DNA of 64,000 nucleotides from positions 1 to 64,000 of the forward strand of contig JBCBUK010000002.1 in the NCBI GenBank assembly GCA_039818205.1. Reading direction: 5' to 3'. A program made the translations under genes and the position numbers. Positions 1 through 64,000 of this stretch are shown one piece after another; within the stretch, counting starts at the first letter, position 1, and each line of letters begins with the position of its first letter. The notes under the pieces were generated by a model. That model made no database searches. It was not told the DNA's origin and was given only the letters and a program-made list of their open reading frames with translations. The DNA comes from Verrucomicrobiota bacterium (GTDB taxonomy: Bacteria > Verrucomicrobiota > Verrucomicrobiia > Opitutales > Cerasicoccaceae).

Positions 1-59
1 AACGATGAGGATGAGCGCGGGGGCCGCATGGCTCCGTTGCTCACTCCGGCTGGTTCGGT
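1..59 (-). mobile_element. Integron attC recombination site (truncated at window edge)
   Basis: Minus strand reads ACCGAAC-CAGCC-GGAGTGAGC-AACGGAGCCATGCGGCCCCCGC-GCTCATCC-TCATC-GTT. This gives an R'' box, a 5-bp spacer, L''/L' boxes that pair with one extrahelical base, a central hairpin, a 5-bp spacer and the GTT of R'. It starts immediately after the stop codon of the 60..326 ORF. Confidence 0.85.
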
Positions 60-326
60 CTAGATTTGTTTGTATATGTATTGGAGTAGGACGAATCCGG
101 ACACCAGACCTACTGCTATCCCTAATGGCACTGAATAGATTCTTCTTTTTCGCTTAAATGCGATTCCACCCAAAAAGGAAATTGATGCTGTCGTGAGGTA
201 AAAAAGAAATAGACCGAATGCTGTTTCTGGGAAATATTCTGTTCCGGTCACGCAAAGCGTCCAAATCAACTGTAGCAAAAGACAGGTAAATCCGGCAGCG
301 ATTCCGTTTCCTATCCTTTGTTTCAT
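60..326 (-). CDS. Integron cassette ORF, small membrane protein (about 88 aa, three hydrophobic segments)
   Basis: ORF track 60..341; the ATG at 326 (MKQRIGNG) is preferred over a GTG inside the core site. It is flanked by GTTCGGT (340-346) and the complementary ACCGAAC (53-59). Confidence 0.7.
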   Translation of the reverse strand: MKQRIGNGIAAGFTCLLLQLIWTLCVTGTEYFPETAFGLFLFYLTTASISFLGGIAFKRKRRIYSVPLGIAVGLVSGFVLLQYIYKQI

Positions 327-339
327 TTTTATTTCTTTC

Positions 340-362
340 ACCGAACAGGTTAGTATAGGCGC
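340..362 (-). mobile_element. attI-like primary integration site
   Basis: Minus strand GCGCCTATACTAACCT-G^TTCGGT: a core site exactly complementary to the cassette R'' box, preceded by a degenerate inverted L box, with no attC hairpin. Confidence 0.55.
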
Positions 363-416
363 ACGATGCGATTGTTACGGGTTTTGTGACTGGTTCGTGT
401 TGGGCGCATGGAACTG

Positions 417-446
417 ACCATAAATATTCCCTAACCGACTCGGCAA
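417..446 (-). promoter_or_regulatory. Possible Pc-like sigma70 promoter pointing into the cassette array
   Basis: Minus strand TTGCCG-N18-TATGGT, about 70 bp upstream of the attI-like site. Confidence 0.3.
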
Positions 447-624
447 CACTATTTTGTGATTGCCTGTTACAATATAAACTCATTTTTGGTTTTCGGACCA
501 TCAACCCTCCCAAAATGGCCAAGAAACCTCGCAATACACAGGGATTGCGGGCGATTGGGGTGGCGCGTATATCAAAACCAGCAAACACAACACCAGAGAT
601 CCAGTCTCAACTTACTAACAAGCC

Positions 625-1041
625 TCACACCACCACCGACGGCTCTCCGTAGAAAGGCACGTGGGCAACCTCCCCAGCGCTGTTATACTGCTTAGCGACG
701 TCAAAGACCTGAACCTCCGGCGGATTCATGTAGACGCCGCGTTCCTCAAGCTGGCGGGCTCGCCATTCGCAGGCCAATCGACAGGCTTCGACATCGCCAT
801 GTTTAATGACCGAGAAGCATTTCGACTCACCCGGGCCGGTTCCTCTACCGACGCAGGCTTGCCAATAGTGATAGCTTTGTTTCTGCATCCGCCGAACGCC
901 TAGAACTTTGCCGTCCTCGTTGAACCATTTCCCGCGAACGGGTCGACCACCGGAACGCTTTAGGACCCTCAGCCGGTCTTTCGATGGGTGCCTAAGCTCG
1001 GACTTTATGCGCCTATGATGGATTTCGAAGTCCGTGAACAC
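625..1041 (-). CDS. Stand-alone AP2-domain DNA-binding protein
   Basis: GVRR..YWQACV..KCFSVIKHGDVEACRLACEWR matches the AP2 pattern GV..W.A..K.FSv.k.G..eA..lA...R. No HNH motif. GTG start directly abuts the upstream TGA. Confidence 0.6.
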   Translation of the reverse strand: MFTDFEIHHRRIKSELRHPSKDRLRVLKRSGGRPVRGKWFNEDGKVLGVRRMQKQSYHYWQACVGRGTGPGESKCFSVIKHGDVEACRLACEWRARQLEERGVYMNPPEVQVFDVAKQYNSAGEVAHVPFYGEPSVVV

Positions 1042-2130
1042 TCAATCAGTTGATTCGAACGAAAGGTGTGGGCCTTCTTCATCCCATCTGAAGCCAAATA
1101 TCCTTTTGATGTCATCAGCTTCTGCATCGCCCAATATTCTTCTGATTATCTCTAAATCCTTCTCTTGTTCTGTTTCCGAATCTCCGAATCCATGCCAATT
1201 CTCGTTCCACGCATCTTTCTGGTATCGCTTGTAGTCTTCTATTAACATCCAGTCTCGAACTAGTCCATACATGGTAGTCCTTGCATCTAGTTCCTTAAAT
1301 GCTGTCGAATAATCATTATGAATGATGTCTTGCAGTTCGCTTAGCTTTGTGACTCCGAACCTTTGTAGTTCTCCAACTAGTTCTTCTAGGCTTGGTTTGG
1401 CAAAAGCTTCCCCAATTACTATTTCATTGTTTTTCGCCCAATTTTTGAGAAACGCTTCGAGGCTAATGCTATCGATAGCTATGTTCAGGTGACCTTCCTT
1501 AGCAGAATGTTCTACTTGCTTTGAGTACTCATCAATCTGCTCTACAAGGTTATCAAAACCTTTGTCCGCAAGCTCTAGCATTCCGGAATAAAGAAATAGT
1601 TCTCTCTCCAAATTCTTTGGAAGTTTGCCTCGGAATTTGTAATTTCGGTCGTGAGCTAATTCTGCCCATGCATGTTGCAAAACCGTTCTGACTTGAATTT
1701 CAAATTTTAGATCTGCGATCTCTGAATACTCAGCCAACTCTTTCCTTTTTGTCCCAAGGCTACAAACATAGTGGACGGAACGATACCCAAACTCGTTGAC
1801 GGAGAGCATTTGCTCCTTGTTGAGACTATTCGACTCGTCGATCGTTAGCCAATCTTCAAGGCGAGAACAAACTGCTGCTACCTGTGACTCAAAATAGGTT
1901 ACGACTCTAATTCCTGAGATATCAGTCATTTGCGCCGAAATATCCGCATAGTTCTTTCGACGGACCTTCTCTTCAATTGACTCTGATTTTTTGGTCCGCC
2001 CTTCAACTGTCAAAAAGTCGATTTCGCTGTTTTTCAGCAAGTTTTCTATTATGTTACGGACTGTTGAGGTGAGTCGTTTATATCTTGGAAGCTCATTCGA
2101 GATCCAATTTTGGGTCGATTCCTTAGTCAT
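1042..2130 (-). CDS. RelA/SpoT-domain small alarmone synthetase with C-terminal extension
   Basis: All synthetase motifs present: GRTKKSESIEEK, DISGIRV, GYRSVHY, EIQVRT, QHAWAELAH. No HD hydrolase or TGS/ACT domains. Confidence 0.88.
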   Translation of the reverse strand: MTKESTQNWISNELPRYKRLTSTVRNIIENLLKNSEIDFLTVEGRTKKSESIEEKVRRKNYADISAQMTDISGIRVVTYFESQVAAVCSRLEDWLTIDESNSLNKEQMLSVNEFGYRSVHYVCSLGTKRKELAEYSEIADLKFEIQVRTVLQHAWAELAHDRNYKFRGKLPKNLERELFLYSGMLELADKGFDNLVEQIDEYSKQVEHSAKEGHLNIAIDSISLEAFLKNWAKNNEIVIGEAFAKPSLEELVGELQRFGVTKLSELQDIIHNDYSTAFKELDARTTMYGLVRDWMLIEDYKRYQKDAWNENWHGFGDSETEQEKDLEIIRRILGDAEADDIKRIFGFRWDEEGPHLSFESTD

Positions 2131-2292
2131 TCTCGCGGTGTGCTGAATGTGATTTCAATTTATCAATAAATGGTGATAATTATGGAAGGCTTTCGCCAAG
2201 AATCAAGCATCCTAATTTAGTTCATAGAGGTTCTCTTGTTGCCAACATTTCGTTTTGTCTCATCAGGTGGACATTGGTTGGTTGGGAGTTTG

Positions 2293-2310
2293 TCTTAACT
2301 GATCTTAACT
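2293..2310 (+). repeat. Tandem direct repeat TCTTAACT x2 (10-bp period), possible integrase arm site
   Basis: tcttaact at 2293-2300 and 2303-2310, about 40 bp inside the putative attR. Confidence 0.35.
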
Positions 2311-2348
2311 AAATCCGCGGAATCCCTGATGAATACTGGACTAGAAAT

Positions 2349-2368
2349 GAATCCCGCCCTCTCCGCCA
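2349..2368 (+). mobile_element. Duplicated tRNA-Ser 3' end; putative attR boundary of a genomic island
   Basis: GAATCCCGCCCTCTCCGCCA is a T-loop remainder, T-stem, acceptor stem, discriminator G and CCA typical of tRNA-Ser. The preceding sequence cannot form the tRNA 5' half. Confidence 0.75.
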
Positions 2369-2786
2369 ATCTGTAAAATATTGCCTGACAGCTACTTGGG
2401 CGTTCTGGGCTTCGTCCGGATAAGGACATGAAAGGCAGATTGGTGCGTCTAAGCGAGTGGAAAACTGCAAATTTGCCATTCTTGATTGGCAAATCCATAT
2501 ATCTCGTTTTTCGCAAACTCCGGTAGTTTGGGTTGCTCGCTTGTCGGATTGGATGTAAAGTTGCTTTAGGAATACAACACTGGCCGCCGGAGCATTGGTC
2601 TACTTGATGACTTGTGTCGTCATGATATTATTCAGCTAAATTTACTTGGCTACGTATTTATTCGTCGTAGACCGAATGCTATTATTCATATGTCCGGCCC
2701 GACCAAAATTGTAGAGAAACTCGGTGAGGTTTTGTCGTTTGGCGGTGGTATAGAAGTGAACTTTCATTTAATCTTCTACCAGCAAC

Positions 2787-5249
2787 ATGAACTCAATATC
2801 CGACGAACAACTCCTCAGAGCGATTGCTGACTCTGCCTGCCCAGACAGTCTACAGATACTGCTTGAGCGATATCGAACTCTAGTTGAGCGGATTTCGCGG
2901 ACAGTTTTGTGTGAGCATCAGGATATCGAAGATGTTCGGCAAGAGGTGTTTATCCAGCTACAACGCAAGGCATCCTCAATATTAGTGGATGACTCGCTCG
3001 CTCCATGGCTCTATCGGGTTACTCGTCAAACTGCTTTGAATTATCTTAGGGCTCGGCAACGGCGGGAAAGTCGTTGGGCCCGTTATGGAGAAACCGAAGT
3101 TCTCATTGGAAAAGGGGCAAACATTCCGGATAAAGAGTTATTATGTCGCGAGCTGGCCGAGCTCTTAGATGGGTGCCTGGAGGAACTCGAAGACGAAAAT
3201 CGCGATTTAATAGTGAGGCACTACTGGAATGGACAAAGTGTAACCGAGATTGCTGAGCAGTTTGAGATCCGGCCTGACTCCGTTTCGATGCGATTGATTC
3301 GAGCGAGAAAGCAATTGAAGAAGCTTGTTGTGACGGCAGGCATCGGGTCGAGCGCTTTGACAAGTTACGCAGAGATGCTCTCAGACGATTCGAGTATGTT
3401 TGGCGCCGATTTGTCTAGCTTGCTAGAGGAAAGCATTTCTCCGGTAGCATCTTCCGCCAGCGGTATTGGCTCAACTGGAGTTAGCTGGGTCTCAATGGCA
3501 ATTGCCAGGCCCGTTGTTTTGTTGTTGGCGTCGGTTGGTGCTGCCACGATTGCGGCATTGCTCGTAAGTAATAGTAGAGCGGTTGAGAGCTCGGGTGATG
3601 TTGCAAGGAGCCCGTCGACTGCAGTTTCTCTGGAAGAACCGATGGTCGCCCGGCAGGGTGCCCATCCAATCGATGTGCTCGCCAAACAGATGAAAGAGGA
3701 GCCTTACGGGCTGTCCCACCGGCGTGAATCATTTGTTCCGGTTTTGAGGAAGATCGACGCATTTATCGAAGACTACGGTGTCGACCTCCTGTATACGAGT
3801 GACGGGCAGCACCTGTTGCACGTCGCATCAAGTGTTCATGCGGATGAAATTGTCGCATTCTTGTTACTCCGTGGAGTGGATCCGGACGTCGAAGACAACC
3901 TTGGTCAGACAGCTTTATTTTATGTTGCCGGGAAGGGATTTACGAGGGCAAAAATTATTCGGGACCTACTTTGCTTTGCCGAAGCGGATGTCGACCACCG
4001 CAGCACGGAAAGCAAGACGCCGATCATGGTTGCTGCCGAGAACGGCCTCTCTGAGAACATCGAGTTTTTGGGTTGGTTGGGGGCATCGCTTTATCCGCGT
4101 GATGTACCCATTGAGCTAATGCCATCGGTGCTAGCGTTGAACAATGGTCACGAGGATCTGTATGAGCTTCTTCTGAAGTATGAGAATACTCCGCCACCAA
4201 CTTTGAATGATGAGCCCACCGAGATTCCAGATTTCATTCAAAATAGTTTTATTGAAGCAGCGAGAGTCGCAGATTTTTATCAGTTGGACGAGTTGCTTGC
4301 AGATGGTGCTGATATCGACGGGCGTGATGAGTCCGGAACAACCGCCCTATTGCGGGCCATTAGGGCACTGCAGCCGGAGGTGGTTTCCTACCTGCTGTTT
4401 ATGGGGGCGGATCCAAACATCGGATATCTTAATGGAAGTCCACCCTTGAGCAACTGCATGGGTTGGCATGGGAAAAATCCTGATTGGATGCGGGCGATGC
4501 TGCTTCTTGCTGGAGCTGATGTTGACCATATCCGAAACGACGGCCACACGGCGCTAACCCGGGCGATCCGGAGAGAGAATACGCATGGTGTTCAATGGTG
4601 TATCCTTTACGGAGCTGATCCCGATGAGGAGACTGAAATGGGGACTGCGATGCACTATGCGAGTAAGCGAAGTGCTCAGCGTATTGTTGATATTCTGTCT
4701 TGGAATGGCGTGACCGAGGAGCCTTATTCCAGTGATGACCCCAATTGGCTTTTGTTTGATGCCGTGAAGCGTGGCGATCAGGATTCGATCCATCGCATCT
4801 TGGAGGACCAAGAAGCCTCAATTGATCAACTTAACGATCAGGGTTGGTCGCCGTTGATTGCCGCTATTCATTCGCATCGATACGATACTGCCCGAAAGCT
4901 GTTGGAACTAGGTTCCGGTATTAATTATCAGTCCAGTACCGGAGCGACACCACTGTATGCTACCTGTGGTTGGAATAGCCGGTCGGTGAATCAGTTTCGA
5001 CAGGAGTTGATTGATGCAGGAGCGGATATCGAATTGCCAAACCACCGCGGTGAAACACCCTTAATGAGGGCTTGTAAGCATGGTCGTTTTTATGAGGGGG
5101 GATCAGTCGATCAAATCATAAAAGCTGGGGCCAATCTGTACGCAAAAGATGATCAGGGCCGCACCGCGCTAGACTGGGCAAAAGAGAGTGGGCGAACCGG
5201 AGCCTATAATCATCTGCTTGAGATCATGGAGTCTGGCGAAGATCGGTAG
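2787..5249 (+). CDS. ECF sigma-70 factor fused through a transmembrane segment to a long ankyrin-repeat domain
   Basis: Sigma2 (DIEDVRQEVFIQL..PWLYRVTRQTALNYLR), sigma4 (SVTEIAEQFEIRPDSVSMRLIRARKQL), hydrophobic VVLLLASVGAATIAALLV, then many ankyrin motifs (GQTALFYVA, KTPIMVAA, GTTALLRA, GWSPLIAA, GETPLMRA, GRTALDWA). Confidence 0.88.
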   Translation: MNSISDEQLLRAIADSACPDSLQILLERYRTLVERISRTVLCEHQDIEDVRQEVFIQLQRKASSILVDDSLAPWLYRVTRQTALNYLRARQRRESRWARYGETEVLIGKGANIPDKELLCRELAELLDGCLEELEDENRDLIVRHYWNGQSVTEIAEQFEIRPDSVSMRLIRARKQLKKLVVTAGIGSSALTSYAEMLSDDSSMFGADLSSLLEESISPVASSASGIGSTGVSWVSMAIARPVVLLLASVGAATIAALLVSNSRAVESSGDVARSPSTAVSLEEPMVARQGAHPIDVLAKQMKEEPYGLSHRRESFVPVLRKIDAFIEDYGVDLLYTSDGQHLLHVASSVHADEIVAFLLLRGVDPDVEDNLGQTALFYVAGKGFTRAKIIRDLLCFAEADVDHRSTESKTPIMVAAENGLSENIEFLGWLGASLYPRDVPIELMPSVLALNNGHEDLYELLLKYENTPPPTLNDEPTEIPDFIQNSFIEAARVADFYQLDELLADGADIDGRDESGTTALLRAIRALQPEVVSYLLFMGADPNIGYLNGSPPLSNCMGWHGKNPDWMRAMLLLAGADVDHIRNDGHTALTRAIRRENTHGVQWCILYGADPDEETEMGTAMHYASKRSAQRIVDILSWNGVTEEPYSSDDPNWLLFDAVKRGDQDSIHRILEDQEASIDQLNDQGWSPLIAAIHSHRYDTARKLLELGSGINYQSSTGATPLYATCGWNSRSVNQFRQELIDAGADIELPNHRGETPLMRACKHGRFYEGGSVDQIIKAGANLYAKDDQGRTALDWAKESGRTGAYNHLLEIMESGEDR

Positions 5250-5378
5250 ATCGATCTTCACTAAGTCCCTGGAGCGTAGTTTTGATTTTAATCCGAGAAG
5301 ACGTTTCGGCTCCCATCTGTCGCTCATTCATTTCGAAACTGGATTGCGTCAAAGAAGCCGATTGGCTGGTGTCCAGCA

Positions 5379-8300
5379 CTATCCGGTGGTCTTCATCAAG
5401 CCTGAGAACTTCCTGATTATGACATAGAATATCGGAGTTAGGAATATACCGAAAATCGTGACCCCCAGCATGCCGCCGAATACGGCGGTGCCCAGTGCTT
5501 GTCGCATCTCAGCACCTGCTCCGCTCGCTATAACGAGTGGAACCACGCCCAAGACGAAAGAAAATGATGTCATCAGAATGGGGCGAAGCCGAAGCTTTGA
5601 TGCCTCGACGGCTGCTTCAAATCGATCCATACCATCATCTTCTTTCTGCTTGGCAAACTCGACAATCAGAATGGCGTTCTTTGCCGCCAAGCCTATTAAG
5701 ACAACAAAGCCGATCTGGGTGAGAATGTTGTTATCGAACCCCCGCATCAGAATGAAGGCGATGGCACCAGTAAGGCTTAGCGGGACAATCAACATGATAG
5801 CCAGTGGCAATGACCAGTTCTCGTATTGAGCTACGAGCACGAGGAAAACGAACAGAATGGCAAGCGGAAACACCCAGCTTCCGCCCCCGGCGTTCTGTTG
5901 CTGGTAGGCAAGCTCGGTCCAGGCATAATCCATGCCTGCTGGTAGTATTTCGTCAGCCAGATGTTCCATCGCTGCTATAGATTCTCCGGTTGAGAACCCC
6001 GGCGTGGTGGATCCCTGGACAGCAGCAGAACTGTATAGATTGTATCGAACGTAGCGATCCGGGCCCACGCTGTGTTCGAGTTCCACGAGTGAAGCCAGTG
6101 GAACGATATCGCCATCGTTGCTTCGGGTTTTTAGACGGTAGACATCTTCGGGGTCATCCCGGTATGGAATGTCGGCTTGGGCAGTAACTCGATAGGTGCG
6201 GCCAAGTAGGTTTAGGTCGTTGACAAACAGAGAGCCGAGATAGATCTGCATGGTGCTGAATACACGATCCAGCGGCACATCAAGCATCTTTGCTTTTGTT
6301 CGATTCACCTCCGCGTGAAACTGTGGAACTGACGAGCGATAGATGGTAAAAGTCTGGGTGATTGATGGTTCTTGATTCGCGGCCATGGCAATCTGCCAGG
6401 CCGTCTGTTCTAGAACCTGCGGACCGTGCCCAACCTTATCTAATATCTGCATCTTGAACCCGCCACCGTTGCCGATTCCTCGTACTGATGGTGGCGGAAT
6501 TACGAAAACCATTGCTTCCTGGATTCCAAATAGTTCTTGGCGAATTTCTGCCATGATTGTATTGGAATCCCGTCCGTTGTCTATTCGCGTGTCGAATGGC
6601 TCATAGGGGGTGAAGATGGCAGCAGAGTTTGGGCTGTTGGTAAAGGTTGCTCCGTTGAATCCTGCAAAGGCGACGGCTCCCTCAATGCCATCAATGTCTT
6701 TTACGATATCGACAATCTTGCGAACGAGCTCATCGGTTCTCTCGAGTGAGGCTCCGTCCGGAAGCTGTGCTACAATGATTGCATACCCTTGGTCTTGTTC
6801 GGGAATGAACCCGACTGGTGTTTTTGAGATGCCAAACCAAGTTGCAGCCAACAGGCCGAGGTATACGATAGTGGCGGCAAATCCTAAGCGGACTACTTTG
6901 CGGACGATCCCCGTGTATCCTCGCGAAACACGATCAAAGACCCAGTTGAAGCCGCTGAAGAACCATCCGAATAGGAACATGTAGATCTTTGTAAACCAGT
7001 CGGCTCTCGTGTTCGATTTTCGAAGTAGGATGGCTCCAAGTGCTGGGCTAAGGCTCAAGGATACAAAAGTTGAGATGATGACAGAACCAGCGATCGTTAG
7101 CGCAAACTGAGAGTAGAATTGACCGGAGATTCCCGGAATAAAGCTCGTCGGAATGAAGATAGCGATCATCACCAGTGAAGTCGCGATGATGGCTCCGGTA
7201 ACTTCCTTCATCGCTAGGAATGCGGCTTCTTTGGGTGATTTTCCTTCGTCAATGTTTCGTTGGATGTTCTCAACAACGACAATCGCATCGTCCACCACGA
7301 TCCCTATGGCGAGAACGAGCCCGAACAGTGTCAGGTTGTTGATGGAGAATCCCAACATCGCCATAACCGCGAATGTTCCAATGAGGGAGATTGGGATTGC
7401 CAGAAGGGGAATGATCGCCGCACGCCATGACTGAAGGAAAAGGATAATGACCAGAACGACACAGAGAATAGCTTGGAATAGCGTGTTTCGGACCGCATCG
7501 ATTGACTGCTGAATGAACTGTGTCGGATCGTAGATAATGCGATACTCCAAGTCCTCGGGGAAATCCTTGGAAAGGTCTTCCATGATGGCGCGAATCGTTG
7601 CGGATGTCTCCAGTGCGTTGGACCCTGGGCGTTGGAAGATCGGCATCGCCAGAGACCGAATGTCGGTTGCATAGTTGATCACTCCATAGTCTTGGGCACC
7701 CAGTTCAACCCGTGCGACATCCTTTAGGCGAACAACCTGTCCGTTGCCCCCAGTCTTCACCACAACATCCTCAAACTGGGACACATCACTTAGTCGCCCC
7801 AATGCGCTCACGCTGTATTGAAACGCATTTCCCGTGGACGTTGGATTCTGACCGAAAACCCCTGCTGCGACCTGGACATTTTGTTCACGGAGTGCGGCTA
7901 CGACGTCGTCGGGAATCATCGATAACGAGGACAGCTTCTCCGGGTTCAACCAGATGCGCATCGAATATTCCCGAGCTCCAAAAAGACGAACATCACCAAC
8001 GCCCTCAACCCGCCGAAGCTCTTCCCTGACCCGTGTCAACGCGTAGTTGCTGACGTATAGATTATCGTAAGTCCCTTTGGGCGACATCATCTGGACGACC
8101 AACAAAAGGTCCGGAGAACTTTTGGCGACCGTTACACCGATCCGTTGAACTTCCTCAGGTAACCTTGGCTCCGCAATCGCCACTCGATTCTGAACGAGGA
8201 CTTGTGCGTTGTCTAGGTCAGTGCCCAGCTTGAAAGTAATCGTAATTGCGAGGGCACCATCGGTGGTTGCCTGAGAGGACATGTAGAGCATGCCTTCAAC

Positions 8301-8519
8301 TCCGTTGATTTCTTGCTCAAGCGGAGACGCAACTGTTTGGGCAATCGTTTCAGGAGTTGCTCCCGGATAGCTCGCCCGGACCACGACAGTTGGCGGAGCG
8401 ACTTCCGGAAACTGCGCGACCGGTAGGCTCGGGTAAGCAAGAATTCCCAATATCGTAATGATTATCGAAACGACGATCGCGAATCGCGGGCGGTTGATGA
8501 AGAACGCAGAAATGTTCAT
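5379..8519 (-). CDS. RND multidrug efflux permease (HAE1, MexF/BepE-like)
   Basis: 1046 aa; FFINRPRFA, GIVVDDAIVVVEN, AAKNAILIVEFA, RLRPILMTS. Confidence 0.95.
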   Translation of the reverse strand: MNISAFFINRPRFAIVVSIIITILGILAYPSLPVAQFPEVAPPTVVVRASYPGATPETIAQTVASPLEQEINGVEGMLYMSSQATTDGALAITITFKLGTDLDNAQVLVQNRVAIAEPRLPEEVQRIGVTVAKSSPDLLLVVQMMSPKGTYDNLYVSNYALTRVREELRRVEGVGDVRLFGAREYSMRIWLNPEKLSSLSMIPDDVVAALREQNVQVAAGVFGQNPTSTGNAFQYSVSALGRLSDVSQFEDVVVKTGGNGQVVRLKDVARVELGAQDYGVINYATDIRSLAMPIFQRPGSNALETSATIRAIMEDLSKDFPEDLEYRIIYDPTQFIQQSIDAVRNTLFQAILCVVLVIILFLQSWRAAIIPLLAIPISLIGTFAVMAMLGFSINNLTLFGLVLAIGIVVDDAIVVVENIQRNIDEGKSPKEAAFLAMKEVTGAIIATSLVMIAIFIPTSFIPGISGQFYSQFALTIAGSVIISTFVSLSLSPALGAILLRKSNTRADWFTKIYMFLFGWFFSGFNWVFDRVSRGYTGIVRKVVRLGFAATIVYLGLLAATWFGISKTPVGFIPEQDQGYAIIVAQLPDGASLERTDELVRKIVDIVKDIDGIEGAVAFAGFNGATFTNSPNSAAIFTPYEPFDTRIDNGRDSNTIMAEIRQELFGIQEAMVFVIPPPSVRGIGNGGGFKMQILDKVGHGPQVLEQTAWQIAMAANQEPSITQTFTIYRSSVPQFHAEVNRTKAKMLDVPLDRVFSTMQIYLGSLFVNDLNLLGRTYRVTAQADIPYRDDPEDVYRLKTRSNDGDIVPLASLVELEHSVGPDRYVRYNLYSSAAVQGSTTPGFSTGESIAAMEHLADEILPAGMDYAWTELAYQQQNAGGGSWVFPLAILFVFLVLVAQYENWSLPLAIMLIVPLSLTGAIAFILMRGFDNNILTQIGFVVLIGLAAKNAILIVEFAKQKEDDGMDRFEAAVEASKLRLRPILMTSFSFVLGVVPLVIASGAGAEMRQALGTAVFGGMLGVTIFGIFLTPIFYVIIRKFSGLMKTTG

Positions 8520-8531
8520 GGCGACGACGGT

Positions 8532-9698
8532 TCAATTGTTTGCCGAGTCCGTGGCAGTAAGTTCGATCGTCCCCGGCTGCGGGGCAATGGGCATACCGGG
8601 TTGAAGAAACTGCACGCCCATGATTACGATGCGATCTCCTGGCTGGAGGCCATCTCGGACAACGCGAAGGTTGTGATGCATCGGTCCCAAATCAATGCGT
8701 CTTGGTTCGACTGTATTGTCGTCCCGAACAACCCATACGAAACGGTGCGTTTGGTCGGCTCCAATGGCAGCGTCGGGGATGAGCAATTGATCTTTCTCCT
8801 TAGAGGCCGGCACTCGAATCCGCGCAAACAGCCCGGGAGTAAGGAACTCGTCGTCGTTCTCGAATATTGCGCGTACTGTCATCGTGGCAGTGTCGGGATC
8901 AATACGGTTGCTCGCGAAGTCGACTTCGCCTACATGGGGAAATCCCGCTTCATCATCCAGACCCAGATACGCCGGCAGAGATATGTCTGATCCGCGTCCC
9001 GGTGTTTCTCCTTCAAAAAAGCGTCGCACGCCGCGAAGGAAAGAACGTTCATCCACCTCGTAGTAAGCATAGATTGGATCGTGTGGGACGATGGTCGTGA
9101 GTAGGGTTGCAATCGCTTGTTCACCGCTTACCAGGTTTCCAACGGTCACGATATGGCGATCAGCTATTCCGTAAATTGGTGCTTCTATCTGTGTGTAGCT
9201 TAGATTAAGCCGCGCAATTTCGAGCTCGGCTTCAGCCGCCTTAACATCCGCCGCTGCCTGCAGCGCTTCGCTACGTCGAATGTCCGCCTCTTCTCTACTA
9301 ATGGCATCGGCATCTGCGAGGCGTTCGGCCCGCTCCAAGTTTGCCGTAGCCAACGAAAGGGCGGCCTGTTCCTGCTCCAGTTGGGCTTGCATCCGGTTTA
9401 CCTGCGCCTCGAATGGAGCAGGATCGATTATGTATAGCAGATCGCCTTTTTGGACTTTCTGGCCTTCTTCAAAGTGGATCGACTTGATGTAGCCATTTAC
9501 TCGCGGACGGATTTCGACCATTTCTACCGCCTCTAGCCGCCCGGTGAATTCTGCGAACTCGGTGATCCGTTCTACCACCGGAATAGCCACGGTAACCGGT
9601 AAGGCTTGTGGGGCCGTATTGGGCTGCTCTTCTTTGCCGCACGCAGCTAGCAAGACTGCAGTGCTGGACAGAATTATAATTGGAAGTGATCTACTCAT
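8532..9698 (-). CDS. RND efflux periplasmic adaptor (MFP) lipoprotein
   Basis: Lipobox LAAC after ATG 9698; EIRPRVNG..KGDLLYIIDP, IEAPIYG, LTPGLFARIR. Directly upstream of the permease. Confidence 0.92.
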   Translation of the reverse strand: MSRSLPIIILSSTAVLLAACGKEEQPNTAPQALPVTVAIPVVERITEFAEFTGRLEAVEMVEIRPRVNGYIKSIHFEEGQKVQKGDLLYIIDPAPFEAQVNRMQAQLEQEQAALSLATANLERAERLADADAISREEADIRRSEALQAAADVKAAEAELEIARLNLSYTQIEAPIYGIADRHIVTVGNLVSGEQAIATLLTTIVPHDPIYAYYEVDERSFLRGVRRFFEGETPGRGSDISLPAYLGLDDEAGFPHVGEVDFASNRIDPDTATMTVRAIFENDDEFLTPGLFARIRVPASKEKDQLLIPDAAIGADQTHRFVWVVRDDNTVEPRRIDLGPMHHNLRVVRDGLQPGDRIVIMGVQFLQPGMPIAPQPGTIELTATDSANN

Positions 9699-10108
9699 CG
9701 AAAAATTGTTTGAAATACTGGAGTGCCTAGTGCGCCGATTCTCGGCGATACCCTGCAATAACTAGCGGTTCTTTTGCTTTGTGCGATAACCGTATCACAG
9801 ATTCGTGCTATGATCGTACCCACACTTGGACTTTTTGCAAATTTGACACAAATACAGCGACCTAATCTTAGCCGCGTTTCAGTGTGAAAAGAGAAACCTG
9901 AGAGTTTGTCGCTTCCTTAGGCTCTTTCTGTCATTGAATCTCAGTATGATACAGTAGTCTACTGTGTGCATCGGCTGGCCGGCCGCAGTTTTGTTGATGG
10001 TGCCATTTCAAACGACAGCGCGCATGTATGATCTAATTCAAATGGCACCGCTCGTATTGCGTCAATTTTTCTCCGAGAGCATGACTCGGATGAGTGGCCG
10101 AGCGTTCG

Positions 10109-11161
10109 CTAGGCAAGTTGTTGCTCATCGGCGAACTGCGCAACTTGATCGATTACGTATTGGCTGAGGTCGACGTGATCGTCGATTAGTTGCTTGTGCG
10201 CATTGCGAATGCTCTCGGGGTCTCGCTCCAGACGTTCTAACAAGGGATCAATCTGGTCGATCGCTTGTTGCGGCTCAGGGAATCCATAAACCAGTTGGTA
10301 GCGCTTCTGTTGGTCCTCGAGATAGCCACGAGCTTCGGTGTCGTTAATGTAAATTGCCGGAGTTCCCAGGCAGGCAGCTTCGCTGGCCGTTGAAGCGCCT
10401 TCGGTAATTACAAAGTGGGCGAAAGCCAGTGCATCGTGGAACCAATCAGGTGGGCAGGGGAATCGTAGCGGTTCAAGTGCCTCGGGCAGGCGCCCGCCCT
10501 CGGGAACGATGAAACATCGCGCCCTGGGTTTTACTTGGTCGAGGATATCGTTTAAGGTGTGGCGAATGCCGCCGTGCTTGATGTCATGGTAGGTGTCCCA
10601 GGCGGAAAGCCGAATGATTGCATAACGCTCACCTTCGGTTAGGCCTAGTTTGGTGAGCACTTCCTTGCGCGGTTTAAAGCGATCGGGGTGGAGAAAGGCC
10701 AGTTCGTGATAACTGGGGTAACGAATTTGCTTCGGACCGAGTGGCTTGTAGAAACACTCGGGCGTATAGATTCGTTTGGTAAATGGATGGGCGATTCGGT
10801 GATTAAAGTGCTGGAATTCGCTGTCGGTAAATATCCACTGTGGTACATTCAGAATGAACGACGACTGGGTATAGCTTCCCATTAAACTAAGCAAAAGGTC
10901 TGGCTTGAACCTAAGTATTTCGCGAGCCACGCGGAGTTGCCGGGACGCGAATTGGCCGAACGCGAGTGTCTTCTTTTTCCCGCCCGTCGGTGCCGGGGGA
11001 ATTACGGTTGGCATCCACGAGTAGCATTCGGACAGGGAACGCATAACATCGCGATCTCGACCGATGACGCGGATGTCGTACCCTTTGCCTACCCAATGTT
11101 GAACTGGGTATTTAAAAAAGTGAATGTGCGCCGGGTGATGGGTCTCTAAGAGTATGCGCAT
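10109..11161 (-). CDS. DUF354-family GT-B-like protein
   Basis: HHPAHIHFFK, YHELAFLHPDRFKP, EGASTASEAACLGTPAI. Confidence 0.8.
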   Translation of the reverse strand: MRILLETHHPAHIHFFKYPVQHWVGKGYDIRVIGRDRDVMRSLSECYSWMPTVIPPAPTGGKKKTLAFGQFASRQLRVAREILRFKPDLLLSLMGSYTQSSFILNVPQWIFTDSEFQHFNHRIAHPFTKRIYTPECFYKPLGPKQIRYPSYHELAFLHPDRFKPRKEVLTKLGLTEGERYAIIRLSAWDTYHDIKHGGIRHTLNDILDQVKPRARCFIVPEGGRLPEALEPLRFPCPPDWFHDALAFAHFVITEGASTASEAACLGTPAIYINDTEARGYLEDQQKRYQLVYGFPEPQQAIDQIDPLLERLERDPESIRNAHKQLIDDHVDLSQYVIDQVAQFADEQQLA

Positions 11162-11302
11162 TGCCGGGTCATTAAAAGCATTAGAGGCTTGGATGCGAGG
11201 AGTTTTCGTGGGGGATGTTCAAGGGCAGAATCACTGCTTGATCGCGATGGCGAAGTCGTTCGTGTTCCATCGTAGTCAGTCGACAATGAAACCGATGAGC
11301 GG

Positions 11303-12190
11303 TTATTTGCTTCGGAATATTCTTTTCACCGCCGCAGAGGGTTTCTTTAGTAAATACTTCTGGAGGGATACGTATTTTATTTTGCGCAGTAGATAAACAG
11401 TTCCATCCCAATGTCCTTGGTGCTTTGATATCAATTGGCTGATGTCTAAGCGTTCGATTTCATCTTCAATATCGCTATCCTTGTCGCCCTTTATCTCCAG
11501 TTTTTTGGCATTGCTTTGAAATGCCCGTTCTGCGCCTAGAATTACGGCCGCGCGACGGGGACTTTGGTCACGAAGGAGCAGGTGCCAGATATCTCGAAGG
11601 AGATCCAATTGAAGTTCGGCCTGACCAACGTTTTTGATCAGTCGATCGCGCTGGATAACCTTTAGCGCTCGGTGAAACCCGAACTGGTATGCGTGAGAGA
11701 TTGATGGCTCTGGCGAATGGTCCGCTACGGGGGCAGGCTCGTCCCAAAAGATTTTCCGTTGGCCCTGTATTTCGGGTTGGTAGTCAACAAATAAGTCTTC
11801 TTGGCTAAACTGCCAGTTTGCCCGATTGCTGAACATATGCATTCCCAGAATATTGCGATCAGAGTACCAGTCCTTGACGGCGAAAATTCCGTGATCAAGC
11901 GATGAGTCTTGTTGAAATATCTCTAATAACTCTTCGACGATTGTATCTCGATTCAATACCATATCGGCGTCGATCTTGATGAAGTAATCGAACTCTGACT
12001 GAAGCGACATGAATCTCTTGTAGAGTTTTTCGTGGGCTTCTTTGTTGGGGAGGAAACGGATAATTTCCTGTTCGATGGAAGGGTAGCTTTGCGATTCAAT
12101 TGATTCAATACACTGCTCAAGTTCGTTCTCGCCAATGTATAGAGTGCCAACGAAAACTTTTGGATAGTCGCTCTGATGATTTGTTGGCAT
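11303..12190 (-). CDS. Glycosyltransferase, GT-A fold (GT2-like)
   Basis: CIESIESQSYP and DxD motif YFIKIDADMVL; lies in the polysaccharide cluster. Confidence 0.7.
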   Translation of the reverse strand: MPTNHQSDYPKVFVGTLYIGENELEQCIESIESQSYPSIEQEIIRFLPNKEAHEKLYKRFMSLQSEFDYFIKIDADMVLNRDTIVEELLEIFQQDSSLDHGIFAVKDWYSDRNILGMHMFSNRANWQFSQEDLFVDYQPEIQGQRKIFWDEPAPVADHSPEPSISHAYQFGFHRALKVIQRDRLIKNVGQAELQLDLLRDIWHLLLRDQSPRRAAVILGAERAFQSNAKKLEIKGDKDSDIEDEIERLDISQLISKHQGHWDGTVYLLRKIKYVSLQKYLLKKPSAAVKRIFRSK

Positions 12191-12232
12191 TCCAATTTAC
12201 TTTGTTATAGAGAGTATTTCGACCGCCTCTGA

Positions 12233-13162
12233 TCAGGAGGTCTGCTGGATTGTCCGGTTGACGTCGTCGACACTCTTGACCTCACAGCGAGGAAAAACGG
12301 TGCGCTTTCGCGAATCAACTGCAGGTTGGTACTTTGTCGTAAATGTCGCTAGTCCACACTTGCTGGCAATTTTCTGGCAGGCTCGACTGGTTGCACCGTA
12401 GGGGAAGGCAAATGTGGAGGCAGGTGCTTGAAGCTCCGATTCTAAGCGTTGCATGTCTCGATTTATTTCGTTTCGAACGATTGCCGCCGGTTGCTTGCTC
12501 AGTGCCAGGTGTGAGTAGGTATGTACTCCGATCGAGATTAATGGATGCTGGTGTAGCTCGCGGACTTCATCCCAGGTAAGGAAAAGGTTTTGTACTGAAT
12601 CGATGATGTCCTGGTCCGGGCAAATATTATCGAGAAATCTACTCCGTTCGTCATACGACGCAGGCTTCAGTTGATTCGTGACTTGCCGGTATACTTGTTC
12701 TTTCTTTTCGATACTGTCTATGTGGACGGTTGTAGAGGATCCGTCGTTGGAAAGTTCAATTTCATCGCGGCGGCTGATTTCCGCTGCGACTACCAGCTCA
12801 TAAGGTAACACTTTCCGGTCAATAAAACCGGAGGTAACAAATATGGTTGCCGGAACGGAGTGCTGTTCGAGCAACGGTAGCGCAGTTGTCAGATTGTCTT
12901 GGTAACCATCATCGAATGAAAGCGTGCACATCCGCTGACGGGTATGTTGCAGGTTTTCAGCGTTAGTTAGTCGGTCGAGGGGTACTGATTCAAATTGGGA
13001 AATTTGCTCGAGTAAGTATCTGAAAGTGCTTGGTTGAAGAAATATATCAGGCCCAAGATCCAGGAAGGTTGGATTCTCCCGGACACTGTGCAGGAAGAAT
13101 GAGGTTAGCGTTCGTTTTCGCTGAAAGAGTTGCTTAAGGGCTTTCATCGAGCATTCGATCAA
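12233..13162 (-). CDS. Polysaccharide deacetylase (CE4/NodB family)
   Basis: LSFDDGY, PATIFV, GVHTYSHLAL, FAFPYG. The start may be at 13147. Confidence 0.9.
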   Translation of the reverse strand: MIECSMKALKQLFQRKRTLTSFFLHSVRENPTFLDLGPDIFLQPSTFRYLLEQISQFESVPLDRLTNAENLQHTRQRMCTLSFDDGYQDNLTTALPLLEQHSVPATIFVTSGFIDRKVLPYELVVAAEISRRDEIELSNDGSSTTVHIDSIEKKEQVYRQVTNQLKPASYDERSRFLDNICPDQDIIDSVQNLFLTWDEVRELHQHPLISIGVHTYSHLALSKQPAAIVRNEINRDMQRLESELQAPASTFAFPYGATSRACQKIASKCGLATFTTKYQPAVDSRKRTVFPRCEVKSVDDVNRTIQQTS

Positions 13163-13184
13163 ATTTCTAACAAACCCGATTGGT

Positions 13185-14048
13185 TTACCGTTCTTTTGGT
13201 TCGAAAGACTTCCAGTGGTTCAAGTTCCGACCGGTAAATTGTTCAAGGCGGGATATGTCATTCGCGAAAAGCATTTTCATTTCGTGAATGGTGGCGTCGT
13301 CAACATCGGCAACTTTCTCGATGCGCTTCTCTGAAAACAAGAAATTCAATCCGCGAAAGAGAAACTTAAGGGGCGGAATCTTCGCTGTGGATGTTTCTAA
13401 TCGCCTCTGACGTTGGGATTTAAAAGCTCCTGCTTTATTGACTTTCTTGTTCATGACACTGGGCGTTTGACTAGAGTCAATGCCAGCAAACAGACATGCT
13501 TCTTGATAGAACTTTAATGGATCCGATTCTAGATCATCAAAGAACAGTACTTTGATTTGGTCCCTAGGGAAAAAGCTTAAATATTTTTCGATATGAAGCG
13601 AATATAGGCCAGGCGCGATCCAGTTTGTGTAAAGATCTTGGTTTGTCAGCGCTTCGTCGAATGCAAAGTTAAAACGGTCTTTCTTCTTCTCGTGCCAATA
13701 GTGAGAGAAGGCTCGTTCAATCGGATTTCTCGCCGTAAGCATGATCTTGGCTTTGGGATTGTAGTCAAAGATCCGCTGCGGGGAGGATGCATCGGCAAGA
13801 TAGCTTGGAGTTGGATCAAATACGATAGCTTCGGATGACGGATCGAAATGCTTTTCGTACCATTCAAATCCTCGGTGGAAATTGATGTTGAAAAAATGAA
13901 TAGAGTCTTGCGGAGAGGTAACAATCTGTGGGTGTTCTCGTAGGGCGCGATAAAGCCAAGTCGTGCCGCTCTTGGGGGGACCAACATGAAAAAGATCCAC
14001 TATTCGTGGGGTCGCGAGATTTTCTCGATCAGGAGACTGGGTGGCCAT
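13185..14048 (-). CDS. PAPS-dependent sulfotransferase
   Basis: 5'-PSB motif GPPKSGTTWL, 3'-PB motif RNPIERAFSHY, also DPTPSYL. Confidence 0.9.
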   Translation of the reverse strand: MATQSPDRENLATPRIVDLFHVGPPKSGTTWLYRALREHPQIVTSPQDSIHFFNINFHRGFEWYEKHFDPSSEAIVFDPTPSYLADASSPQRIFDYNPKAKIMLTARNPIERAFSHYWHEKKKDRFNFAFDEALTNQDLYTNWIAPGLYSLHIEKYLSFFPRDQIKVLFFDDLESDPLKFYQEACLFAGIDSSQTPSVMNKKVNKAGAFKSQRQRRLETSTAKIPPLKFLFRGLNFLFSEKRIEKVADVDDATIHEMKMLFANDISRLEQFTGRNLNHWKSFEPKER

Positions 14049-15369
14049 TGAATATAATGAGGAGTGAAATGATATTGAGTGCAAGAATAAGCAAGTAGTC
14101 TGGTAAGCGCAACGGCCTGAAACCTAGTTTTACCGCCATGTAGATCTGAAGGCAGATGTTGACTAGTGCGATGGACATCATTGTCCCGAATGCAGCTCCC
14201 ATGATTCCAAACGAGGGGATCAGAATAATGTTGAGAGAAACGATGAGAAAAAGCGTTGTCGTTGTCGTGACGAGTGTCGCGGTCGACAAGCCGTTGAACA
14301 TCAAGAATCGTCCATTTGGCCCAAATGCGTTGCGATTGAAATGAGCGAGTGCCAGGACTACTAGAATGGGGAACGTTTCACTATAGTTGCCAAAGAGTGA
14401 GAGAAGGGACTTGCCGAAAACCAGCAATACAACCAACACTGAAATGGCAGTGAGCGTCGAGAACACACGGGCCTTATTATACTCGCTCAACAGTTCTTGC
14501 TCGTTGCCTTGCTGAATGATTTGCCGAAGACGGGTAGACAGTAGCGGGCTGAGCATTGTGTTTCCCGCTGCAACTAGGATTGCGACCTTGGCAGCGACCG
14601 CATATTCAGCAACTGCAATAGGTGTTAAGAGGACACCGATCATGATCAGATCAATTCTTTCGACTCCAGTATGCGTGAATTTTGTGAGCATCAGCCTGAG
14701 GGAATAGGTGATGTCACTTCGATCGAGATCCTCATTTTGTCGGGCGTCAAGGTTCTCCAGAGAGTCTTGTCCCTTTTGAAATAAATACAGAAAGAGGACA
14801 ATATTCAGGAGTGATGGAAGCAGGATGAAGGCACCAAGCCATATCTTGTCGATTTCCGATGCCTGATCCATCAGCACGATCACCAGAATCTTGAAAATAT
14901 TGATGAATATCGCGATTGATATTGTGGCCTCCACGCGCTTGTTCGCCTGAAAAAACGCCACGAATAGTGTGCCGACGACTGCGAAGATGGCGTTTATTGA
15001 GAATATGAATAGCCAGAATGCATCCGTGCTAAACTGATTTCCGAGTAGCCACCATGCGCCGATTAGAACCGATTCCGTTAGAACTACTGCTCCAACACTG
15101 ATCGAGACGAGCGATCTCAGTAACCGTCCGCCATTGAAGCCGCCACTCTTTTTGGAGTCTCCGGCGATCTTATAAATCAGTAGTTTATCAAATCCGAGAA
15201 CCGCGAAGACTAGGATGTAGCCGAATAGTGATTGGAAAAAAGCATATTGGCCAAAGGTCTCTTGGCCGAACATCTTGTTAATCAGCGCAATCCCAATGTA
15301 TCCACTCGCAAAAAGTGAGGCTTGGTTAATGCAAGTAAGTACGATTGTTCCTTTGTAATGCCTTAGCAC
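14029..15369 (-). CDS. Wzx-like oligosaccharide flippase
   Basis: Polytopic membrane protein; FGQETFGQY, RIDLIMIG..AEYAVA, LIPSFGIMGAA. Confidence 0.85.
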   Translation of the reverse strand: MLRHYKGTIVLTCINQASLFASGYIGIALINKMFGQETFGQYAFFQSLFGYILVFAVLGFDKLLIYKIAGDSKKSGGFNGGRLLRSLVSISVGAVVLTESVLIGAWWLLGNQFSTDAFWLFIFSINAIFAVVGTLFVAFFQANKRVEATISIAIFINIFKILVIVLMDQASEIDKIWLGAFILLPSLLNIVLFLYLFQKGQDSLENLDARQNEDLDRSDITYSLRLMLTKFTHTGVERIDLIMIGVLLTPIAVAEYAVAAKVAILVAAGNTMLSPLLSTRLRQIIQQGNEQELLSEYNKARVFSTLTAISVLVVLLVFGKSLLSLFGNYSETFPILVVLALAHFNRNAFGPNGRFLMFNGLSTATLVTTTTTLFLIVSLNIILIPSFGIMGAAFGTMMSIALVNICLQIYMAVKLGFRPLRLPDYLLILALNIISLLIIFNGHPVS

Positions 15370-15588
15370 TTTTACGTAATCGTCAACTTGGATGTTAGTA
15401 AATCGCTTGGAGCCTTAGTCGCACAGATGCGGGAATTAGGGAAACAAGTTTCCTGAGCAGGCTCACAATGGTGATGGGTTAAGGTGCTGTTTATGAGCAA
15501 ATAACGGGTCCGAGGCTGCAGCAGATTGCCACCGCCTGCAATGACATTCTCTTGGAAATAGAGCGACCAGGCGCCTTCGCCCAGATGT

Positions 15589-16728
15589 TCATTTTTGGAA
15601 AAAAGCGCGCTCGAGCGCCATCAATTGCTCGAGTATTTTCTGCGGATCGCAAAGGTCGATGACGTGTTGTCGCCGAGCGTCTATGTCCTCGTGGCGCGGG
15701 ATGGCTAGGGTTCGCAACAAGCCTTCGGCTAACTGTTTATCATCTTGTGGAGTCGTCACCACGCCATGATCGCCGACAATGGCTGCCGACTCGCCGACGT
15801 CAGTCGCGACGATCTGGCAGCCGCACGCCATGGCTTCAGCCAGCACATTGCTGAAGCCCTCGCCAAAGCTTGAGCTGGAGCACAAGATGTCGATCGCGCT
15901 GAGAACGCCGGGCATCTCCTTGGCAGGTGCTTGGTCGAGGAACATCAATCGCTCGCTGATGCCCAAGCTGTTGGCTTGTTCGGCTAGTTCAGATTTGGCT
16001 TGTTGGGCGTTGGGTCCGATCATGATGAATCGGGCTTGGTCGTTGGCTTCGGCGACGATCGCGGCAGCCCGCAGGAAGCCAGCATGATTCTTCATCGGTG
16101 CAAACCGCCCGACGATCGCGATGATCGGGGTGTCGTCGGAGAGGCCCCAGGATTCGCGGACCACGGCTCGTTGCCCTGAGTTCGGTTGGAAAAGGTTGGA
16201 GTCGATGAAGTTTGGTAGAAACAGCGTTTGCCCTTGGCACAAGCCCAACTCCCGGTAGGCGTCGAGGCCGCGATGACTGTTCGATATCTCACAGTTCACC
16301 CGTGATCGAACCAGGCGGGAAAGGTGCAGGATTGTCTTGATCTTCCAAGAGAACTGATGATGCGATACGCGATGGCCCCAGAGCAGGAGGCGTTCAGGTT
16401 CCCTTAGCACTGCTCGGGCGGCCACCCAGTTTGCCAATTCGCGTGCACTGTAGATGACGTTGAAATCCTGCTCCCGGCAGAGTCGACGCAATCGCTCGGA
16501 TGCGCCAACAAGCATTTTTGCTGGCGTCGAATTGGTGTCCTCATCGGCATAGAGCGAGTAGCGCTCCACTAGTTCGTTGGTCGGCAGCGGATCGTGTTGA
16601 TGCGAGAACATCGTTACTACCGCAACACGCCGGCTCGCCGATAGGTAGTTGGCAAGCGTGGTGAATTGTCGGGCGACCCCGCCAACGGGAAGGCTCCGAA
16701 GAAAGATGCACCAGCTTGGCGGTTTCAT
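15589..16728 (-). CDS. Glycosyltransferase family 4
   Basis: GGVARQ, VGRFAPMKNH, EGFSNVLAEAMACG, ATDVG. Confidence 0.92.
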   Translation of the reverse strand: MKPPSWCIFLRSLPVGGVARQFTTLANYLSASRRVAVVTMFSHQHDPLPTNELVERYSLYADEDTNSTPAKMLVGASERLRRLCREQDFNVIYSARELANWVAARAVLREPERLLLWGHRVSHHQFSWKIKTILHLSRLVRSRVNCEISNSHRGLDAYRELGLCQGQTLFLPNFIDSNLFQPNSGQRAVVRESWGLSDDTPIIAIVGRFAPMKNHAGFLRAAAIVAEANDQARFIMIGPNAQQAKSELAEQANSLGISERLMFLDQAPAKEMPGVLSAIDILCSSSSFGEGFSNVLAEAMACGCQIVATDVGESAAIVGDHGVVTTPQDDKQLAEGLLRTLAIPRHEDIDARRQHVIDLCDPQKILEQLMALERAFFQK

Positions 16729-17720
16729 GCGTCGGCCAGGGATTGAATGGCTCGGACGAGTCCCTCCTCACGGCGCTCGACGCTAAAGTGCTCAGCGATA
16801 CTCCCAGACTCGATTTCCATATGCAGGTCCTGGTCAAGTGCGACTTGAATCGCGTTCACGGCACCGTCGATATCGCCACCATCAACGGTGTAGCCCTGGT
16901 TCAGCGTTACCTCGGTGAGAGCCGTGTTATTTGCGACGACCGGGTAGCAACCACACGCTACGGCCTCGATTGCGGAAAGACCAAAGCCTTCGTGGTGCGA
17001 GAGCTGCAAATAGACCTTGCTGGCCAGAAGTTCTTGCAACAATTCCTCGCGGCTCAGAAAACCGCGAATTTCGAGATTGGGCGGAGCCATCGCCTTGAGC
17101 CGATCTATCGTGTCGTCGACCGGTTTTCCAGCGAGCAGGAAGTGGGTGTTCGGCATCTTCTTGGCGACTTCGACAAAGCGAAAATGGCCTTTGCGCCGGG
17201 AGATGAAATTTTCCATCGCTCCGATCGTGATCACCTGATTTTTCCGCGGAGTTGTCTTGAGGACAGAGAACTCACAAAAGTCGACGGCGCAATAGATCGT
17301 CTGCGTTGCTTTCGGTTTCGCGAAGCGCAGCAGCTCTTCGCGGCTGAAGTCGGAGATCGTGAGGATGTCGTCGGCCGAGGAAAGGATCGAATGGCCTAAC
17401 TGTTTGAGAATCGGTCGATGTTGATGCCCGTAGTTTAGCTCAGGGCAATCGGCAACATCGTAGCCGCCAGCAATTATCGCCAGCTTGGGCTTTTTGCGAA
17501 TCAAGGGCCAGATCACGGCAAGCCAGGGATTGGCAAACCACGAAACCAGCACGTCGGTCTCTCGCATCAGCGCGATGAACCGCAGAATGTTCTGCGGGTC
17601 GTAGTTGTATTGGTGAACCGTGCACGGAAAATTCCGCCCGATGATCTCGTAATCCAATTCCTTGTAGTGAGCCGGAGATTCTCGGGCCAAGACGCATACT
17701 GTCGGTTTCTGATTCGTCAC
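16725..17720 (-). CDS. Glycosyltransferase family 4
   Basis: RRKGH, EGFGLSAIEAVACGC; 4-nt overlap with the next gene. Confidence 0.9.
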   Translation of the reverse strand: MTNQKPTVCVLARESPAHYKELDYEIIGRNFPCTVHQYNYDPQNILRFIALMRETDVLVSWFANPWLAVIWPLIRKKPKLAIIAGGYDVADCPELNYGHQHRPILKQLGHSILSSADDILTISDFSREELLRFAKPKATQTIYCAVDFCEFSVLKTTPRKNQVITIGAMENFISRRKGHFRFVEVAKKMPNTHFLLAGKPVDDTIDRLKAMAPPNLEIRGFLSREELLQELLASKVYLQLSHHEGFGLSAIEAVACGCYPVVANNTALTEVTLNQGYTVDGGDIDGAVNAIQVALDQDLHMEIESGSIAEHFSVERREEGLVRAIQSLADA

Positions 17721-18092
17721 TACTTGCCGGTGCTGGGTTCGGATAAGACGGATTGGATAGAATCAAAGCGACTGGCTGTAAAGCCAATAGAAATTCGCTC
17801 CCATCGGTCAATCGCAGTGAAAACGCTGAAAAGATCAGGAGTTTCTGATCTACCGCTCAGTCGGATTCCTGGCTTCGACAGTTAATCGTTCTTTGTCCAG
17901 AAGCGCCTGCCTGGTTTGCGCCAGCATGTCGCCAGCTGAGGTATTGGGAAAGGTCATTAAAGCCATTGGTCGTTCGCTGATAGTCGCGGTGAAGGCCGCT
18001 TCCATTTGCGAGTTGCGAAGGGGCGCCAATTTTTTTTGAAATTTTCCTTGCGCGCCTGCCAAAGAATTATCATGTTCCGCCTTTCCTTTGAT

Positions 18093-18170
18093 CGGGGCGT
18101 AGCGCAGCCTGGCTAGCGCATCTGCTTTGGGAGCAGAGGGTCGGGGGTTCGAATCCCTCCGCCCCGACCA
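18093..18170 (+). tRNA. tRNA-Pro (anticodon TGG)
   Basis: CGGGGCG acceptor stem, D arm TAGCGCAGCCTGGCTAGCGC, anticodon arm TCTGC-TTTGGGA-GCAGA, GGTTCGAATCC, encoded CCA. Confidence 0.97.
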
Positions 18171-18590
18171 TAAAGGATAAGTTGCGAACACTTCAATGGG
18201 CTTAGTTCCCTGTTCGCATACCAGCATCAATCGATGCTAAACTAGCTGATAGTCAACTGCTTGCGAGGCAGGCTATTCCACATGGAATCCTTCAGGCGGA
18301 AGATTCAGTGGTCACATGACAATCTAGAGTAGCTACATCTTTGCGTTTTCCTATCCGTGAGAGCTGGAATAAGGCACAATCGGCGATACCTGCTACTGTT
18401 GCGGGCATGGGCCTATGTTTCGCTTTTCTGCATCTAGGATGAGGGGCCAACTCATCTCGTATGAGTTCGGATAGACCTAACCCATACTCTTGAAATTTTT
18501 AATCGAAGCGGGGGTCATCTGCCCGGTGGTCAACGGACATGTTCGATGGACATGCGGGGACGCATACCCATCGAGAAGCCTGATGGGTTT

Positions 18591-20099
18591 TTACCGGCGA
18601 CCGTCCATGTCGAGCAAGGTATCCTCAAGCTCTTTTTGGTTGGCGACAGCGGTTTTGGGCGGCCATTGCTGGAAGCTTGCAATATGGTCTTTGACGATGG
18701 CTTGGGCCGGACCAAACGCCCACATTTTTTTGCCCATCCAGTTTACGTACATGCCCGATTCATCAGCCGCACGCTCGAAAGGGTCGCGGCGAAGGTTGAA
18801 GAGCAACGGAGCATTGAGCTCTTCCTTGGCTCCGCCCCAGCCATGAGGCTGCACGATAAAGTGCGCCTTCCAGTCTCCATAGCGAACGGCCTGTAGCTGG
18901 TCGCGCTCGTAGTAGATGATTTCATTGCGCCGGGAATCACCTTTGCCGGTTAGGAGATCAAGTTGGTTGTAGCCATCAAGGTGCGCTTTATGACCGTCGT
19001 AGCCCGTCAGCAATTGTTCCTTCAAATCGGCGGGACCACCGGCCGCGGCAACGAGAGTGGGTAGCCAATCTTTGCCGTCGAACAGGCCATTGTTGATGAC
19101 GCCGGATTCAATTTTTCCGGGCCAGGAAATCAGCATAGGTGCGCGCACTCCGCCTTCCCAGGTGGTGCCCTTTTCACCGCGAAAGGGAGTCATGCCGCCA
19201 TCGGGCCAAGTCATGATTTCAGGACCGTTATCGGCAGTAAAGACGACGATCGTATTGTCGGCAATACCGAGCTTTTTAAGTTCCTCAAGGATTTCGCCGA
19301 CATGGTCGTCCAGATCTTTCATGACGACTTCCTGCAGGCCCCAACCGTTCTTACCCAGCATGGCTTTGTATTTATCTGAGAGATGTGTCCACACGTGGGC
19401 CCGGGAGGGGCAATACCAAACGAAGAATGGCTTATCTTCCTTCACGGCGCGCTCCATGAAGGAGATGGTGTGCGCGTTGACTTCGTCATCCAGCGTTTTC
19501 ATGCGCTCTGTGGGCAGGGGGCCATCGTCTTCGATTTTCTGTTTGCCGTCGGGTAGTGCCCAAGCGTGGATGACATTGCGTGGCGCAAATTTTTCCATGG
19601 CTTCAGTAGCAGGCCAATCGGGGTCTTGCTCATATTCCATGGCGTTGAGGTGGTAGAGCCAGCCCCAGAATTCATCAAACCCATGCTTGGTCGGTAAGAA
19701 CTCGTCCAGGTCGCCCAAATGGTTTTTACCAAATTGCCCGGTGACATAGCCCTCCTTTTTCAAGAGCTCGGGCAGGGTAGGGGTATCTGGCGTCAACCCT
19801 TTGGGGTCGCCAGGAAGACCTACAGTATGCATGCCGGTACGAACGGGATACTGGCCAGTAATGAATGCCGAGCGTCCAGCGGTACAGGAGGGCTCCGCAT
19901 AATAATCGGTAAAGAGCATCCCATTCTCCGCAATGCTATCGATGTTTGGCGTATGGGTACTCATCATGCCGCGGGCATAAGCGTTAACGTTCCACACGCC
20001 TACGTCGTCGGTGAAGATGACGAGGATGTTGGGCTTATCTTGAGTGGCAGACGCAGTGAGCGAGAGGAGCAGCGATAGGAACGTTAGGCAACGTATCAT
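18591..20099 (-). CDS. Secreted arylsulfatase (formylglycine-dependent, S1)
   Basis: Signal peptide from ATG 20099; KPNILVIFTDD, CTAGRSAFITG, GKNHLG, ADNG, GEKGTTWEGG. Confidence 0.93.
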   Translation of the reverse strand: MIRCLTFLSLLLSLTASATQDKPNILVIFTDDVGVWNVNAYARGMMSTHTPNIDSIAENGMLFTDYYAEPSCTAGRSAFITGQYPVRTGMHTVGLPGDPKGLTPDTPTLPELLKKEGYVTGQFGKNHLGDLDEFLPTKHGFDEFWGWLYHLNAMEYEQDPDWPATEAMEKFAPRNVIHAWALPDGKQKIEDDGPLPTERMKTLDDEVNAHTISFMERAVKEDKPFFVWYCPSRAHVWTHLSDKYKAMLGKNGWGLQEVVMKDLDDHVGEILEELKKLGIADNTIVVFTADNGPEIMTWPDGGMTPFRGEKGTTWEGGVRAPMLISWPGKIESGVINNGLFDGKDWLPTLVAAAGGPADLKEQLLTGYDGHKAHLDGYNQLDLLTGKGDSRRNEIIYYERDQLQAVRYGDWKAHFIVQPHGWGGAKEELNAPLLFNLRRDPFERAADESGMYVNWMGKKMWAFGPAQAIVKDHIASFQQWPPKTAVANQKELEDTLLDMDGRR

Positions 20100-20500
20100 G
20101 ATTGAGTCTTGGTTGGTTGGGTAGGTTCGTTGTCTGAGGCTAAGAGAATTAGTGCGGTTACGCCAAACAGGACTTCCAGTGCGGCATAGAGGATCAGGAG
20201 CCAATTCGGCATTCCATCGGCGACAAAGCTGAGAATGCGGCCAGCCGCAAGGCCCAGCATAAATACTGCGCAAGTTACCAGAGCTGGTCTGGCAAGTGTT
20301 GGGTTGAAGGCACCCCAAACCCAAATGACGATCATGCCGAAATAGAGGCCCATGATGGCGCGAAATATGTGGGTAAGGTTTGTTGTGTCGACCGTGATGC
20401 CAAATAGCGAATTAAGGCTCACAGAGGGGTTTGCGCCGTAGCTCAGCGCAATGGGTATCAAACCAATAGAACACAGTAGGAGGAAAATCCGGGTCTTCAT
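20096..20500 (-). CDS. DUF4345-like four-TM membrane protein
   Basis: IALSYG, HIFRAIMGLY, GLAAGRILSFVADG; ATGA overlap with the sulfatase. Confidence 0.75.
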   Translation of the reverse strand: MKTRIFLLLCSIGLIPIALSYGANPSVSLNSLFGITVDTTNLTHIFRAIMGLYFGMIVIWVWGAFNPTLARPALVTCAVFMLGLAAGRILSFVADGMPNWLLILYAALEVLFGVTALILLASDNEPTQPTKTQS

Positions 20501-20736
20501 TGCTTACCGTCTACAAGTCAATGGGGCATGCCCAATGGTTGGGGCATCATCGATGTTTTTATGATGGGGTGAATTGTTGGTCTTAGTCAATATTTGTTAA
20601 ATAAAGTGATTGTTTTTTGGACGTAATTAGAAGAATTGATTGGAGCTCAATTTGTTGGCGATCCGTTTTGGGCCGGACTGATTATCACCTTCCTTAACGG
20701 TCGCTTCTGATCGTCGGATTCATCGCAATTTTAATA

Positions 20737-21324
20737 ATGAAACAGTACCTCTTTTTTCTGTTTGTTCTGTTCGCGCTTGGCCAAACAAGCGCAACTGATA
20801 AAGCCGCGCTGCCCTCCGATTGCTCGGCGGCCGACTTCCTTCCCAAGGCAGGACTCGTTTTAGTCTACGAGTTCTATGACAACGGATCTCCTGCTGGAGA
20901 AGAGAAGCGAACCATTTCCACGAAGAACGGTACAACGATCTCCCTGACGCCCTTTGACTATGGGCAGGAGTTCATTAAGAAGGATGGCAAAATCTACATG
21001 AGATTTTTCGATGGAGACACGGAAAAGCCATTCGAGTTATATTTTGAAGCCGACTTAAATGTCGGAGCCAAATGGAACAACAAGGATGGTGTTACATCCG
21101 AAGTCGTTTCCGAGGGGGAAGCGCTTATTTTTGATCGAGAAAGAAAGTACATCGACCTTAAGGTTACCTTCCCGCCGCGCTCAATGTTTCCCGATCAGGA
21201 CGAGACGATGATTTTATTCGAGAGATATGCGGCTGGCCTGGGAGTTGTTGAAGCCAAGGACGATCAGGGAGTTCCCGATCAACGGCTGGTGAAGGTGATA
21301 AGTCAGTCGCGTAAGAGTAATTGA
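20737..21324 (+). CDS. Secreted hypothetical protein (beta-rich)
   Basis: Signal peptide; LNVGAKW and YAAGLGVV motifs common in secreted beta-sheet proteins. Confidence 0.65.
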   Translation: MKQYLFFLFVLFALGQTSATDKAALPSDCSAADFLPKAGLVLVYEFYDNGSPAGEEKRTISTKNGTTISLTPFDYGQEFIKKDGKIYMRFFDGDTEKPFELYFEADLNVGAKWNNKDGVTSEVVSEGEALIFDRERKYIDLKVTFPPRSMFPDQDETMILFERYAAGLGVVEAKDDQGVPDQRLVKVISQSRKSN

Positions 21325-21428
21325 TCTTCGGATATCGCAAAAGCCCCACATCCGCTCAAGTGACGAAGGGTGGGACTCAAGCGATCTCCTCAAGGTGGGT
21401 GGACCGAAGTGCTGAGTGATTACGATTC

Positions 21429-22382
21429 CTATTGAATCTTTTCGCGAAGGAACGACCGCATTTTGCTAGTGATAAACGGAGCTTCTTCTTCTAGTGCGAA
21501 GTGTCCGGTATCGAGCAGGTTGAAGTCGATTTCCTCGACGTCGCGTTGGTAGGCTTCCGCCCCGCTTGCGGGGAAGAAGGCGTCGTTCTCGCCCCAGACG
21601 ATGAGCATCGGTGGTTGGGTCTGCCGGAGAAATTCCTGCCACGCAGGATACTGCTTCAGGTTATTTTGGTAATCGTAGAAAAGATCGAGCTGAACCCGAT
21701 GTTGGCCGGGCCGTTCAAACTTCATGAAGTCGAGATTCCAGTTGTCGGGAAGAATGTTCTCTGGGTTCCGTGTGCCATGGGTGTATTGCCACTTGAGCCC
21801 TTCGAGACTGAAAACTTGCTGGGCGATCTGCGCCTCAAGTTCCGGAGTTTTTGTTTTCCAGTAATCGAAAATAGCTCCCCATCCATCTAGTGAAAGACCC
21901 TCCTCGTAGGCATTGCCATTCATGACGATGAAGCCTTTCACCTTCTCCGGGTGTTTGAGGGCGATCCGATAGCCAATCGGGGCACCATAGTCTTGGATCA
22001 TTAGCACGTAGTCACTTACTCCTCGCTGGATCAGAAACTCATCGATCGTGTTCGCTAAGTTATCGAAGGTGTAGGTGTATTCTTCGGGGCTCGGAAAGCT
22101 GCTGTCTCCGAAGCCAGGGTAGTCGGGAGCAATCAGGTAGAACTCATCGCCCAAGGTCGCTAGCACCTCTCGATACATATGCGACGAAGTCGGGAAGCCG
22201 TGGAGCAAGACAACGGCTTGTTTTGAGGGATCGCCCGCGTCACGGTAGAAGATGTCGAGTCCCTGGACGTTCTCAGTTCCGTAGCGGACTTGGCTTAGGG
22301 CGTTTGCGGCCAAGGCACTTCCAGCAACGGCAAGGCTAGCGGCAATCGTTTTGATAATCATGGATTCTGTTTTCATTTTCAA
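21429..22382 (-). CDS. Alpha/beta hydrolase (epoxide hydrolase/dehalogenase-like) with signal peptide
   Basis: LLHGFPTSS, Asp-nucleophile elbow QDYGAP, WGEND, TGHFALEE. Confidence 0.92.
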   Translation of the reverse strand: MKMKTESMIIKTIAASLAVAGSALAANALSQVRYGTENVQGLDIFYRDAGDPSKQAVVLLHGFPTSSHMYREVLATLGDEFYLIAPDYPGFGDSSFPSPEEYTYTFDNLANTIDEFLIQRGVSDYVLMIQDYGAPIGYRIALKHPEKVKGFIVMNGNAYEEGLSLDGWGAIFDYWKTKTPELEAQIAQQVFSLEGLKWQYTHGTRNPENILPDNWNLDFMKFERPGQHRVQLDLFYDYQNNLKQYPAWQEFLRQTQPPMLIVWGENDAFFPASGAEAYQRDVEEIDFNLLDTGHFALEEEAPFITSKMRSFLREKIQ

Positions 22383-22408
22383 TGGACTAGTTGTTGGTTA
22401 ATGCTCAA

Positions 22409-22422
22409 ACCGACCGGTCGGT
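22409..22422. promoter_or_regulatory. Palindromic TetR operator upstream of the hydrolase
   Basis: Perfect 14-bp palindrome ACCGACCGGTCGGT; the same core recurs at 23048-23061. Confidence 0.8.
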
Positions 22423-22456
22423 CTGCGTGTGTGCAAAAAAAAAGATGAGTTGCCCG

Positions 22457-23029
22457 TTAGAGCACTCTGGAAAGCTGCGCTTTCGCCGCATCGAGCGGCC
22501 AGCGGTCGCGGAAGTTCTGCATCTCGACCAGAGTCCCCTCGAAAAGAAGGAATAGCGAAGCGGCGAGGTTGCGTTGTTCGCCTTCAGAAAGCTCTGGCTT
22601 GTGCTCAGCCAATAGTTGGTGGAATCGCTCCAGCACGGTCTGTTTGTGGTTGGCGATTTCGATTCGCAAGGGATTGTCCGGATCGGGCGTTTCGGCGAGC
22701 GTGTTGAGGAAGGCGCACCCGCGAAAGTCGCACGATTCCATCCATTCACTAAGGAAATCAAAGATCGCGATGATTTTCTCCTGCGCATTCTCCTTGCCGT
22801 TCAGCAGTTTCCGAAGCGATATCTCCCAATCGGCGTTGCGCGCCTTTAGCCAGGCAACGCCGAGTTCTTCTTTGGATTTGAAATGGGAGTAGAAAGTGCC
22901 TTTTGCGGTGCCAGCGGCGTCGATTATCTGTTTCACGCCAGTGCTGTGATATCCCTGCTCGTAAAAAAGCTTGGAGGCGACCTCGAGGATTTCGTCACGC
23001 TTGTTGGAACTGGCGGATGTCGTAATCAT
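22457..23029 (-). CDS. TetR/AcrR family regulator (LmrA/NemR/ComR-like)
   Basis: HTH ILEVASKLFYEQGYHSTGVKQII..KGTFYSHFKSKEEL; RGCAFLN. Confidence 0.93.
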   Translation of the reverse strand: MITTSASSNKRDEILEVASKLFYEQGYHSTGVKQIIDAAGTAKGTFYSHFKSKEELGVAWLKARNADWEISLRKLLNGKENAQEKIIAIFDFLSEWMESCDFRGCAFLNTLAETPDPDNPLRIEIANHKQTVLERFHQLLAEHKPELSEGEQRNLAASLFLLFEGTLVEMQNFRDRWPLDAAKAQLSRVL

Positions 23030-23046
23030 GGCTCAAAACAAACACA

Positions 23047-23062
23047 GACCGACCGGTCGGTC
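23047..23062. promoter_or_regulatory. Palindromic TetR autoregulatory operator overlapping a TTGACC -35
   Basis: 16-bp palindrome GACCGACCGGTCGGTC; the minus strand reads TTGACCGACCGGTCGGTC just upstream of tetR. Confidence 0.8.
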
Positions 23063-23665
23063 AAGTGCTTTATTCAAAAGTTTGTTGAACGCACGAAATT
23101 GATTTTCTCGCGCCGACTTGTGATCTCTGGAGGTGGTCTGATCTCTTGGATTTCCATTGGACATGCAAACGGGCTTCGCCTGGGCGTTGCTGACTAAAGG
23201 TCGTAAGGGATTGATCCCTCTATATACAAGTTTCGTCACCTATATGGATTTTTAACTTGAAAAAGGATCAATCCTGGCTTGTTTTCCGTGGCTGTTATCC
23301 GGAGCCGTTAAACGCGAAAATCTACCCTCAAAATTTTTGACGTTTCTCGGCACTTTAGATGACTTCCACCGCCCTCGGGTGGTGTCCCCCTAGTTATATT
23401 CATCTCCATCTCCCTAATCTTATCTCCCTGTCTGTGCCCGCTCTGATGGCGAGCACCTGCTTGTGTTCAATTCATCCTGTACCCTTTTCACCGCAACGGA
23501 TACTAACTTGTCTGGCTTGAGCGAATAATTCGCTGGCTGTCGGCTGGGTTCAGTCCTCGGTTTGCGGATTCGCAAAGGTGTGCTGGGTCTTTCGACCACG
23601 CTGCTACTGAAAGACGATGATTGGTTGGGGAATGCACTAACCCATAGTCAAACCAAGTAAAAGTC

Positions 23666-25072
23666 ATGAAGAAATACCTCGTCGCAGCGCTTGCCTCAGC
23701 GCTCCTTACCTGTGCTGTTCAAGCACAGACTGCAACCCCCCCGAATAACAACCCGCCGACTATCAACTTTAACAAATCGAAGGATTTGTTCATCGCCCAG
23801 TTCGATAGTAAGCCAGACCCGGATGATATCCATGCCATTGCTGGATTGGGTAGCATGCTGGCGCATCCAGATCTCCACAACGTAGACTACTACGCTGTTC
23901 AGGGCTCGGTTGGTAAACAGGGCGGACAGTTCATTCCTGCCCCTGCACTCATGAACCTCGCCTTTGGTCAGCAAAATGTTCGCTGGACCCAGGCAGGCGT
24001 TGGTAAGAACAACACGGTGCCCGATACGGCCAACTGGAACGCCTCCGTTGATCGGGTGCGTATTAAGGCCAAGGCTGCCTTGGACCGCGGTGGAAACGTC
24101 TATGTAATGGACGCGGGCAACGAGGATTTTACCCACGATTGGGTGCAAGAGCTCGTCAACCAAACCGCCTACACCACCAACGACACCAAGGCCCGGATCA
24201 TCGTGGTCCAGCACAGTAACTGGAACGAGGAGCAGACCTCATCGGCCGCCGTGCTGAACTGGGTGCGGAACAACACGGACTACCGCCGTATTGCTGACGG
24301 AAATGGTGCCAACGCGACACCCGATTATCAACAGAACATTCCGCAGGGCTCGTTCAACAACAGCTTCATCACATCGGCTAAAGCAGCAAACAACCCCAAT
24401 AGCCACGCTCGTGCTTTATGGGTTGAGGCTGATGCCGTCCTACAAGCCCACGGTCACTTCCCGAGCTACTCTTCAATCTCGCGTGGTGGAGTTGATTTCT
24501 CCGATTGTGTTGAGGCTTGGTACATCTTCAACGTAGGCAACAATGCCAACGGAATCCAACCCTTCTGGAATCGCTATGTGCGAAACACGAACAGTGCGAA
24601 TGGCCCGGTGCCAGGTCCTGCTGGCGGTAGCGGTAGTGGTGCGCCCATTGGGCAAACCGTCGCACTGAAGTCGGTTGGCAATGGTAAGTATGTTGCTGCC
24701 GACCGTGGTTTGGACGCCATCAATTGGCCGTTGGCGGCAAATCGTACCGCCGTAGGTGCGTGGGAGAAATTCCAGGTAGTTGATGCCGGTGGCGGCTTGA
24801 TCGCACTCAAGGCCAATGGCAATGGTAAGTTTGTTGCGTCGGACCAATTCCTTAGCTCGATCAACTGGCCAATGGCAGCCAATCGCACCGCCGTGGGCGC
24901 TTGGGAGAAGTTCACCTGGGTCGAGAATAGCGATGGGACCATCTCGCTGAAGGCGAATGGTAACGGAAAGTTCATCGCGGCTGATCGCGGTTTGGACGTT
25001 ATCAACTGGCCGCTGGCGGCCAATCGCACGGCGATTGGAGCGTGGGAGAAATTTACGTTCGAGATCCAGTAG
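23666..25072 (+). CDS. Secreted protein: DxDxDD (nucleoside-hydrolase-like) domain plus fascin-like beta-trefoil (CBM92-like)
   Basis: Signal peptide; [12 protein letters not shown]; three 47-aa repeats each ending in GAWEKF. Confidence 0.8.
24645..25069 (+). repeat. Three 141-bp intragenic repeats forming a beta-trefoil
   Basis: WEKF codons begin at 24761, 24902 and 25043 (exact 141-nt period). Confidence 0.9.
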
Positions 25073-25098
25073 TTTAGGGAATCCGATTTACCTATCTG

Positions 25099-25133
25099 GG
25101 AGGCGGGTCGAATGGCCCGCCTCCTTTTTGTTT
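25099..25133 (+). terminator. Intrinsic terminator
   Basis: GGAGGCGGGTC-GAAT-GGCCCGCCTCC followed by TTTTTGTTT. Confidence 0.85.
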
Positions 25134-25375
25134 GGGCGGCCTCACTGGGGCTTGGAGTTTTTATGGGGGTAGGAGATTGGGCTGAACATGTCTCTTGGCT
25201 TTTTCTTTTAAATAGTTCAAGGTGAGTGGCTTAGGAGCCGTTTGATCCTTGTTTCAAGTGCGTTCTGGTGGCTGGGATAGGTGTCCCAAAGGGCCCTGGA
25301 CAGCACTAAAGGAATCCAATGAACTTCCGATAGAAGGACCAACGTCACGGGTTTCCCGTCGAGGAGTTATGAGGC

Positions 25376-26533
25376 ATGAACAGAAATTTGTTACAGAACA
25401 GGGTATTGTGGGCGATCGCGGCGGGGATGTTGGCCGCGGTCGCTTATTTGGCGTTTCCGACTGCCTTGCGCGAGTTGCTCTATCACCGGACAGAGAAAGC
25501 TCTGGCCGAGGCGACTCCTCAGGAAGCGCGGATTTCGGCCGGATTTCTGTTTGATCGCTATCCAGAAGAAATCGAGGCGGCTCGTTTGTATCTACGGGCA
25601 TCTCGGCGGGCGGATTCATTGCCGTCTGAAGAGGATCGTAGTCAGATTATCCAACGCTTTGGGCAGGAGGACCCCAATGTCATCACTTGGATTGCATTGG
25701 CTGAGTTCCAGAATGGGCTTCTGGCAAACGCTTTGGGCACCTTGAGCGCCTCAGAGGATGCGCTCAACACGCTAGAGGGTCTGCGATTGGCGACGGTTAT
25801 TGCGGAAACCCAGCAGAACCGTGATGACGCTGTTCGGTATGCTTCCCGATTGTTGGATCGACCCGATCTCGATCTGGGAGATCAGTTGCTTGCTGGTCAA
25901 GTTTTGGTTGCGAGCAGCGTTCCTGGCGAGCGTCAACGAGCAGTTTCGGCTTTGATGGATCTAAATGGGACACCATGCGGTTTCGCAGCAAACCTCGAGC
26001 TGGCTCAACGTGCGATAAATTCCGAAGAGCTTGAGTTTGCAATCGAGGGTTTGGTTCAAAGTGAGCCGCAATCCAGCCTCCAGCATTTTCAACGATTGGA
26101 TCTTTTGGCCAGTATTGACCACGCTGATTTAGCCGAGTGTCTGGCTATTGCTCAGCGTGAATTAGTCCGGGTGGACGACGTTGCGCGCCTGGTTGGTTGG
26201 ATGAACGCTCAGGGTGAATCTCCGTCTGCCATTGAATGGGCTTCTGAATTGCCGGTTCCCATCTTGCAGCAGTCGGTTGTTCGCATGGCGATTGCGGAAT
26301 CGTATCTTTACCAGGGTGATCGCCGTGGGCTCTTCCGTCACCTTAATCAAGGAGTGTGGCCTAGAGATGAGTCGATTCGTTTAGCGCTTATTTCGCTTTG
26401 CCTTGATGACGAGGACTACCAGCAAGAGTTTTGGAATCGCGCGGTGTCAGCCGCAGCGACTGAGAGCAATACTCCGCGGCTTTTAGAGGTCCTCGAAACC
26501 TGGGGTATCGATCACCCACCGATTGAATCATGA
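25376..26533 (+). CDS. Membrane-anchored TPR-like alpha-helical protein
   Basis: N-terminal TM segment, Ala/Leu-rich helical repeats; ATGA overlap with the PEP-CTERM gene. Confidence 0.65.
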   Translation: MNRNLLQNRVLWAIAAGMLAAVAYLAFPTALRELLYHRTEKALAEATPQEARISAGFLFDRYPEEIEAARLYLRASRRADSLPSEEDRSQIIQRFGQEDPNVITWIALAEFQNGLLANALGTLSASEDALNTLEGLRLATVIAETQQNRDDAVRYASRLLDRPDLDLGDQLLAGQVLVASSVPGERQRAVSALMDLNGTPCGFAANLELAQRAINSEELEFAIEGLVQSEPQSSLQHFQRLDLLASIDHADLAECLAIAQRELVRVDDVARLVGWMNAQGESPSAIEWASELPVPILQQSVVRMAIAESYLYQGDRRGLFRHLNQGVWPRDESIRLALISLCLDDEDYQQEFWNRAVSAAATESNTPRLLEVLETWGIDHPPIES

Positions 26534-27456
26534 TTACCCGATTCAGATTCGTTTGGTGGCTCCGTGTTGTGGTCGCCAGCTTCCTGGTCGCATCGATTGC
26601 TGATGCGGCGATCATCAGCTATTGGCGTTTTGAACAGGATGATGACCCGTCGGCGAATGGGTTGGAGAACCCAAACGAAATTGCTGGTGAGCCCGCCTTT
26701 ATTTCGTCCTCCGCCAAGATCGATGCTACCGCGAATCCTGGATCCTTGCCCAATGACATCGTCCCCGGCACGGGCTTAGCGAACACTGCGAGCCTTGATG
26801 GCTCGCCGTTGGACATCAATGGATCGGCGGCATATTCTTCAACCCTGAACGTATCCAGTATGACCGTTGAGCTCTGGGCTCGAACCGAGGAGAGCACCGC
26901 GGTGGTGATTGCCCGAAGCACGACGTCAGGCAACAACATCGACAACAGCATTGCTGATGGTTTTCGGATGTATGATACCCAAGACTTGAAGGTCCAGTAT
27001 TATGTCGATACCGGTGGCGGCTCGCAGCTCGTTACCATCGATACGAATTTCCGCATGGATACGGACAATTCTGTCAATGGGTCGGCGGAGTGGCATCACC
27101 TGGCCTTTACCTATGACGAAGCGACTGGCCTCGGCCAAGTTTGGGCCAATGGATCAGTGATCGGTTCAAATGATGGTGCGGATAATCAGGCCATTTATTG
27201 GGGAGATATTTCGGGTGGTGATCAGCCACAGTTTTATGCTGGATGGCAGATGGACGGATTTGATTTTTCGAAGACCGCCACTGATAACGGATATATTGAC
27301 GAGATTCGCTTTTCAGATGCCGCTCTAGGTGAGGACGATTTTCTCAATGCGCCCGTTCCCGAGCCTGGAACCTATGCGGTTGGTGCTTTGCTAATGGTAG
27401 GGGCGTGGATATGTCATCGCAGACGACGCCTAGCAGTCGCGGAAGAATCCGAGTAG
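26530..27456 (+). CDS. LamG-like jellyroll protein with PEP-CTERM sorting signal
   Basis: ISYWRFE, MTVELW, WHHLAFTYD, GYIDEIRFSDAAL; C-terminus VPEPGT, TM segment, RRRR. Confidence 0.9.
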   Translation: MITRFRFVWWLRVVVASFLVASIADAAIISYWRFEQDDDPSANGLENPNEIAGEPAFISSSAKIDATANPGSLPNDIVPGTGLANTASLDGSPLDINGSAAYSSTLNVSSMTVELWARTEESTAVVIARSTTSGNNIDNSIADGFRMYDTQDLKVQYYVDTGGGSQLVTIDTNFRMDTDNSVNGSAEWHHLAFTYDEATGLGQVWANGSVIGSNDGADNQAIYWGDISGGDQPQFYAGWQMDGFDFSKTATDNGYIDEIRFSDAALGEDDFLNAPVPEPGTYAVGALLMVGAWICHRRRRLAVAEESE

Positions 27457-27509
27457 CGCACCAATGGCCTTTGGATTGTTTATTTAACTTTGCAATGCAG
27501 AGTTTTGTG

Positions 27510-28385
27510 CTAGCGATTGCGGTGCTGCTTCTTGAAATCTATGGGGGTTGATCCCATCTGTTTCTTAAACAGTCGGGAGAAGTAGTTGGGGTCGCGGTAA
27601 CCGCATGCCCAGGCAACCTCTGCAACTTGGAGGTAGCCGTTGAGAAGGAGTCGACTTGCTTTCGCGATACGCCTCTCGGTTAAATACTCGATCGCCGTCT
27701 TTCCGACTTCACGCGAGAAGCGGGCGGATAGGCTGTCGGCGTTGCAGTTGAGGCGTTGTGCGACTTGGTTTAATGTCAAATCAGTTGAACTGGCTTCCGC
27801 GAAAAGAAGATCCATGCACTGCGCCACGAGTGGCGAGTAGTGGCGGTCGCTTGCTGGTATCGGACGGTCGATTGATTCGAGCACCATACCCAGGTAGCCT
27901 CGCAGGAGGTGAGGGGCCGCTGGCGAATTGCGCAGCTTGCTGGCAGCGGCTTCACTCAGCAAGTCAGTTAGCTGTTGGCCATTCGAGATCTCACAGGTCG
28001 TTGTCGGAACCGCCCACGGCGCACGACCGGGCTCGCACTTCATCGCGAGTATTAAGAACCGGTTGGGGTCGTGGACAATAACCATGGCAGAGAAGTTATC
28101 TCCATCGCCGATTTCGCTGTGCGGAACACCCGCAGGCATAATACAGATTTCTCCTGGTTTGAGGGTGAATCGCTGTTGGCCGCAATGGAACTCGTTCGTT
28201 CCGGAGAACTGAAAAAATATTTCGGGAAGCTCATGGACTTGTGTGCCACGGGTTAGCCGAGCTCGATAGTCCTTCACTGGAACATGGCAGTGGGGGAGCT
28301 CACTGCCATGTGCGGTGGCCTCAACGACGCTGCGTGCTTCCCGCTCCATCGCCGCCGGATCGTCGTGACTGAGGGATTGAATCAT
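27510..28385 (-). CDS. AraC family transcriptional regulator (cupin plus HTH)
   Basis: HELPEIFFQ, PAGVPHSE, VAEVAWACGYRDPNYFSRLFKKQMGSTP. Confidence 0.93.
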   Translation of the reverse strand: MIQSLSHDDPAAMEREARSVVEATAHGSELPHCHVPVKDYRARLTRGTQVHELPEIFFQFSGTNEFHCGQQRFTLKPGEICIMPAGVPHSEIGDGDNFSAMVIVHDPNRFLILAMKCEPGRAPWAVPTTTCEISNGQQLTDLLSEAAASKLRNSPAAPHLLRGYLGMVLESIDRPIPASDRHYSPLVAQCMDLLFAEASSTDLTLNQVAQRLNCNADSLSARFSREVGKTAIEYLTERRIAKASRLLLNGYLQVAEVAWACGYRDPNYFSRLFKKQMGSTPIDFKKQHRNR

Positions 28386-28471
28386 GATGTAAGAATAATG
28401 CTACAAATGTAGAATTCTCCAGCTAAAAAATCTTGGTCGCCGGAAGTGATTTTGCGATTATAGACGGTTAT

Positions 28472-29803
28472 ATGAAACTCTCCCGCAGGAACTTTTTGGC
28501 AACGAGTGGTGCCCTGACCTTGGGCTCATTTGCAATCGGCAAACCAGGCCCGTCGGCCAATAGTAAACTAAACCTCGGATTGATCGGGGTGGGCGGCGTT
28601 GCCAAATGGATTCTGCCGTCGCTTGAGCAGCACAACTTCGTGGCCCTGTGTGATGTCGATAATACCAGCGCAGCCCTGGCATACGAGAAGTATTCTGGAG
28701 TTCCCACTTTTAAGGATTTCCGCGTCATGTTCGACAAGATGGGTGACCAGATTGACGCAGTGGTGATTAACACGCCGGACCACATCCATTTTCCGGCGAC
28801 CATGGCGGCAATGGAGCGTGGAATCCATGTCTTTGTGCAGAAGCCAGCGACCCATGACATCTGGCAGTGCCGCACCTTACTTAAGGCGGCCGACAAATAT
28901 GATGTCGTTACTCAGATGGGTAATCAGGGGCACGCGACCGAAGGAATTCGTTTGGCCAAAGAGTGGTATGATGCTGGCGTGCTTGGTGAGGTGAGAGAAG
29001 TTATCGCTTGGACCAACCGACCCTCGTCCGCGCTCCACAATCAGTTGCACATTCATGACTCGCCCAAGGAAGAGGTGCCACCGTCGTTGGATTGGGATCT
29101 CTGGTTGGGGCCGGTGCCATATCATCATTACTCGAAGTATTACGCTCCGGGCCACTGGCGCTGGTATTGGGATTTTGGATCCGGCGCTCTGGGCGATATC
29201 GGTTGCCATACACTGGACACTGCGATCTGGGCGCTCGGTCTGGGTATCCCCAACCGGGTGGATGTTGAATTCGATGGTCAAGGCGATCGACCAAACTCCA
29301 TCGTGACTTACCATTTTCCGGCACGTGGCAGCCAACCACCCGTTCGAGTGAAATGGTATGAGGGCTTAAGTGAGGCACCGGTTGACTACCTGCCGGCTCC
29401 GACGACCAAAGCCGAAAGCGAAGGCGGGTTGATCATGGTTGGTTCCAAGCAGACCTTCTATCACTACGACATGCGACCGAATAGCGTTAAGTTGTTGATG
29501 TCCGACGACGAATGGCGCGAGTTTCGCCGTGCCCTGCCAAAGAAGACGATCCCTCGTGTCAAAGGAGGTATCACCGGCGACTGGGCGAACGGTATTATTA
29601 ATGGCACGACGCCTTGCTCATCGTTTGAAGTCTCTTTGCCATTAACTGAGCTGATCCTGCTCGGTGTTGTGGCTCAGCGCGCAGGCCACTCCATTGAGTG
29701 GGATGAGCAAACCATGACGGTGCCCGGCCACCCAGAACTCGACACGATCGTCAAGCAACCCGTGCGAGCCGGCTGGGGCTACGGTGAGCACCTTTGGGCC
29801 TAA
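28472..29803 (+). CDS. Tat-exported Gfo/Idh/MocA oxidoreductase
   Basis: SRRNFL twin-Arg signal; IGVGG, TPDHIH, VQKP, TQMGNQGH, GDIGCHTLD. Confidence 0.92.
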   Translation: MKLSRRNFLATSGALTLGSFAIGKPGPSANSKLNLGLIGVGGVAKWILPSLEQHNFVALCDVDNTSAALAYEKYSGVPTFKDFRVMFDKMGDQIDAVVINTPDHIHFPATMAAMERGIHVFVQKPATHDIWQCRTLLKAADKYDVVTQMGNQGHATEGIRLAKEWYDAGVLGEVREVIAWTNRPSSALHNQLHIHDSPKEEVPPSLDWDLWLGPVPYHHYSKYYAPGHWRWYWDFGSGALGDIGCHTLDTAIWALGLGIPNRVDVEFDGQGDRPNSIVTYHFPARGSQPPVRVKWYEGLSEAPVDYLPAPTTKAESEGGLIMVGSKQTFYHYDMRPNSVKLLMSDDEWREFRRALPKKTIPRVKGGITGDWANGIINGTTPCSSFEVSLPLTELILLGVVAQRAGHSIEWDEQTMTVPGHPELDTIVKQPVRAGWGYGEHLWA

Positions 29804-29824
29804 GGCTCCGTCGAATTCGTGAGT

Positions 29825-31420
29825 CTAGCTATCGGCGGGCAAAACTGGGTCGTGCTCGGTGTCGTAGTTATCGTAGCGGGGTAAGACTTCCTTCAAGCGG
29901 TCACGCTCGGCCCGGTACTCTGCGGGGACTGTTTCCCAGTCGGTGATTTCGGTAAAGCTAATCAGGTCGTCTGGTGATTGGGAGACATCCCACCATTTGC
30001 CGTTGCCGTCCAGCATGACATTGTCGCCCCGGATAAGTTGCCGATCGTTCTTGTAGGCGTAGACCCAGTCGCGATGCGTGTCTTTATCCGTGGTGAGGTA
30101 GGGCCACAGGCTTTCGCCGTGGATCTCGTAATCATTCGGGATTTCTATGTCCATGATGTCGGCAAGTGTTGGCAACATGTCGGCGAGGGAGACGAGGATG
30201 TCTTGTTCGCCCTGCTTGGAGAGATTCTGTCCAGGCGCATAAATTAAGAATGGGACATGAGTACCTTTCTGGCGATCATGGCTGGCTTTGCCGTAGTTCC
30301 AGGTCCCATTGTCGGCGCAGAAAATCAGGATGGTGTTGTCCTCAATTCCCATTTCCTTGAGTTTCTCAAGGTATAGCCAGACGTGGTAGTCTAGATACTC
30401 AACATGCTTGTGCATCCCTGGACCGGTAACGGTATCGTTGGTTTCATAGGAACCATTGTCTCCCGTGATATTCGGCTCAATCCGGGTGTAGCCTTCGCCG
30501 TCCCATTTGACGACGGGAGTGCCCGGCCACATGTTACCCGTTGTGGGGTGGAGGTAGTCGAATCCATCATGGCCCAGGTGATGGGTGTGGTAGATGAAGA
30601 ACGGCTTCCCCTCCGCGTGCTTGCGGTCCATAAACTCAAAAATGAAATCCATTTCGACATCAGGGCCGTAGGTATTCGTGCCAAACGTTTCCTTGGATTC
30701 CGGTGTGTTCGGCCACCATTCGATCGGTTCCTGATTGCTTGGGTGGTTCATCAGGGCAACCGAGGGCTTCCAATACCAGCTGCCTTGTGCGTAGAAGTCG
30801 ACTTCGTCGCCTGTGTCCAGATTGGTTTGGGTCTTCTTGCCTTTGTTTTGAACAAGCTGAAAGTCGGTGTGTGGGTTTTTGCCGAAGATGTAAGAGCCTG
30901 GCGTAAAGCAACCTTCATCAAATCCAAAGAGCTGGTAATCGCAGTGCTTCATCTGGGTCTTGCCGGACCACTGGGTCGCGTAGCCAGCTTGCTGGGCTAG
31001 GTGACCAATTTGAAATGGCGAAGTGAGATACAGTGCTGCGACCTTGGGCCATTTCGTACCGTCATCAATTCTGCCATAGTCGCCATTGTGCCACCATTTG
31101 TGTAAACTGGCATGGCGTCCAGTCATCATCATCGCGCGGCTCGGGGAGCAAACGGTGGCCGCCCAAGTAGTGGTTACCCACGCGCCTTCATCAGCGAGGC
31201 GATCAAATACCGGTGTCGTTGCAAGGAAGCTTGGGTCCTGGCTATCTTTGCCATCGGGGTTTGTCCATTTGGATGAGCCGTAAAAGGGCAGCTCGCGGGC
31301 GCTGATGTCGTCGGCAAAGATCAGGATAACGTTCGGTTTCTCATCTGCATGAGCGACGCTGGTTAAAGCAGTCGCGGCAATGAGTGCTATTGGGAGGAGG
31401 CGATTCAACGGAGGTTTCAT
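29825..31420 (-). CDS. Secreted sulfatase (S1 family)
   Basis: Signal peptide; [27 protein letters not shown]. Confidence 0.9.
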
Positions 31421-31586
31421 GCGATAAATTAGGTTGGTCAGTTAGGGGAAGGCGCGAATGTCCTAATTGCCCAATGATAGAGTAGCGAAATTCTCCAACT
31501 ATTCCCAGGAGTCTGGCAACCCTGATTATCACTAGGATTGCTTAGGGGGCGGTATCTTTTGGATAGATTGTTGGTCATTCATTCAC

Positions 31587-31595
31587 TGGTATAAT
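31587..31595 (+). promoter_or_regulatory. Extended -10 promoter element
   Basis: TG-G-TATAAT about 80 bp upstream of 31675. Confidence 0.45.
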
Positions 31596-31674
31596 GATCG
31601 AAGTTTAAAAACTAAACAAAAAATACCGGTTCCATTTTGGAGCCGTTGCGATCCCTCAACCGTTTTCACTCGTT

Positions 31675-33075
31675 ATGGCTCAATTTACCCGACGCGATTT
31701 TGTAAAGGCTTCCGCTGCTTTTGGCGCTCTATCTGTCCTCCCTTCCTACGTTGCTCTGGGCAAGCAATCGACGACGGGCGTTGCACCGAGTGAGCGCGTA
31801 AACGTAGCGTTTATTGCGAGTGGTGGAAAAGGTTCCCGCAATTTGAAAGCCTTTGCGAGCACGGGGCTGCTGAACGTGGTTGCCCTGTGTGATGTCGACC
31901 TCAATAGCAAGACGGCGAAGGAGTCGGCAGCCGCGCACCCTGCTGCGAAGCAATACACCGATTTTCGCAAGATGTTCGATGAGCAGGCGGATGAAATTGA
32001 TGCGGTTGTCGTGTCGACGCCGGACCACTCGCACTTTGCGGCGACAATGCACGCGATGATGCTCGGTAAGCATGTTTGGTGTGAGAAGCCGTTGGCTCAC
32101 ACGTTCGAGCAATGTGAGTTGCTCATGAAGAAGGCGGACGAAACAGGAGTCGTTACCCAGATGGGTAATCAGGGGCACTCGTCGGCAAACCTAACTCAAT
32201 TTCAAGCGTGGACGAAGGCCGGCGTAATTAAAGACGTTACACGAATTACCGCTTACATGAACAAGTGGCGTCGCTGGCATGGTTGGGGCCCGTCGACAAC
32301 TGCTTATCCACAAGAACCATTGCCTGATGGTCTCGACTGGGAAGCGTGGACGGCGACTGCACCCGAGCATCCTTACAGTAAGAAGCTTCATCCGGGCAAT
32401 TGGCGTAGTTGGTATGACTATGGCAGCGGTTGCTTTGGTGACTGGGGGCCACACATCCTCGATACGGCTCACCGTTGCTTGAAGTTGGGCTATCCAACCA
32501 AGATCTCTGCGCTTAAGCGGGAGGGTGCGAATCAGTATGTTTTTCCGGAGGCTACAACGATTCGATTTGATTTCGCGGCGCGTGACGGAATGCCTGCCTG
32601 TGAAGTCACATGGTACGATGGCCAAGAAAACATTCCAGTAGTCGACTCAAAATATGGAACCTTGAATAAAGCGACGGGTAAGCGAGATCCTTTTGAGATT
32701 AAAGCGGACCAACCGGGCAAGATTATCTACGGTAAGGATCTAACGTTTCAGGGTGGATCGCACGGTTCCGTTCTGACGGTCATTCCTCGCGATAAGTTTA
32801 TGGACATCCGCAGATCATTGCCTCGCTTCGAGTCCAAGATCTCCAACCATTGGGAGAATTTCCTGCTCGCGTGTAAGGGGGAAGAGAATAGCCGTTCGCC
32901 GTTTGAAGTTAGCGCACCGCTTTCGCAAGTATTTTGCTTGGGCGTACTCGCGCAGCGTTTCGGTGGTGAGCTCGAGTTCGATTCAAAGACAAAGCAAATT
33001 ACCAACCACTCCTTGGCCAATTCATTGTTGGCGCCCGCGCCGCGCTTGGGATGGGACGAATACTATCGAGTCTAA
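31675..33075 (+). CDS. Tat-exported Gfo/Idh/MocA oxidoreductase
   Basis: TRRDFVK; STPDHSH, CEKPL, TQMGNQGH, GDWGPHILD. Confidence 0.92.
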   Translation: MAQFTRRDFVKASAAFGALSVLPSYVALGKQSTTGVAPSERVNVAFIASGGKGSRNLKAFASTGLLNVVALCDVDLNSKTAKESAAAHPAAKQYTDFRKMFDEQADEIDAVVVSTPDHSHFAATMHAMMLGKHVWCEKPLAHTFEQCELLMKKADETGVVTQMGNQGHSSANLTQFQAWTKAGVIKDVTRITAYMNKWRRWHGWGPSTTAYPQEPLPDGLDWEAWTATAPEHPYSKKLHPGNWRSWYDYGSGCFGDWGPHILDTAHRCLKLGYPTKISALKREGANQYVFPEATTIRFDFAARDGMPACEVTWYDGQENIPVVDSKYGTLNKATGKRDPFEIKADQPGKIIYGKDLTFQGGSHGSVLTVIPRDKFMDIRRSLPRFESKISNHWENFLLACKGEENSRSPFEVSAPLSQVFCLGVLAQRFGGELEFDSKTKQITNHSLANSLLAPAPRLGWDEYYRV

Positions 33076-33136
33076 CGACGTGCAAAGTGTATTTGTGTAG
33101 CCAACGCGCTGATTTCATGCGATTGCATCGTCGCTT

Positions 33137-33826
33137 ATGAAGACAGTGTTTATCACCGGTGCGAATCGTGGCATCGGTTTTGGTTTTGTTCGGCAATACC
33201 TAAGTGATGGCTGGCTGGTGATTGCTGCCATTCGAAACCCCAAAAGTGCGACGGTGTTTGATGAACTGCCTTCGGTAGATCGTGAGCGGTTGACTACGGT
33301 GGCCGTTGATGTCGGTGACGAGGCGAGCATCGATCGGTTGCCGGAAGCGTTGTCCGGAGTTCGATTGGATTGTGTCATCAATAACGCCGCCATCTCCATT
33401 GATGAAAATCTAGGAGAGTGGACGGGTGATGCGCTTGCTGAGAACTTTCGTGTCAATACGATCGGTCCGGCGTTGATCGCTCAAGCACTCGTGCCGCAAT
33501 TGAATCCTGGCGCTAAGCTTATCAATATGTCGTCCGGCATGGGTTCTTGTGAGTACAATCTTCATCCCCTAACCAACCTGGATGCCTATACGATGACGAA
33601 GGCGGCGGTAAATATCCTGTCTCGACGCCTGGCCGAAAAATTGCGGGACAAAGAAGTCGCCGTGGCGGCGCTAAGTCCGGGCTGGGTGCAAACGGACATG
33701 GGTGGGCCCGGTGCGACGATGACCGTCGAAGACGCAGTGGCTACAATGGTTCGCGTGATCGATCAGCTAACGCTCGAGCAGTCCGGTAGCTTCCTGTCGG
33801 AGACGGGCGAGCCACTCGCATGGTAG
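33137..33826 (+). CDS. Short-chain dehydrogenase (CsgA/C-factor-like SDR)
   Basis: TGANRGIG, NNAA, YTMTK, PGWVQTDMGG. Confidence 0.92.
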   Translation: MKTVFITGANRGIGFGFVRQYLSDGWLVIAAIRNPKSATVFDELPSVDRERLTTVAVDVGDEASIDRLPEALSGVRLDCVINNAAISIDENLGEWTGDALAENFRVNTIGPALIAQALVPQLNPGAKLINMSSGMGSCEYNLHPLTNLDAYTMTKAAVNILSRRLAEKLRDKEVAVAALSPGWVQTDMGGPGATMTVEDAVATMVRVIDQLTLEQSGSFLSETGEPLAW

Positions 33827-34180
33827 GTGCTTGCTAGCGTCATTATTTGTATTATTTGGGTTTATCCGCTCATTGGGTCGGTGGGTCTCTTTCGATTGAT
33901 CAGGTACTCCTAAATCAGTTCGTTTTTCCGATAGGGCCAAAGGGCCTCATGCTGTTTGGGGTCAAAAAGAGCATCTGGGTGTTTGACCAAAGTTTACATG
34001 TATATTGTAAAGATGCCCGTGCTTCAGTTACTTGATTGTGATCTGAGGCACCTAATCCCCGCTTGCCCGCCTCCTACCCACATCATCTCCCCCTCTCTCC
34101 CTTACCCCCAATGGCTATATCACCAATAGGCATCACGTGTGTGGTAGATTGCTGGCACGGCGATCAACCAAAATACGATA

Positions 34181-37100
34181 ATGAATCAGATATCCCTACG
34201 TGTGTTGTCATTTTTGGCAATATCCAGTCTGCTCCTGGTGAAGAGCGGGCTTTCCCAAACCGTCAATGTTTTAGGTGAAAAAACCATATGGCATAAGATA
34301 ACGCTACAGCTGGTTGGCCCCAGTTCGAATGAAGGAGCGAGTCCGAATCCGTTCACGAATCGTCGGATGGACGTTACCTTTACGCATCCTGCCTCCAATA
34401 CTCAATTTGTCGTTCCTGGTTTCTTTGCGGCCGATGGCAATGCTGCAAATACCGGCGCGACCGCAGGTAATAAATGGCATTGCTACTTCCGCCCGAACAA
34501 GTCTGGGACTTGGAACTACAGCATCTCGTTTCGTCAAGGGACGAACGTGGCGATGAGTACCGCGAATAATCCGGGCTCGCCACTTAGTCCCTACAACGGT
34601 GTCTCCGGTTCGTTTACGGTCTCAGGCAACAATAACAAAACCGCGCCGGACCTCCGCGCTAAGGGCCGGCTTCAATATGTGGGCAAGCACCACTTGCAGT
34701 TCGAAGGAAACGGTGAGTACTTCCTGAAATTCGGACCGGATTCGCCGGAGAACTTCCTGGCATTTAATGAGTTCGACAACACTCCATCCGCGGGAAACAA
34801 GGGTATTCGCCACACGTTTGCCGCGCACGCGCAGCACTATCAAAACGATGGCCAGACATGGAAAAATGGACTGGGTAAGAACATCCTGGGAGCGATCAAT
34901 TACCTCGCTAGCCAGGAAGTGAATTCGATCTCGATGCTTCTCTATAATGTCAACGGCGATGGCGACCGCGTGTTCCCCTACACCACGAAGACCCAGAAGC
35001 TCCGCTTTGACTGTTCGAAGCTCGACCAGTGGGAGATCGTTTTGGATCACGCCGAGAAGAAAGGCCTCTACCTGCATTTCAAGCTCTCAGAGACCGAGAA
35101 TGATCAAGACCACGATGGCGGCAACTTAGGTAACCAGCGCAAGCTTTACTACCGCGAAATGATTGCACGCTTTGGGCACCACCTGGCGCTCAACTGGAAT
35201 ATTGCCGAGGAGATGTCGCTGACGACCGCACAACAAACCGCCGCGCTCCAATATTTCGAGGCAAACGATCCCTGGCAAAGCAATCGGGTTTTCCACACCG
35301 CTCCTGCGTTCGACAAAAGTTTCTGGTATGACCCGCACCTGGGTGACTCATATATGAACGGTGTTTCGCTTCAGACGCCGGAAGCCACGACTACTCAAAA
35401 CGTTTTCAATGAAACGAAGCTTTGGGTGAACCGTTCGGCGAACAACGGGCAGCCGTGGATCGTTGCCTGTGATGAGCAGGGCCCCGGCAATCTTGGTGTC
35501 AATGCCAGCTTCCCGAACAGCCGCAAAAACGTTCTGTGGGGCAATATCATGGCCGGCGGTGCTGGCGTGGAATACTACTCCGGTGGTTCTGACCTCAGCT
35601 TGGATGACTACGCTCACTTCGAGGACCTCCTGCGCTGGTCTCGAATTGCCATCAACGACTTCTTCTACGCCCAGAACATTCCGTTCTGGAACATGGGTAA
35701 CAACAACTCACTCACCAGCAATAGCCAGGCGCACTGCTTGACCAATGGTAGCAATGCCTATGTCATTTACCTGCGTAACGGTGGTACGACAAACCTGAAC
35801 CTTGCTGGTAACTCCGGCACGTTCACCGTGAAGTGGTTTGACCCCCGCAACGGAGGTGCCCTGAAGAATGGTTCCGTTACCTCAATCCAAGGGGGCGGCA
35901 ACCGCGCGTTGGGCACGGCTCCCGGAGCAACCGGTAGTGATTGGGCAATCCTCGTTCGCAAGCAAACCAGCACGACACCACCAGCGGGTCTCGCCTGGGA
36001 CGACGCGAGCAACTATCAGAACCAGTTTTTTGTCGCCGGTAGCAATCTATCAGTTACGGTTGATTACAGCGCTGGGGTGGGTAACACCGTTAACAGCAAC
36101 GGAATCAAATTCTGGTTGCGGGAACTCCGCTCGGACTGGAGCGTCGTCGGTGACTTAACGGTAACTAACACCAGCGTTGCTAACACCGTCTTCGGAACGG
36201 CCACGGGGAACCTCGCTTTGCCCTCCAGCTTGACGCCAACGGCCAACCTTCCTGCGGGCAACTTCTACTTTCTGTTCGTTAGCTTTGTTGATGACAGCGG
36301 AACGAATCGTAGCATCGGTATTCAACCGGTAGTTATCACGTCAAATAGTGGTCCTGTGCCGCCGGCCGGTGTTGCTTTGGACAATGCCGACAACTACCGA
36401 AACCAAACGTTTGACGCCGGCAGCGACCTGACGGTAACCGTCGACTACAGTGCTGGTCCGGGGAACACGGTTGATGGCAACGGTATCAAGTTTTGGCTTC
36501 GCCATCTGCGCTCCGATTGGAGCGTGGTCAGTGACTTGACCGCCTTTGACACCAGTGCTGCAAACACGGTTTCGGGCACCTCGACAACCGCAATTGCGCT
36601 GCCAGCCAATCTTACATCATCGGCAAACCTGCCGGCGGGTGATTTCTACTTCTTGTTCGTTAGCTTTGTTAACGATCAAGGTGTCGCTCAAAGCACCGGC
36701 ACCCAACCAATTCTAATTGGCTCCGGTGGAGGCGGAAATCCACAAACGGTCACGATTGCGCCCAGCGATGATGCCTTCATCCAGAATGGCTCGGCCTTAA
36801 ACAATAGCCAGTTGCGTGTGCAGCCGACGACTCGGACGAGCTACCTCAAGTTCGATGTGTCTGGGGTTAGCGGAACGGTCATCGAAGCAAAGCTGGTTTT
36901 GAATGTCGCTGCGGATGCCGGCAATGGTACCTTGCGCGTTTATCAGGCTTCGAGCAACAGTTGGACCGAGACCAGCCTATCGGCGGCAAATGCGCCGGGG
37001 CAGGGCGCCCAGCTCGGTAACGTGTCAGGTTCCTTCCCCCTCGGTAGTGATGTTGAAATTGATCTAGGAACCGGCATCTCCAACGGTGTCCTATCCCTGG

Positions 37101-37192
37101 TTGTTACCATGGACGGAGGCAGCAACGATGTCTGGTTCTCTTCCAAGGAAGGTGCGATCGATCCGAAGCTAGAGATTACCTACCAGCCCTAG
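34181..37192 (+). CDS. Secreted DUF5060 putative glycoside hydrolase with collagen-binding-like domain, two unnamed ~120-aa modules and a C-terminal DNRLRE/CBM96-like domain
   Basis: WHKITL..VPGFFAADG (DUF5060), WNIAEE and CDEQG, VKWFDPRNGG, DDAFIQ..SYLKFDVS..SKEG..PKLEI. Confidence 0.8.
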   Translation: MNQISLRVLSFLAISSLLLVKSGLSQTVNVLGEKTIWHKITLQLVGPSSNEGASPNPFTNRRMDVTFTHPASNTQFVVPGFFAADGNAANTGATAGNKWHCYFRPNKSGTWNYSISFRQGTNVAMSTANNPGSPLSPYNGVSGSFTVSGNNNKTAPDLRAKGRLQYVGKHHLQFEGNGEYFLKFGPDSPENFLAFNEFDNTPSAGNKGIRHTFAAHAQHYQNDGQTWKNGLGKNILGAINYLASQEVNSISMLLYNVNGDGDRVFPYTTKTQKLRFDCSKLDQWEIVLDHAEKKGLYLHFKLSETENDQDHDGGNLGNQRKLYYREMIARFGHHLALNWNIAEEMSLTTAQQTAALQYFEANDPWQSNRVFHTAPAFDKSFWYDPHLGDSYMNGVSLQTPEATTTQNVFNETKLWVNRSANNGQPWIVACDEQGPGNLGVNASFPNSRKNVLWGNIMAGGAGVEYYSGGSDLSLDDYAHFEDLLRWSRIAINDFFYAQNIPFWNMGNNNSLTSNSQAHCLTNGSNAYVIYLRNGGTTNLNLAGNSGTFTVKWFDPRNGGALKNGSVTSIQGGGNRALGTAPGATGSDWAILVRKQTSTTPPAGLAWDDASNYQNQFFVAGSNLSVTVDYSAGVGNTVNSNGIKFWLRELRSDWSVVGDLTVTNTSVANTVFGTATGNLALPSSLTPTANLPAGNFYFLFVSFVDDSGTNRSIGIQPVVITSNSGPVPPAGVALDNADNYRNQTFDAGSDLTVTVDYSAGPGNTVDGNGIKFWLRHLRSDWSVVSDLTAFDTSAANTVSGTSTTAIALPANLTSSANLPAGDFYFLFVSFVNDQGVAQSTGTQPILIGSGGGGNPQTVTIAPSDDAFIQNGSALNNSQLRVQPTTRTSYLKFDVSGVSGTVIEAKLVLNVAADAGNGTLRVYQASSNSWTETSLSAANAPGQGAQLGNVSGSFPLGSDVEIDLGTGISNGVLSLVVTMDGGSNDVWFSSKEGAIDPKLEITYQP

Positions 37193-39020
37193 CTTCTTCT
37201 GCTTCTAAGCTTTGTCAGCAGGCACTTCGGTGTAACGAGGTGCCTGCGTGACTTTCCTGTGCCCCTTAACAGGAATTCTCCCAAAAAATCAAAAAACAAT
37301 ACGAATGAAAAACTCGCTTATTACTCTACTGATTCTTTGCTTCGTTGCGTGCGTAACGGCGAATGCTCAGAATTTTATCGAACAAAACGGCCTCGTCGTG
37401 ATGGAGGCCGAAAGTGCGGATCTCCCCGCGAAATGGGTCAAGAAGACAACTGTTCCCGCCGGGGATCCTGATAAGATTGCCGGATTTACCGGTGATGGAT
37501 ACATTGAATGGACTGGTGGTTTTAACGGTGGTTTGGTCCGCTTACCGTCCGAAGGCGTGGGCGTCATCAAATATACCTTCACCATATCGACGCCAGGTGT
37601 TTACAGCTTCCGGTGGCGAACTAAGCAGAAGGACGCTGGACAAAGTTCCGATGCCGGTAACGACACCTACGTCCGTTGGGCGAGTGGGACGCCAGCTGGC
37701 TCGCATGATTGGACCAACTTTACCAAGGTATGGATCCAGAGTAAAACGGACTGGGTGCTCAACGTGAACGCGGAACCGCACCATGGTCAGCACATTCGGA
37801 ATGATTTTAAACGTCAGCTCAACGCCGGAACGCACAGCATTGAAATCGCGGCGCGTTCGGCAGGGCATGTTATCGACCGATTGATCGTTCACCACAGCAG
37901 TGTTCCCTACAACGCAAACCAGTTTGCAACCGCACCTGAATCACCGCGGGGCAATGCAGGCCCGGTCGATAGCGTCAGTTGCGCGAGCTATCCGACCAGC
38001 ATGCCGTCACAATCGTCGTACACCGTAGATGTGCCCTACACGGCATCACAACAGCGTGAGCTGATTGCGACTTTGTATAAGGGCGGAGTTTGGCAAGCAG
38101 CGAAGCAGATCAACGTGCCCGCTGGTAGCTCGACGGCCTCGGTTACGGTGAATCTGCCAGCGCCCGCGCTTCCAGGTTCGGACTATGAGTGGCGCGCTGC
38201 CATCCGACCACTTGGAACGGACTGGACTCAGAATCTTGACTTCTGCACCCAGCCAAATGTGGCGATTGTATCGAATGTGCCCGCCGCTGGCGTCGCGTTT
38301 GATGACGAGAGCAACTATCTGAATCAGTCTTTCGAAGTTGGTGGAACCCTACCCGTTACCGTCGACTACAGCGCGGGTTCCGCCAATACTGTGAATGGTG
38401 ATGGCGTCAAGTTTTGGCTTCGGCATTTGCGTTCAGATTGGAGCGTGGTGCGCGACGTCATCGTTTTTGATGCTGCTGCGGCCAACAGTGTATCGGGAAC
38501 GGCTTCCGCAAGCCTCTCATTGACTGCAGATCTCATCCCAACGGCCAGTCTACCCGCCGGAGATTTCTACTTCCTTTACGTATCGTTTATCGATGACCAA
38601 GGAAATAGCCGCAGTATCGGGACGCAACCTGTCGTGATTTCCGCTGCTGGCGGGCCGGCCCCGGCGGCTGGAATAAGTTTCGACGACGAAAGCAACTATC
38701 AGAACCAATCCTTTGAAGCAGGTGGTTCTTTGCCTATCTCCGTCGACTATAGCGCGGGTGAGCGCAATACGGTTGGTGCGGACGGCATAAAGTTCTGGTT
38801 GCGCCACCTGCGGTCAGATTGGAGCCTTGTGCGTGACGTGACGCTGGACGAGAGCAGTGCCGCCAATACGGTTTCGGGATCTTTGTCGGTCGAACTCTCC
38901 TTGCCGGCAGACCTGATCTCCACCACGAACCTCCCGGCGGGTGATTTCTATTTCCTCTGGGTCAGCTTCTTGGATGATCAGGGGAACAATCAAAATATTG
39001 GTACTCAACCGATCATTATC
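35987..39020 (+). repeat. Four copies of an unnamed ~120-aa module (about 35987-36340, 36368-36718, 38289-38640, 38670-39020)
   Basis: Shared DD.SNY.NQ.F..G..L.V.VDYSAG..NTV...G.KFWLR.LRSDWS.V.D and LPAG.FYFL.VSF motifs across two adjacent genes. Confidence 0.9.
37218..37247 (+). terminator. Stem-loop after the DUF5060 gene (weak U-tract)
   Basis: GCAGGCACTTCG-GTGTAA-CGAGGTGCCTGC. Confidence 0.55.
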
Positions 39021-39494
39021 ACCGGTGGCACAGGAGGCATTCCCCAAACGATTGTTTTGGACCTAACTGACGATGCCTACATCCAAAACTCGTCTGCCTT
39101 CAATACGAATCAACTCCGGGTCCAGCCGACGGTTCGCACCAGCTACCTGAAGTTTGACCTGTCGAGTGTCTCAGGAAGCATTACCGCAGCAAAGCTCATC
39201 CTAAATGTTTCGGCGGACGCCGGTAGCGGCACCCTTAGGGTCTCCGAAGGAACAAGTGATGCCTGGAGCGAGGCTGGTCTCGATGCCGCTAGCGCTCCCG
39301 GTGTTGGATCCGAGCTGGGCAGCGTAACGGGTAGTTTTCTGCTCGCGAGCGATGTCGAAGTAGACCTCGACCCGATGGCCTTGAATGGGGTCCTTTCGCT
39401 GATCCTCACCCTTGATGGCGGTGGAAATGATGTTTGGTTCTCATCTAAGGAGGGTGCCATCAGTCCGCGGCTCGAAGTTACCTATCAGCCGTAG
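37305..39494 (+). CDS. Secreted multi-module protein, apparently binding domains only
   Basis: Signal peptide from 37305; FIEQNGLVVMEAES galactose-binding-like domain, an Ig-like module, two ~120-aa modules and a CBM96-like C-terminus. No catalytic motif recognised. Confidence 0.75.
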   Translation: MKNSLITLLILCFVACVTANAQNFIEQNGLVVMEAESADLPAKWVKKTTVPAGDPDKIAGFTGDGYIEWTGGFNGGLVRLPSEGVGVIKYTFTISTPGVYSFRWRTKQKDAGQSSDAGNDTYVRWASGTPAGSHDWTNFTKVWIQSKTDWVLNVNAEPHHGQHIRNDFKRQLNAGTHSIEIAARSAGHVIDRLIVHHSSVPYNANQFATAPESPRGNAGPVDSVSCASYPTSMPSQSSYTVDVPYTASQQRELIATLYKGGVWQAAKQINVPAGSSTASVTVNLPAPALPGSDYEWRAAIRPLGTDWTQNLDFCTQPNVAIVSNVPAAGVAFDDESNYLNQSFEVGGTLPVTVDYSAGSANTVNGDGVKFWLRHLRSDWSVVRDVIVFDAAAANSVSGTASASLSLTADLIPTASLPAGDFYFLYVSFIDDQGNSRSIGTQPVVISAAGGPAPAAGISFDDESNYQNQSFEAGGSLPISVDYSAGERNTVGADGIKFWLRHLRSDWSLVRDVTLDESSAANTVSGSLSVELSLPADLISTTNLPAGDFYFLWVSFLDDQGNNQNIGTQPIIITGGTGGIPQTIVLDLTDDAYIQNSSAFNTNQLRVQPTVRTSYLKFDLSSVSGSITAAKLILNVSADAGSGTLRVSEGTSDAWSEAGLDAASAPGVGSELGSVTGSFLLASDVEVDLDPMALNGVLSLILTLDGGGNDVWFSSKEGAISPRLEVTYQP

Positions 39495-39514
39495 ACGATT
39501 ATTTAAAATATTGC

Positions 39515-39560
39515 ATGGCAGGCACTTGCGTGGAGTGGGGTGCCTGCCATTTCTCCTTTG
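39515..39560 (+). terminator. Intrinsic terminator-like hairpin
   Basis: ATGGCAGGCACT..GGTGCCTGCCAT followed by a T-rich tail; same stem as 37218. Confidence 0.65.
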
Positions 39561-39698
39561 GCTCATGAATGAAACTGGTCGATTGTAAAATTATTGATTA
39601 AAAATTTTACGAGCCCCCTAAATTTGAGGGGCAGTTGGCCGTTTATTAAATCAGCATTAACTAGAGTAGACTATTATCCCACACCCGATTCGTTGACT

Positions 39699-40052
39699 AT
39701 GACCAGTATCTTTTTCTCACCGCTCAATCGCGAAAATTTTCAGTTGATCCAATGTGCCACCCAAATGCTCAACGAGATCAACAAGAGCGGTAATCCTCAT
39801 ACTAAGATCGATATCCTGCACCATCTGAATGATCTGAGCAAAAAGCATGGCTCATTGAAGGATTGTGTGCTCTACGACCTCATCATGGGAAACCCGCTGA
39901 AGGACGAATACCAGTTCTTCGATTATGAAGGAAGCGAGTCAATTTTGAATGTGATCGAGTTTCACTTCTACACGACCTGCGACCTGTCGGGCGAGGTTGG
40001 TTCGGATGAGGACTACGATTACGCGAGCTTTCCGATCTACAAGATCGCTTAG
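39699..40052 (+). CDS. Hypothetical protein
   Basis: ATG at 39699 within ORF 39594..40052; fills the intergenic space; no motif recognised. Confidence 0.5.
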   Translation: MTSIFFSPLNRENFQLIQCATQMLNEINKSGNPHTKIDILHHLNDLSKKHGSLKDCVLYDLIMGNPLKDEYQFFDYEGSESILNVIEFHFYTTCDLSGEVGSDEDYDYASFPIYKIA

Positions 40053-40384
40053 CTAATCGGTTCCGCGGGTTGGACGGTTTCGTCGACCGAAAATGAAACC
40101 TTAAAATCGCCTACCATCGACATGAGTGGGCTATGTGGCTTCTTCGTGTATTCGCCCGACATCTTACCGAATGCGGCTTTGAGGTCCTCTTCGGATTCGT
40201 AGTCGACGATCAAATGAAAGTCTGGCAGCTCAGAAAAACTTGTCTTATTGTTCATTTTGAGGATGCGGTAGGCCACAGCTCGGTTACCTGCTACCTGTGT
40301 CGCCATAAAACGATGCACTTGGGCAATTAGTTCTTCGACGGGCGTACCATCGCGCGGACTGAAATAGACATTGTAGGATACCAT
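40049..40384 (-). CDS. DUF6614-like small dimeric alpha/beta-barrel protein
   Basis: YNVYF..YRILK..LPDFHLIVDYESEEDLKAAF..H pattern. Confidence 0.6.
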   Translation of the reverse strand: MVSYNVYFSPRDGTPVEELIAQVHRFMATQVAGNRAVAYRILKMNNKTSFSELPDFHLIVDYESEEDLKAAFGKMSGEYTKKPHSPLMSMVGDFKVSFSVDETVQPAEPIS

Positions 40385-40544
40385 GGTGAAGAGGCGGTTG
40401 TGTTATTTTACAACGTAAACAATACCCAAATAACTCATGATATCATCCGATAAATTCATTTATTCGGTATTTGTAAGGGGGACTAAACGACGGAGGTCCT
40501 TTTCCGAGCAATCGTAATTCACGGATCGCTCAGAACGCTCCGAG

Positions 40545-41909
40545 CTAGCTTTCTTCAGTCACGCTTTCCCAGACGCGAATCCATTCGTAGGACGTCGTTC
40601 GCTCTTCCTCGTTGCCGCGCTCAATCATATTACCTTCCGGCGGAACGGGATTCCAATCGTAGGTTTCAATCGCCATCTGCAGGTAAGCGGGCACATCCCA
40701 TTCAATCTTTGGGTTGATGGTATAGACGTGTTTGCCGTCGAGATAGAACAGCGCTTCGCTGGTTGACTTCCACCAGACCCCGTAAATGTAGTAGCGTTCG
40801 TGATTTTTGGTCTCCGTTGGTACGGAGTTCTGCAGCTGAAGCTTCTCTGGGTTGTGCTTGTTCTCCCGGTGGATCATGTTCGAGTGAAAAATCTGATCCC
40901 AGTCCTTGGCCCACTGTTCGGCTAGCTCGGAAACGGTTCCAACGCATTCCTGCACATCGAGCTCAAGCTTCTTGATGGTGGCACCCTTGGTCATCAACCA
41001 AAACGTCGAAGACATCTCCGTTGCGTTGGCCTTCATCTTGCATTCAAAAAACCAGCCGGGTTGGCCAGCATGGTGCGACCGAACAATGGCCCCCTCATAG
41101 AGAAATTCATGGTTTCGAATTGTCGTGGGTTCGTCCAACTCGCGAACGGTGATCTTCATCTTACCATCATCAACCTTGATGGTGTCTGTCGTAAACAGCC
41201 CAGGTGGACGTCCGATCCAATTCCAGCCGTTTCCCTTGGGCTCTGCTTGCCACTTTTCGCTATCCAATTCGGTACCTTCAAACTCGTCCGACATGTTGTC
41301 GACGATCCTCCATTTGACCGCCGCGTCGATGCCTTCTGCTTGCGGTCCAGCGGGCAAATCGCTGAGCTTGTAGCGGTCGATAAATCCCGGTGCTTGTGAC
41401 AATCGATCTCGATCCTCTGTGCGGCTGAGAAACTCTTTTTGGTCGGGCGAAACGAGATGCGCGTAAGCGTTTTCCCATTGGCGAAGGAGAGCGCGCGTAG
41501 CTGAATCGAAACGCCCGGATGGAACCTCGAATATCCGGCTATCGGCGCGCCGGATGGTCACCTCACCATCGACAATATCAAGAATCTGTGCCTCAATATT
41601 TCGTCCGTCGGCGCCTATCAGGCTGATCACTTCATAGCGTTCGAGAACGTCAACCTTAGGCGATGGTTTAGGGGGGATAGGCGCAGGTGCAGGTTTCGGT
41701 CGCTCAGGCGCCACCGTGGGCTTCGGCGGCGGTTCAGGGACCGGGGCGGGATCAATCTCAGCGACTTCAACGGGTGGTGCTGGGGTTTCCGGTGGTGCTT
41801 GTTCCGACGACTCTGGTGTCGGTTCCTTTTGGCTAGCGATAAAGACACCGATTCCCACCGGTATCGCCACCGAGATTACAAGAATGGATATCTTGGCAAT
41901 GCGGCTCAT
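40545..41909 (-). CDS. Membrane-anchored GH16 (beta-porphyranase-like) with Pro-rich linker and SHD1-like domain
   Basis: N-terminal TM, Pro-rich linker, ADGRNIEAQIL..VTIRRADSRIFEVP (SHD1), SDEFEG..KW, MSSTFWL, catalytic ELDVQE, ETYDWNPVP. Confidence 0.85.
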   Translation of the reverse strand: MSRIAKISILVISVAIPVGIGVFIASQKEPTPESSEQAPPETPAPPVEVAEIDPAPVPEPPPKPTVAPERPKPAPAPIPPKPSPKVDVLERYEVISLIGADGRNIEAQILDIVDGEVTIRRADSRIFEVPSGRFDSATRALLRQWENAYAHLVSPDQKEFLSRTEDRDRLSQAPGFIDRYKLSDLPAGPQAEGIDAAVKWRIVDNMSDEFEGTELDSEKWQAEPKGNGWNWIGRPPGLFTTDTIKVDDGKMKITVRELDEPTTIRNHEFLYEGAIVRSHHAGQPGWFFECKMKANATEMSSTFWLMTKGATIKKLELDVQECVGTVSELAEQWAKDWDQIFHSNMIHRENKHNPEKLQLQNSVPTETKNHERYYIYGVWWKSTSEALFYLDGKHVYTINPKIEWDVPAYLQMAIETYDWNPVPPEGNMIERGNEEERTTSYEWIRVWESVTEES

Positions 41910-42600
41910 TGTTTAATCGAAGTATATTGGGCAAAGCATGGCCATCGATAGTTGTTGGCCATCTTTAAGCGCAACTTCGCCAACGCTTGAGGGCAAGCCT
42001 AATGCGGATTTTTGATCGGATAGCTAAATGTTATAAGCGTTTGAAGATTAGAGCATTTTGAATCTTCGATATCCAAAGATATCAGCATTGCCACCGTTTG
42101 TGTCGCCAATCTAACCCCGGTATTGCAAGGAAACCTTTTTGACCTTTGGATTGCAAATGAACCAATGCGTCAGAGATCCAGTTATCGTCGTTTGAATTCA
42201 TTGGAACCAATAAGGGGCGATGGGTCGTTGCCGTATCGAATCGTTCTGGCCAGTTAGTGAAATATTCTGAAGGAATACGCCGCCGTCCTGTCATCTCCAG
42301 ATCCTACCAGAGGGCCATTGCCTGGCGCCTCGACTCGAACGACGGCATCCTTCCAATGTTTCGTAAAGATGGCCGGTTATGCGTCTAATGTTAGGCTAGA
42401 TTGAGGTGCTTGTTAATTATAGTTGTGCGTCCCGTTTATAATCGAATGGGCCTCGATGACCTGCTGGTCGATCCATCGCATAAAGCGTTAAAAGCTAGTG
42501 CATTGGGCGTTTGCGAAAGAATGAACAAAATGAAAAACGCTCGGTTCATCTGCACATGCGGCTTGATTTGCGCCCTACCGTTGCTCTACCGTAGCATTCC

Positions 42601-43290
42601 ATGTCTGACGGATCCGATTTTTCGTCCTTTGATTCCAGTGCAACGCCGGGATCAGGGACGATGCTTGCCCCCATTATGATTGCCTTATTGGGTGTGCTAT
42701 TGGGTGGCGCCGCTCTCTATTTTAGTTTGACCGGGTCGGGAGACACCAACCAGGCGCAGACGGATCTCGAAGCAATAACGGCCAAAGCGGAAGGCCTGGA
42801 AACGCGAATTCGCGACCTCGAGGCCAAATACACTGACCAGGCGAGCAAACTGTCCTCGCTTGAACAACAGATTCGTTTAATGGCACGTGATACGCAAGGA
42901 GCGCTCAACCAAGTCGGCGTCGAGATCAACCGCAACCGCGAGCAGATTGGACAATCCGCTGATAAACTCACTGAGTTGATCGAAACCTTGAATCGCTCTG
43001 GACGTCCAGCCGCCCTGCCGCCAGCGCCTGAGCGAACCGCAGCGACGGAGGCCGCGACCGCGCGTCTGCCGGTTGCTACGGTGCCTGACCGCCCGCCCGT
43101 TGAGGAGGCAGCTTCGGCGCCAGTCGTGATTGCGCCAGCAGCCAAGGTCCATACTATCCGTGCGGGTGACACGTTTACGAAACTCAGCCAGCAGTACAGC
43201 ATTTCCGTAGCCGCAATTTTGGCGGCGAATCCCGATGTGGATCCACGCCGTCTAGCGGTCGGGCAAAAGATCAAGATTCCGGGCCAGTAG
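42601..43290 (+). CDS. LysM-domain protein with TM and coiled coil
   Basis: HTIRAGDTFTKLSQQYSISVAAILAANP..LAVGQKIKIP. Confidence 0.9.
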   Translation: MSDGSDFSSFDSSATPGSGTMLAPIMIALLGVLLGGAALYFSLTGSGDTNQAQTDLEAITAKAEGLETRIRDLEAKYTDQASKLSSLEQQIRLMARDTQGALNQVGVEINRNREQIGQSADKLTELIETLNRSGRPAALPPAPERTAATEAATARLPVATVPDRPPVEEAASAPVVIAPAAKVHTIRAGDTFTKLSQQYSISVAAILAANPDVDPRRLAVGQKIKIPGQ

Positions 43291-43355
43291 CGACGACCCT
43301 CGCCGGCTGCGCTTTGCGATTGAATAAAAGCGTCAGGTCGCCAACCTGAGCCGGC

Positions 43356-43952
43356 ATGAGCCACTTGCCACCGTCCCACTGGGAACTTTTGAAGTCCACG
43401 CATCACGCCGATTGCAAAGTATACACTGTCTACAAGGAGCGCTTTCGGCACCCGAAGGATGGACGCGAGGGTGACTTCTACACGATGAAGTGTAACGACT
43501 GGGTGCAAGTGCTTGCGCTCACGGCGGATCGTGAGCTCGTCATGGTTAACCAGTATCGCTTTGGAGTCCGCACGACCTCCTGGGAAGTGCCTGGCGGGGT
43601 TATTGATGACGAAGACCCCAATCCGATTGTTGCCGGAGAACGTGAGTTGGTGGAAGAAACAGGTTACGTTGGCGAGAACGCACAATACCTTGGCTGGTGC
43701 CATCCGAATCCTGCCCTCGCCAATAATCGTTCTCACTTCGTGCTCGTCGAAAATTGCCACCTGCGCGAGGGCCAAAACCTCGACCCCAATGAAGAGGTGC
43801 AGGTGAAAGTAGTTCCGGTCGAGGAAGCGATCGCTATGGCCAAGCACGGTGAGATTACCCACTCCATCGGGATCAACGCCATCTTTTGGCTCCAGCGCGT
43901 GCTGGACGGCGAAGACTTCTCCGGCGTTGAGTTTGAACCTGCGGTGGGGTAG
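43356..43952 (+). CDS. NUDIX hydrolase (ADP-ribose pyrophosphatase-like)
   Basis: QYRFG..EVPGG..AGERELVEETGY. Confidence 0.92.
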   Translation: MSHLPPSHWELLKSTHHADCKVYTVYKERFRHPKDGREGDFYTMKCNDWVQVLALTADRELVMVNQYRFGVRTTSWEVPGGVIDDEDPNPIVAGERELVEETGYVGENAQYLGWCHPNPALANNRSHFVLVENCHLREGQNLDPNEEVQVKVVPVEEAIAMAKHGEITHSIGINAIFWLQRVLDGEDFSGVEFEPAVG

Positions 43953-44024
43953 GAATGACCCAAGTGGATTGAGCCGCAATTTCGCGTTGCCAAGTGGGGT
44001 TAGGGCGTAAAACTCCGGTGCGAT

Positions 44025-45011
44025 ATGGCTAATCCTTTCAAACTTATTGGTGTTGGATCACCGGTCGTCGATACCTTGGCGTCGGTAGAGGATACTTTCA
44101 TTGCAGACAATGTAGCGGGCGCCAAGGGCGGCATGGAACTGGTGGACGGCACCGGTATCTCGCAGATCACCAGCAAGCTGGATGCGCCCTTGGCCAAGGC
44201 GCCCGGCGGTTCAGCGGGTAACACCGCAGTCGGGGTTGCTCAATTGGGATTGCCGACGACTTTCCTTGGAAAGCTGGGCAATGATGATATTGCCGATTTC
44301 TACCGTGATAGTTTCAAGGCTGTTGGTGGCGATGTTAGCCGTTTCAAGATTGGCGACATTGAGAATGCGCACTGCGTCTCTTTGGTTACGCCAGACTCCG
44401 AGCGCACCATGCGCACCAATCTAGCAGCCGCGATGACCTTGGCACCCGATGAGATCACCGCCGAGGACTTTGCCGGCGTCGATCATGCTCACATCGAAGG
44501 CTACTTGCTCTTCAACCGCGATCTCTTGTTTCGCGTCTTGGAGTGTGCCAAAGAAGCGGGCTGCACGGTAAGCGTGGATCTTGCTTCGTTCGAAGTTGTT
44601 GGTGCTGCCAAAGACATTTTGCCAGACGTATTGAAGAACTTCGTCGACATCGTATTCGCCAATGAAGATGAAGCCAATGCCTTCACGGGCTTGGGTGACG
44701 ACTATGAAGGCATGGTTGGAGAGTTGTCTAAGCTGTGCGGCGTTGCCGTGGTCAAGCTTGGCAAGGCCGGTTCACTCGTCCAGCAAGGCGACGAAATTCA
44801 CCGTATTGATCCGATCGTGATCGATAATGCCATCGACACCACGGGTGCTGGCGACCTTTGGGCTTCGGGCTTCCTCTACGGCTGGCTCAGCGGAAAAGAC
44901 CTGCCGACCTGCGGTCGCTACGGCTCGGTGCTAGGTGCCGAAGTGGTGCAAATCATGGGCGCGGCCATTCCGGAAGAACGCTGGCAAGCAATCCGCGATA
45001 CGCTTGATTAA
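44025..45011 (+). CDS. PfkB-family (adenosine kinase-like) carbohydrate kinase
   Basis: GGSAGNT, ERTMRT, ANEDEA, DTTGAGDLWASGF. Confidence 0.92.
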   Translation: MANPFKLIGVGSPVVDTLASVEDTFIADNVAGAKGGMELVDGTGISQITSKLDAPLAKAPGGSAGNTAVGVAQLGLPTTFLGKLGNDDIADFYRDSFKAVGGDVSRFKIGDIENAHCVSLVTPDSERTMRTNLAAAMTLAPDEITAEDFAGVDHAHIEGYLLFNRDLLFRVLECAKEAGCTVSVDLASFEVVGAAKDILPDVLKNFVDIVFANEDEANAFTGLGDDYEGMVGELSKLCGVAVVKLGKAGSLVQQGDEIHRIDPIVIDNAIDTTGAGDLWASGFLYGWLSGKDLPTCGRYGSVLGAEVVQIMGAAIPEERWQAIRDTLD

Positions 45012-45922
45012 TTTGGCACTGGGTCGAGGCCCAAGTCTTTTCTGAGGCTCGCCTGTTTGGGGCGATTGAGTTCCCAATAGTTCACGTTCATCTCGCGATG
45101 AGTCAACGTGGCGGTCGTGCTTAAGCCGCTGCGTTCATTGCCCTCGCTCCAGGAACGGATGATGTAGGGAAATGCTTCGTCAAAAGTGATGGTGAGCTTG
45201 CGGCTAAGATCTGGATAGGTGACCGTATAGGTTAGCTGCTCGCCTTGCTTTGTCAGGCTGCCTTCAGCGGCAAAAACGGTTGGATCTTGATGAATAAACC
45301 GAAAAAACATCTGGCTCGGCATCATCTGAAATTTGCCCATGGGTAACGAGGCCGGATTGAGTCGAACGGCGGTGAACAGCTCTTCCTCGAGCCAGGCGTC
45401 TTCGTTGGGAAGCTTACTATCCCCGTCGCCTTCACTCTGAAAATACGAAAACGACTGTATGCGCCAATCGCTGCCGTGGCGGTTGATTTGGGTAAAAACC
45501 TGGCCGCACCAATCCTGGACGCTAAAGGTTTCCTTCAGGGCATGCGGGGCATCCAGCGGTTCGATTGGCGTAAAGGTGCTGAGCATTGTTCGATAGGAAT
45601 ACAGCCCCGTATTGAATGTGCGAAGAGCGTTTAGCTTGAGAATTGGAACTGAGCCCGCACCACCGCGATCACTCTTCACCTGGCCCTGAAGGTCAAAAGG
45701 CTCAGTCACGAAAATAAATTCAGCGTGCCCAGGGTGGATTTGGCCGTAGCGCGATTGCTTGAGGTCATAGCGACAGAGCTCAGCGCCGCTGAACCAAAAA
45801 TCGTTCACCTGCTTTATTGTCGATTCGGGCGCGGCGGAAACTGATTCGGCGTTGGGCTTGGCTTGGCAAGCAACCAGAAAGGGGAGTGCGGCAACAATGG
45901 TGACGTGGAGCGTGGCTTTCAT
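45008..45922 (-). CDS. Hypothetical lipoprotein
   Basis: Lipobox LVAC after ATG 45922; QSRYG, IFVTEPF, QDWCGQ, SYFQSEGD. Confidence 0.75.
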   Translation of the reverse strand: MKATLHVTIVAALPFLVACQAKPNAESVSAAPESTIKQVNDFWFSGAELCRYDLKQSRYGQIHPGHAEFIFVTEPFDLQGQVKSDRGGAGSVPILKLNALRTFNTGLYSYRTMLSTFTPIEPLDAPHALKETFSVQDWCGQVFTQINRHGSDWRIQSFSYFQSEGDGDSKLPNEDAWLEEELFTAVRLNPASLPMGKFQMMPSQMFFRFIHQDPTVFAAEGSLTKQGEQLTYTVTYPDLSRKLTITFDEAFPYIIRSWSEGNERSGLSTTATLTHREMNVNYWELNRPKQASLRKDLGLDPVPN

Positions 45923-46034
45923 AGGCAAAACGCTACCACGTTTTCGCATGGATGCCAATCGTGAGCTGATTTTAACATCCGCCGGGCCAAACTAGTCTTG
46001 CGCAACGCGGGAATTCCCGTTGATTCGAGCGGAC

Positions 46035-46724
46035 ATGCCAGCACCAGAAATGCATCGGAGTGATCGAATTGGTTGGCTGAGGGCAGCCGTCCTTGGAGCG
46101 AATGATGGTATTCTTTCGACTGCCAGTGTTGTAGTCGGCGTAGCCTCGGCCAACACATCGCACGAAGGAGTCCTAGTCGCTGGGCTGGCGGCGATGGTTG
46201 CAGGAGCCATGTCAATGGCCGCCGGAGAATATGTTTCAGTTTATTCTCAAGCCGATACCGAGCAGGCCGACCTGGAGCTCGAAAAGGCGGAGTTGGAGCG
46301 CGATCCCGAGGGAGAGTTGGAGGAGCTCACTGGGATTTACGTTGATCGCGGCGTTGAACGCGATCTGGCGAGGCAAGTCGCAATCCAACTCACGGCCAAG
46401 GACGCACTCGGCACTCATGCTCGTGATGAATTGGGAATCACTGAGATCGCGACGCCGCGGCCCTTTCAGGCGGCTTGGTCGTCGGCCGCAGCCTTTGCTG
46501 CCGGTGCCTCTGCGCCCTTCGTCACGGCATTCTTCGTTCGCGGTCCTAGTGCGATCTGGGCAGTATCGATTGTCTCGTTGCTGGCCCTGGCAACCTTGGG
46601 TAGTATCGCAGCGAAAGCCGGAGGGGCTTCGGCACCGCGGGCCGCGATGCGTGTGACCTTCTGGGGAGCGCTTGCCATGGGGGTCACCGGCGCCGTGGGT
46701 CATCTATTTGGCGTTAGCGGCTAG
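46035..46724 (+). CDS. VIT1/CCC1 family Fe/Mn transporter
   Basis: WLRAAVLGANDG, SMAAGEYVSV, HARDELG. Confidence 0.93.
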   Translation: MPAPEMHRSDRIGWLRAAVLGANDGILSTASVVVGVASANTSHEGVLVAGLAAMVAGAMSMAAGEYVSVYSQADTEQADLELEKAELERDPEGELEELTGIYVDRGVERDLARQVAIQLTAKDALGTHARDELGITEIATPRPFQAAWSSAAAFAAGASAPFVTAFFVRGPSAIWAVSIVSLLALATLGSIAAKAGGASAPRAAMRVTFWGALAMGVTGAVGHLFGVSG

Positions 46725-47938
46725 TCGTTGGTTATATAGAACCGAAACGTACTCCCAACGCCCTCGGCGCTTTGGACGGTGATCTCGCCACGGTGTTCGG
46801 CTACTGCCGCCTTGCAGAAAGCCAGTCCAAGTCCGATAGACTCATGGTTTCCGGATTTTCCGGAGAAGTATTGGTCAAAGATGGCTTCTCGTTCCTCGGC
46901 TGGAATTCCAGTGCCTGAGTCCTCGACTTCGAAAAGGGTTAAGCGCCCGTTCTCAATTGGACGAACACGCAATTCAACCTGGCCACCCTTGGGGGTGTAT
47001 TTAAACGCATTTGCCAGCAGGTTCTCAATGATTCGGTTGAGCAGATCAGGATCGGCGTAGAAGGCCTCCGGGCATCTTTCTAACTGGGCTTGAAAGCCAA
47101 TGCCGCAGCCTTTCGCCTGGATTGTTGCCTGTTCGATGATACCGGTGAGCACCTCCTCTGAGGCAATGTATTTTCGGCGCACCGAAAGCTCCGTTACTTT
47201 CGTTTTGTTGGAAACGATAAAGCTGTGCAACATGTTGTTCATTTCCACACAGCTATGCGTGCACATTTCGAGCACTTCTCGCTGATCATCCTCTAGACTA
47301 TCAGCCTCTTCGAGGATTTGAAGCGCAAGCCGTATGGTATGGAGCGGGTTCTTTAGGTCGTGGAGCATCATCTGAACGAGCTCAACGTTCTTCTCTTCGG
47401 CCATTTCCAGTTGCATACTAGTGTCCATTAGAGTTTCTGCGGTCCGTCGAAGCTCGATCTCTCGAGATACGAGTAAACCAATGTCTTCGGCGAGTTGAAC
47501 CTCTTGATCGGTCCAATTTCTTGGCTCGGTATCGATAACGCAGTATGCTCCCAGAACGTGGCCCCGCTGGGACTTCAATGGAACACCCAGGTAGGCGGCG
47601 ATTCCGAAAGCCTCGACTGCCAGATTCATGCTCACGCGATAGTCATCGCGGGCGTTATTGACCACTAAGGGTTTCGCATCCCAGACGACATGCTTACAAA
47701 ATGAATGACTTAGGGGCGTGCCGCCCTGTTTGCGAATAGCGCTCGGCAAACCGCACGAGCCCGCAAAATGCTGGTGGTCTTCCGCGACCAACGAAACCAG
47801 TGCGATTGACGTGCCGAATAGCTCAGAACCAATGCGTGAAAAACGATCGAAAATTTCATCTTCACTGACATCAAGCAGACCAGTGTCGATGAGGTCATTT
47901 AAGCGATCTTTGTTGCCGGTGGACTGCCTTTGCAGCAT
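46721..47938 (-). CDS. Cytoplasmic GAF-domain sensor histidine kinase
   Basis: SFCKHV..AYLGVPL (GAF), HDLKNPL, NLLANAFKY, DSGTGI, GLGLAF. Confidence 0.92.
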   Translation of the reverse strand: MLQRQSTGNKDRLNDLIDTGLLDVSEDEIFDRFSRIGSELFGTSIALVSLVAEDHQHFAGSCGLPSAIRKQGGTPLSHSFCKHVVWDAKPLVVNNARDDYRVSMNLAVEAFGIAAYLGVPLKSQRGHVLGAYCVIDTEPRNWTDQEVQLAEDIGLLVSREIELRRTAETLMDTSMQLEMAEEKNVELVQMMLHDLKNPLHTIRLALQILEEADSLEDDQREVLEMCTHSCVEMNNMLHSFIVSNKTKVTELSVRRKYIASEEVLTGIIEQATIQAKGCGIGFQAQLERCPEAFYADPDLLNRIIENLLANAFKYTPKGGQVELRVRPIENGRLTLFEVEDSGTGIPAEEREAIFDQYFSGKSGNHESIGLGLAFCKAAVAEHRGEITVQSAEGVGSTFRFYITND

Positions 47939-48094
47939 AAGTTGAATTTGTTGAGATAAAGTCTAGATCTGTCTCTAGGGCGAGAGACAATGGGGTTATT
48001 TGCTTTATTTTTTGATAGGCATATTTGCCCAAAAATTAAGCGTTTAGTCGGGAATTTAACGACGCTGATCGTTTAACACCGGCGGATGGATCCG

Positions 48095-49285
48095 CTATTT
48101 CGCGTAGTAGCTGAGCAAACCGCTAATCACACCTTCGGCATACTCCTCAAGCAGCGCATCCCGATCGTCGCCAAGCCTCAGGTAGAAATCATCCGCGTTG
48201 GCAACACAGGGTTCCAGAAACACAGTCGGGCATTCAAATAGCCGATTAGCCATCAGGTTACGCGCCCAAACATAGGGATTCTCGTCGACGCGGATAGCAT
48301 TACTCCCGGTATACACATGAGGTGGCAGATCGTTAATCTGTCGAAAACTCTTGGTGAACGCGTTTGCAAGACCGCGCTCTTCCTCCCAGGATCGGTTCAG
48401 GAGTTTAATCAACATCTGAAGTCGTTGATCATCAAAGCTTAATTCGTTTTTACTATAGGCTCCATTAATTAGGTAGTGCGCGTAGCCACGTTCGGCCAAG
48501 GAGCGGTCCTTAGGAAAATGTGTGGCGTCCACATGGAGACAAAGAACGAGGTCTGGCTGGATATCCTCGTTTACGATCCGGGCCCGGGCCCGGATTTCGC
48601 TAACCCGGTAGAACAAGAGATTGGCTAAGGCCGTGATGCGCTTCTCTTGGTCTTCAATCTGGATATCCAGGCCAGGGGTGAGGGCGTCTTTTTCGGCAAT
48701 GAGTTCCGCTGCACGTGGACGCAAGGTGTCGGGGGTATCGGTGGTGACTGGTTTGGGTTCGGAGCGAACGAGATTTACGGTGGCGCCCAGCGCCTCGAGC
48801 CGCGGTTTCAATCGTTGCGCGACTTCAAGAACGAAGTCCCCCTCCCGGAAGAGCGGACCGTCGTCGGTTTTCCAGCTTCGATGTTCCATCGCTGCAAAGT
48901 CTCCACCAATGTGCCCCGGATCAAGTGCGACAACAATCCCTCCCAGTGGCTTATCTGGTTGGTCGTCAATGAGTTCATTTCTGGACTGCCAATAGCGCGG
49001 GCTGGCGCTGGGCGCTTCATCAATCGGGCGAAACCTGAGTTTGAACGGCTCGGAGTCACCCGTGAAGCGCTTGATCAGCGCGTGGGTGGGAAAGATTTCA
49101 ATCCATTCGTTGGCGGCTTCATTGGGGGCGTATTGGCTTTCGAGCAACCATCGGAAATCCGAGAACGTGACTTGGGCTTGATAATTTTCCAGCTGGCCCC
49201 AATCTGGCGATTTTCCCATCGAGGTCAGTTTTTCGGCCGCAAGATTGCTCATACAGATCAAGCTGAATAGAAACGCCAATCGCAT
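48095..49285 (-). CDS. N-acetylmuramoyl-L-alanine amidase (Amidase_3-like)
   Basis: Signal peptide from ATG 49285; VALDPGH, REG, LCLHVDA, VFLEP. Confidence 0.8.
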   Translation of the reverse strand: MRLAFLFSLICMSNLAAEKLTSMGKSPDWGQLENYQAQVTFSDFRWLLESQYAPNEAANEWIEIFPTHALIKRFTGDSEPFKLRFRPIDEAPSASPRYWQSRNELIDDQPDKPLGGIVVALDPGHIGGDFAAMEHRSWKTDDGPLFREGDFVLEVAQRLKPRLEALGATVNLVRSEPKPVTTDTPDTLRPRAAELIAEKDALTPGLDIQIEDQEKRITALANLLFYRVSEIRARARIVNEDIQPDLVLCLHVDATHFPKDRSLAERGYAHYLINGAYSKNELSFDDQRLQMLIKLLNRSWEEERGLANAFTKSFRQINDLPPHVYTGSNAIRVDENPYVWARNLMANRLFECPTVFLEPCVANADDFYLRLGDDRDALLEEYAEGVISGLLSYYAK

Positions 49286-49303
49286 CTCAATATCTTTGCC
49301 CTG

Positions 49304-50035
49304 ATGTCTATCGCCAAACAACTGGAAAATGCGGCAATCGTGCTTCGTAACGCCGTCGACACCCTGAAATTTGCCGCGCCGGTTACCCACGTTTACAACC
49401 CGCTGGACTATGCCATCGAGCCGCATCGCCAACTGATACAGCGTTACGGAAACTCCCGGAAGCGAGTCATCTTCATGGGAATGAATCCAGGACCATTTGG
49501 CATGGCGCAAACGGGAGTGCCTTTTGGCGAAATCACAGCCGTGCGGGATTGGATGGGGATCGAGGCCCCGGTGTCCCGCCCGGACAACGAGCATCCCAAG
49601 CGGCCTGTGGATGGATTTGCGTGCACGAAGAGCGAGGTTAGCGGACAGCGCCTTTGGGGGCTCATGAAGGAGCGTTTTGGTTCCGCGGAGACGTTTTTTT
49701 CAGATCACTATGTGGTGAACTACTGCCCGCTGCTATTCCTGGATGGCGCTGACGGAAAGTGTCGCAATTTGACGCCCGATAAGTTCAAGGCGTCCCAAAC
49801 AGAGGCCCTTTATGCGGCTTGCGACGCCCATTTGCTGGCTGTCCTCGATGCCTTGGAGCCCGAATGGTTGATTGGGGTGGGCAACTTTGGCATGGAGCAG
49901 CTGTCCAAAGTCGGATGGTCCAAGCCCCACAAAATCGGCAAGGTTCTGCACCCAAGCCCGGCGAGTCCTGCGGCAAATCGTGGTTGGGCCGAGGCAGCAA
50001 CTAAACAATTAATTGAGCAAGGTGTCTGGTCCTAG
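49304..50035 (+). CDS. SMUG1-type (family 3) uracil-DNA glycosylase
   Basis: YNPLDYA, GMNPGPFGMAQTGVPFG, SEVSGQRLW, NYCPL, HPSPASP. Confidence 0.92.
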   Translation: MSIAKQLENAAIVLRNAVDTLKFAAPVTHVYNPLDYAIEPHRQLIQRYGNSRKRVIFMGMNPGPFGMAQTGVPFGEITAVRDWMGIEAPVSRPDNEHPKRPVDGFACTKSEVSGQRLWGLMKERFGSAETFFSDHYVVNYCPLLFLDGADGKCRNLTPDKFKASQTEALYAACDAHLLAVLDALEPEWLIGVGNFGMEQLSKVGWSKPHKIGKVLHPSPASPAANRGWAEAATKQLIEQGVWS

Positions 50036-50048
50036 CGGTTCAATAGCA

Positions 50049-50381
50049 ATGTATTTTCTAGCATCTAAGCCAGAAGCGCTCGCGAGCAGTGGGCAGCAGT
50101 ATTGGGACCACGACCTTCTGAAGATGAAGGTTAACGCGGATACGGCTGCCTACGTGGCCTTTGCCGATGAAATCCTGGCCGAGCATTATATCGCCGCGCG
50201 ACAAGCGAGCGAAGTGGCTTATGCGCGTCCTGTGGCCACTTTTGATATTGAGCTGCTGGATGAGCTGGATGGCGGATCCATCGTGTTTTTTGGCGATCAA
50301 TCCATTCTGGAGGAATCGCTTCGCCTAGGGGCTGAATTCGATTTTTCGCGTCTGCTGAGGCCTTTCAAAACCAGCGATTAG
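50049..50381 (+). CDS. Hypothetical protein
   Basis: ATG 13 bp after the UDG stop; fills the gap to carB. Confidence 0.55.
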   Translation: MYFLASKPEALASSGQQYWDHDLLKMKVNADTAAYVAFADEILAEHYIAARQASEVAYARPVATFDIELLDELDGGSIVFFGDQSILEESLRLGAEFDFSRLLRPFKTSD

Positions 50382-50494
50382 CTCACTCGTAGGCGATTCA
50401 TCGAATGAACCGATGGGTTTCTGACGCAAAAAGGTTGCGCTGGACCGGAGTGGTGCCAAAACTCCGCCAAATTTTGCCCAAATAACGCTCTGAC

Positions 50495-53725
<3,231 letters not shown>

Positions 53726-53758
53726 TTCGGCGGCACTGATAAATTTCCCATTGTTTCG

Positions 53759-53795
53759 AACGGCATTTGTCACATGGCAAATGCCGTTTTCTTTT
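53759..53795 (+). terminator. Intrinsic terminator after carB
   Basis: AACGGCATTTGTCA-CA-TGGCAAATGCCGTT followed by TTCTTTT. Confidence 0.8.
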
Positions 53796-54022
53796 GTCGG
53801 ATGATTCGGGCTTGGAGGGCAATCCTTGTCGTACTGTTGAACGCAGACGCACTGCTTTTTGTATCGTTTTGGTATAAAACCAACCGAAATCGCATGAGTG
53901 TGACGTTTATGTTACGCGAGCGTCACGTGTTCGTAATATGTGACAGAAGTTTAACAACCTACCGCTAGTCAAGAGGGAGCAATTCTGTTCTACGTTGGCG
54001 TCAAACTTTGATTACATTCTCT

Positions 54023-54784
54023 ATGGGCATTCGTTTTATAGCAATCACCTGTCTCGTCGGCGCAATTTCAGTTGCTCCGCTGAACGCGCAAACGGACGTG
54101 TCTGACACGAAGGCAAAGCTGGCCAAGTGGGTTGAGACACGGCAGCTCATCTCGAAGGAAGCGTCGAATTGGCAAGTCGAGAAGGAATTCCTGATTTCGA
54201 CCGAGACGCTGCTGCAAGAACAGGCGGCAACACTCACGGAGCAGCTCGATAAGCTGCAAGAGGAGGGCACCGTAGCCGACGAAGAGCGTCGTGAGCTACT
54301 CGTCCGCCGCGCCGAGCTCCAGCGCACGATGACCGCACTCGAAGAGCGCGTTGCGGTGATGGAAGCCGAGGTATTACGTTTGGTGAAACTTTTCCCAGAA
54401 CCACTGCAGCGGAAGGTTGACCGTCTCGTCGTCGGAATCCCGGAGGATCCCGCCAGCACGAAGCTCCCGATCAGTAGCCGGATCACTCAAGTGTTGGGTG
54501 TCTTGATCCAAGCGGAGAAATTTAACAGCACCACAACCTCCTCCGGCGAGATTCGCGAAGTGGGTGATCAGAAGATCCAAGTCGATACGCTCTACTGGGG
54601 CTTGTCTTACGCGGTTTACGTCGACCCAAAAGGCGAGATCGCCGGGTTCGGTGTTCCTGGTCCAGACGGCTGGGATTGGGTTGAAGATAACGACGCGGCA
54701 CCTCAGGTCCGCAAGTTTATGGATATTAACCAGGGTAACACCGAAGTGATCGAGTTCGTCGAGCTACCGTTCACCGTCAAGTAA
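54023..54784 (+). CDS. DUF3450 family periplasmic protein (TtpB-like)
   Basis: Signal peptide, coiled coil, TLYWGL..GWDW..ELP; first gene of the TonB operon. Confidence 0.75.
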   Translation: MGIRFIAITCLVGAISVAPLNAQTDVSDTKAKLAKWVETRQLISKEASNWQVEKEFLISTETLLQEQAATLTEQLDKLQEEGTVADEERRELLVRRAELQRTMTALEERVAVMEAEVLRLVKLFPEPLQRKVDRLVVGIPEDPASTKLPISSRITQVLGVLIQAEKFNSTTTSSGEIREVGDQKIQVDTLYWGLSYAVYVDPKGEIAGFGVPGPDGWDWVEDNDAAPQVRKFMDINQGNTEVIEFVELPFTVK

Positions 54785-54808
54785 GTATCTAAGAAACGCT
54801 ATTTTACC

Positions 54809-56269
54809 ATGAAACGGATGCACGCTATTACTTTTTCCATCGCCTGTTTGGGCGTTTCTTTGAGTCCTCTGCTTGCTCAAAGTGATTTTGCTTCGGTTAA
54901 CAGCGATATCGACGCCAAGCTCGAAGCCTCTTTGGCGGAACTCGCCGAAGTGCGTGATGAGATCGCGACTGACAAGATTCCTCTTTCACGTTCGGTCAAC
55001 GAGCTTGAGTCGGAGGTAGTCACTCTGCGTCGCGAGCAAGATCGTCTGCTTAAAATCAAGGACAGCCGCACGATCGACCTTTCATCCCTGCGCACACAGG
55101 TAGATCAGCTTGAAGACCAAGCCGAGTTTGTTGGCAATCGCCTCAAGGAGTTTATCAACGAGTTTGAAGGCCGGGTTCACGCCAGTGAGCTGCCCTTTTA
55201 TCAAGAGGACGTTTATGCTGCCAAGCAGGCGCCGGTTAACGTTAACCTGACCGAGGAGGAAAAGCGTGATATCCAAATTGCCGTTGTTGATTCGGCGATG
55301 AAGCGCATTGAAAATCTCATCGGTGGGCACGGTTACGAAGGTTCTGCTTTGAGCGACGGTGTTCTCTTGGACGGGCGCTTCGTCTCGGCTGGGCCGGCAG
55401 TCTACTTTGCGAGCAATGATGGTTCTGTTTATGGCTTAGTCGAATCCCAGGCGAACATCGCTGACCCCGTGGTCGTTGATTTGCCGAACAGCGTTGACGG
55501 TGGGATCAATGACACCGCAACCAGCGGAACAGGAACACTTCCCTTTGACGTTACTGGCGGCAAGGCACTCAAGGTTGAGATGTCCCGCAAATCACTGGGT
55601 GCCTACGTAGAAGACGGTGGCGAAGTTGGTTATGTCATCATCGCTTTGGGCATCATCGGTATTCTATTAGCGTTCTTCAAATGTTTCGAGATCCTTGGCT
55701 TCAAGGTCGCGAAACCCAAGGACATTGATGCGATCCTCGACGACGTGGAGAACGGTAACCACACAGCAGCCCAGGACAAAGCCAATAAGATTGGCGGATC
55801 CGCTGGTGAGATGTTGGCGGCTGGTGTTGTGAACTCCGAAGAAAAGCGCGGTATCTTGGAAGAGATGATGTTTGAACGCATCCTGAAGGCCCGTCCGTAC
55901 CTTGAGCGATTCTTGCCTTTCTTGGCGATCACTGCAGCCGCGGCACCACTCCTTGGTTTGTTGGGAACGGTTATCGGTATGATTAAGACCTTCCAATTGA
56001 TTACGATTTTCGGAACGGGTGATGCGAAGAGCCTTTCCTCCGGTATCTCGGAAGCGCTTGTAACCACCGCGCTCGGTTTGATCGTCGCGATCCCAACTTT
56101 GATTTTGCACGGGATGCTCTCACGTATGGCGAAGCGTAAGCTTGGTCTGCTCGAGCAAGGTGCGGTGGCCTTCGTGAACGGTGTGATGGCACGCCGCCAC
56201 CAGCCAACGCCAAAGCCTGAGCCGGAGCCGGTGCTCGAAGAGTCCGAGGAAGACAAGAAGAAGGATTAA
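54809..56269 (+). CDS. Long MotA/TolQ/ExbB-family protein (TtpC-like)
   Basis: Signal peptide and a large periplasmic domain, then APLLGLLGTVIGMI and GISEALVTTALGL. Confidence 0.9.
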   Translation: MKRMHAITFSIACLGVSLSPLLAQSDFASVNSDIDAKLEASLAELAEVRDEIATDKIPLSRSVNELESEVVTLRREQDRLLKIKDSRTIDLSSLRTQVDQLEDQAEFVGNRLKEFINEFEGRVHASELPFYQEDVYAAKQAPVNVNLTEEEKRDIQIAVVDSAMKRIENLIGGHGYEGSALSDGVLLDGRFVSAGPAVYFASNDGSVYGLVESQANIADPVVVDLPNSVDGGINDTATSGTGTLPFDVTGGKALKVEMSRKSLGAYVEDGGEVGYVIIALGIIGILLAFFKCFEILGFKVAKPKDIDAILDDVENGNHTAAQDKANKIGGSAGEMLAAGVVNSEEKRGILEEMMFERILKARPYLERFLPFLAITAAAAPLLGLLGTVIGMIKTFQLITIFGTGDAKSLSSGISEALVTTALGLIVAIPTLILHGMLSRMAKRKLGLLEQGAVAFVNGVMARRHQPTPKPEPEPVLEESEEDKKKD

Positions 56270-56287
56270 TCCTTTCCCTTAAATGCA

Positions 56288-56881
56288 ATGGGCGAAATAA
56301 CCATAGAGAAGATCATTCAAGTATGGCAGAGCGGGGGCACTGTGATGATTCCCCTGTTTTTCCTCGCTTGTCTGCTCTATACGCAAGCCTTCCAGCTGAT
56401 TTTTTATGTCCGTCGCACGAGCCTGAAAAAAAGCCAGGAGTTCCAATGGGCCGAGTGGGTCATGGAGCCGGAAAAAGCTGAAGGTCGCGTGGCCGAGATT
56501 ATTCGTTACACGCAAACGGACATCTCCTCAGCCAAACAGGTGCGCAATCGCTTCGACGAAGTGCGCATGGCCTTACTCAACCTCGTTGACCGTCGGATTC
56601 GCTTTGTGAACACCTTGGTGGCCACGGCACCTTTGCTCGGATTGCTCGGAACGGTGATCGGGATGCTGCAAACATTTCTGACGCTGGCCACCAGTAGCAG
56701 CGGCGAAGTCGCCAGCATTTCTGCCGGCATTTCCGAAGCTCTTTTGACCACCTTGACCGGGCTGATCATCGCGCTTCCTGGCCTGTTCATGGTGATGATT
56801 GTTCAGCGAATGAAACACGGCCTCGAAGCGCATGTAATGCGACTCGAGTGTCTCACCCTCAGCACCCTCAGAATCGACTAG
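56288..56881 (+). CDS. exbB: ExbB/TolQ proton-channel protein
   Basis: GGTVMIPL, APLLGLLGTVIGM, GISEALLTT. Confidence 0.88.
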   Translation: MGEITIEKIIQVWQSGGTVMIPLFFLACLLYTQAFQLIFYVRRTSLKKSQEFQWAEWVMEPEKAEGRVAEIIRYTQTDISSAKQVRNRFDEVRMALLNLVDRRIRFVNTLVATAPLLGLLGTVIGMLQTFLTLATSSSGEVASISAGISEALLTTLTGLIIALPGLFMVMIVQRMKHGLEAHVMRLECLTLSTLRID

Positions 56882-56883
56882 TC

Positions 56884-57291
56884 ATGGCGAGAAGAAGTAT
56901 TCTAGCTGAGAACGAAGAAGCGACGGAGATCAATCTGTCGTCCATGATCGACTGTATCTTTATCCTTCTAATCTTCTTCATCGTGACGACGGTTTTCGTT
57001 GAGGAGAGCGGCTTGGAGGTTAACAAACCAGATGCCGCTGCCGCCTCAAATTCCGATGAGGAAAATGAGTCGGTGGTTCTCGAAATTACCGCTCAAAACA
57101 AGATTTTGGTGGACGGTAAGGAAATCGCTCTATCCGAGGTCGCGAATCGAGTTAAAGCGGGTATGAAAAACGAGGAAACTCCAGTCATTATCCGCTCCCA
57201 CGAAAACGCCAAGCATGGCGTGTTCCTTGGTGTTTGGGACCAAGCGGTCATCGGTGGTGCCGATCAACTGAGCTTCAACACGACTAATTAG
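56884..57291 (+). CDS. exbD: ExbD/TolR biopolymer transporter
   Basis: [22 protein letters not shown]. Confidence 0.88.
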
Positions 57292-57302
57292 GAGATCATC
57301 GC

Positions 57303-57707
57303 ATGGCTGGACGTAGCATAATGAACGAACCCGATGAAGAGACAGAGATTAATCTGTCTCCGATGATCGACTGTATTTTCATCCTGTTGATCTTCTTTAT
57401 TGTCACAACCGTTTTCGTTGAAGAGCCCGGTGTTGATATCATCAAACCGGATGCGGTTACCGACGTGGATCTGGAAAAAAACAGCATCATCATTGCGATC
57501 ACCGCAGATAACAAAGTGGTCTATGGTGGCAAAGAAATCGGTATTTCCGGTGTTGGCCCGCGGGTAAAGCAGATGGTCAGCAAAGATGATATGCCGGTAA
57601 TCATTCAAGCCGACCAAGGATCGGACCATGGAGTTTTTTCCAAGGTTTGGTCAGAGGTCAAAAACGCTGGCGCGAAGAAGATCAGCGTATCCACCTTCCG
57701 AGGGTAA
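57303..57707 (+). CDS. exbD: ExbD/TolR biopolymer transporter (second copy)
   Basis: [29 protein letters not shown]. Confidence 0.9.
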
Positions 57708-57712
57708 CTTAG

Positions 57713-58378
57713 ATGTCGGCTCCTAAATCATTTCAGATCCCCACCGCGCGAACCGATTTGCCGATCGGAATTGCGATCGGCGTGACCTTCTCTATTGGGC
57801 TGTTTGTCCTGATGGCGATCGCTCCCTTGATCGGCGATGTTAAGCCGCCGAAGAACGAGCTGGAAACTAAGGAGATCGCAATGCAGCCGCCAAGCCTGGA
57901 TGAGTTTGAGGAACCACCGGAGGAACCGGATCCACCTGAGGAGCCGCCGCCCGAATTGGAAGAGCCTCCACCCGAAATCTCCCTGGACGCGTTGGACATC
58001 GCCTTGAATCCTGGAACCGGGGGAACCCTGGCGGGTGATTTCGCTTTACCCAGCGTTTCGGCTTCCGCCGGTGAGCTTGGAACCGAAGAATTAATTGATT
58101 TTTCCGACCTCGACCAACCGCCGTCTTTGCTCGACAAGAGCCCGTTCAAATATCCGCGCAGTTTGACGATGAAAAAGGTCAATGGTCGCGTCGTCGTTTA
58201 CATCGAGCTGGACGAACAGGGGAACGTCACCAAAGCCGAAGTTGCCGAATCCACGCTGCCGCAATTCAATAGCTTCGTCGTCAAGGAAATGAGTAGCCGT
58301 AAGTTTTCGGCCCCAAGCCTACAAGGGCGACCCGTGAAAGCTAGAGCGAGGCTGCCAATTAATATTAATATCAATTAA
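57713..58378 (+). CDS. tonB: Energy transducer TonB
   Basis: TM segment, Pro/Glu-rich linker, YP..GRVVV..GNV..FSAP..GRPV. Confidence 0.88.
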   Translation: MSAPKSFQIPTARTDLPIGIAIGVTFSIGLFVLMAIAPLIGDVKPPKNELETKEIAMQPPSLDEFEEPPEEPDPPEEPPPELEEPPPEISLDALDIALNPGTGGTLAGDFALPSVSASAGELGTEELIDFSDLDQPPSLLDKSPFKYPRSLTMKKVNGRVVVYIELDEQGNVTKAEVAESTLPQFNSFVVKEMSSRKFSAPSLQGRPVKARARLPINININ

Positions 58379-58392
58379 ATTTCTACAAGAAC

Positions 58393-59781
58393 ATGAGAAG
58401 GTCCATTTCAATCCTCTTCACCAGTTTATCGCTGTCGGCGGGTTCACTCTTCGCCCAGGCTGAATTGCCCGCGCCGAGCGACGATCTCCTGCTCGAGCCA
58501 AGTCCATCCATTATGGACGATCCAGAATGGCAGAAGCGTTTTCTTGGCAGCTATGGCTTCTTGCCCGCTTTGGAACCCAAAGTAAATCAGGATGAGCTTG
58601 AGATCTTGCGCGACCTGATCGAACTGATGAAGGCAGATGCGGCCGCCGCGGCAACTCAGCTATCGGCCAACGTCAATGCCGAGAGTAGCCCGGCTTTAGT
58701 GTTCATCCTGGGTAATCTTTACTTCCAGGAAGGCCAGCTGGAAGAAGCAAAGAAATACTACCTTCAGGCGGTTGAGCGCCACCCGGACTTTCGCCGCGCC
58801 CACAAAAATCTGGGTCTCTTGTTCATGCAGGATCAAGATTTCAAGACTGCTCAGAAGCACTTCGCGCGTGCGGCAGAATTGGGCGAGCATGATGGCCGCA
58901 CCCACGGACTCATGGGGTTCGCCTACCTTAGCCAAGAGAATTACATTGCCGCAGAAGAAGCCTACCGCGACGCCATTCAGCAGGAGCCCGACGTAAAGGA
59001 CTGGCGCCTTGGCCTTGCCCGCGTATTGCTTGCAACCGAACGCTTTGGCGAAGCGGTTGCTCTGTTCGACAATTTGATCCAGGAAAACCCAACGGACGAT
59101 ACGCTTTGGCTCCTGCAATCGAACGCCTACCTCGGTATGGGTAAACCGCTGGAGGCCGTGGTAAATATCGAAGCGGTGCGAGCCTTGGGTAAACCGAAAA
59201 GAGAGAGCCTGATGCTGCTTGGAGACATCTATTTGAGTATGGAGATGCCCAGCCAAGCCTTGGACGCCTACCGAGAAGTGATTGACCGTGATGAAGGCCA
59301 ATCAAGCTACTCGACAATTTTCCGTGCCGCAAATCTCCTCTATCAGACTCGCAACAATCGCGAAGCAGCGGACTTGTTGGATTCCATCGAAGTGAAGTAT
59401 GCGGATTCATTGGACGTCAACAAGGAGCTCGAGCTACTAACCCTTAAGGCCAAGATTGCCCGGATCAACGGTGACAACGATCAGGCTGCCGAAATCCTGA
59501 AATCGATCGTTCGTCGTGATGGTACCCGTGGCGAAGCGCTAATAGAGCTCGCCGAATACTACCGCGACCAGGGCAAGCTTGAAGAAGCATTGATGTATAT
59601 TACGCAAGCCGAAGGCCTGGAAAAATTTGAAGCTAAAGCGCTTGCTAAACATGCGCAGATGCTTGTGAAGCAGCGCAAGTATGCGGAAGCCGCCGGTCTC
59701 CTCCAGCGTTCTCTAAATTTGAAACCCGACCCTCGGGTTGAGCGCTTTCTCGAGCAGGTTAAACGCGCTAGCCTCCGCTAA
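58393..59781 (+). CDS. Periplasmic TPR protein (TtpD-like)
   Basis: Signal peptide; multiple TPRs (LGNLYFQEGQLEEAKKYY, AHKNLGLLF). Confidence 0.88.
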   Translation: MRRSISILFTSLSLSAGSLFAQAELPAPSDDLLLEPSPSIMDDPEWQKRFLGSYGFLPALEPKVNQDELEILRDLIELMKADAAAAATQLSANVNAESSPALVFILGNLYFQEGQLEEAKKYYLQAVERHPDFRRAHKNLGLLFMQDQDFKTAQKHFARAAELGEHDGRTHGLMGFAYLSQENYIAAEEAYRDAIQQEPDVKDWRLGLARVLLATERFGEAVALFDNLIQENPTDDTLWLLQSNAYLGMGKPLEAVVNIEAVRALGKPKRESLMLLGDIYLSMEMPSQALDAYREVIDRDEGQSSYSTIFRAANLLYQTRNNREAADLLDSIEVKYADSLDVNKELELLTLKAKIARINGDNDQAAEILKSIVRRDGTRGEALIELAEYYRDQGKLEEALMYITQAEGLEKFEAKALAKHAQMLVKQRKYAEAAGLLQRSLNLKPDPRVERFLEQVKRASLR

Positions 59782-59816
59782 CTGGAATATCCATTGAAAT
59801 GTTACTCGAAACAAAC

Positions 59817-60611
59817 ATGAAGCATTTTGCGAAGCAACTCCTCTGGTTGTGCGCGATCGCGCTGTGTTGTGCCTCGAGTTTCGCGGCTCAAGAAAACTAC
59901 CGCCTTCGCGGTGTTCTCGATTTTGGCCGTTCCACCCAATTGACCTTGGTCAACGAGCGCACGGGCGCGGTCCACCAATTGAAAGTCGGCGATTCCCAAA
60001 ATCGCGCCATCCACGTCGTGAGTTGGGATGAGGGGCGCCAGGAAGCACAGGTCAGTGTCAATGGCCACATTGTCGTTCTCAAGATGGACGTGATGGACGA
60101 GAATTACTCGCTACCGACGCCCACGATATCTGCGAACCGATCAGGATCCATTGCCTTCGGAGGCAATTCTCAGGCTAACTCGTTGCCGGCAAATAGTGAA
60201 CCCAAACGTTTCTTGAATGGGAATCCAGCGGCAGGAAACTTGGAGAACACCACCTCGCCGACAGGCCCTTCCAATCCTGTTAACAACCGATCTGGTTTTG
60301 GAACCGGCAGCACGGGAGTCTCTTCGACAAACGTAGGGCAGGGAAGCTCACCGTTTGGCGAAGGCACCGATACTGGCAAAACCCAATCGGTTGGTTCTGT
60401 ACTTCCTGCGCGAAGTCGATCGGCCCAGATAACCGCGGCTGAGTGGTTCGGAGTTCAAGACAGCACGAATAATGTCACATTTCAGTTCCCAGGAACGGGA
60501 AGTTCCGATGGGGACGCGAGCAATGGCATGAAGGGGCAGCAAAACCCAATTTTGCCAACCGTTGATCCTTCGCCAAAAATAGATGCCAAAGAATTTTTTA
60601 CGACTCCCTGA
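59817..60611 (+). CDS. Secreted hypothetical protein with low-complexity S/G/N/T tail
   Basis: Signal peptide; co-oriented within the TonB operon. Confidence 0.6.
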   Translation: MKHFAKQLLWLCAIALCCASSFAAQENYRLRGVLDFGRSTQLTLVNERTGAVHQLKVGDSQNRAIHVVSWDEGRQEAQVSVNGHIVVLKMDVMDENYSLPTPTISANRSGSIAFGGNSQANSLPANSEPKRFLNGNPAAGNLENTTSPTGPSNPVNNRSGFGTGSTGVSSTNVGQGSSPFGEGTDTGKTQSVGSVLPARSRSAQITAAEWFGVQDSTNNVTFQFPGTGSSDGDASNGMKGQQNPILPTVDPSPKIDAKEFFTTP

Positions 60612-61408
60612 TGAAAGTAGTTGTTAGCATATTGATTTCGCTTTTGCTCTCAGCCCACGCCGCGTTGGGCTCCACGGTTGAGGAGTGGAACACGCAGACG
60701 GATTTTTGGCCAGTTTGGGTCAAAATGAAACGGGTTATCGAGAACGAGGATGCGCCGGATGTTCGCATTGGGCGTCGTGGATTGGTCTCTCGGGTCGAAG
60801 GAGAAGAAGTCATCTTGGATTTTGGCGGAGAGGGTATTCACCGAGTCGCAATTTCGGATACCGATTTTGTCGAGGAGTTCGACGAGAAGGTCACGAAGGA
60901 CATTCGTAACCTCAGGGGAGGCATTGTTGGTGAGTTAATAGGAAACAAGCTTTTCCTGCCGGGCGTTGAAGGTCGCCCCCCAACCGAGTTTACCGAATAC
61001 TTCGACACCCGATATTTCCTGATTTACTACGCACCGATTGCCGATGAGCAGTCTTTGGTAATTGCTCAGGATATGGAGCGTTTTTTTGCCGGGTCAGCTT
61101 ACGAGTTCGTTACGTCGGTTTGGATGCCTACGGATGAGTATATGACTATTCGACACAATGTCGAAAACCTGGACGGCAAACTCTCCAGACGGTGGAAGGC
61201 TTTTATTCCTCAGTTTGCGCCTGGCTACCGGAAGTACTTTTCGCATGACGTTCCTGATAATGAGCCGACCCTTGTGTTGATTGACCGCAATGGTCGCATT
61301 GTCTACCGCGCAAAAGTTTCTGAGGACCCAAATTTAACTGCACTTACTCAAGCACTCAGCGCTGATGTCAAATCAGTGCACGCATCGACGGGAGCCAATC
61401 CCAGTTGA
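60611..61408 (+). CDS. Secreted hypothetical protein, thioredoxin-like C-terminus without CxxC
   Basis: Signal peptide; YFLIYY..PTLVLIDRNGRIVY; 1-nt overlap with the upstream gene. Confidence 0.6.
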   Translation: MKVVVSILISLLLSAHAALGSTVEEWNTQTDFWPVWVKMKRVIENEDAPDVRIGRRGLVSRVEGEEVILDFGGEGIHRVAISDTDFVEEFDEKVTKDIRNLRGGIVGELIGNKLFLPGVEGRPPTEFTEYFDTRYFLIYYAPIADEQSLVIAQDMERFFAGSAYEFVTSVWMPTDEYMTIRHNVENLDGKLSRRWKAFIPQFAPGYRKYFSHDVPDNEPTLVLIDRNGRIVYRAKVSEDPNLTALTQALSADVKSVHASTGANPS

Positions 61409-61429
61409 TCGATCCTATTTTTCGCTCCT

Positions 61430-64000
61430 ATGCAACTGACTAGATTTTTCACGTGTTTCTCGAAAGCACTGCTACAGAGCGGTCGTTTTGTTCTCACGGC
61501 TTTTTTGATGCAATGTTTGATCACCACACCATTTGTGGTGTTGCCTGCAAGCGCGCAAACGGAACAGCCTCCCGCCGAACAGGAGGTGACCCCGGAGAAC
61601 GCTGGCGAGCAGGGAGAGCCCCCGGCAATTCAAGAAGAGCAGCTCGATCAGGAAGAGAATCTACCACAGGGAATGGGTTCGGTCGTTGGCCAGGTGATTG
61701 ACCAGGACACCGGCGAGTATGTCGGTGGTGTGCGCGTGGCGGTGGAATGGCCTTCCCAACAGTTTGCGGATTTCGGGCAAAATCAGCCTCAAGAAAAACT
61801 CGACCTGACTGACCAGGATGGTCGTTACCGCATCAATGATATTCCAGCGGGATTCTACTCGTTGGTGTTCACGAAAGACGGATATCAGCCAATCAAGATT
61901 ACGGACGTAGAAGTAACCGCCGGTGGCACGACGCGCAATGACATCCCTTTTAAGCCAGCTTCGGCTGAAAGCGCTGGGGAAGTCTTTCAATTGGATGACT
62001 TCACGGTTTCATCCGAGGCGTTAGGCGAATCCGGTGTGGCCCTTGAAGCCTTACGGAAACAGTCGGCTGCGTCCGTCGACTTCCTCACATCGGCTGACTT
62101 CTCGAAGTATGCGGCAACTGACATTGGTGACGTCGTAAACCGTATCCCGGGGGTGGTTGTTCAGGATGGTCAGTTCCCAATCGTTCGAGGGCTTTCTGAT
62201 CGCTATAGTAGCACCTTGATCAATGGCATCCCGGTTCCGAGCCCGGACCCGTTCCGTCAGTCGGTGCAGTTGGACTTGTTTCCAACAAGTATCATGGAGA
62301 ACGTCGTCGCGAACAAAACCTTTCTGCCCTACATGCCGAGTAACTCTTCCGGTGCGAATTTCGAACTGGCAACCAAGGCTTTTCCAGATGAATTCACGGT
62401 TTCGTTCAAGGGAGGCGTGCGCTTCAACGATAATGCTCAAGATGTATTCTTGCGTGACCCATCCTTTGGAACTCGAGATTTGCTTGGCTATGGGAAGTCT
62501 ACTCGCCCAGGATTGCCCGATACGGATAACCGAGCAAGTGTTGCGTCATCGCTCACCAATCAGTTTGGCGTTCGTTTCGGTGGGTCACCCGTTGGCACGA
62601 CTTTGGGCTTCAGCGTGGGAGACACGCATGAGATTTGGAATCGTCAGGTGGGAGTTGTTCTGGCGGCCAGCTATGACAGCAAATACACGACCCGGATCGG
62701 ATTCCAGCAAGACCGCTTTGGCACTCGCAGTGGAACCAATCCAGACTGGCGGAGCATACCAGGTGCACGTCCTCCGGGCATTCCACCAGGCTTTATCCCA
62801 GACGGTACCCGCGGTGGTGAAGCCTTTGAGTTAGCGTTTCAACCCGGTTCGATGTATTTCGGCCGTCTGGATGCAACTGACCTCAACTACCAAACCATCC
62901 AGTCCGTTGGAACCGTGTTGGTGGGAGCGCTCGCCGGAGTCAGTGCCCATTTGGACCCAGAGGGGAACAATCAGCTTAGCTTCGTGACGCTCTACAGTAA
63001 CGTCGCAACCGATACCGTTCAGCAACGTGGTTTTGGCTACGTTCCTGGTGGTGGTTTGGAGTGGATTGATTCAAGCTCGGGATTGGACGTCATTGGTGGC
63101 GGCGGCACGGGATTCGTTTTCAACGAAGTCACGCAGTACGAGGAACGAAATCTCACCTCGTTTCAGTTGCTCGGGGATCACAACATTGTCCAGCTGGATG
63201 ACCTCAAGATTAACTGGGCGCTGAGTCATTCGAAGACCTCAGCGGACATTCCCCACCAGACTGACTTTTCCTACCTCTACGATACGAATCCGGGAGATCA
63301 GGGTTTCTACACCGAGGTGTCGACGGACTTCGTGCCATTCTTGACCCAAACTTGGCGGAGTATCGACGAGAACCTTGATTTTGCCCGAATCGATCTCGAA
63401 TACGATTGGAAGTTTTTCAACGACCTGATCGGGAAAGCACGGGCCGGTTTCTTCTACGAAAATGCAAGCCGCTCTGTCGAGGCGACCTTGATTTCTTATA
63501 ACACCCAGGTTTCCAACTCGAGTCGCTTTGGGTCAGTCGACGAGCTCATCAACGCAAACACCAACGCTTTCAATCAGGCAGGCGATGCCGGTGCTGGAAC
63601 CGGTGTCGGTTTTGTGAGCCCATCGACCGCTGATACCACCCGAAAAATTCGCGCCGCCTACGCGATGATGGAATTTCCGGTTACTTCGGAGGTCAAAGCA
63701 ATTGGCGGTGCTCGATTCGAGCAGATCAATATGTTTGCCGAGGGGTCCAGTGGCCTTGGGTTTACGAATAACGTCGCATTTTGGAACCAGACGCCGCCGT
63801 TCAGCGGACCGAACAGCCCAACCAATGGCGAAATTCTAGGGATTACGAATCCGGGCGCCCCAGGTGTCATCGACACGACCCGCACCTTGCCCGCCGCGAC
63901 GATTATCTATGAACCCGAATGGGCTGAGGGGCTCACCATTCGCGGAGCATTTTCCAAAACGGTTGCGCGTCCCTCTTTCCGGGAGTTGGGACCATACTTC
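61430..64000 (+). CDS. TonB-dependent receptor with carboxypeptidase-regulatory-like N-terminal domain (runs off window)
   Basis: Translated by hand from ATG 61430 through the plug, and in frame at the window end: TDQDGRYRINDIPAGFY, plug RIPGV..VRGLSDRYSSTLING..QLDLFP, barrel end SKTVARPSFREL. Absent from the ORF track, consistent with no in-frame stop in the window. Confidence 0.9.
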   Translation, partial: MQLTRFFTCFSKALLQSGRFVLTAFLMQCLITTPFVVLPASAQTEQPPAEQEVTPENAGEQGEPPAIQEEQLDQEENLPQGMGSVVGQVIDQDTGEYVGGVRVAVEWPSQQFADFGQNQPQEKLDLTDQDGRYRINDIPAGFYSLVFTKDGYQPIKITDVEVTAGGTTRNDIPFKPASAESAGEVFQLDDFTVSSEALGESGVALEALRKQSAASVDFLTSADFSKYAATDIGDVVNRIPGVVVQDGQFPIVRGLSDRYSSTLINGIPVPSPDPFRQSVQLDLFPTSIMENVVANKTFLPYMPSNSSGANFELATKAFPDEFTVSFKGGVRFNDNAQDVFLRDPSFGTRDLLGYGKSTRPGLPDTDNRASVASSLTNQFGVRFGGSPVGTTLGFSVGDTHEIWNRQVGVVLAASYDSKYTTRIGFQQDRFGTRSGTNPDWRSIPGARPPGIPPGFIPDGTRGGEAFELAFQPGSMYFGRLDATDLNYQTIQSVGTVLVGALAGVSAHLDPEGNNQLSFVTLYSNVATDTVQQRGFGYVPGGGLEWIDSSSGLDVIGGGGTGFVFNEVTQYEERNLTSFQLLGDHNIVQLDDLKINWALSHSKTSADIPHQTDFSYLYDTNPGDQGFYTEVSTDFVPFLTQTWRSIDENLDFARIDLEYDWKFFNDLIGKARAGFFYENASRSVEATLISYNTQVSNSSRFGSVDELINANTNAFNQAGDAGAGTGVGFVSPSTADTTRKIRAAYAMMEFPVTSEVKAIGGARFEQINMFAEGSSGLGFTNNVAFWNQTPPFSGPNSPTNGEILGITNPGAPGVIDTTRTLPAATIIYEPEWAEGLTIRGAFSKTVARPSFRELGPYF

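Follow-up and report, generated by a model that had tools for sequence, protein, structure and literature searches.

This locus raises the question of how a gene cassette came to be placed at what looks like the attachment site (attI) of an integron, when no integron integrase gene (intI) lies beside it. The window, i.e. the whole stretch of 64,000 nucleotides that was analyzed, is the start of contig C2 in a 4.85-Mb assembly of 66 contigs (hereafter G000). The cassette occupies its very beginning, on the minus strand. Taken by itself, the lone cassette within the window is ordinary.

The recombination site of the cassette was examined first. The attC site (1..59, minus strand) measures 63 bp in full, the final 4 bases of R' being located on contigs C14 and C45. 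It is incomplete here, the first position of the window being also the first of contig C2; R' reads GTTAGCT on C14 and GTTTGGA on C45. Read on the minus strand, the stop codon of an 88-aa ORF (TAG, 62-60) adjoins R'' (ACCGAAC, 59-53), followed by a 5-bp spacer, by L'' (GGAGTGAG, 47-40, with an extra G at 44), by L' (CTCATCC, 15-9), which forms 7 of 7 pairs with L'' once the extra base is removed, and by another 5-bp spacer before GTT (3-1). At the opposite end of the cassette, the core GTTCGGT (340..346, minus strand; crossover G|TT at 346/345) complements R'' exactly, an agreement expected by chance in 1 case out of 256 with GTT fixed. A covariance model, R1, was built from 10 attC of other arrays in this genome, the window site being excluded and the box structure being fitted by hand. 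In this training set two-sided changes were found in 10 of the 15 pairs, and none of 500 shuffles reached the covariation score. R1 gives the complete window site 41.8 bits (E 2e-10), and its truncated form 29.7 bits (E 1e-6); it has no other match at E<=1 within the 64 kb. Two other approaches were dropped: the folding energy, which is not unusual compared to shuffles (z -0.04 to -0.53), and a strict pattern scan of the genome, which was too narrow and noisy. Positions 1-59 are thus confirmed as a real attC. The earlier note had described it as well-formed and its 5' core as the exact complement of R'', and both descriptions hold: the boxes, the AAC/GTT pairing, the extra base in L'' and the position after the stop are all present, and a model made from other sites of the genome recognizes it.

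The first 77 bp of the window (1-77) overlap two contigs, C14 and C45, which diverge directly after GTT. On C14, in a join that rests on this 77-bp overlap, the next unit is a TIR cassette (PF13676; PADLOC PDC-S66, E 2e-106) with its own attC (36.9 bits, a site that was part of the R1 training set). Next come an ORF of 138 aa, whose attC is weak (12.1 bits, E 0.48), and one of 153 aa, whose attC-like site is decayed and was recognized by eye; beyond these cassettes lies a converging MafI-like ORF (below cut-off). The window cassette had been proposed as the first of an array, and the array does continue to the left, with three further cassette-like units and more attC sites on C14. C45 leads instead to the backbone of a sister element: a 142-aa ORF, an RHH gene, an HTH gene, a REP_ORF2-G2P Rep and a cut integrase with 90% likeness to the integrase found at tRNA-Ser(GGA). 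The window cassette branches exactly at both GTT borders in the assembly graph and in the read graph, which is indirect support for the presumed recombination of this attC. Among the 8 of 31 pieces listed for the read graph of run X1, which is probably the source sample and hence not independent of the assembly, one covers exactly 1-346, from crossover to crossover. Within the same 8 of 31 pieces, the depth of the cassette piece (29.8) is twice that of its own module path (15.1), yet just 1.2 times that of the flank (24.6). Most likely, another array ends in a second, identical copy of this cassette, an outcome that copy-and-paste recombination gives (PMC8024014). Two copies in the genome are therefore likely but not certain, and a mixed population could also produce the branching. 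As a separate observation, both tRNA-Ser arrays (L014:2049-2129; G000 C1:626870-626949) end in the same 81-bp sequence (98.8%), next to the 3' end of the integrase.

The DNA upstream of the cassette had been called attI-like, a view borne out by its homology to the intI-proximal DNA of a relative, G003. The 264 bp in question (347..610, minus strand), hereafter the module, are 68% like the attI-intI DNA of G003 and 91% like another copy on contig C16 of G000. As the G003 copy on its contig C11 directly precedes intI, the module corresponds to the DNA that separates attI from the intI start in complete integrons. The C16 copy is located ahead of an intI remnant; the window copy breaks off some 100 bp before the intI start. 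In complete integrons attI lies between intI and the first cassette, with cassettes joining at G|TT, and the comparison confirms the window site as an attI. Six full copies of the module were found in G000 (window, C16, C1, C39, C9 and C5), each heading different first cassettes, plus a partial copy at the end of C9. BLAST detected the module in one of 40 relatives, G003, at 9 places, and a profile made from the G003 copies alone retrieved the six G000 places at E<=4e-15, the next best match having an E of 0.55. In all 15 copies the likeness ends at the core (12 GTT, 2 GAT, 1 ATT), with an ORF starting 12-40 bases past it. The first attC closes exactly on the core in 6 of these 15 copies and with one mismatch in 3, and no clear closure is seen in the other 6. 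Conservation peaks at 347-381 and stops at the junction core, where the read-graph piece 1-346 also ends. Among the named genomes scanned, the exact attI motif occurs at 6 places in one Cerasicoccus arenae assembly (Opitutales), which may coincide with a genome already compared and was kept out of the separate count; the motif was not found in JGI metagenomes. A short stretch of G000 (C25:35725-35752) matches just the last 28 bases of the module; next to it, at the contig end, a sequence resembling the start of a cassette is seen.

This homology also bears on the possibility that the cassettes were inserted in a secondary site of the island (attG, GWT), the upstream DNA being no attI. Such insertions are frequent in experiments, according to Loot et al. 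(10.1101/2022.09.11.507474), and their SALIN/attG insertions resemble the window site in having cassettes outside a complete integron; moreover, a tRNA-Arg island on C5 of G000 carries an array without the module. The 264 bp shared with both the G003 attI-intI DNA and the C16 copy nevertheless refute it here and leave it with hardly any credibility: the insertion is at a true attI copy, not at a GWT site in unrelated DNA. That tRNA-Arg(CCG) island (at 75-80 kb on C5; L020:3953-8500) contains five attC and no attI module, together with an integrase remnant, an HNH ORF akin to window 625-1041 and a second TIR-like cassette. Isolated attC of SALIN-like appearance, with no module nearby, were also observed at L087:7184-7270 (C7, 34.9 bits) and L088:5227-5286 (C19, 26 bits).

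The module is presumed to hold Pc and PintI, and judging from its position and conservation the leader would contain Pc. The possible promoter mentioned in the earlier note was not recovered: between 340 and 625 no sigma-70-type consensus is present on the cassette strand, and the count over the whole region is at chance level. For a Verrucomicrobia LexA box, the matches had 3 mismatches at best. Three other candidates were rejected. A hairpin at 549-530 was considered as a terminator, and its left arm is missing from the G003 copies. A 144-aa ORF (154-588) and a plus-strand peptide starting at 516 were discarded as genes: this region is the non-coding leader, and in G003 and C16 intI begins some 100 bp beyond it. 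Just upstream of the module, four of the intI-less G003 copies, or satellites (L054, L055, L060 and L062), share a GTAG-tagged hairpin that is absent from G000 and that we presume to be comparable to a REP repeat.

The module and its cassettes are included in a tRNA-targeted island, as had been suggested. The island is 6,033 bp long, with a G+C content of 45.7% against 52.7%. A 368-aa tyrosine integrase (phrog_1) and then tRNA-Ser(GCT) are found at its far end on C14, and its right border (attR, 2349..2368, plus strand) is a 20-bp copy of the 3' end of this tRNA. The island thus shows the organization of an integrative element: a tRNA at one end, the 3' duplicate at the other and a tyrosine integrase inside. 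In this it is similar to other tRNA-targeted elements, as it is in its integrase next to the tRNA, low G+C and defence-type cargo, the difference being that its cargo is an attI-headed cassette array. The sister element on C45 differs from it by the addition of a rolling-circle Rep, an HTH gene and an RHH gene. In the island integrase 48 residues separate the GKG/KK motif from LRHSFAT, versus 102 in three IntI, so it is not an IntI; the integrase adjoining the array from the other side is hence one without the IntI insertion. A different integrase follows tRNA-Ser(GCT) in 3 of 4 relatives, which marks this tRNA as a hotspot of integration. The relatives carry other DNA at this tRNA and have no flanking DNA syntenic with the window, so that an empty site was not observed among them.

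According to the earlier note, the usual place of intI was held by AP2 and alarmone-synthetase genes. The second part stands: a small alarmone synthetase (SAS) with a RelA/SpoT domain (1042..2130, minus strand; PF04607 E 7e-20) keeps the synthetase motifs and shows a partial match to PDC-S33 (E 8e-23) and membership of phrog_9640. The AP2 part has to be amended, as the ORF at 625..1041 (minus strand) is a truncated remnant, the tail of an HNH-AP2 gene without the HNH core of its C5 paralogue (PF00847 E 0.03, below cut-off). As no attC follows SAS with the R1 model, the gene is island cargo and not a cassette. Just outside the island, positions 2787-5249 (plus strand) encode an 820-aa fusion of an ECF-type sigma-70 factor and ankyrin repeats.

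Three of the G000 module copies (window, C39 and C9 end) lie in or by tRNA-Ser att repeats. Nine further loci of G000, in tRNA islands or in the backbone, contained no attC. A family of tRNA-targeted elements was also noted in this genome (L013 on C45; L078:1274-5547 on C7; L080 on C48; L079 on C42), with a tyrosine integrase, a REP_ORF2-G2P Rep, HTH/RHH genes and a shared ORF of 142-166 aa; since the C42 element adds a Zot/gene-I ATPase, they may be inovirus-like elements or satellites. Seven tRNA genes are found within 1 kb at G000 C16:13079-14107, as on a mobile element.

With at least two attC (two strong, of 41.8 and 36.9 bits, and one weak, of 12.1 bits) and no intI within 4-10 kb, the array corresponds to a CALIN (Cury et al. 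2016, PMC4889954). It shares with CALINs a short array without nearby intI and a genome without intact intI, the latter as for half of the CALINs in PMC4889954. It differs from them by a module present in multiple copies and by the location of the array within a tRNA island that carries a phage-type integrase of its own. Taken alone, the description of the locus as an attI-bearing CALIN on a tRNA-Ser island is very probably correct.

The complete integrons of the genus provide the point of comparison. The sedentary chromosomal integrons of G001 (C29), G005 (C38) and G003 (C11, with a stop), which have a long-form IntI, show the same succession of attI, leader and divergent intI, and the same attC family, their sites being found by R1. 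In the window the copy is cut before the intI start, and the HNH-AP2 remnant and SAS take its place; no intI with the I2 insertion is found by this attI. Loss of the integrase, as had been proposed, is supported over the whole genome: nothing exceeds the TIGR02249 cut-off in G000 (best, 82 of 265 bits, a XerD), and tblastn with five IntI returns XerC/XerD-type matches alone for the catalytic half. The intI scraps of G000 found by tblastn are all N-terminal. They comprise aa 1-180 at the C16/C39 join, aa 55-171 standing alone at 195 kb on C1, aa 164-198 on C1, and aa 38-61 joined to a rep fragment on C48, next to tRNA-Arg(CCT); at the window, C39, C9 and C5 copies tblastn detects none. A further candidate, C12:1702-1914, proved by inspection to be a XerD-type fragment. 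At C39/C16 (L017:5100-8117 and the end of L015) two platforms come together, as an array linked to a tRNA-Ser repeat runs into the broken intI 5' half of the C16 platform.

An intact intI could have been present and simply missed by the assembly, the site then belonging to an ordinary integron, split or mis-assembled. There are 66 contigs, several arrays stop at contig ends, and the assembly seems to lack pieces shorter than about 500 bp. This explanation is nonetheless very unlikely: on the window side of attI the sequence is unbroken through the tRNA repeat and beyond (9.4-kb read-graph piece), the catalytic half of intI would span about 780 unique bases and is represented by XerC/XerD-type matches alone, and genome completeness is 99.97%. 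The loss of intI thus remains the preferred reading. An intI match was found in 4 of the 5 other genomes of the genus, the fifth being 72% complete. G001 and G005 have an intact gene; in G002 it is split into two pieces located at contig ends, and in G003 it is interrupted by one internal TGA (TIGR02249, 365 bits).

The manner in which intI-less sites acquired cassettes was addressed mainly with the relatives rather than with G000. Each of the four other near-complete genus genomes searched contains several attI modules and no more than a single intact intI. The own attI types of G001 and G005 gave 13 further places in G001, G002 and G005, with a same-strand attC downstream in 12 of them and an intI remnant in none within the 2.6-7 kb fetched. 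In G003 an attC match is associated with 8 of the 9 places, and none of the 8 satellites shows an intI remnant. Seven satellites fall into a single clade (100/99; one long branch) to which the intI-linked copy does not belong; the latter clusters with the copies of G000 (94/95, unstarred). With the exception of G003_C6 and C24, the satellites show 80-93% likeness; several have in common upstream DNA that is not intI, and the first cassettes all differ among the G003 copies. G005 has an intact intI, and the second cassette of its intI array (C38) recurs as the first cassette of the intI-less attI of C31, the two being identical over a shared stretch that runs for 77 bp from GTT to the contig end (L064:8463-8539; L121:370-457).

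Two readings compete for these data. In the first, each copy was once a complete integron, loaded in cis, and lost its intI later, so that the copies are independent fossils never loaded in trans. It would account for the intI remnants of differing extent found by or near copies (C16/C39, C1, C48), and integrase decay is common, as stated for Xanthomonas in a preprint (10.1101/2025.06.18.660453). The G003 satellites fit it poorly, being alike, with shared non-intI upstream DNA and no remnant, yet with differing first cassettes; so does the G005 cassette, identical at an intI array and at an intI-less attI. We consider it unlikely. On the other hand, the full copies of C16 and C1 and the C48 branch of G000 may have loaded cassettes with their own intI, given the intI scraps kept there. 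The second reading, loading in trans after the loss of intI, is the one favoured by the G003 clade, the missing remnants, the differing cassettes and the shared G005 cassette. No tRNA was present in the fetched flanks of the G003 copies, so tRNA islands are not the general vehicle of the module.

The product of the window cassette was also considered. Its ORF (60..326, minus strand, ATG at 326) encodes 88 aa with three hydrophobic stretches, predicted as a three-helix model (pLDDT 77). Two remote homologues were found (39-43% in the alignment, E 9e-8 and 5e-7), as well as a weak likeness to DUF3792/TIGR04086, below cut-off. A word-index search gave no homologue, atlas matches stayed under 0.9, none credible occurred among 300 other genomes of the order, and P0001 was rejected as a repeat artefact. 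An accessory membrane protein, expressed from the first position of the array, is the most likely product. The earlier note had named it as a defence candidate, a proposal that gains nothing from PADLOC and PHROG (no match) or from comparison of the model with the PDB (no fold match). A role in phage defence is improbable, although cassettes without recognizable domains can still protect against phage (10.64898/2026.03.17.712381); the adjoining TIR cassette is a better defence candidate.

Taken together, these results lead us to view this locus as an attI-bearing CALIN that lost its intI, belongs to a family of satellite docking sites probably loaded in trans, and is now fixed; the probability of this whole reading is about 0.7. 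The ancestor would have been an integron with a long-form IntI (about 420-470 aa). Its platform would have been copied to several sites, in G000 partly inside tRNA-targeted elements, and intI would have been deleted at different points among the copies. An IntI made elsewhere in the cell may then have kept inserting cassettes at intI-less copies (attI x attC), with copy-and-paste outcomes, the leader presumably transcribing the first cassette. Without intact intI the arrays would now be fixed, unless an IntI arrives. A bolder proposal, which we put forward tentatively and consider somewhat less probable than its opposite, is that the integron of the genus is a distributed system. One IntI would serve five to nine scattered attI-leader modules, each of them a separate slot for first-position expression, and the G000 tRNA-Ser element, reduced to integrase, attI module and array, would be a mobile platform for capture, one that has no need of an intI of its own and can carry loaded arrays between strains.

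CALINs, intI decay and trans mobilization are all on record (PMC4889954, 10.1101/2022.09.11.507474, 10.1101/2025.06.18.660453, 10.1101/2022.02.06.479319, PMC8024014, PMC8876359 and 10.64898/2026.03.17.712381), and PMC4889954 states that no intI pseudogene lies near 95% of CALINs. For multi-copy intI-less attI platforms no paper was found in a search thin on subscription journals, and supplementary CALIN tables may list such loci. As to the origin of CALINs, copying of the attI platform itself is a concrete route in these genomes. The copies are invisible to pipelines because attI is sought within classes 1-3 alone. If they were loaded in trans, many CALINs would be live capture sites, and in place of a single strongly expressed first position the cell would gain several. 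Service in trans is directly testable with the fifteen natural variants of this attI and cognate IntI genes. As the same docking module heads several separate arrays, here and in relatives, these genomes suggest that one recombinase may be able to serve many scattered gene-capture sites.

Follow-up and report, generated by a model that had tools for sequence, protein, structure and literature searches.

In a Verrucomicrobiota genome of 4.85 Mb (G000), the stretch of 64,000 nucleotides that begins contig C2 (the window) carries a synthetase gene whose TGA stop codon (1042-1044, minus strand) directly abuts, in frame, the GTG of a 138-codon ORF (625-1041, minus strand) with an AP2-like sequence, and the locus raises the question of whether the two form a functional unit. 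The preliminary description of this DNA had proposed them as a candidate new two-gene toxin-antitoxin or defence module. What it had observed largely holds, including the stop-start contact, and the module that it proposed does not. The features on which our reading is based are collected in Table 1.

Table 1. Features at the start of the window, with their positions in it, strand and supporting evidence.
Feature	Position	Strand	Evidence
Small alarmone synthetase gene, 362 aa, MixRel-type, stand-alone cargo	1042..2130	-	ORF, PF04607, homologues, subfamily motifs
Synthetase domain, aa 1-170, motifs intact	1621..2130	-	alignment; model pLDDT 88; nearest solved folds RelQ/RelP/Rel
Long linker helix, aa 172-211	1498..1617	-	DSSP on predicted model
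Conserved acidic helical C-terminal domain, aa 213-345, candidate brake/sensor	1096..1494	-	separate model, charge, family-wide presence
3' remnant of HNH-AP2 gene: linker, AP2 domain (~757-900), tail, stop	625..972	-	homology to G002 and C5 copies
23 open codons from the GTG, unrelated to the HNH-AP2 family; probably the 3' flank of the synthetase gene up to the junction	973..1041	-
20-bp copy of the tRNA-Ser(GCT) 3' end; probable attR of an integrative element	2349..2368	+
Dispersed repeat of ~270 bp; probably an integron attI/promoter region (attI being an inferred name)	340..610	.
93-aa hydrophobic ORF, probable integron cassette, then attC-like site	60..341	-
attC-like repeat at the contig junction common to C14 and C45	1..63	-	attC model built partly from this site

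Positions 581-3000 are spanned, with one difference, by one contig of one DNA run, which may be the source sample; a flank present in that run was not found in the assembly. No RNA run was listed for this locus. Scanning the locus for promoters and terminators yielded chance-level numbers (5 vs 3.9 and 3 vs 3.1, respectively).

A small alarmone synthetase and its subfamily

The synthetase ORF is as it had been described, with all motifs intact and no HD domain, according to a PF04607 match and the alignment of homologues. The match covers residues 44-167 (E 6.6e-20; 71.9 bits against a cut-off of 27), nothing else scores above cut-off, and the C-terminal ~150 residues have no Pfam, NCBIfam or PADLOC match. 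When the protein was aligned with its 119 best matches, residues R45, K47, K55, R58, D70, R75, Y116, H120, E144, Q146, R148, H160, Y164, and K165 were invariant in 120 of 120 sequences. A SYNTH domain with intact motifs and without HD, TGS, or ACT domains places the protein among the small alarmone synthetases of the RSH superfamily, and the motifs suggest that it is an active pyrophosphotransferase. Its near-length homologues number 1254, and the best 120 share 44-53% identity across 81-100% of the length. In the full-length model (pLDDT 88, pTM 0.65), a helix of 40 residues follows the synthetase domain and leads to a helical C-terminal domain; the nearest solved folds of the synthetase are Rel, RelP, and RelQ, with CapRel ranking after them.

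Host listings and signature motifs, rather than subfamily HMM scores, indicate that the protein fits the MixRel subfamily. MixRel[S] is the extra synthetase listed in Dataset S2 of PMC7229694 for all five homologue-host names located in the portion available, a match at the level of genomes and not of proteins (three were the same strain, one had no strain given, and one was another strain). For one further homologue species, represented by another strain, that portion lists no MixRel. The Syn4 signature QHAWAE occurs 17 times in the accessible part of Dataset S5, in 11 actRel and 6 mixRel rows and in no other subfamily there. By eye, the 12 mixRel rows inspected in that part resemble the synthetase, and the 13 gRel places inspected differ from it in their Syn2-Syn4 patterns. 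ActRel, represented by RelS of Corynebacterium glutamicum, likewise joins a synthetase to a C-terminal extension and has the same Syn4 signature, but is actinobacterial; RelS is presented as an ordinary alarmone synthetase in the available text of PMC5566576.

MixRel was named as a small alarmone synthetase subfamily by Jimmy et al. in 2020 (PMC7229694), with no function described in the accessible text, and an excerpt of 10.1101/575399 calls it paraphyletic. In the literature searched, we found no activity, toxicity, or phage test of any MixRel, the mentions being non-functional. A literature search on PDC-S33, the PADLOC match of the synthetase, which is confined to its catalytic part, and on descriptions of single-gene defence returned nothing on this family. 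The synthetase is a new addition to this subfamily, which is already named but uncharacterised. It differs from other MixRel proteins in that no other RSH gene was found in its host. Separately, several Verrucomicrobial matches (L108-L115, in G511, G376, G372, G352, G695, G499, and G603) sit in frames of 840-1040 aa that are long fusions of a related synthetase domain.

The AP2-like ORF and the integrative element

The ORF downstream of the synthetase had been taken for a stand-alone AP2 gene. It does match AP2, weakly (PF00847, E 0.032, 15 bits, under the cut-off of 33.3), but its stand-alone status was not upheld, as codons 24-138 belong to an HNH-AP2 gene, of which they comprise linker, AP2 domain, and tail. 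A search of 16 genomes of the family located two relatives. One, in a genome of the same genus (G002:C29:4577-5188), is an intact frame of 204 aa with HNH_3 (E 0.026) and AP2 (E 3.6e-6) matches, the latter backing the weak AP2 match in the window; the window ORF aligns with it at 38% identity over 127 columns and has the same C-terminus, its AP2 core and natural stop being intact. The other, on contig C5 of the host genome (G000:C5:76079-76474), has an HNH motif (E 0.0027) and stops before AP2. The end of this HNH-only ORF is identical to window positions 904-972 in 60 of 69 nt, compared with only 21 of 69 (ungapped) in the 69 nt upstream, and the edge of the shared patch falls inside the window ORF. 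Since the C5 copy shares this patch and ends before AP2, the two represent the 5' half (C5) and the 3' half (window) of one HNH-AP2 gene type. The 23 codons of the patch show 4 synonymous and 5 non-synonymous changes, a number uninformative on selection.

The frames of the G002 and C5 copies include an upstream HNH motif that the window ORF lacks; with homing-endonuclease-like HNH-AP2 genes this ORF shares the linker, AP2 domain, and tail but not the N-terminal region. Its first 23 codons have no significant similarity to the HNH-AP2 family (shuffle fractions 0.09 and 0.44). An HRRI-like match within these codons was considered and discarded as not significant. With this query, G002 alone provided an intact HNH-AP2 gene among 301 genomes of the order, and the protein database provided none beyond itself. 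The two ORFs also contrast in composition (GC 41.6% and GC3 0.41 for the synthetase; GC 57.1% and GC3 0.65 for the AP2-like ORF): the remnant is backbone-like, close to the element integrase (GC3 0.63), and the synthetase is cargo-like, as is a TIR gene (GC3 0.33, GC 39%). Decay of this kind is documented for Xanthomonas phages, whose HNH-AP2 genes are present in intact form or reduced to HNH or to AP2 (PMC2248197, in the part available). Judged by homology, the window ORF is a truncated HNH-AP2 gene, a remnant rather than an intact member, and it is very probably a bystander without function. Decay alone does not account for a TGA-GTG contact that is exact and in frame, nor for an AP2 frame that has stayed open as far as its natural stop.

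The locus would form the right-hand end of an integrative element, small and decayed, that had inserted at tRNA-Ser(GCT). Window positions 2349-2368 are identical to the 3' end of that tRNA gene at G000:C14:3742-3761, and the central 14-mer occurs only at these two places. C14 has, starting at the tRNA, an integrase along with small ORFs and a TIR gene; the end of this contig overlaps window positions 1-77. The end of C45, a contig with an integrase fragment, Rep, HTH, and RHH, overlaps the same positions. It is ambiguous which of the two is contiguous with the window, since a second flank seems to exist for the 93-aa cassette; if C14 adjoins it directly, the element measures ~6 kb. A comparable element of G002 at tRNA-Arg contains, in order, an integrase, RHH, HTH, a G2P-type Rep, small ORFs, HNH-AP2, then convergent cargo and attR, where RHH, HTH, and Rep were named through their C45 counterparts or by inspection. 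Under this reading, the low-GC MixRel gene would have been gained as single-gene cargo beside attR, and a rearrangement would then have set it against the 3' half of the HNH-AP2 backbone gene.

Several observations concern these elements and their surroundings. They form a family of small tRNA-targeting integrative elements with a tyrosine integrase, RHH, HTH, and a G2P-type rolling-circle Rep, many copies of which are decayed (G002:C29:1900-10044; G000 C5, C7, C14, C16, C42, C45, C48, and the end of C2). The 288-aa coiled-coil and TIR cassette at G000:C14:95-961 (L001), a full-length PADLOC match to PDC-S66 (E 2e-106), probably belongs to the same element as the synthetase; a tRNA-Arg element carries an AbiJ_NTD5 and TIR cassette (G000:C5:77326-78303, L004) plus a DUF6882 cassette. 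Seven tRNA genes at G000:C16:13079-14107, including an Asn(ATT) call, duplicate tRNAs found elsewhere, as is typical of a mobile element. Just outside attR, positions 2787-5249 (plus strand) encode a protein of 820 aa in which an ECF-type sigma factor is joined to many ankyrin repeats.

The repeat at 340-610 has copies at 70-93% on C16, C1, C39, C9, and C5 (G000 C1:92171, C16:101233, C39:5330, C9:209832, C5:99463). They head several separate cassette-like arrays with attC-like spacers, mostly away from any integron integrase and some in tRNA-linked elements, and one copy lies at the end of a contig that connects to another contig end, on which there is an integron-integrase fragment; on these grounds we infer an attI/promoter copy in the window. 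No attC-like site was detected beside the synthetase at E<=5 with a sequence-only model from 12 local sites, which found one site outside its training set.

Neighbourhoods, phage carriage, and host background

The proposed module, with the AP2 protein as antitoxin, repressor, or sensor, predicts that the pair recurs. We examined 255 loci, comprising the best 80 of 569 genome loci, 69 viral loci, the best 80 of 529 metagenome loci, 18 Verrucomicrobial loci, and 8 from the Vibrio family, and in none of them did we detect an AP2-like ORF near the synthetase; the outcome that the preliminary description had itself named as refuting the module, homologous synthetases without AP2 neighbours, thus applied to the loci examined. 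An AP2 profile built from two sequences recovered both of its controls and no further match in 98 loci (next E 0.57), and nothing in this whole set of 255 (best 80 of 569 genome and best 80 of 529 metagenome loci included) when run with default filters and no positive control. None of 100 downstream neighbours had PF00847 at E<=0.01, a threshold that misses the window ORF itself. In 50 whole genomes from the 80 genome loci, two weak AP2 matches appeared, neither of them near the synthetase: the first was on a different contig and the second 88 kb or more away.

A local recruitment of the AP2 ORF could nevertheless be imagined, in which the truncated ORF is a translationally coupled antitoxin or DNA-sensing activator whose basic AP2 domain binds to the acidic C-terminal domain of the synthetase, as a nucleoid protein does to Pag1B in PANGU, the precedent for a DNA-binding activator according to the available text on that system. 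The exact in-frame stop-start contact, the AP2 core and natural stop kept intact relative to the G002 gene, and the acidity of the C-terminal domain agree with this idea, but the pair does not recur in the 255 loci, the ORF originates as an HNH-AP2 fragment, the relatives of the synthetase live partnerless, and the database has a single homologue of the ORF, an identical 87-aa call whose start at an internal ATG leaves out the first AP2 strand. We regard recruitment as highly improbable, and the synthetase-AP2 pair as a module is to be dropped.

No other partner took its place. Across the 251 loci with the ORF (best 80 of 569 genome and best 80 of 529 metagenome loci included), the recurrent neighbours were phage core genes on the flanks, a few housekeeping genes where the hosts are related, and, in 4 loci, an ORF of HD type. 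A close same-strand downstream ORF was present in 15 of the 96 loci that had a C-terminal domain and room for one, with no recurring partner family, and the conserved adjacent antitoxin gene of the bicistronic toxSAS (FaRel, FaRel2, PhRel, PhRel2, CapRel) was not encountered in the loci examined. The HD-type ORF (L225, L269, L271, L275), hydrolase-like by inspection, is directly downstream on the same strand, and these four relatives may represent a synthetase-hydrolase pair in one branch.

At 90% identity the 69 viral loci fall into 58 clusters, and at 60% into 35. The phage-borne synthetase is often a lone gene, on the strand opposite to the majority in 40 of 68 loci. It occupies the P2 gpA-portal slot (L143) and a slot beside the P2 tail-fibre genes (L128/L129), both of them defence hotspots in the accessible parts of published work (PMC9122126, 10.1101/2024.10.15.618418), as well as the P2 gpS-gpV gap (9 loci of one lineage), prophage edges beside the integrase (L136-138, L145), and positions between HNH and small terminase genes or near Zot-family genes. 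Its spread is patchy: it is found in none of 5 other members of the genus, in 19 of 401 genomes of the class, and in 8 of 251 genomes from a family centred on Vibrio. Only distant relatives are present on plasmids (7 records) and in cultured phages (3 records). Among 67 non-viral loci, 11 of 150 neighbours match PADLOC at E<=1e-8, a figure that has no baseline, and about six loci look truly defensive.

In the host genome, which is 99.97% complete, the synthetase is the only PF04607 match; searches of this genome for PF13328 (hydrolase) and PF04245 (YejK-like) returned no match, the latter with a control that matched in E. coli. PF04607 is absent from 14 of 15 other genomes of the family, and the lineage is reported to lack long RSH (PMC3153485, in the text available).

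These data bear on a housekeeping-type role, in which the protein would be a low-activity, stress-regulated source of (pp)pGpp like RelS, RelP/RelQ, or Tde-SAS, carried on mobile DNA for stress survival or lysogen dormancy and not for phage killing; the AP2 ORF would still be a remnant. RelQ and RelP are the closest solved structures, the Syn4 signature is common to the synthetase and ActRel, many chromosomal relatives sit among housekeeping genes, which make up many of the non-phage neighbours, and the PADLOC neighbourhood is weak. We nonetheless consider such a role rather unlikely, given that it would have to operate in a lineage without stringent-response enzymes and in a genome where no hydrolase was found, and given the repeated insertion of the single gene in prophage hotspots.

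The C-terminal domain and a proposed mode of action

The extension that had been called unassigned is a trait of the whole family. The domain was detectable in 196 of 219 full-length relatives (102 + 94), with no match to a reversed control, and a search with it returned 142 representatives; of 32 checked, 26 carry RelA_SpoT, and no Pfam family was matched in the remaining 6. The domain is dispensable in part of the family, because about two dozen shorter relatives lack it, such as Halanaerobium proteins of 211-219 aa. Modelled separately, it is all-helical (pLDDT 92.7, pTM 0.88), and residues 213-362 have a net charge of -15, the same as the family mean. The best structural match in 48,161 chains was not clear (Z 4.2), viral structures gave none at E<=0.001, and the Atlas gave only a relative. 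The model therefore has no recognised fold, an absence of matches that does not prove a new one. An HNH origin or a read-through fusion was discarded as the source of this tail, with no significant similarity found (shuffle fractions 0.10 and 0.59). In one protein (P0158), the domain stands alone behind a lipoprotein-like signal, and in two synthetases (P0153, P0172) it is tandem-duplicated.

The whole model that we favour, with somewhat more confidence than doubt, is that of a decayed-element end with a bystander remnant and a self-restrained, probably defensive single-gene (pp)pGpp synthetase. The N-terminal domain, working without a partner, would transfer pyrophosphate from ATP. The acceptor is quite probably GTP/GDP and the product (pp)pGpp, as suggested by the closeness to RelP, RelQ, and ActRel and by an N-terminal helix without an invariant basic patch (best K/R frequency 0.61).

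The substrate is not certain from sequence, and we weighed against this reading a CapRel-like fused toxin whose target is tRNA, which it would pyrophosphorylate, or else a synthetase of (pp)pApp; in both the C-terminal domain would serve as antitoxin in cis. CapRel SJ46 is likewise a fused toxSAS, a single polypeptide on mobile elements with a C-terminal control domain (PMC9712102, PMC11782079, as far as their text is available); the overall logic is the same, the size is similar, and CapRel 7ZTB aligns structurally over 171 residues (Z 12.2, rmsd 4.3). Yet no CapRel is found in the sequence matches, in structure it ranks under RelP, RelQ, and Rel, and the all-helical C-terminal model is unmatched to the CapRel zinc-finger-like domain. 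No CapRel chain is among the 50 structural matches listed for that model, although absence from the list does not exclude likeness. The accessible part of PMC11782079 assigns tRNA recognition to the N-terminal region, and tRNA targeting is not indicated for the synthetase, whose N-terminal helix lacks the invariant basic residue. A CapRel-like toxin is accordingly improbable.

In the favoured model of a self-restrained (pp)pGpp synthetase, the long helix would link the synthetase domain to the conserved acidic domain, which on balance we expect to hold the enzyme off, either in cis or via self-association. Such a brake is suggested by the lack of a partner gene in a host without a hydrolase: with neither antitoxin nor hydrolase, the enzyme should be off or very weak by default. 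It also has precedents in Tde-SAS and, in outline, Pag1B. Tde-SAS (DsRel) has a comparable C-terminal extension, described in the available text of PMC10434055 as a brake in a host without long RSH, but has a TPR domain and a companion hydrolase. Pag1B/GRel of PANGU type I (bioRxiv 10.64898/2026.04.06.716658) likewise has a synthetase domain, a helical linker, and an acidic C-terminal domain, and in the accessible portion of that report is inactive until triggered and makes (pp)pGpp. The subfamily signature of our synthetase is, by eye and within the rows available, not GRel-type, and the YejK-like gene that PANGU type I needs next to it, as stated in that portion, is found neither in the window genome nor as a recurrent neighbour in the loci examined (best 80 of 569 genome and best 80 of 529 metagenome loci included).

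The trigger may be phage infection sensed by the C-terminal domain, upon which alarmone would build up, NTPs would be drained, and the infected cell would stop growing, a proposal to which we give slightly less than even credence. The fallback of the preliminary description, a mobile-element synthetase with a self-restraining extension and a defence role, is thus the favoured reading, with its mechanism deduced, and the synthetase is a reasonable candidate for single-gene defence.

The remaining lead is a widespread, named, and unstudied subfamily with a conserved domain of unrecognised fold that travels alone in prophage defence hotspots, here in a host in which no means of removing the product of the synthetase was found. 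We tentatively suggest, as a conjecture that is more doubtful than the model for this locus, that MixRel may be an undescribed cross-phylum one-gene antiviral system, held off by its acidic domain until a phage product or a displaced nucleic-acid-binding protein arrives and then releasing a flood of alarmone. It would need no antitoxin, hydrolase, or host stringent response, and would work even in Verrucomicrobia without RelA/SpoT. If true, this would add a third mode of toxSAS control to the cis antitoxin of CapRel and the separate activator of PANGU.
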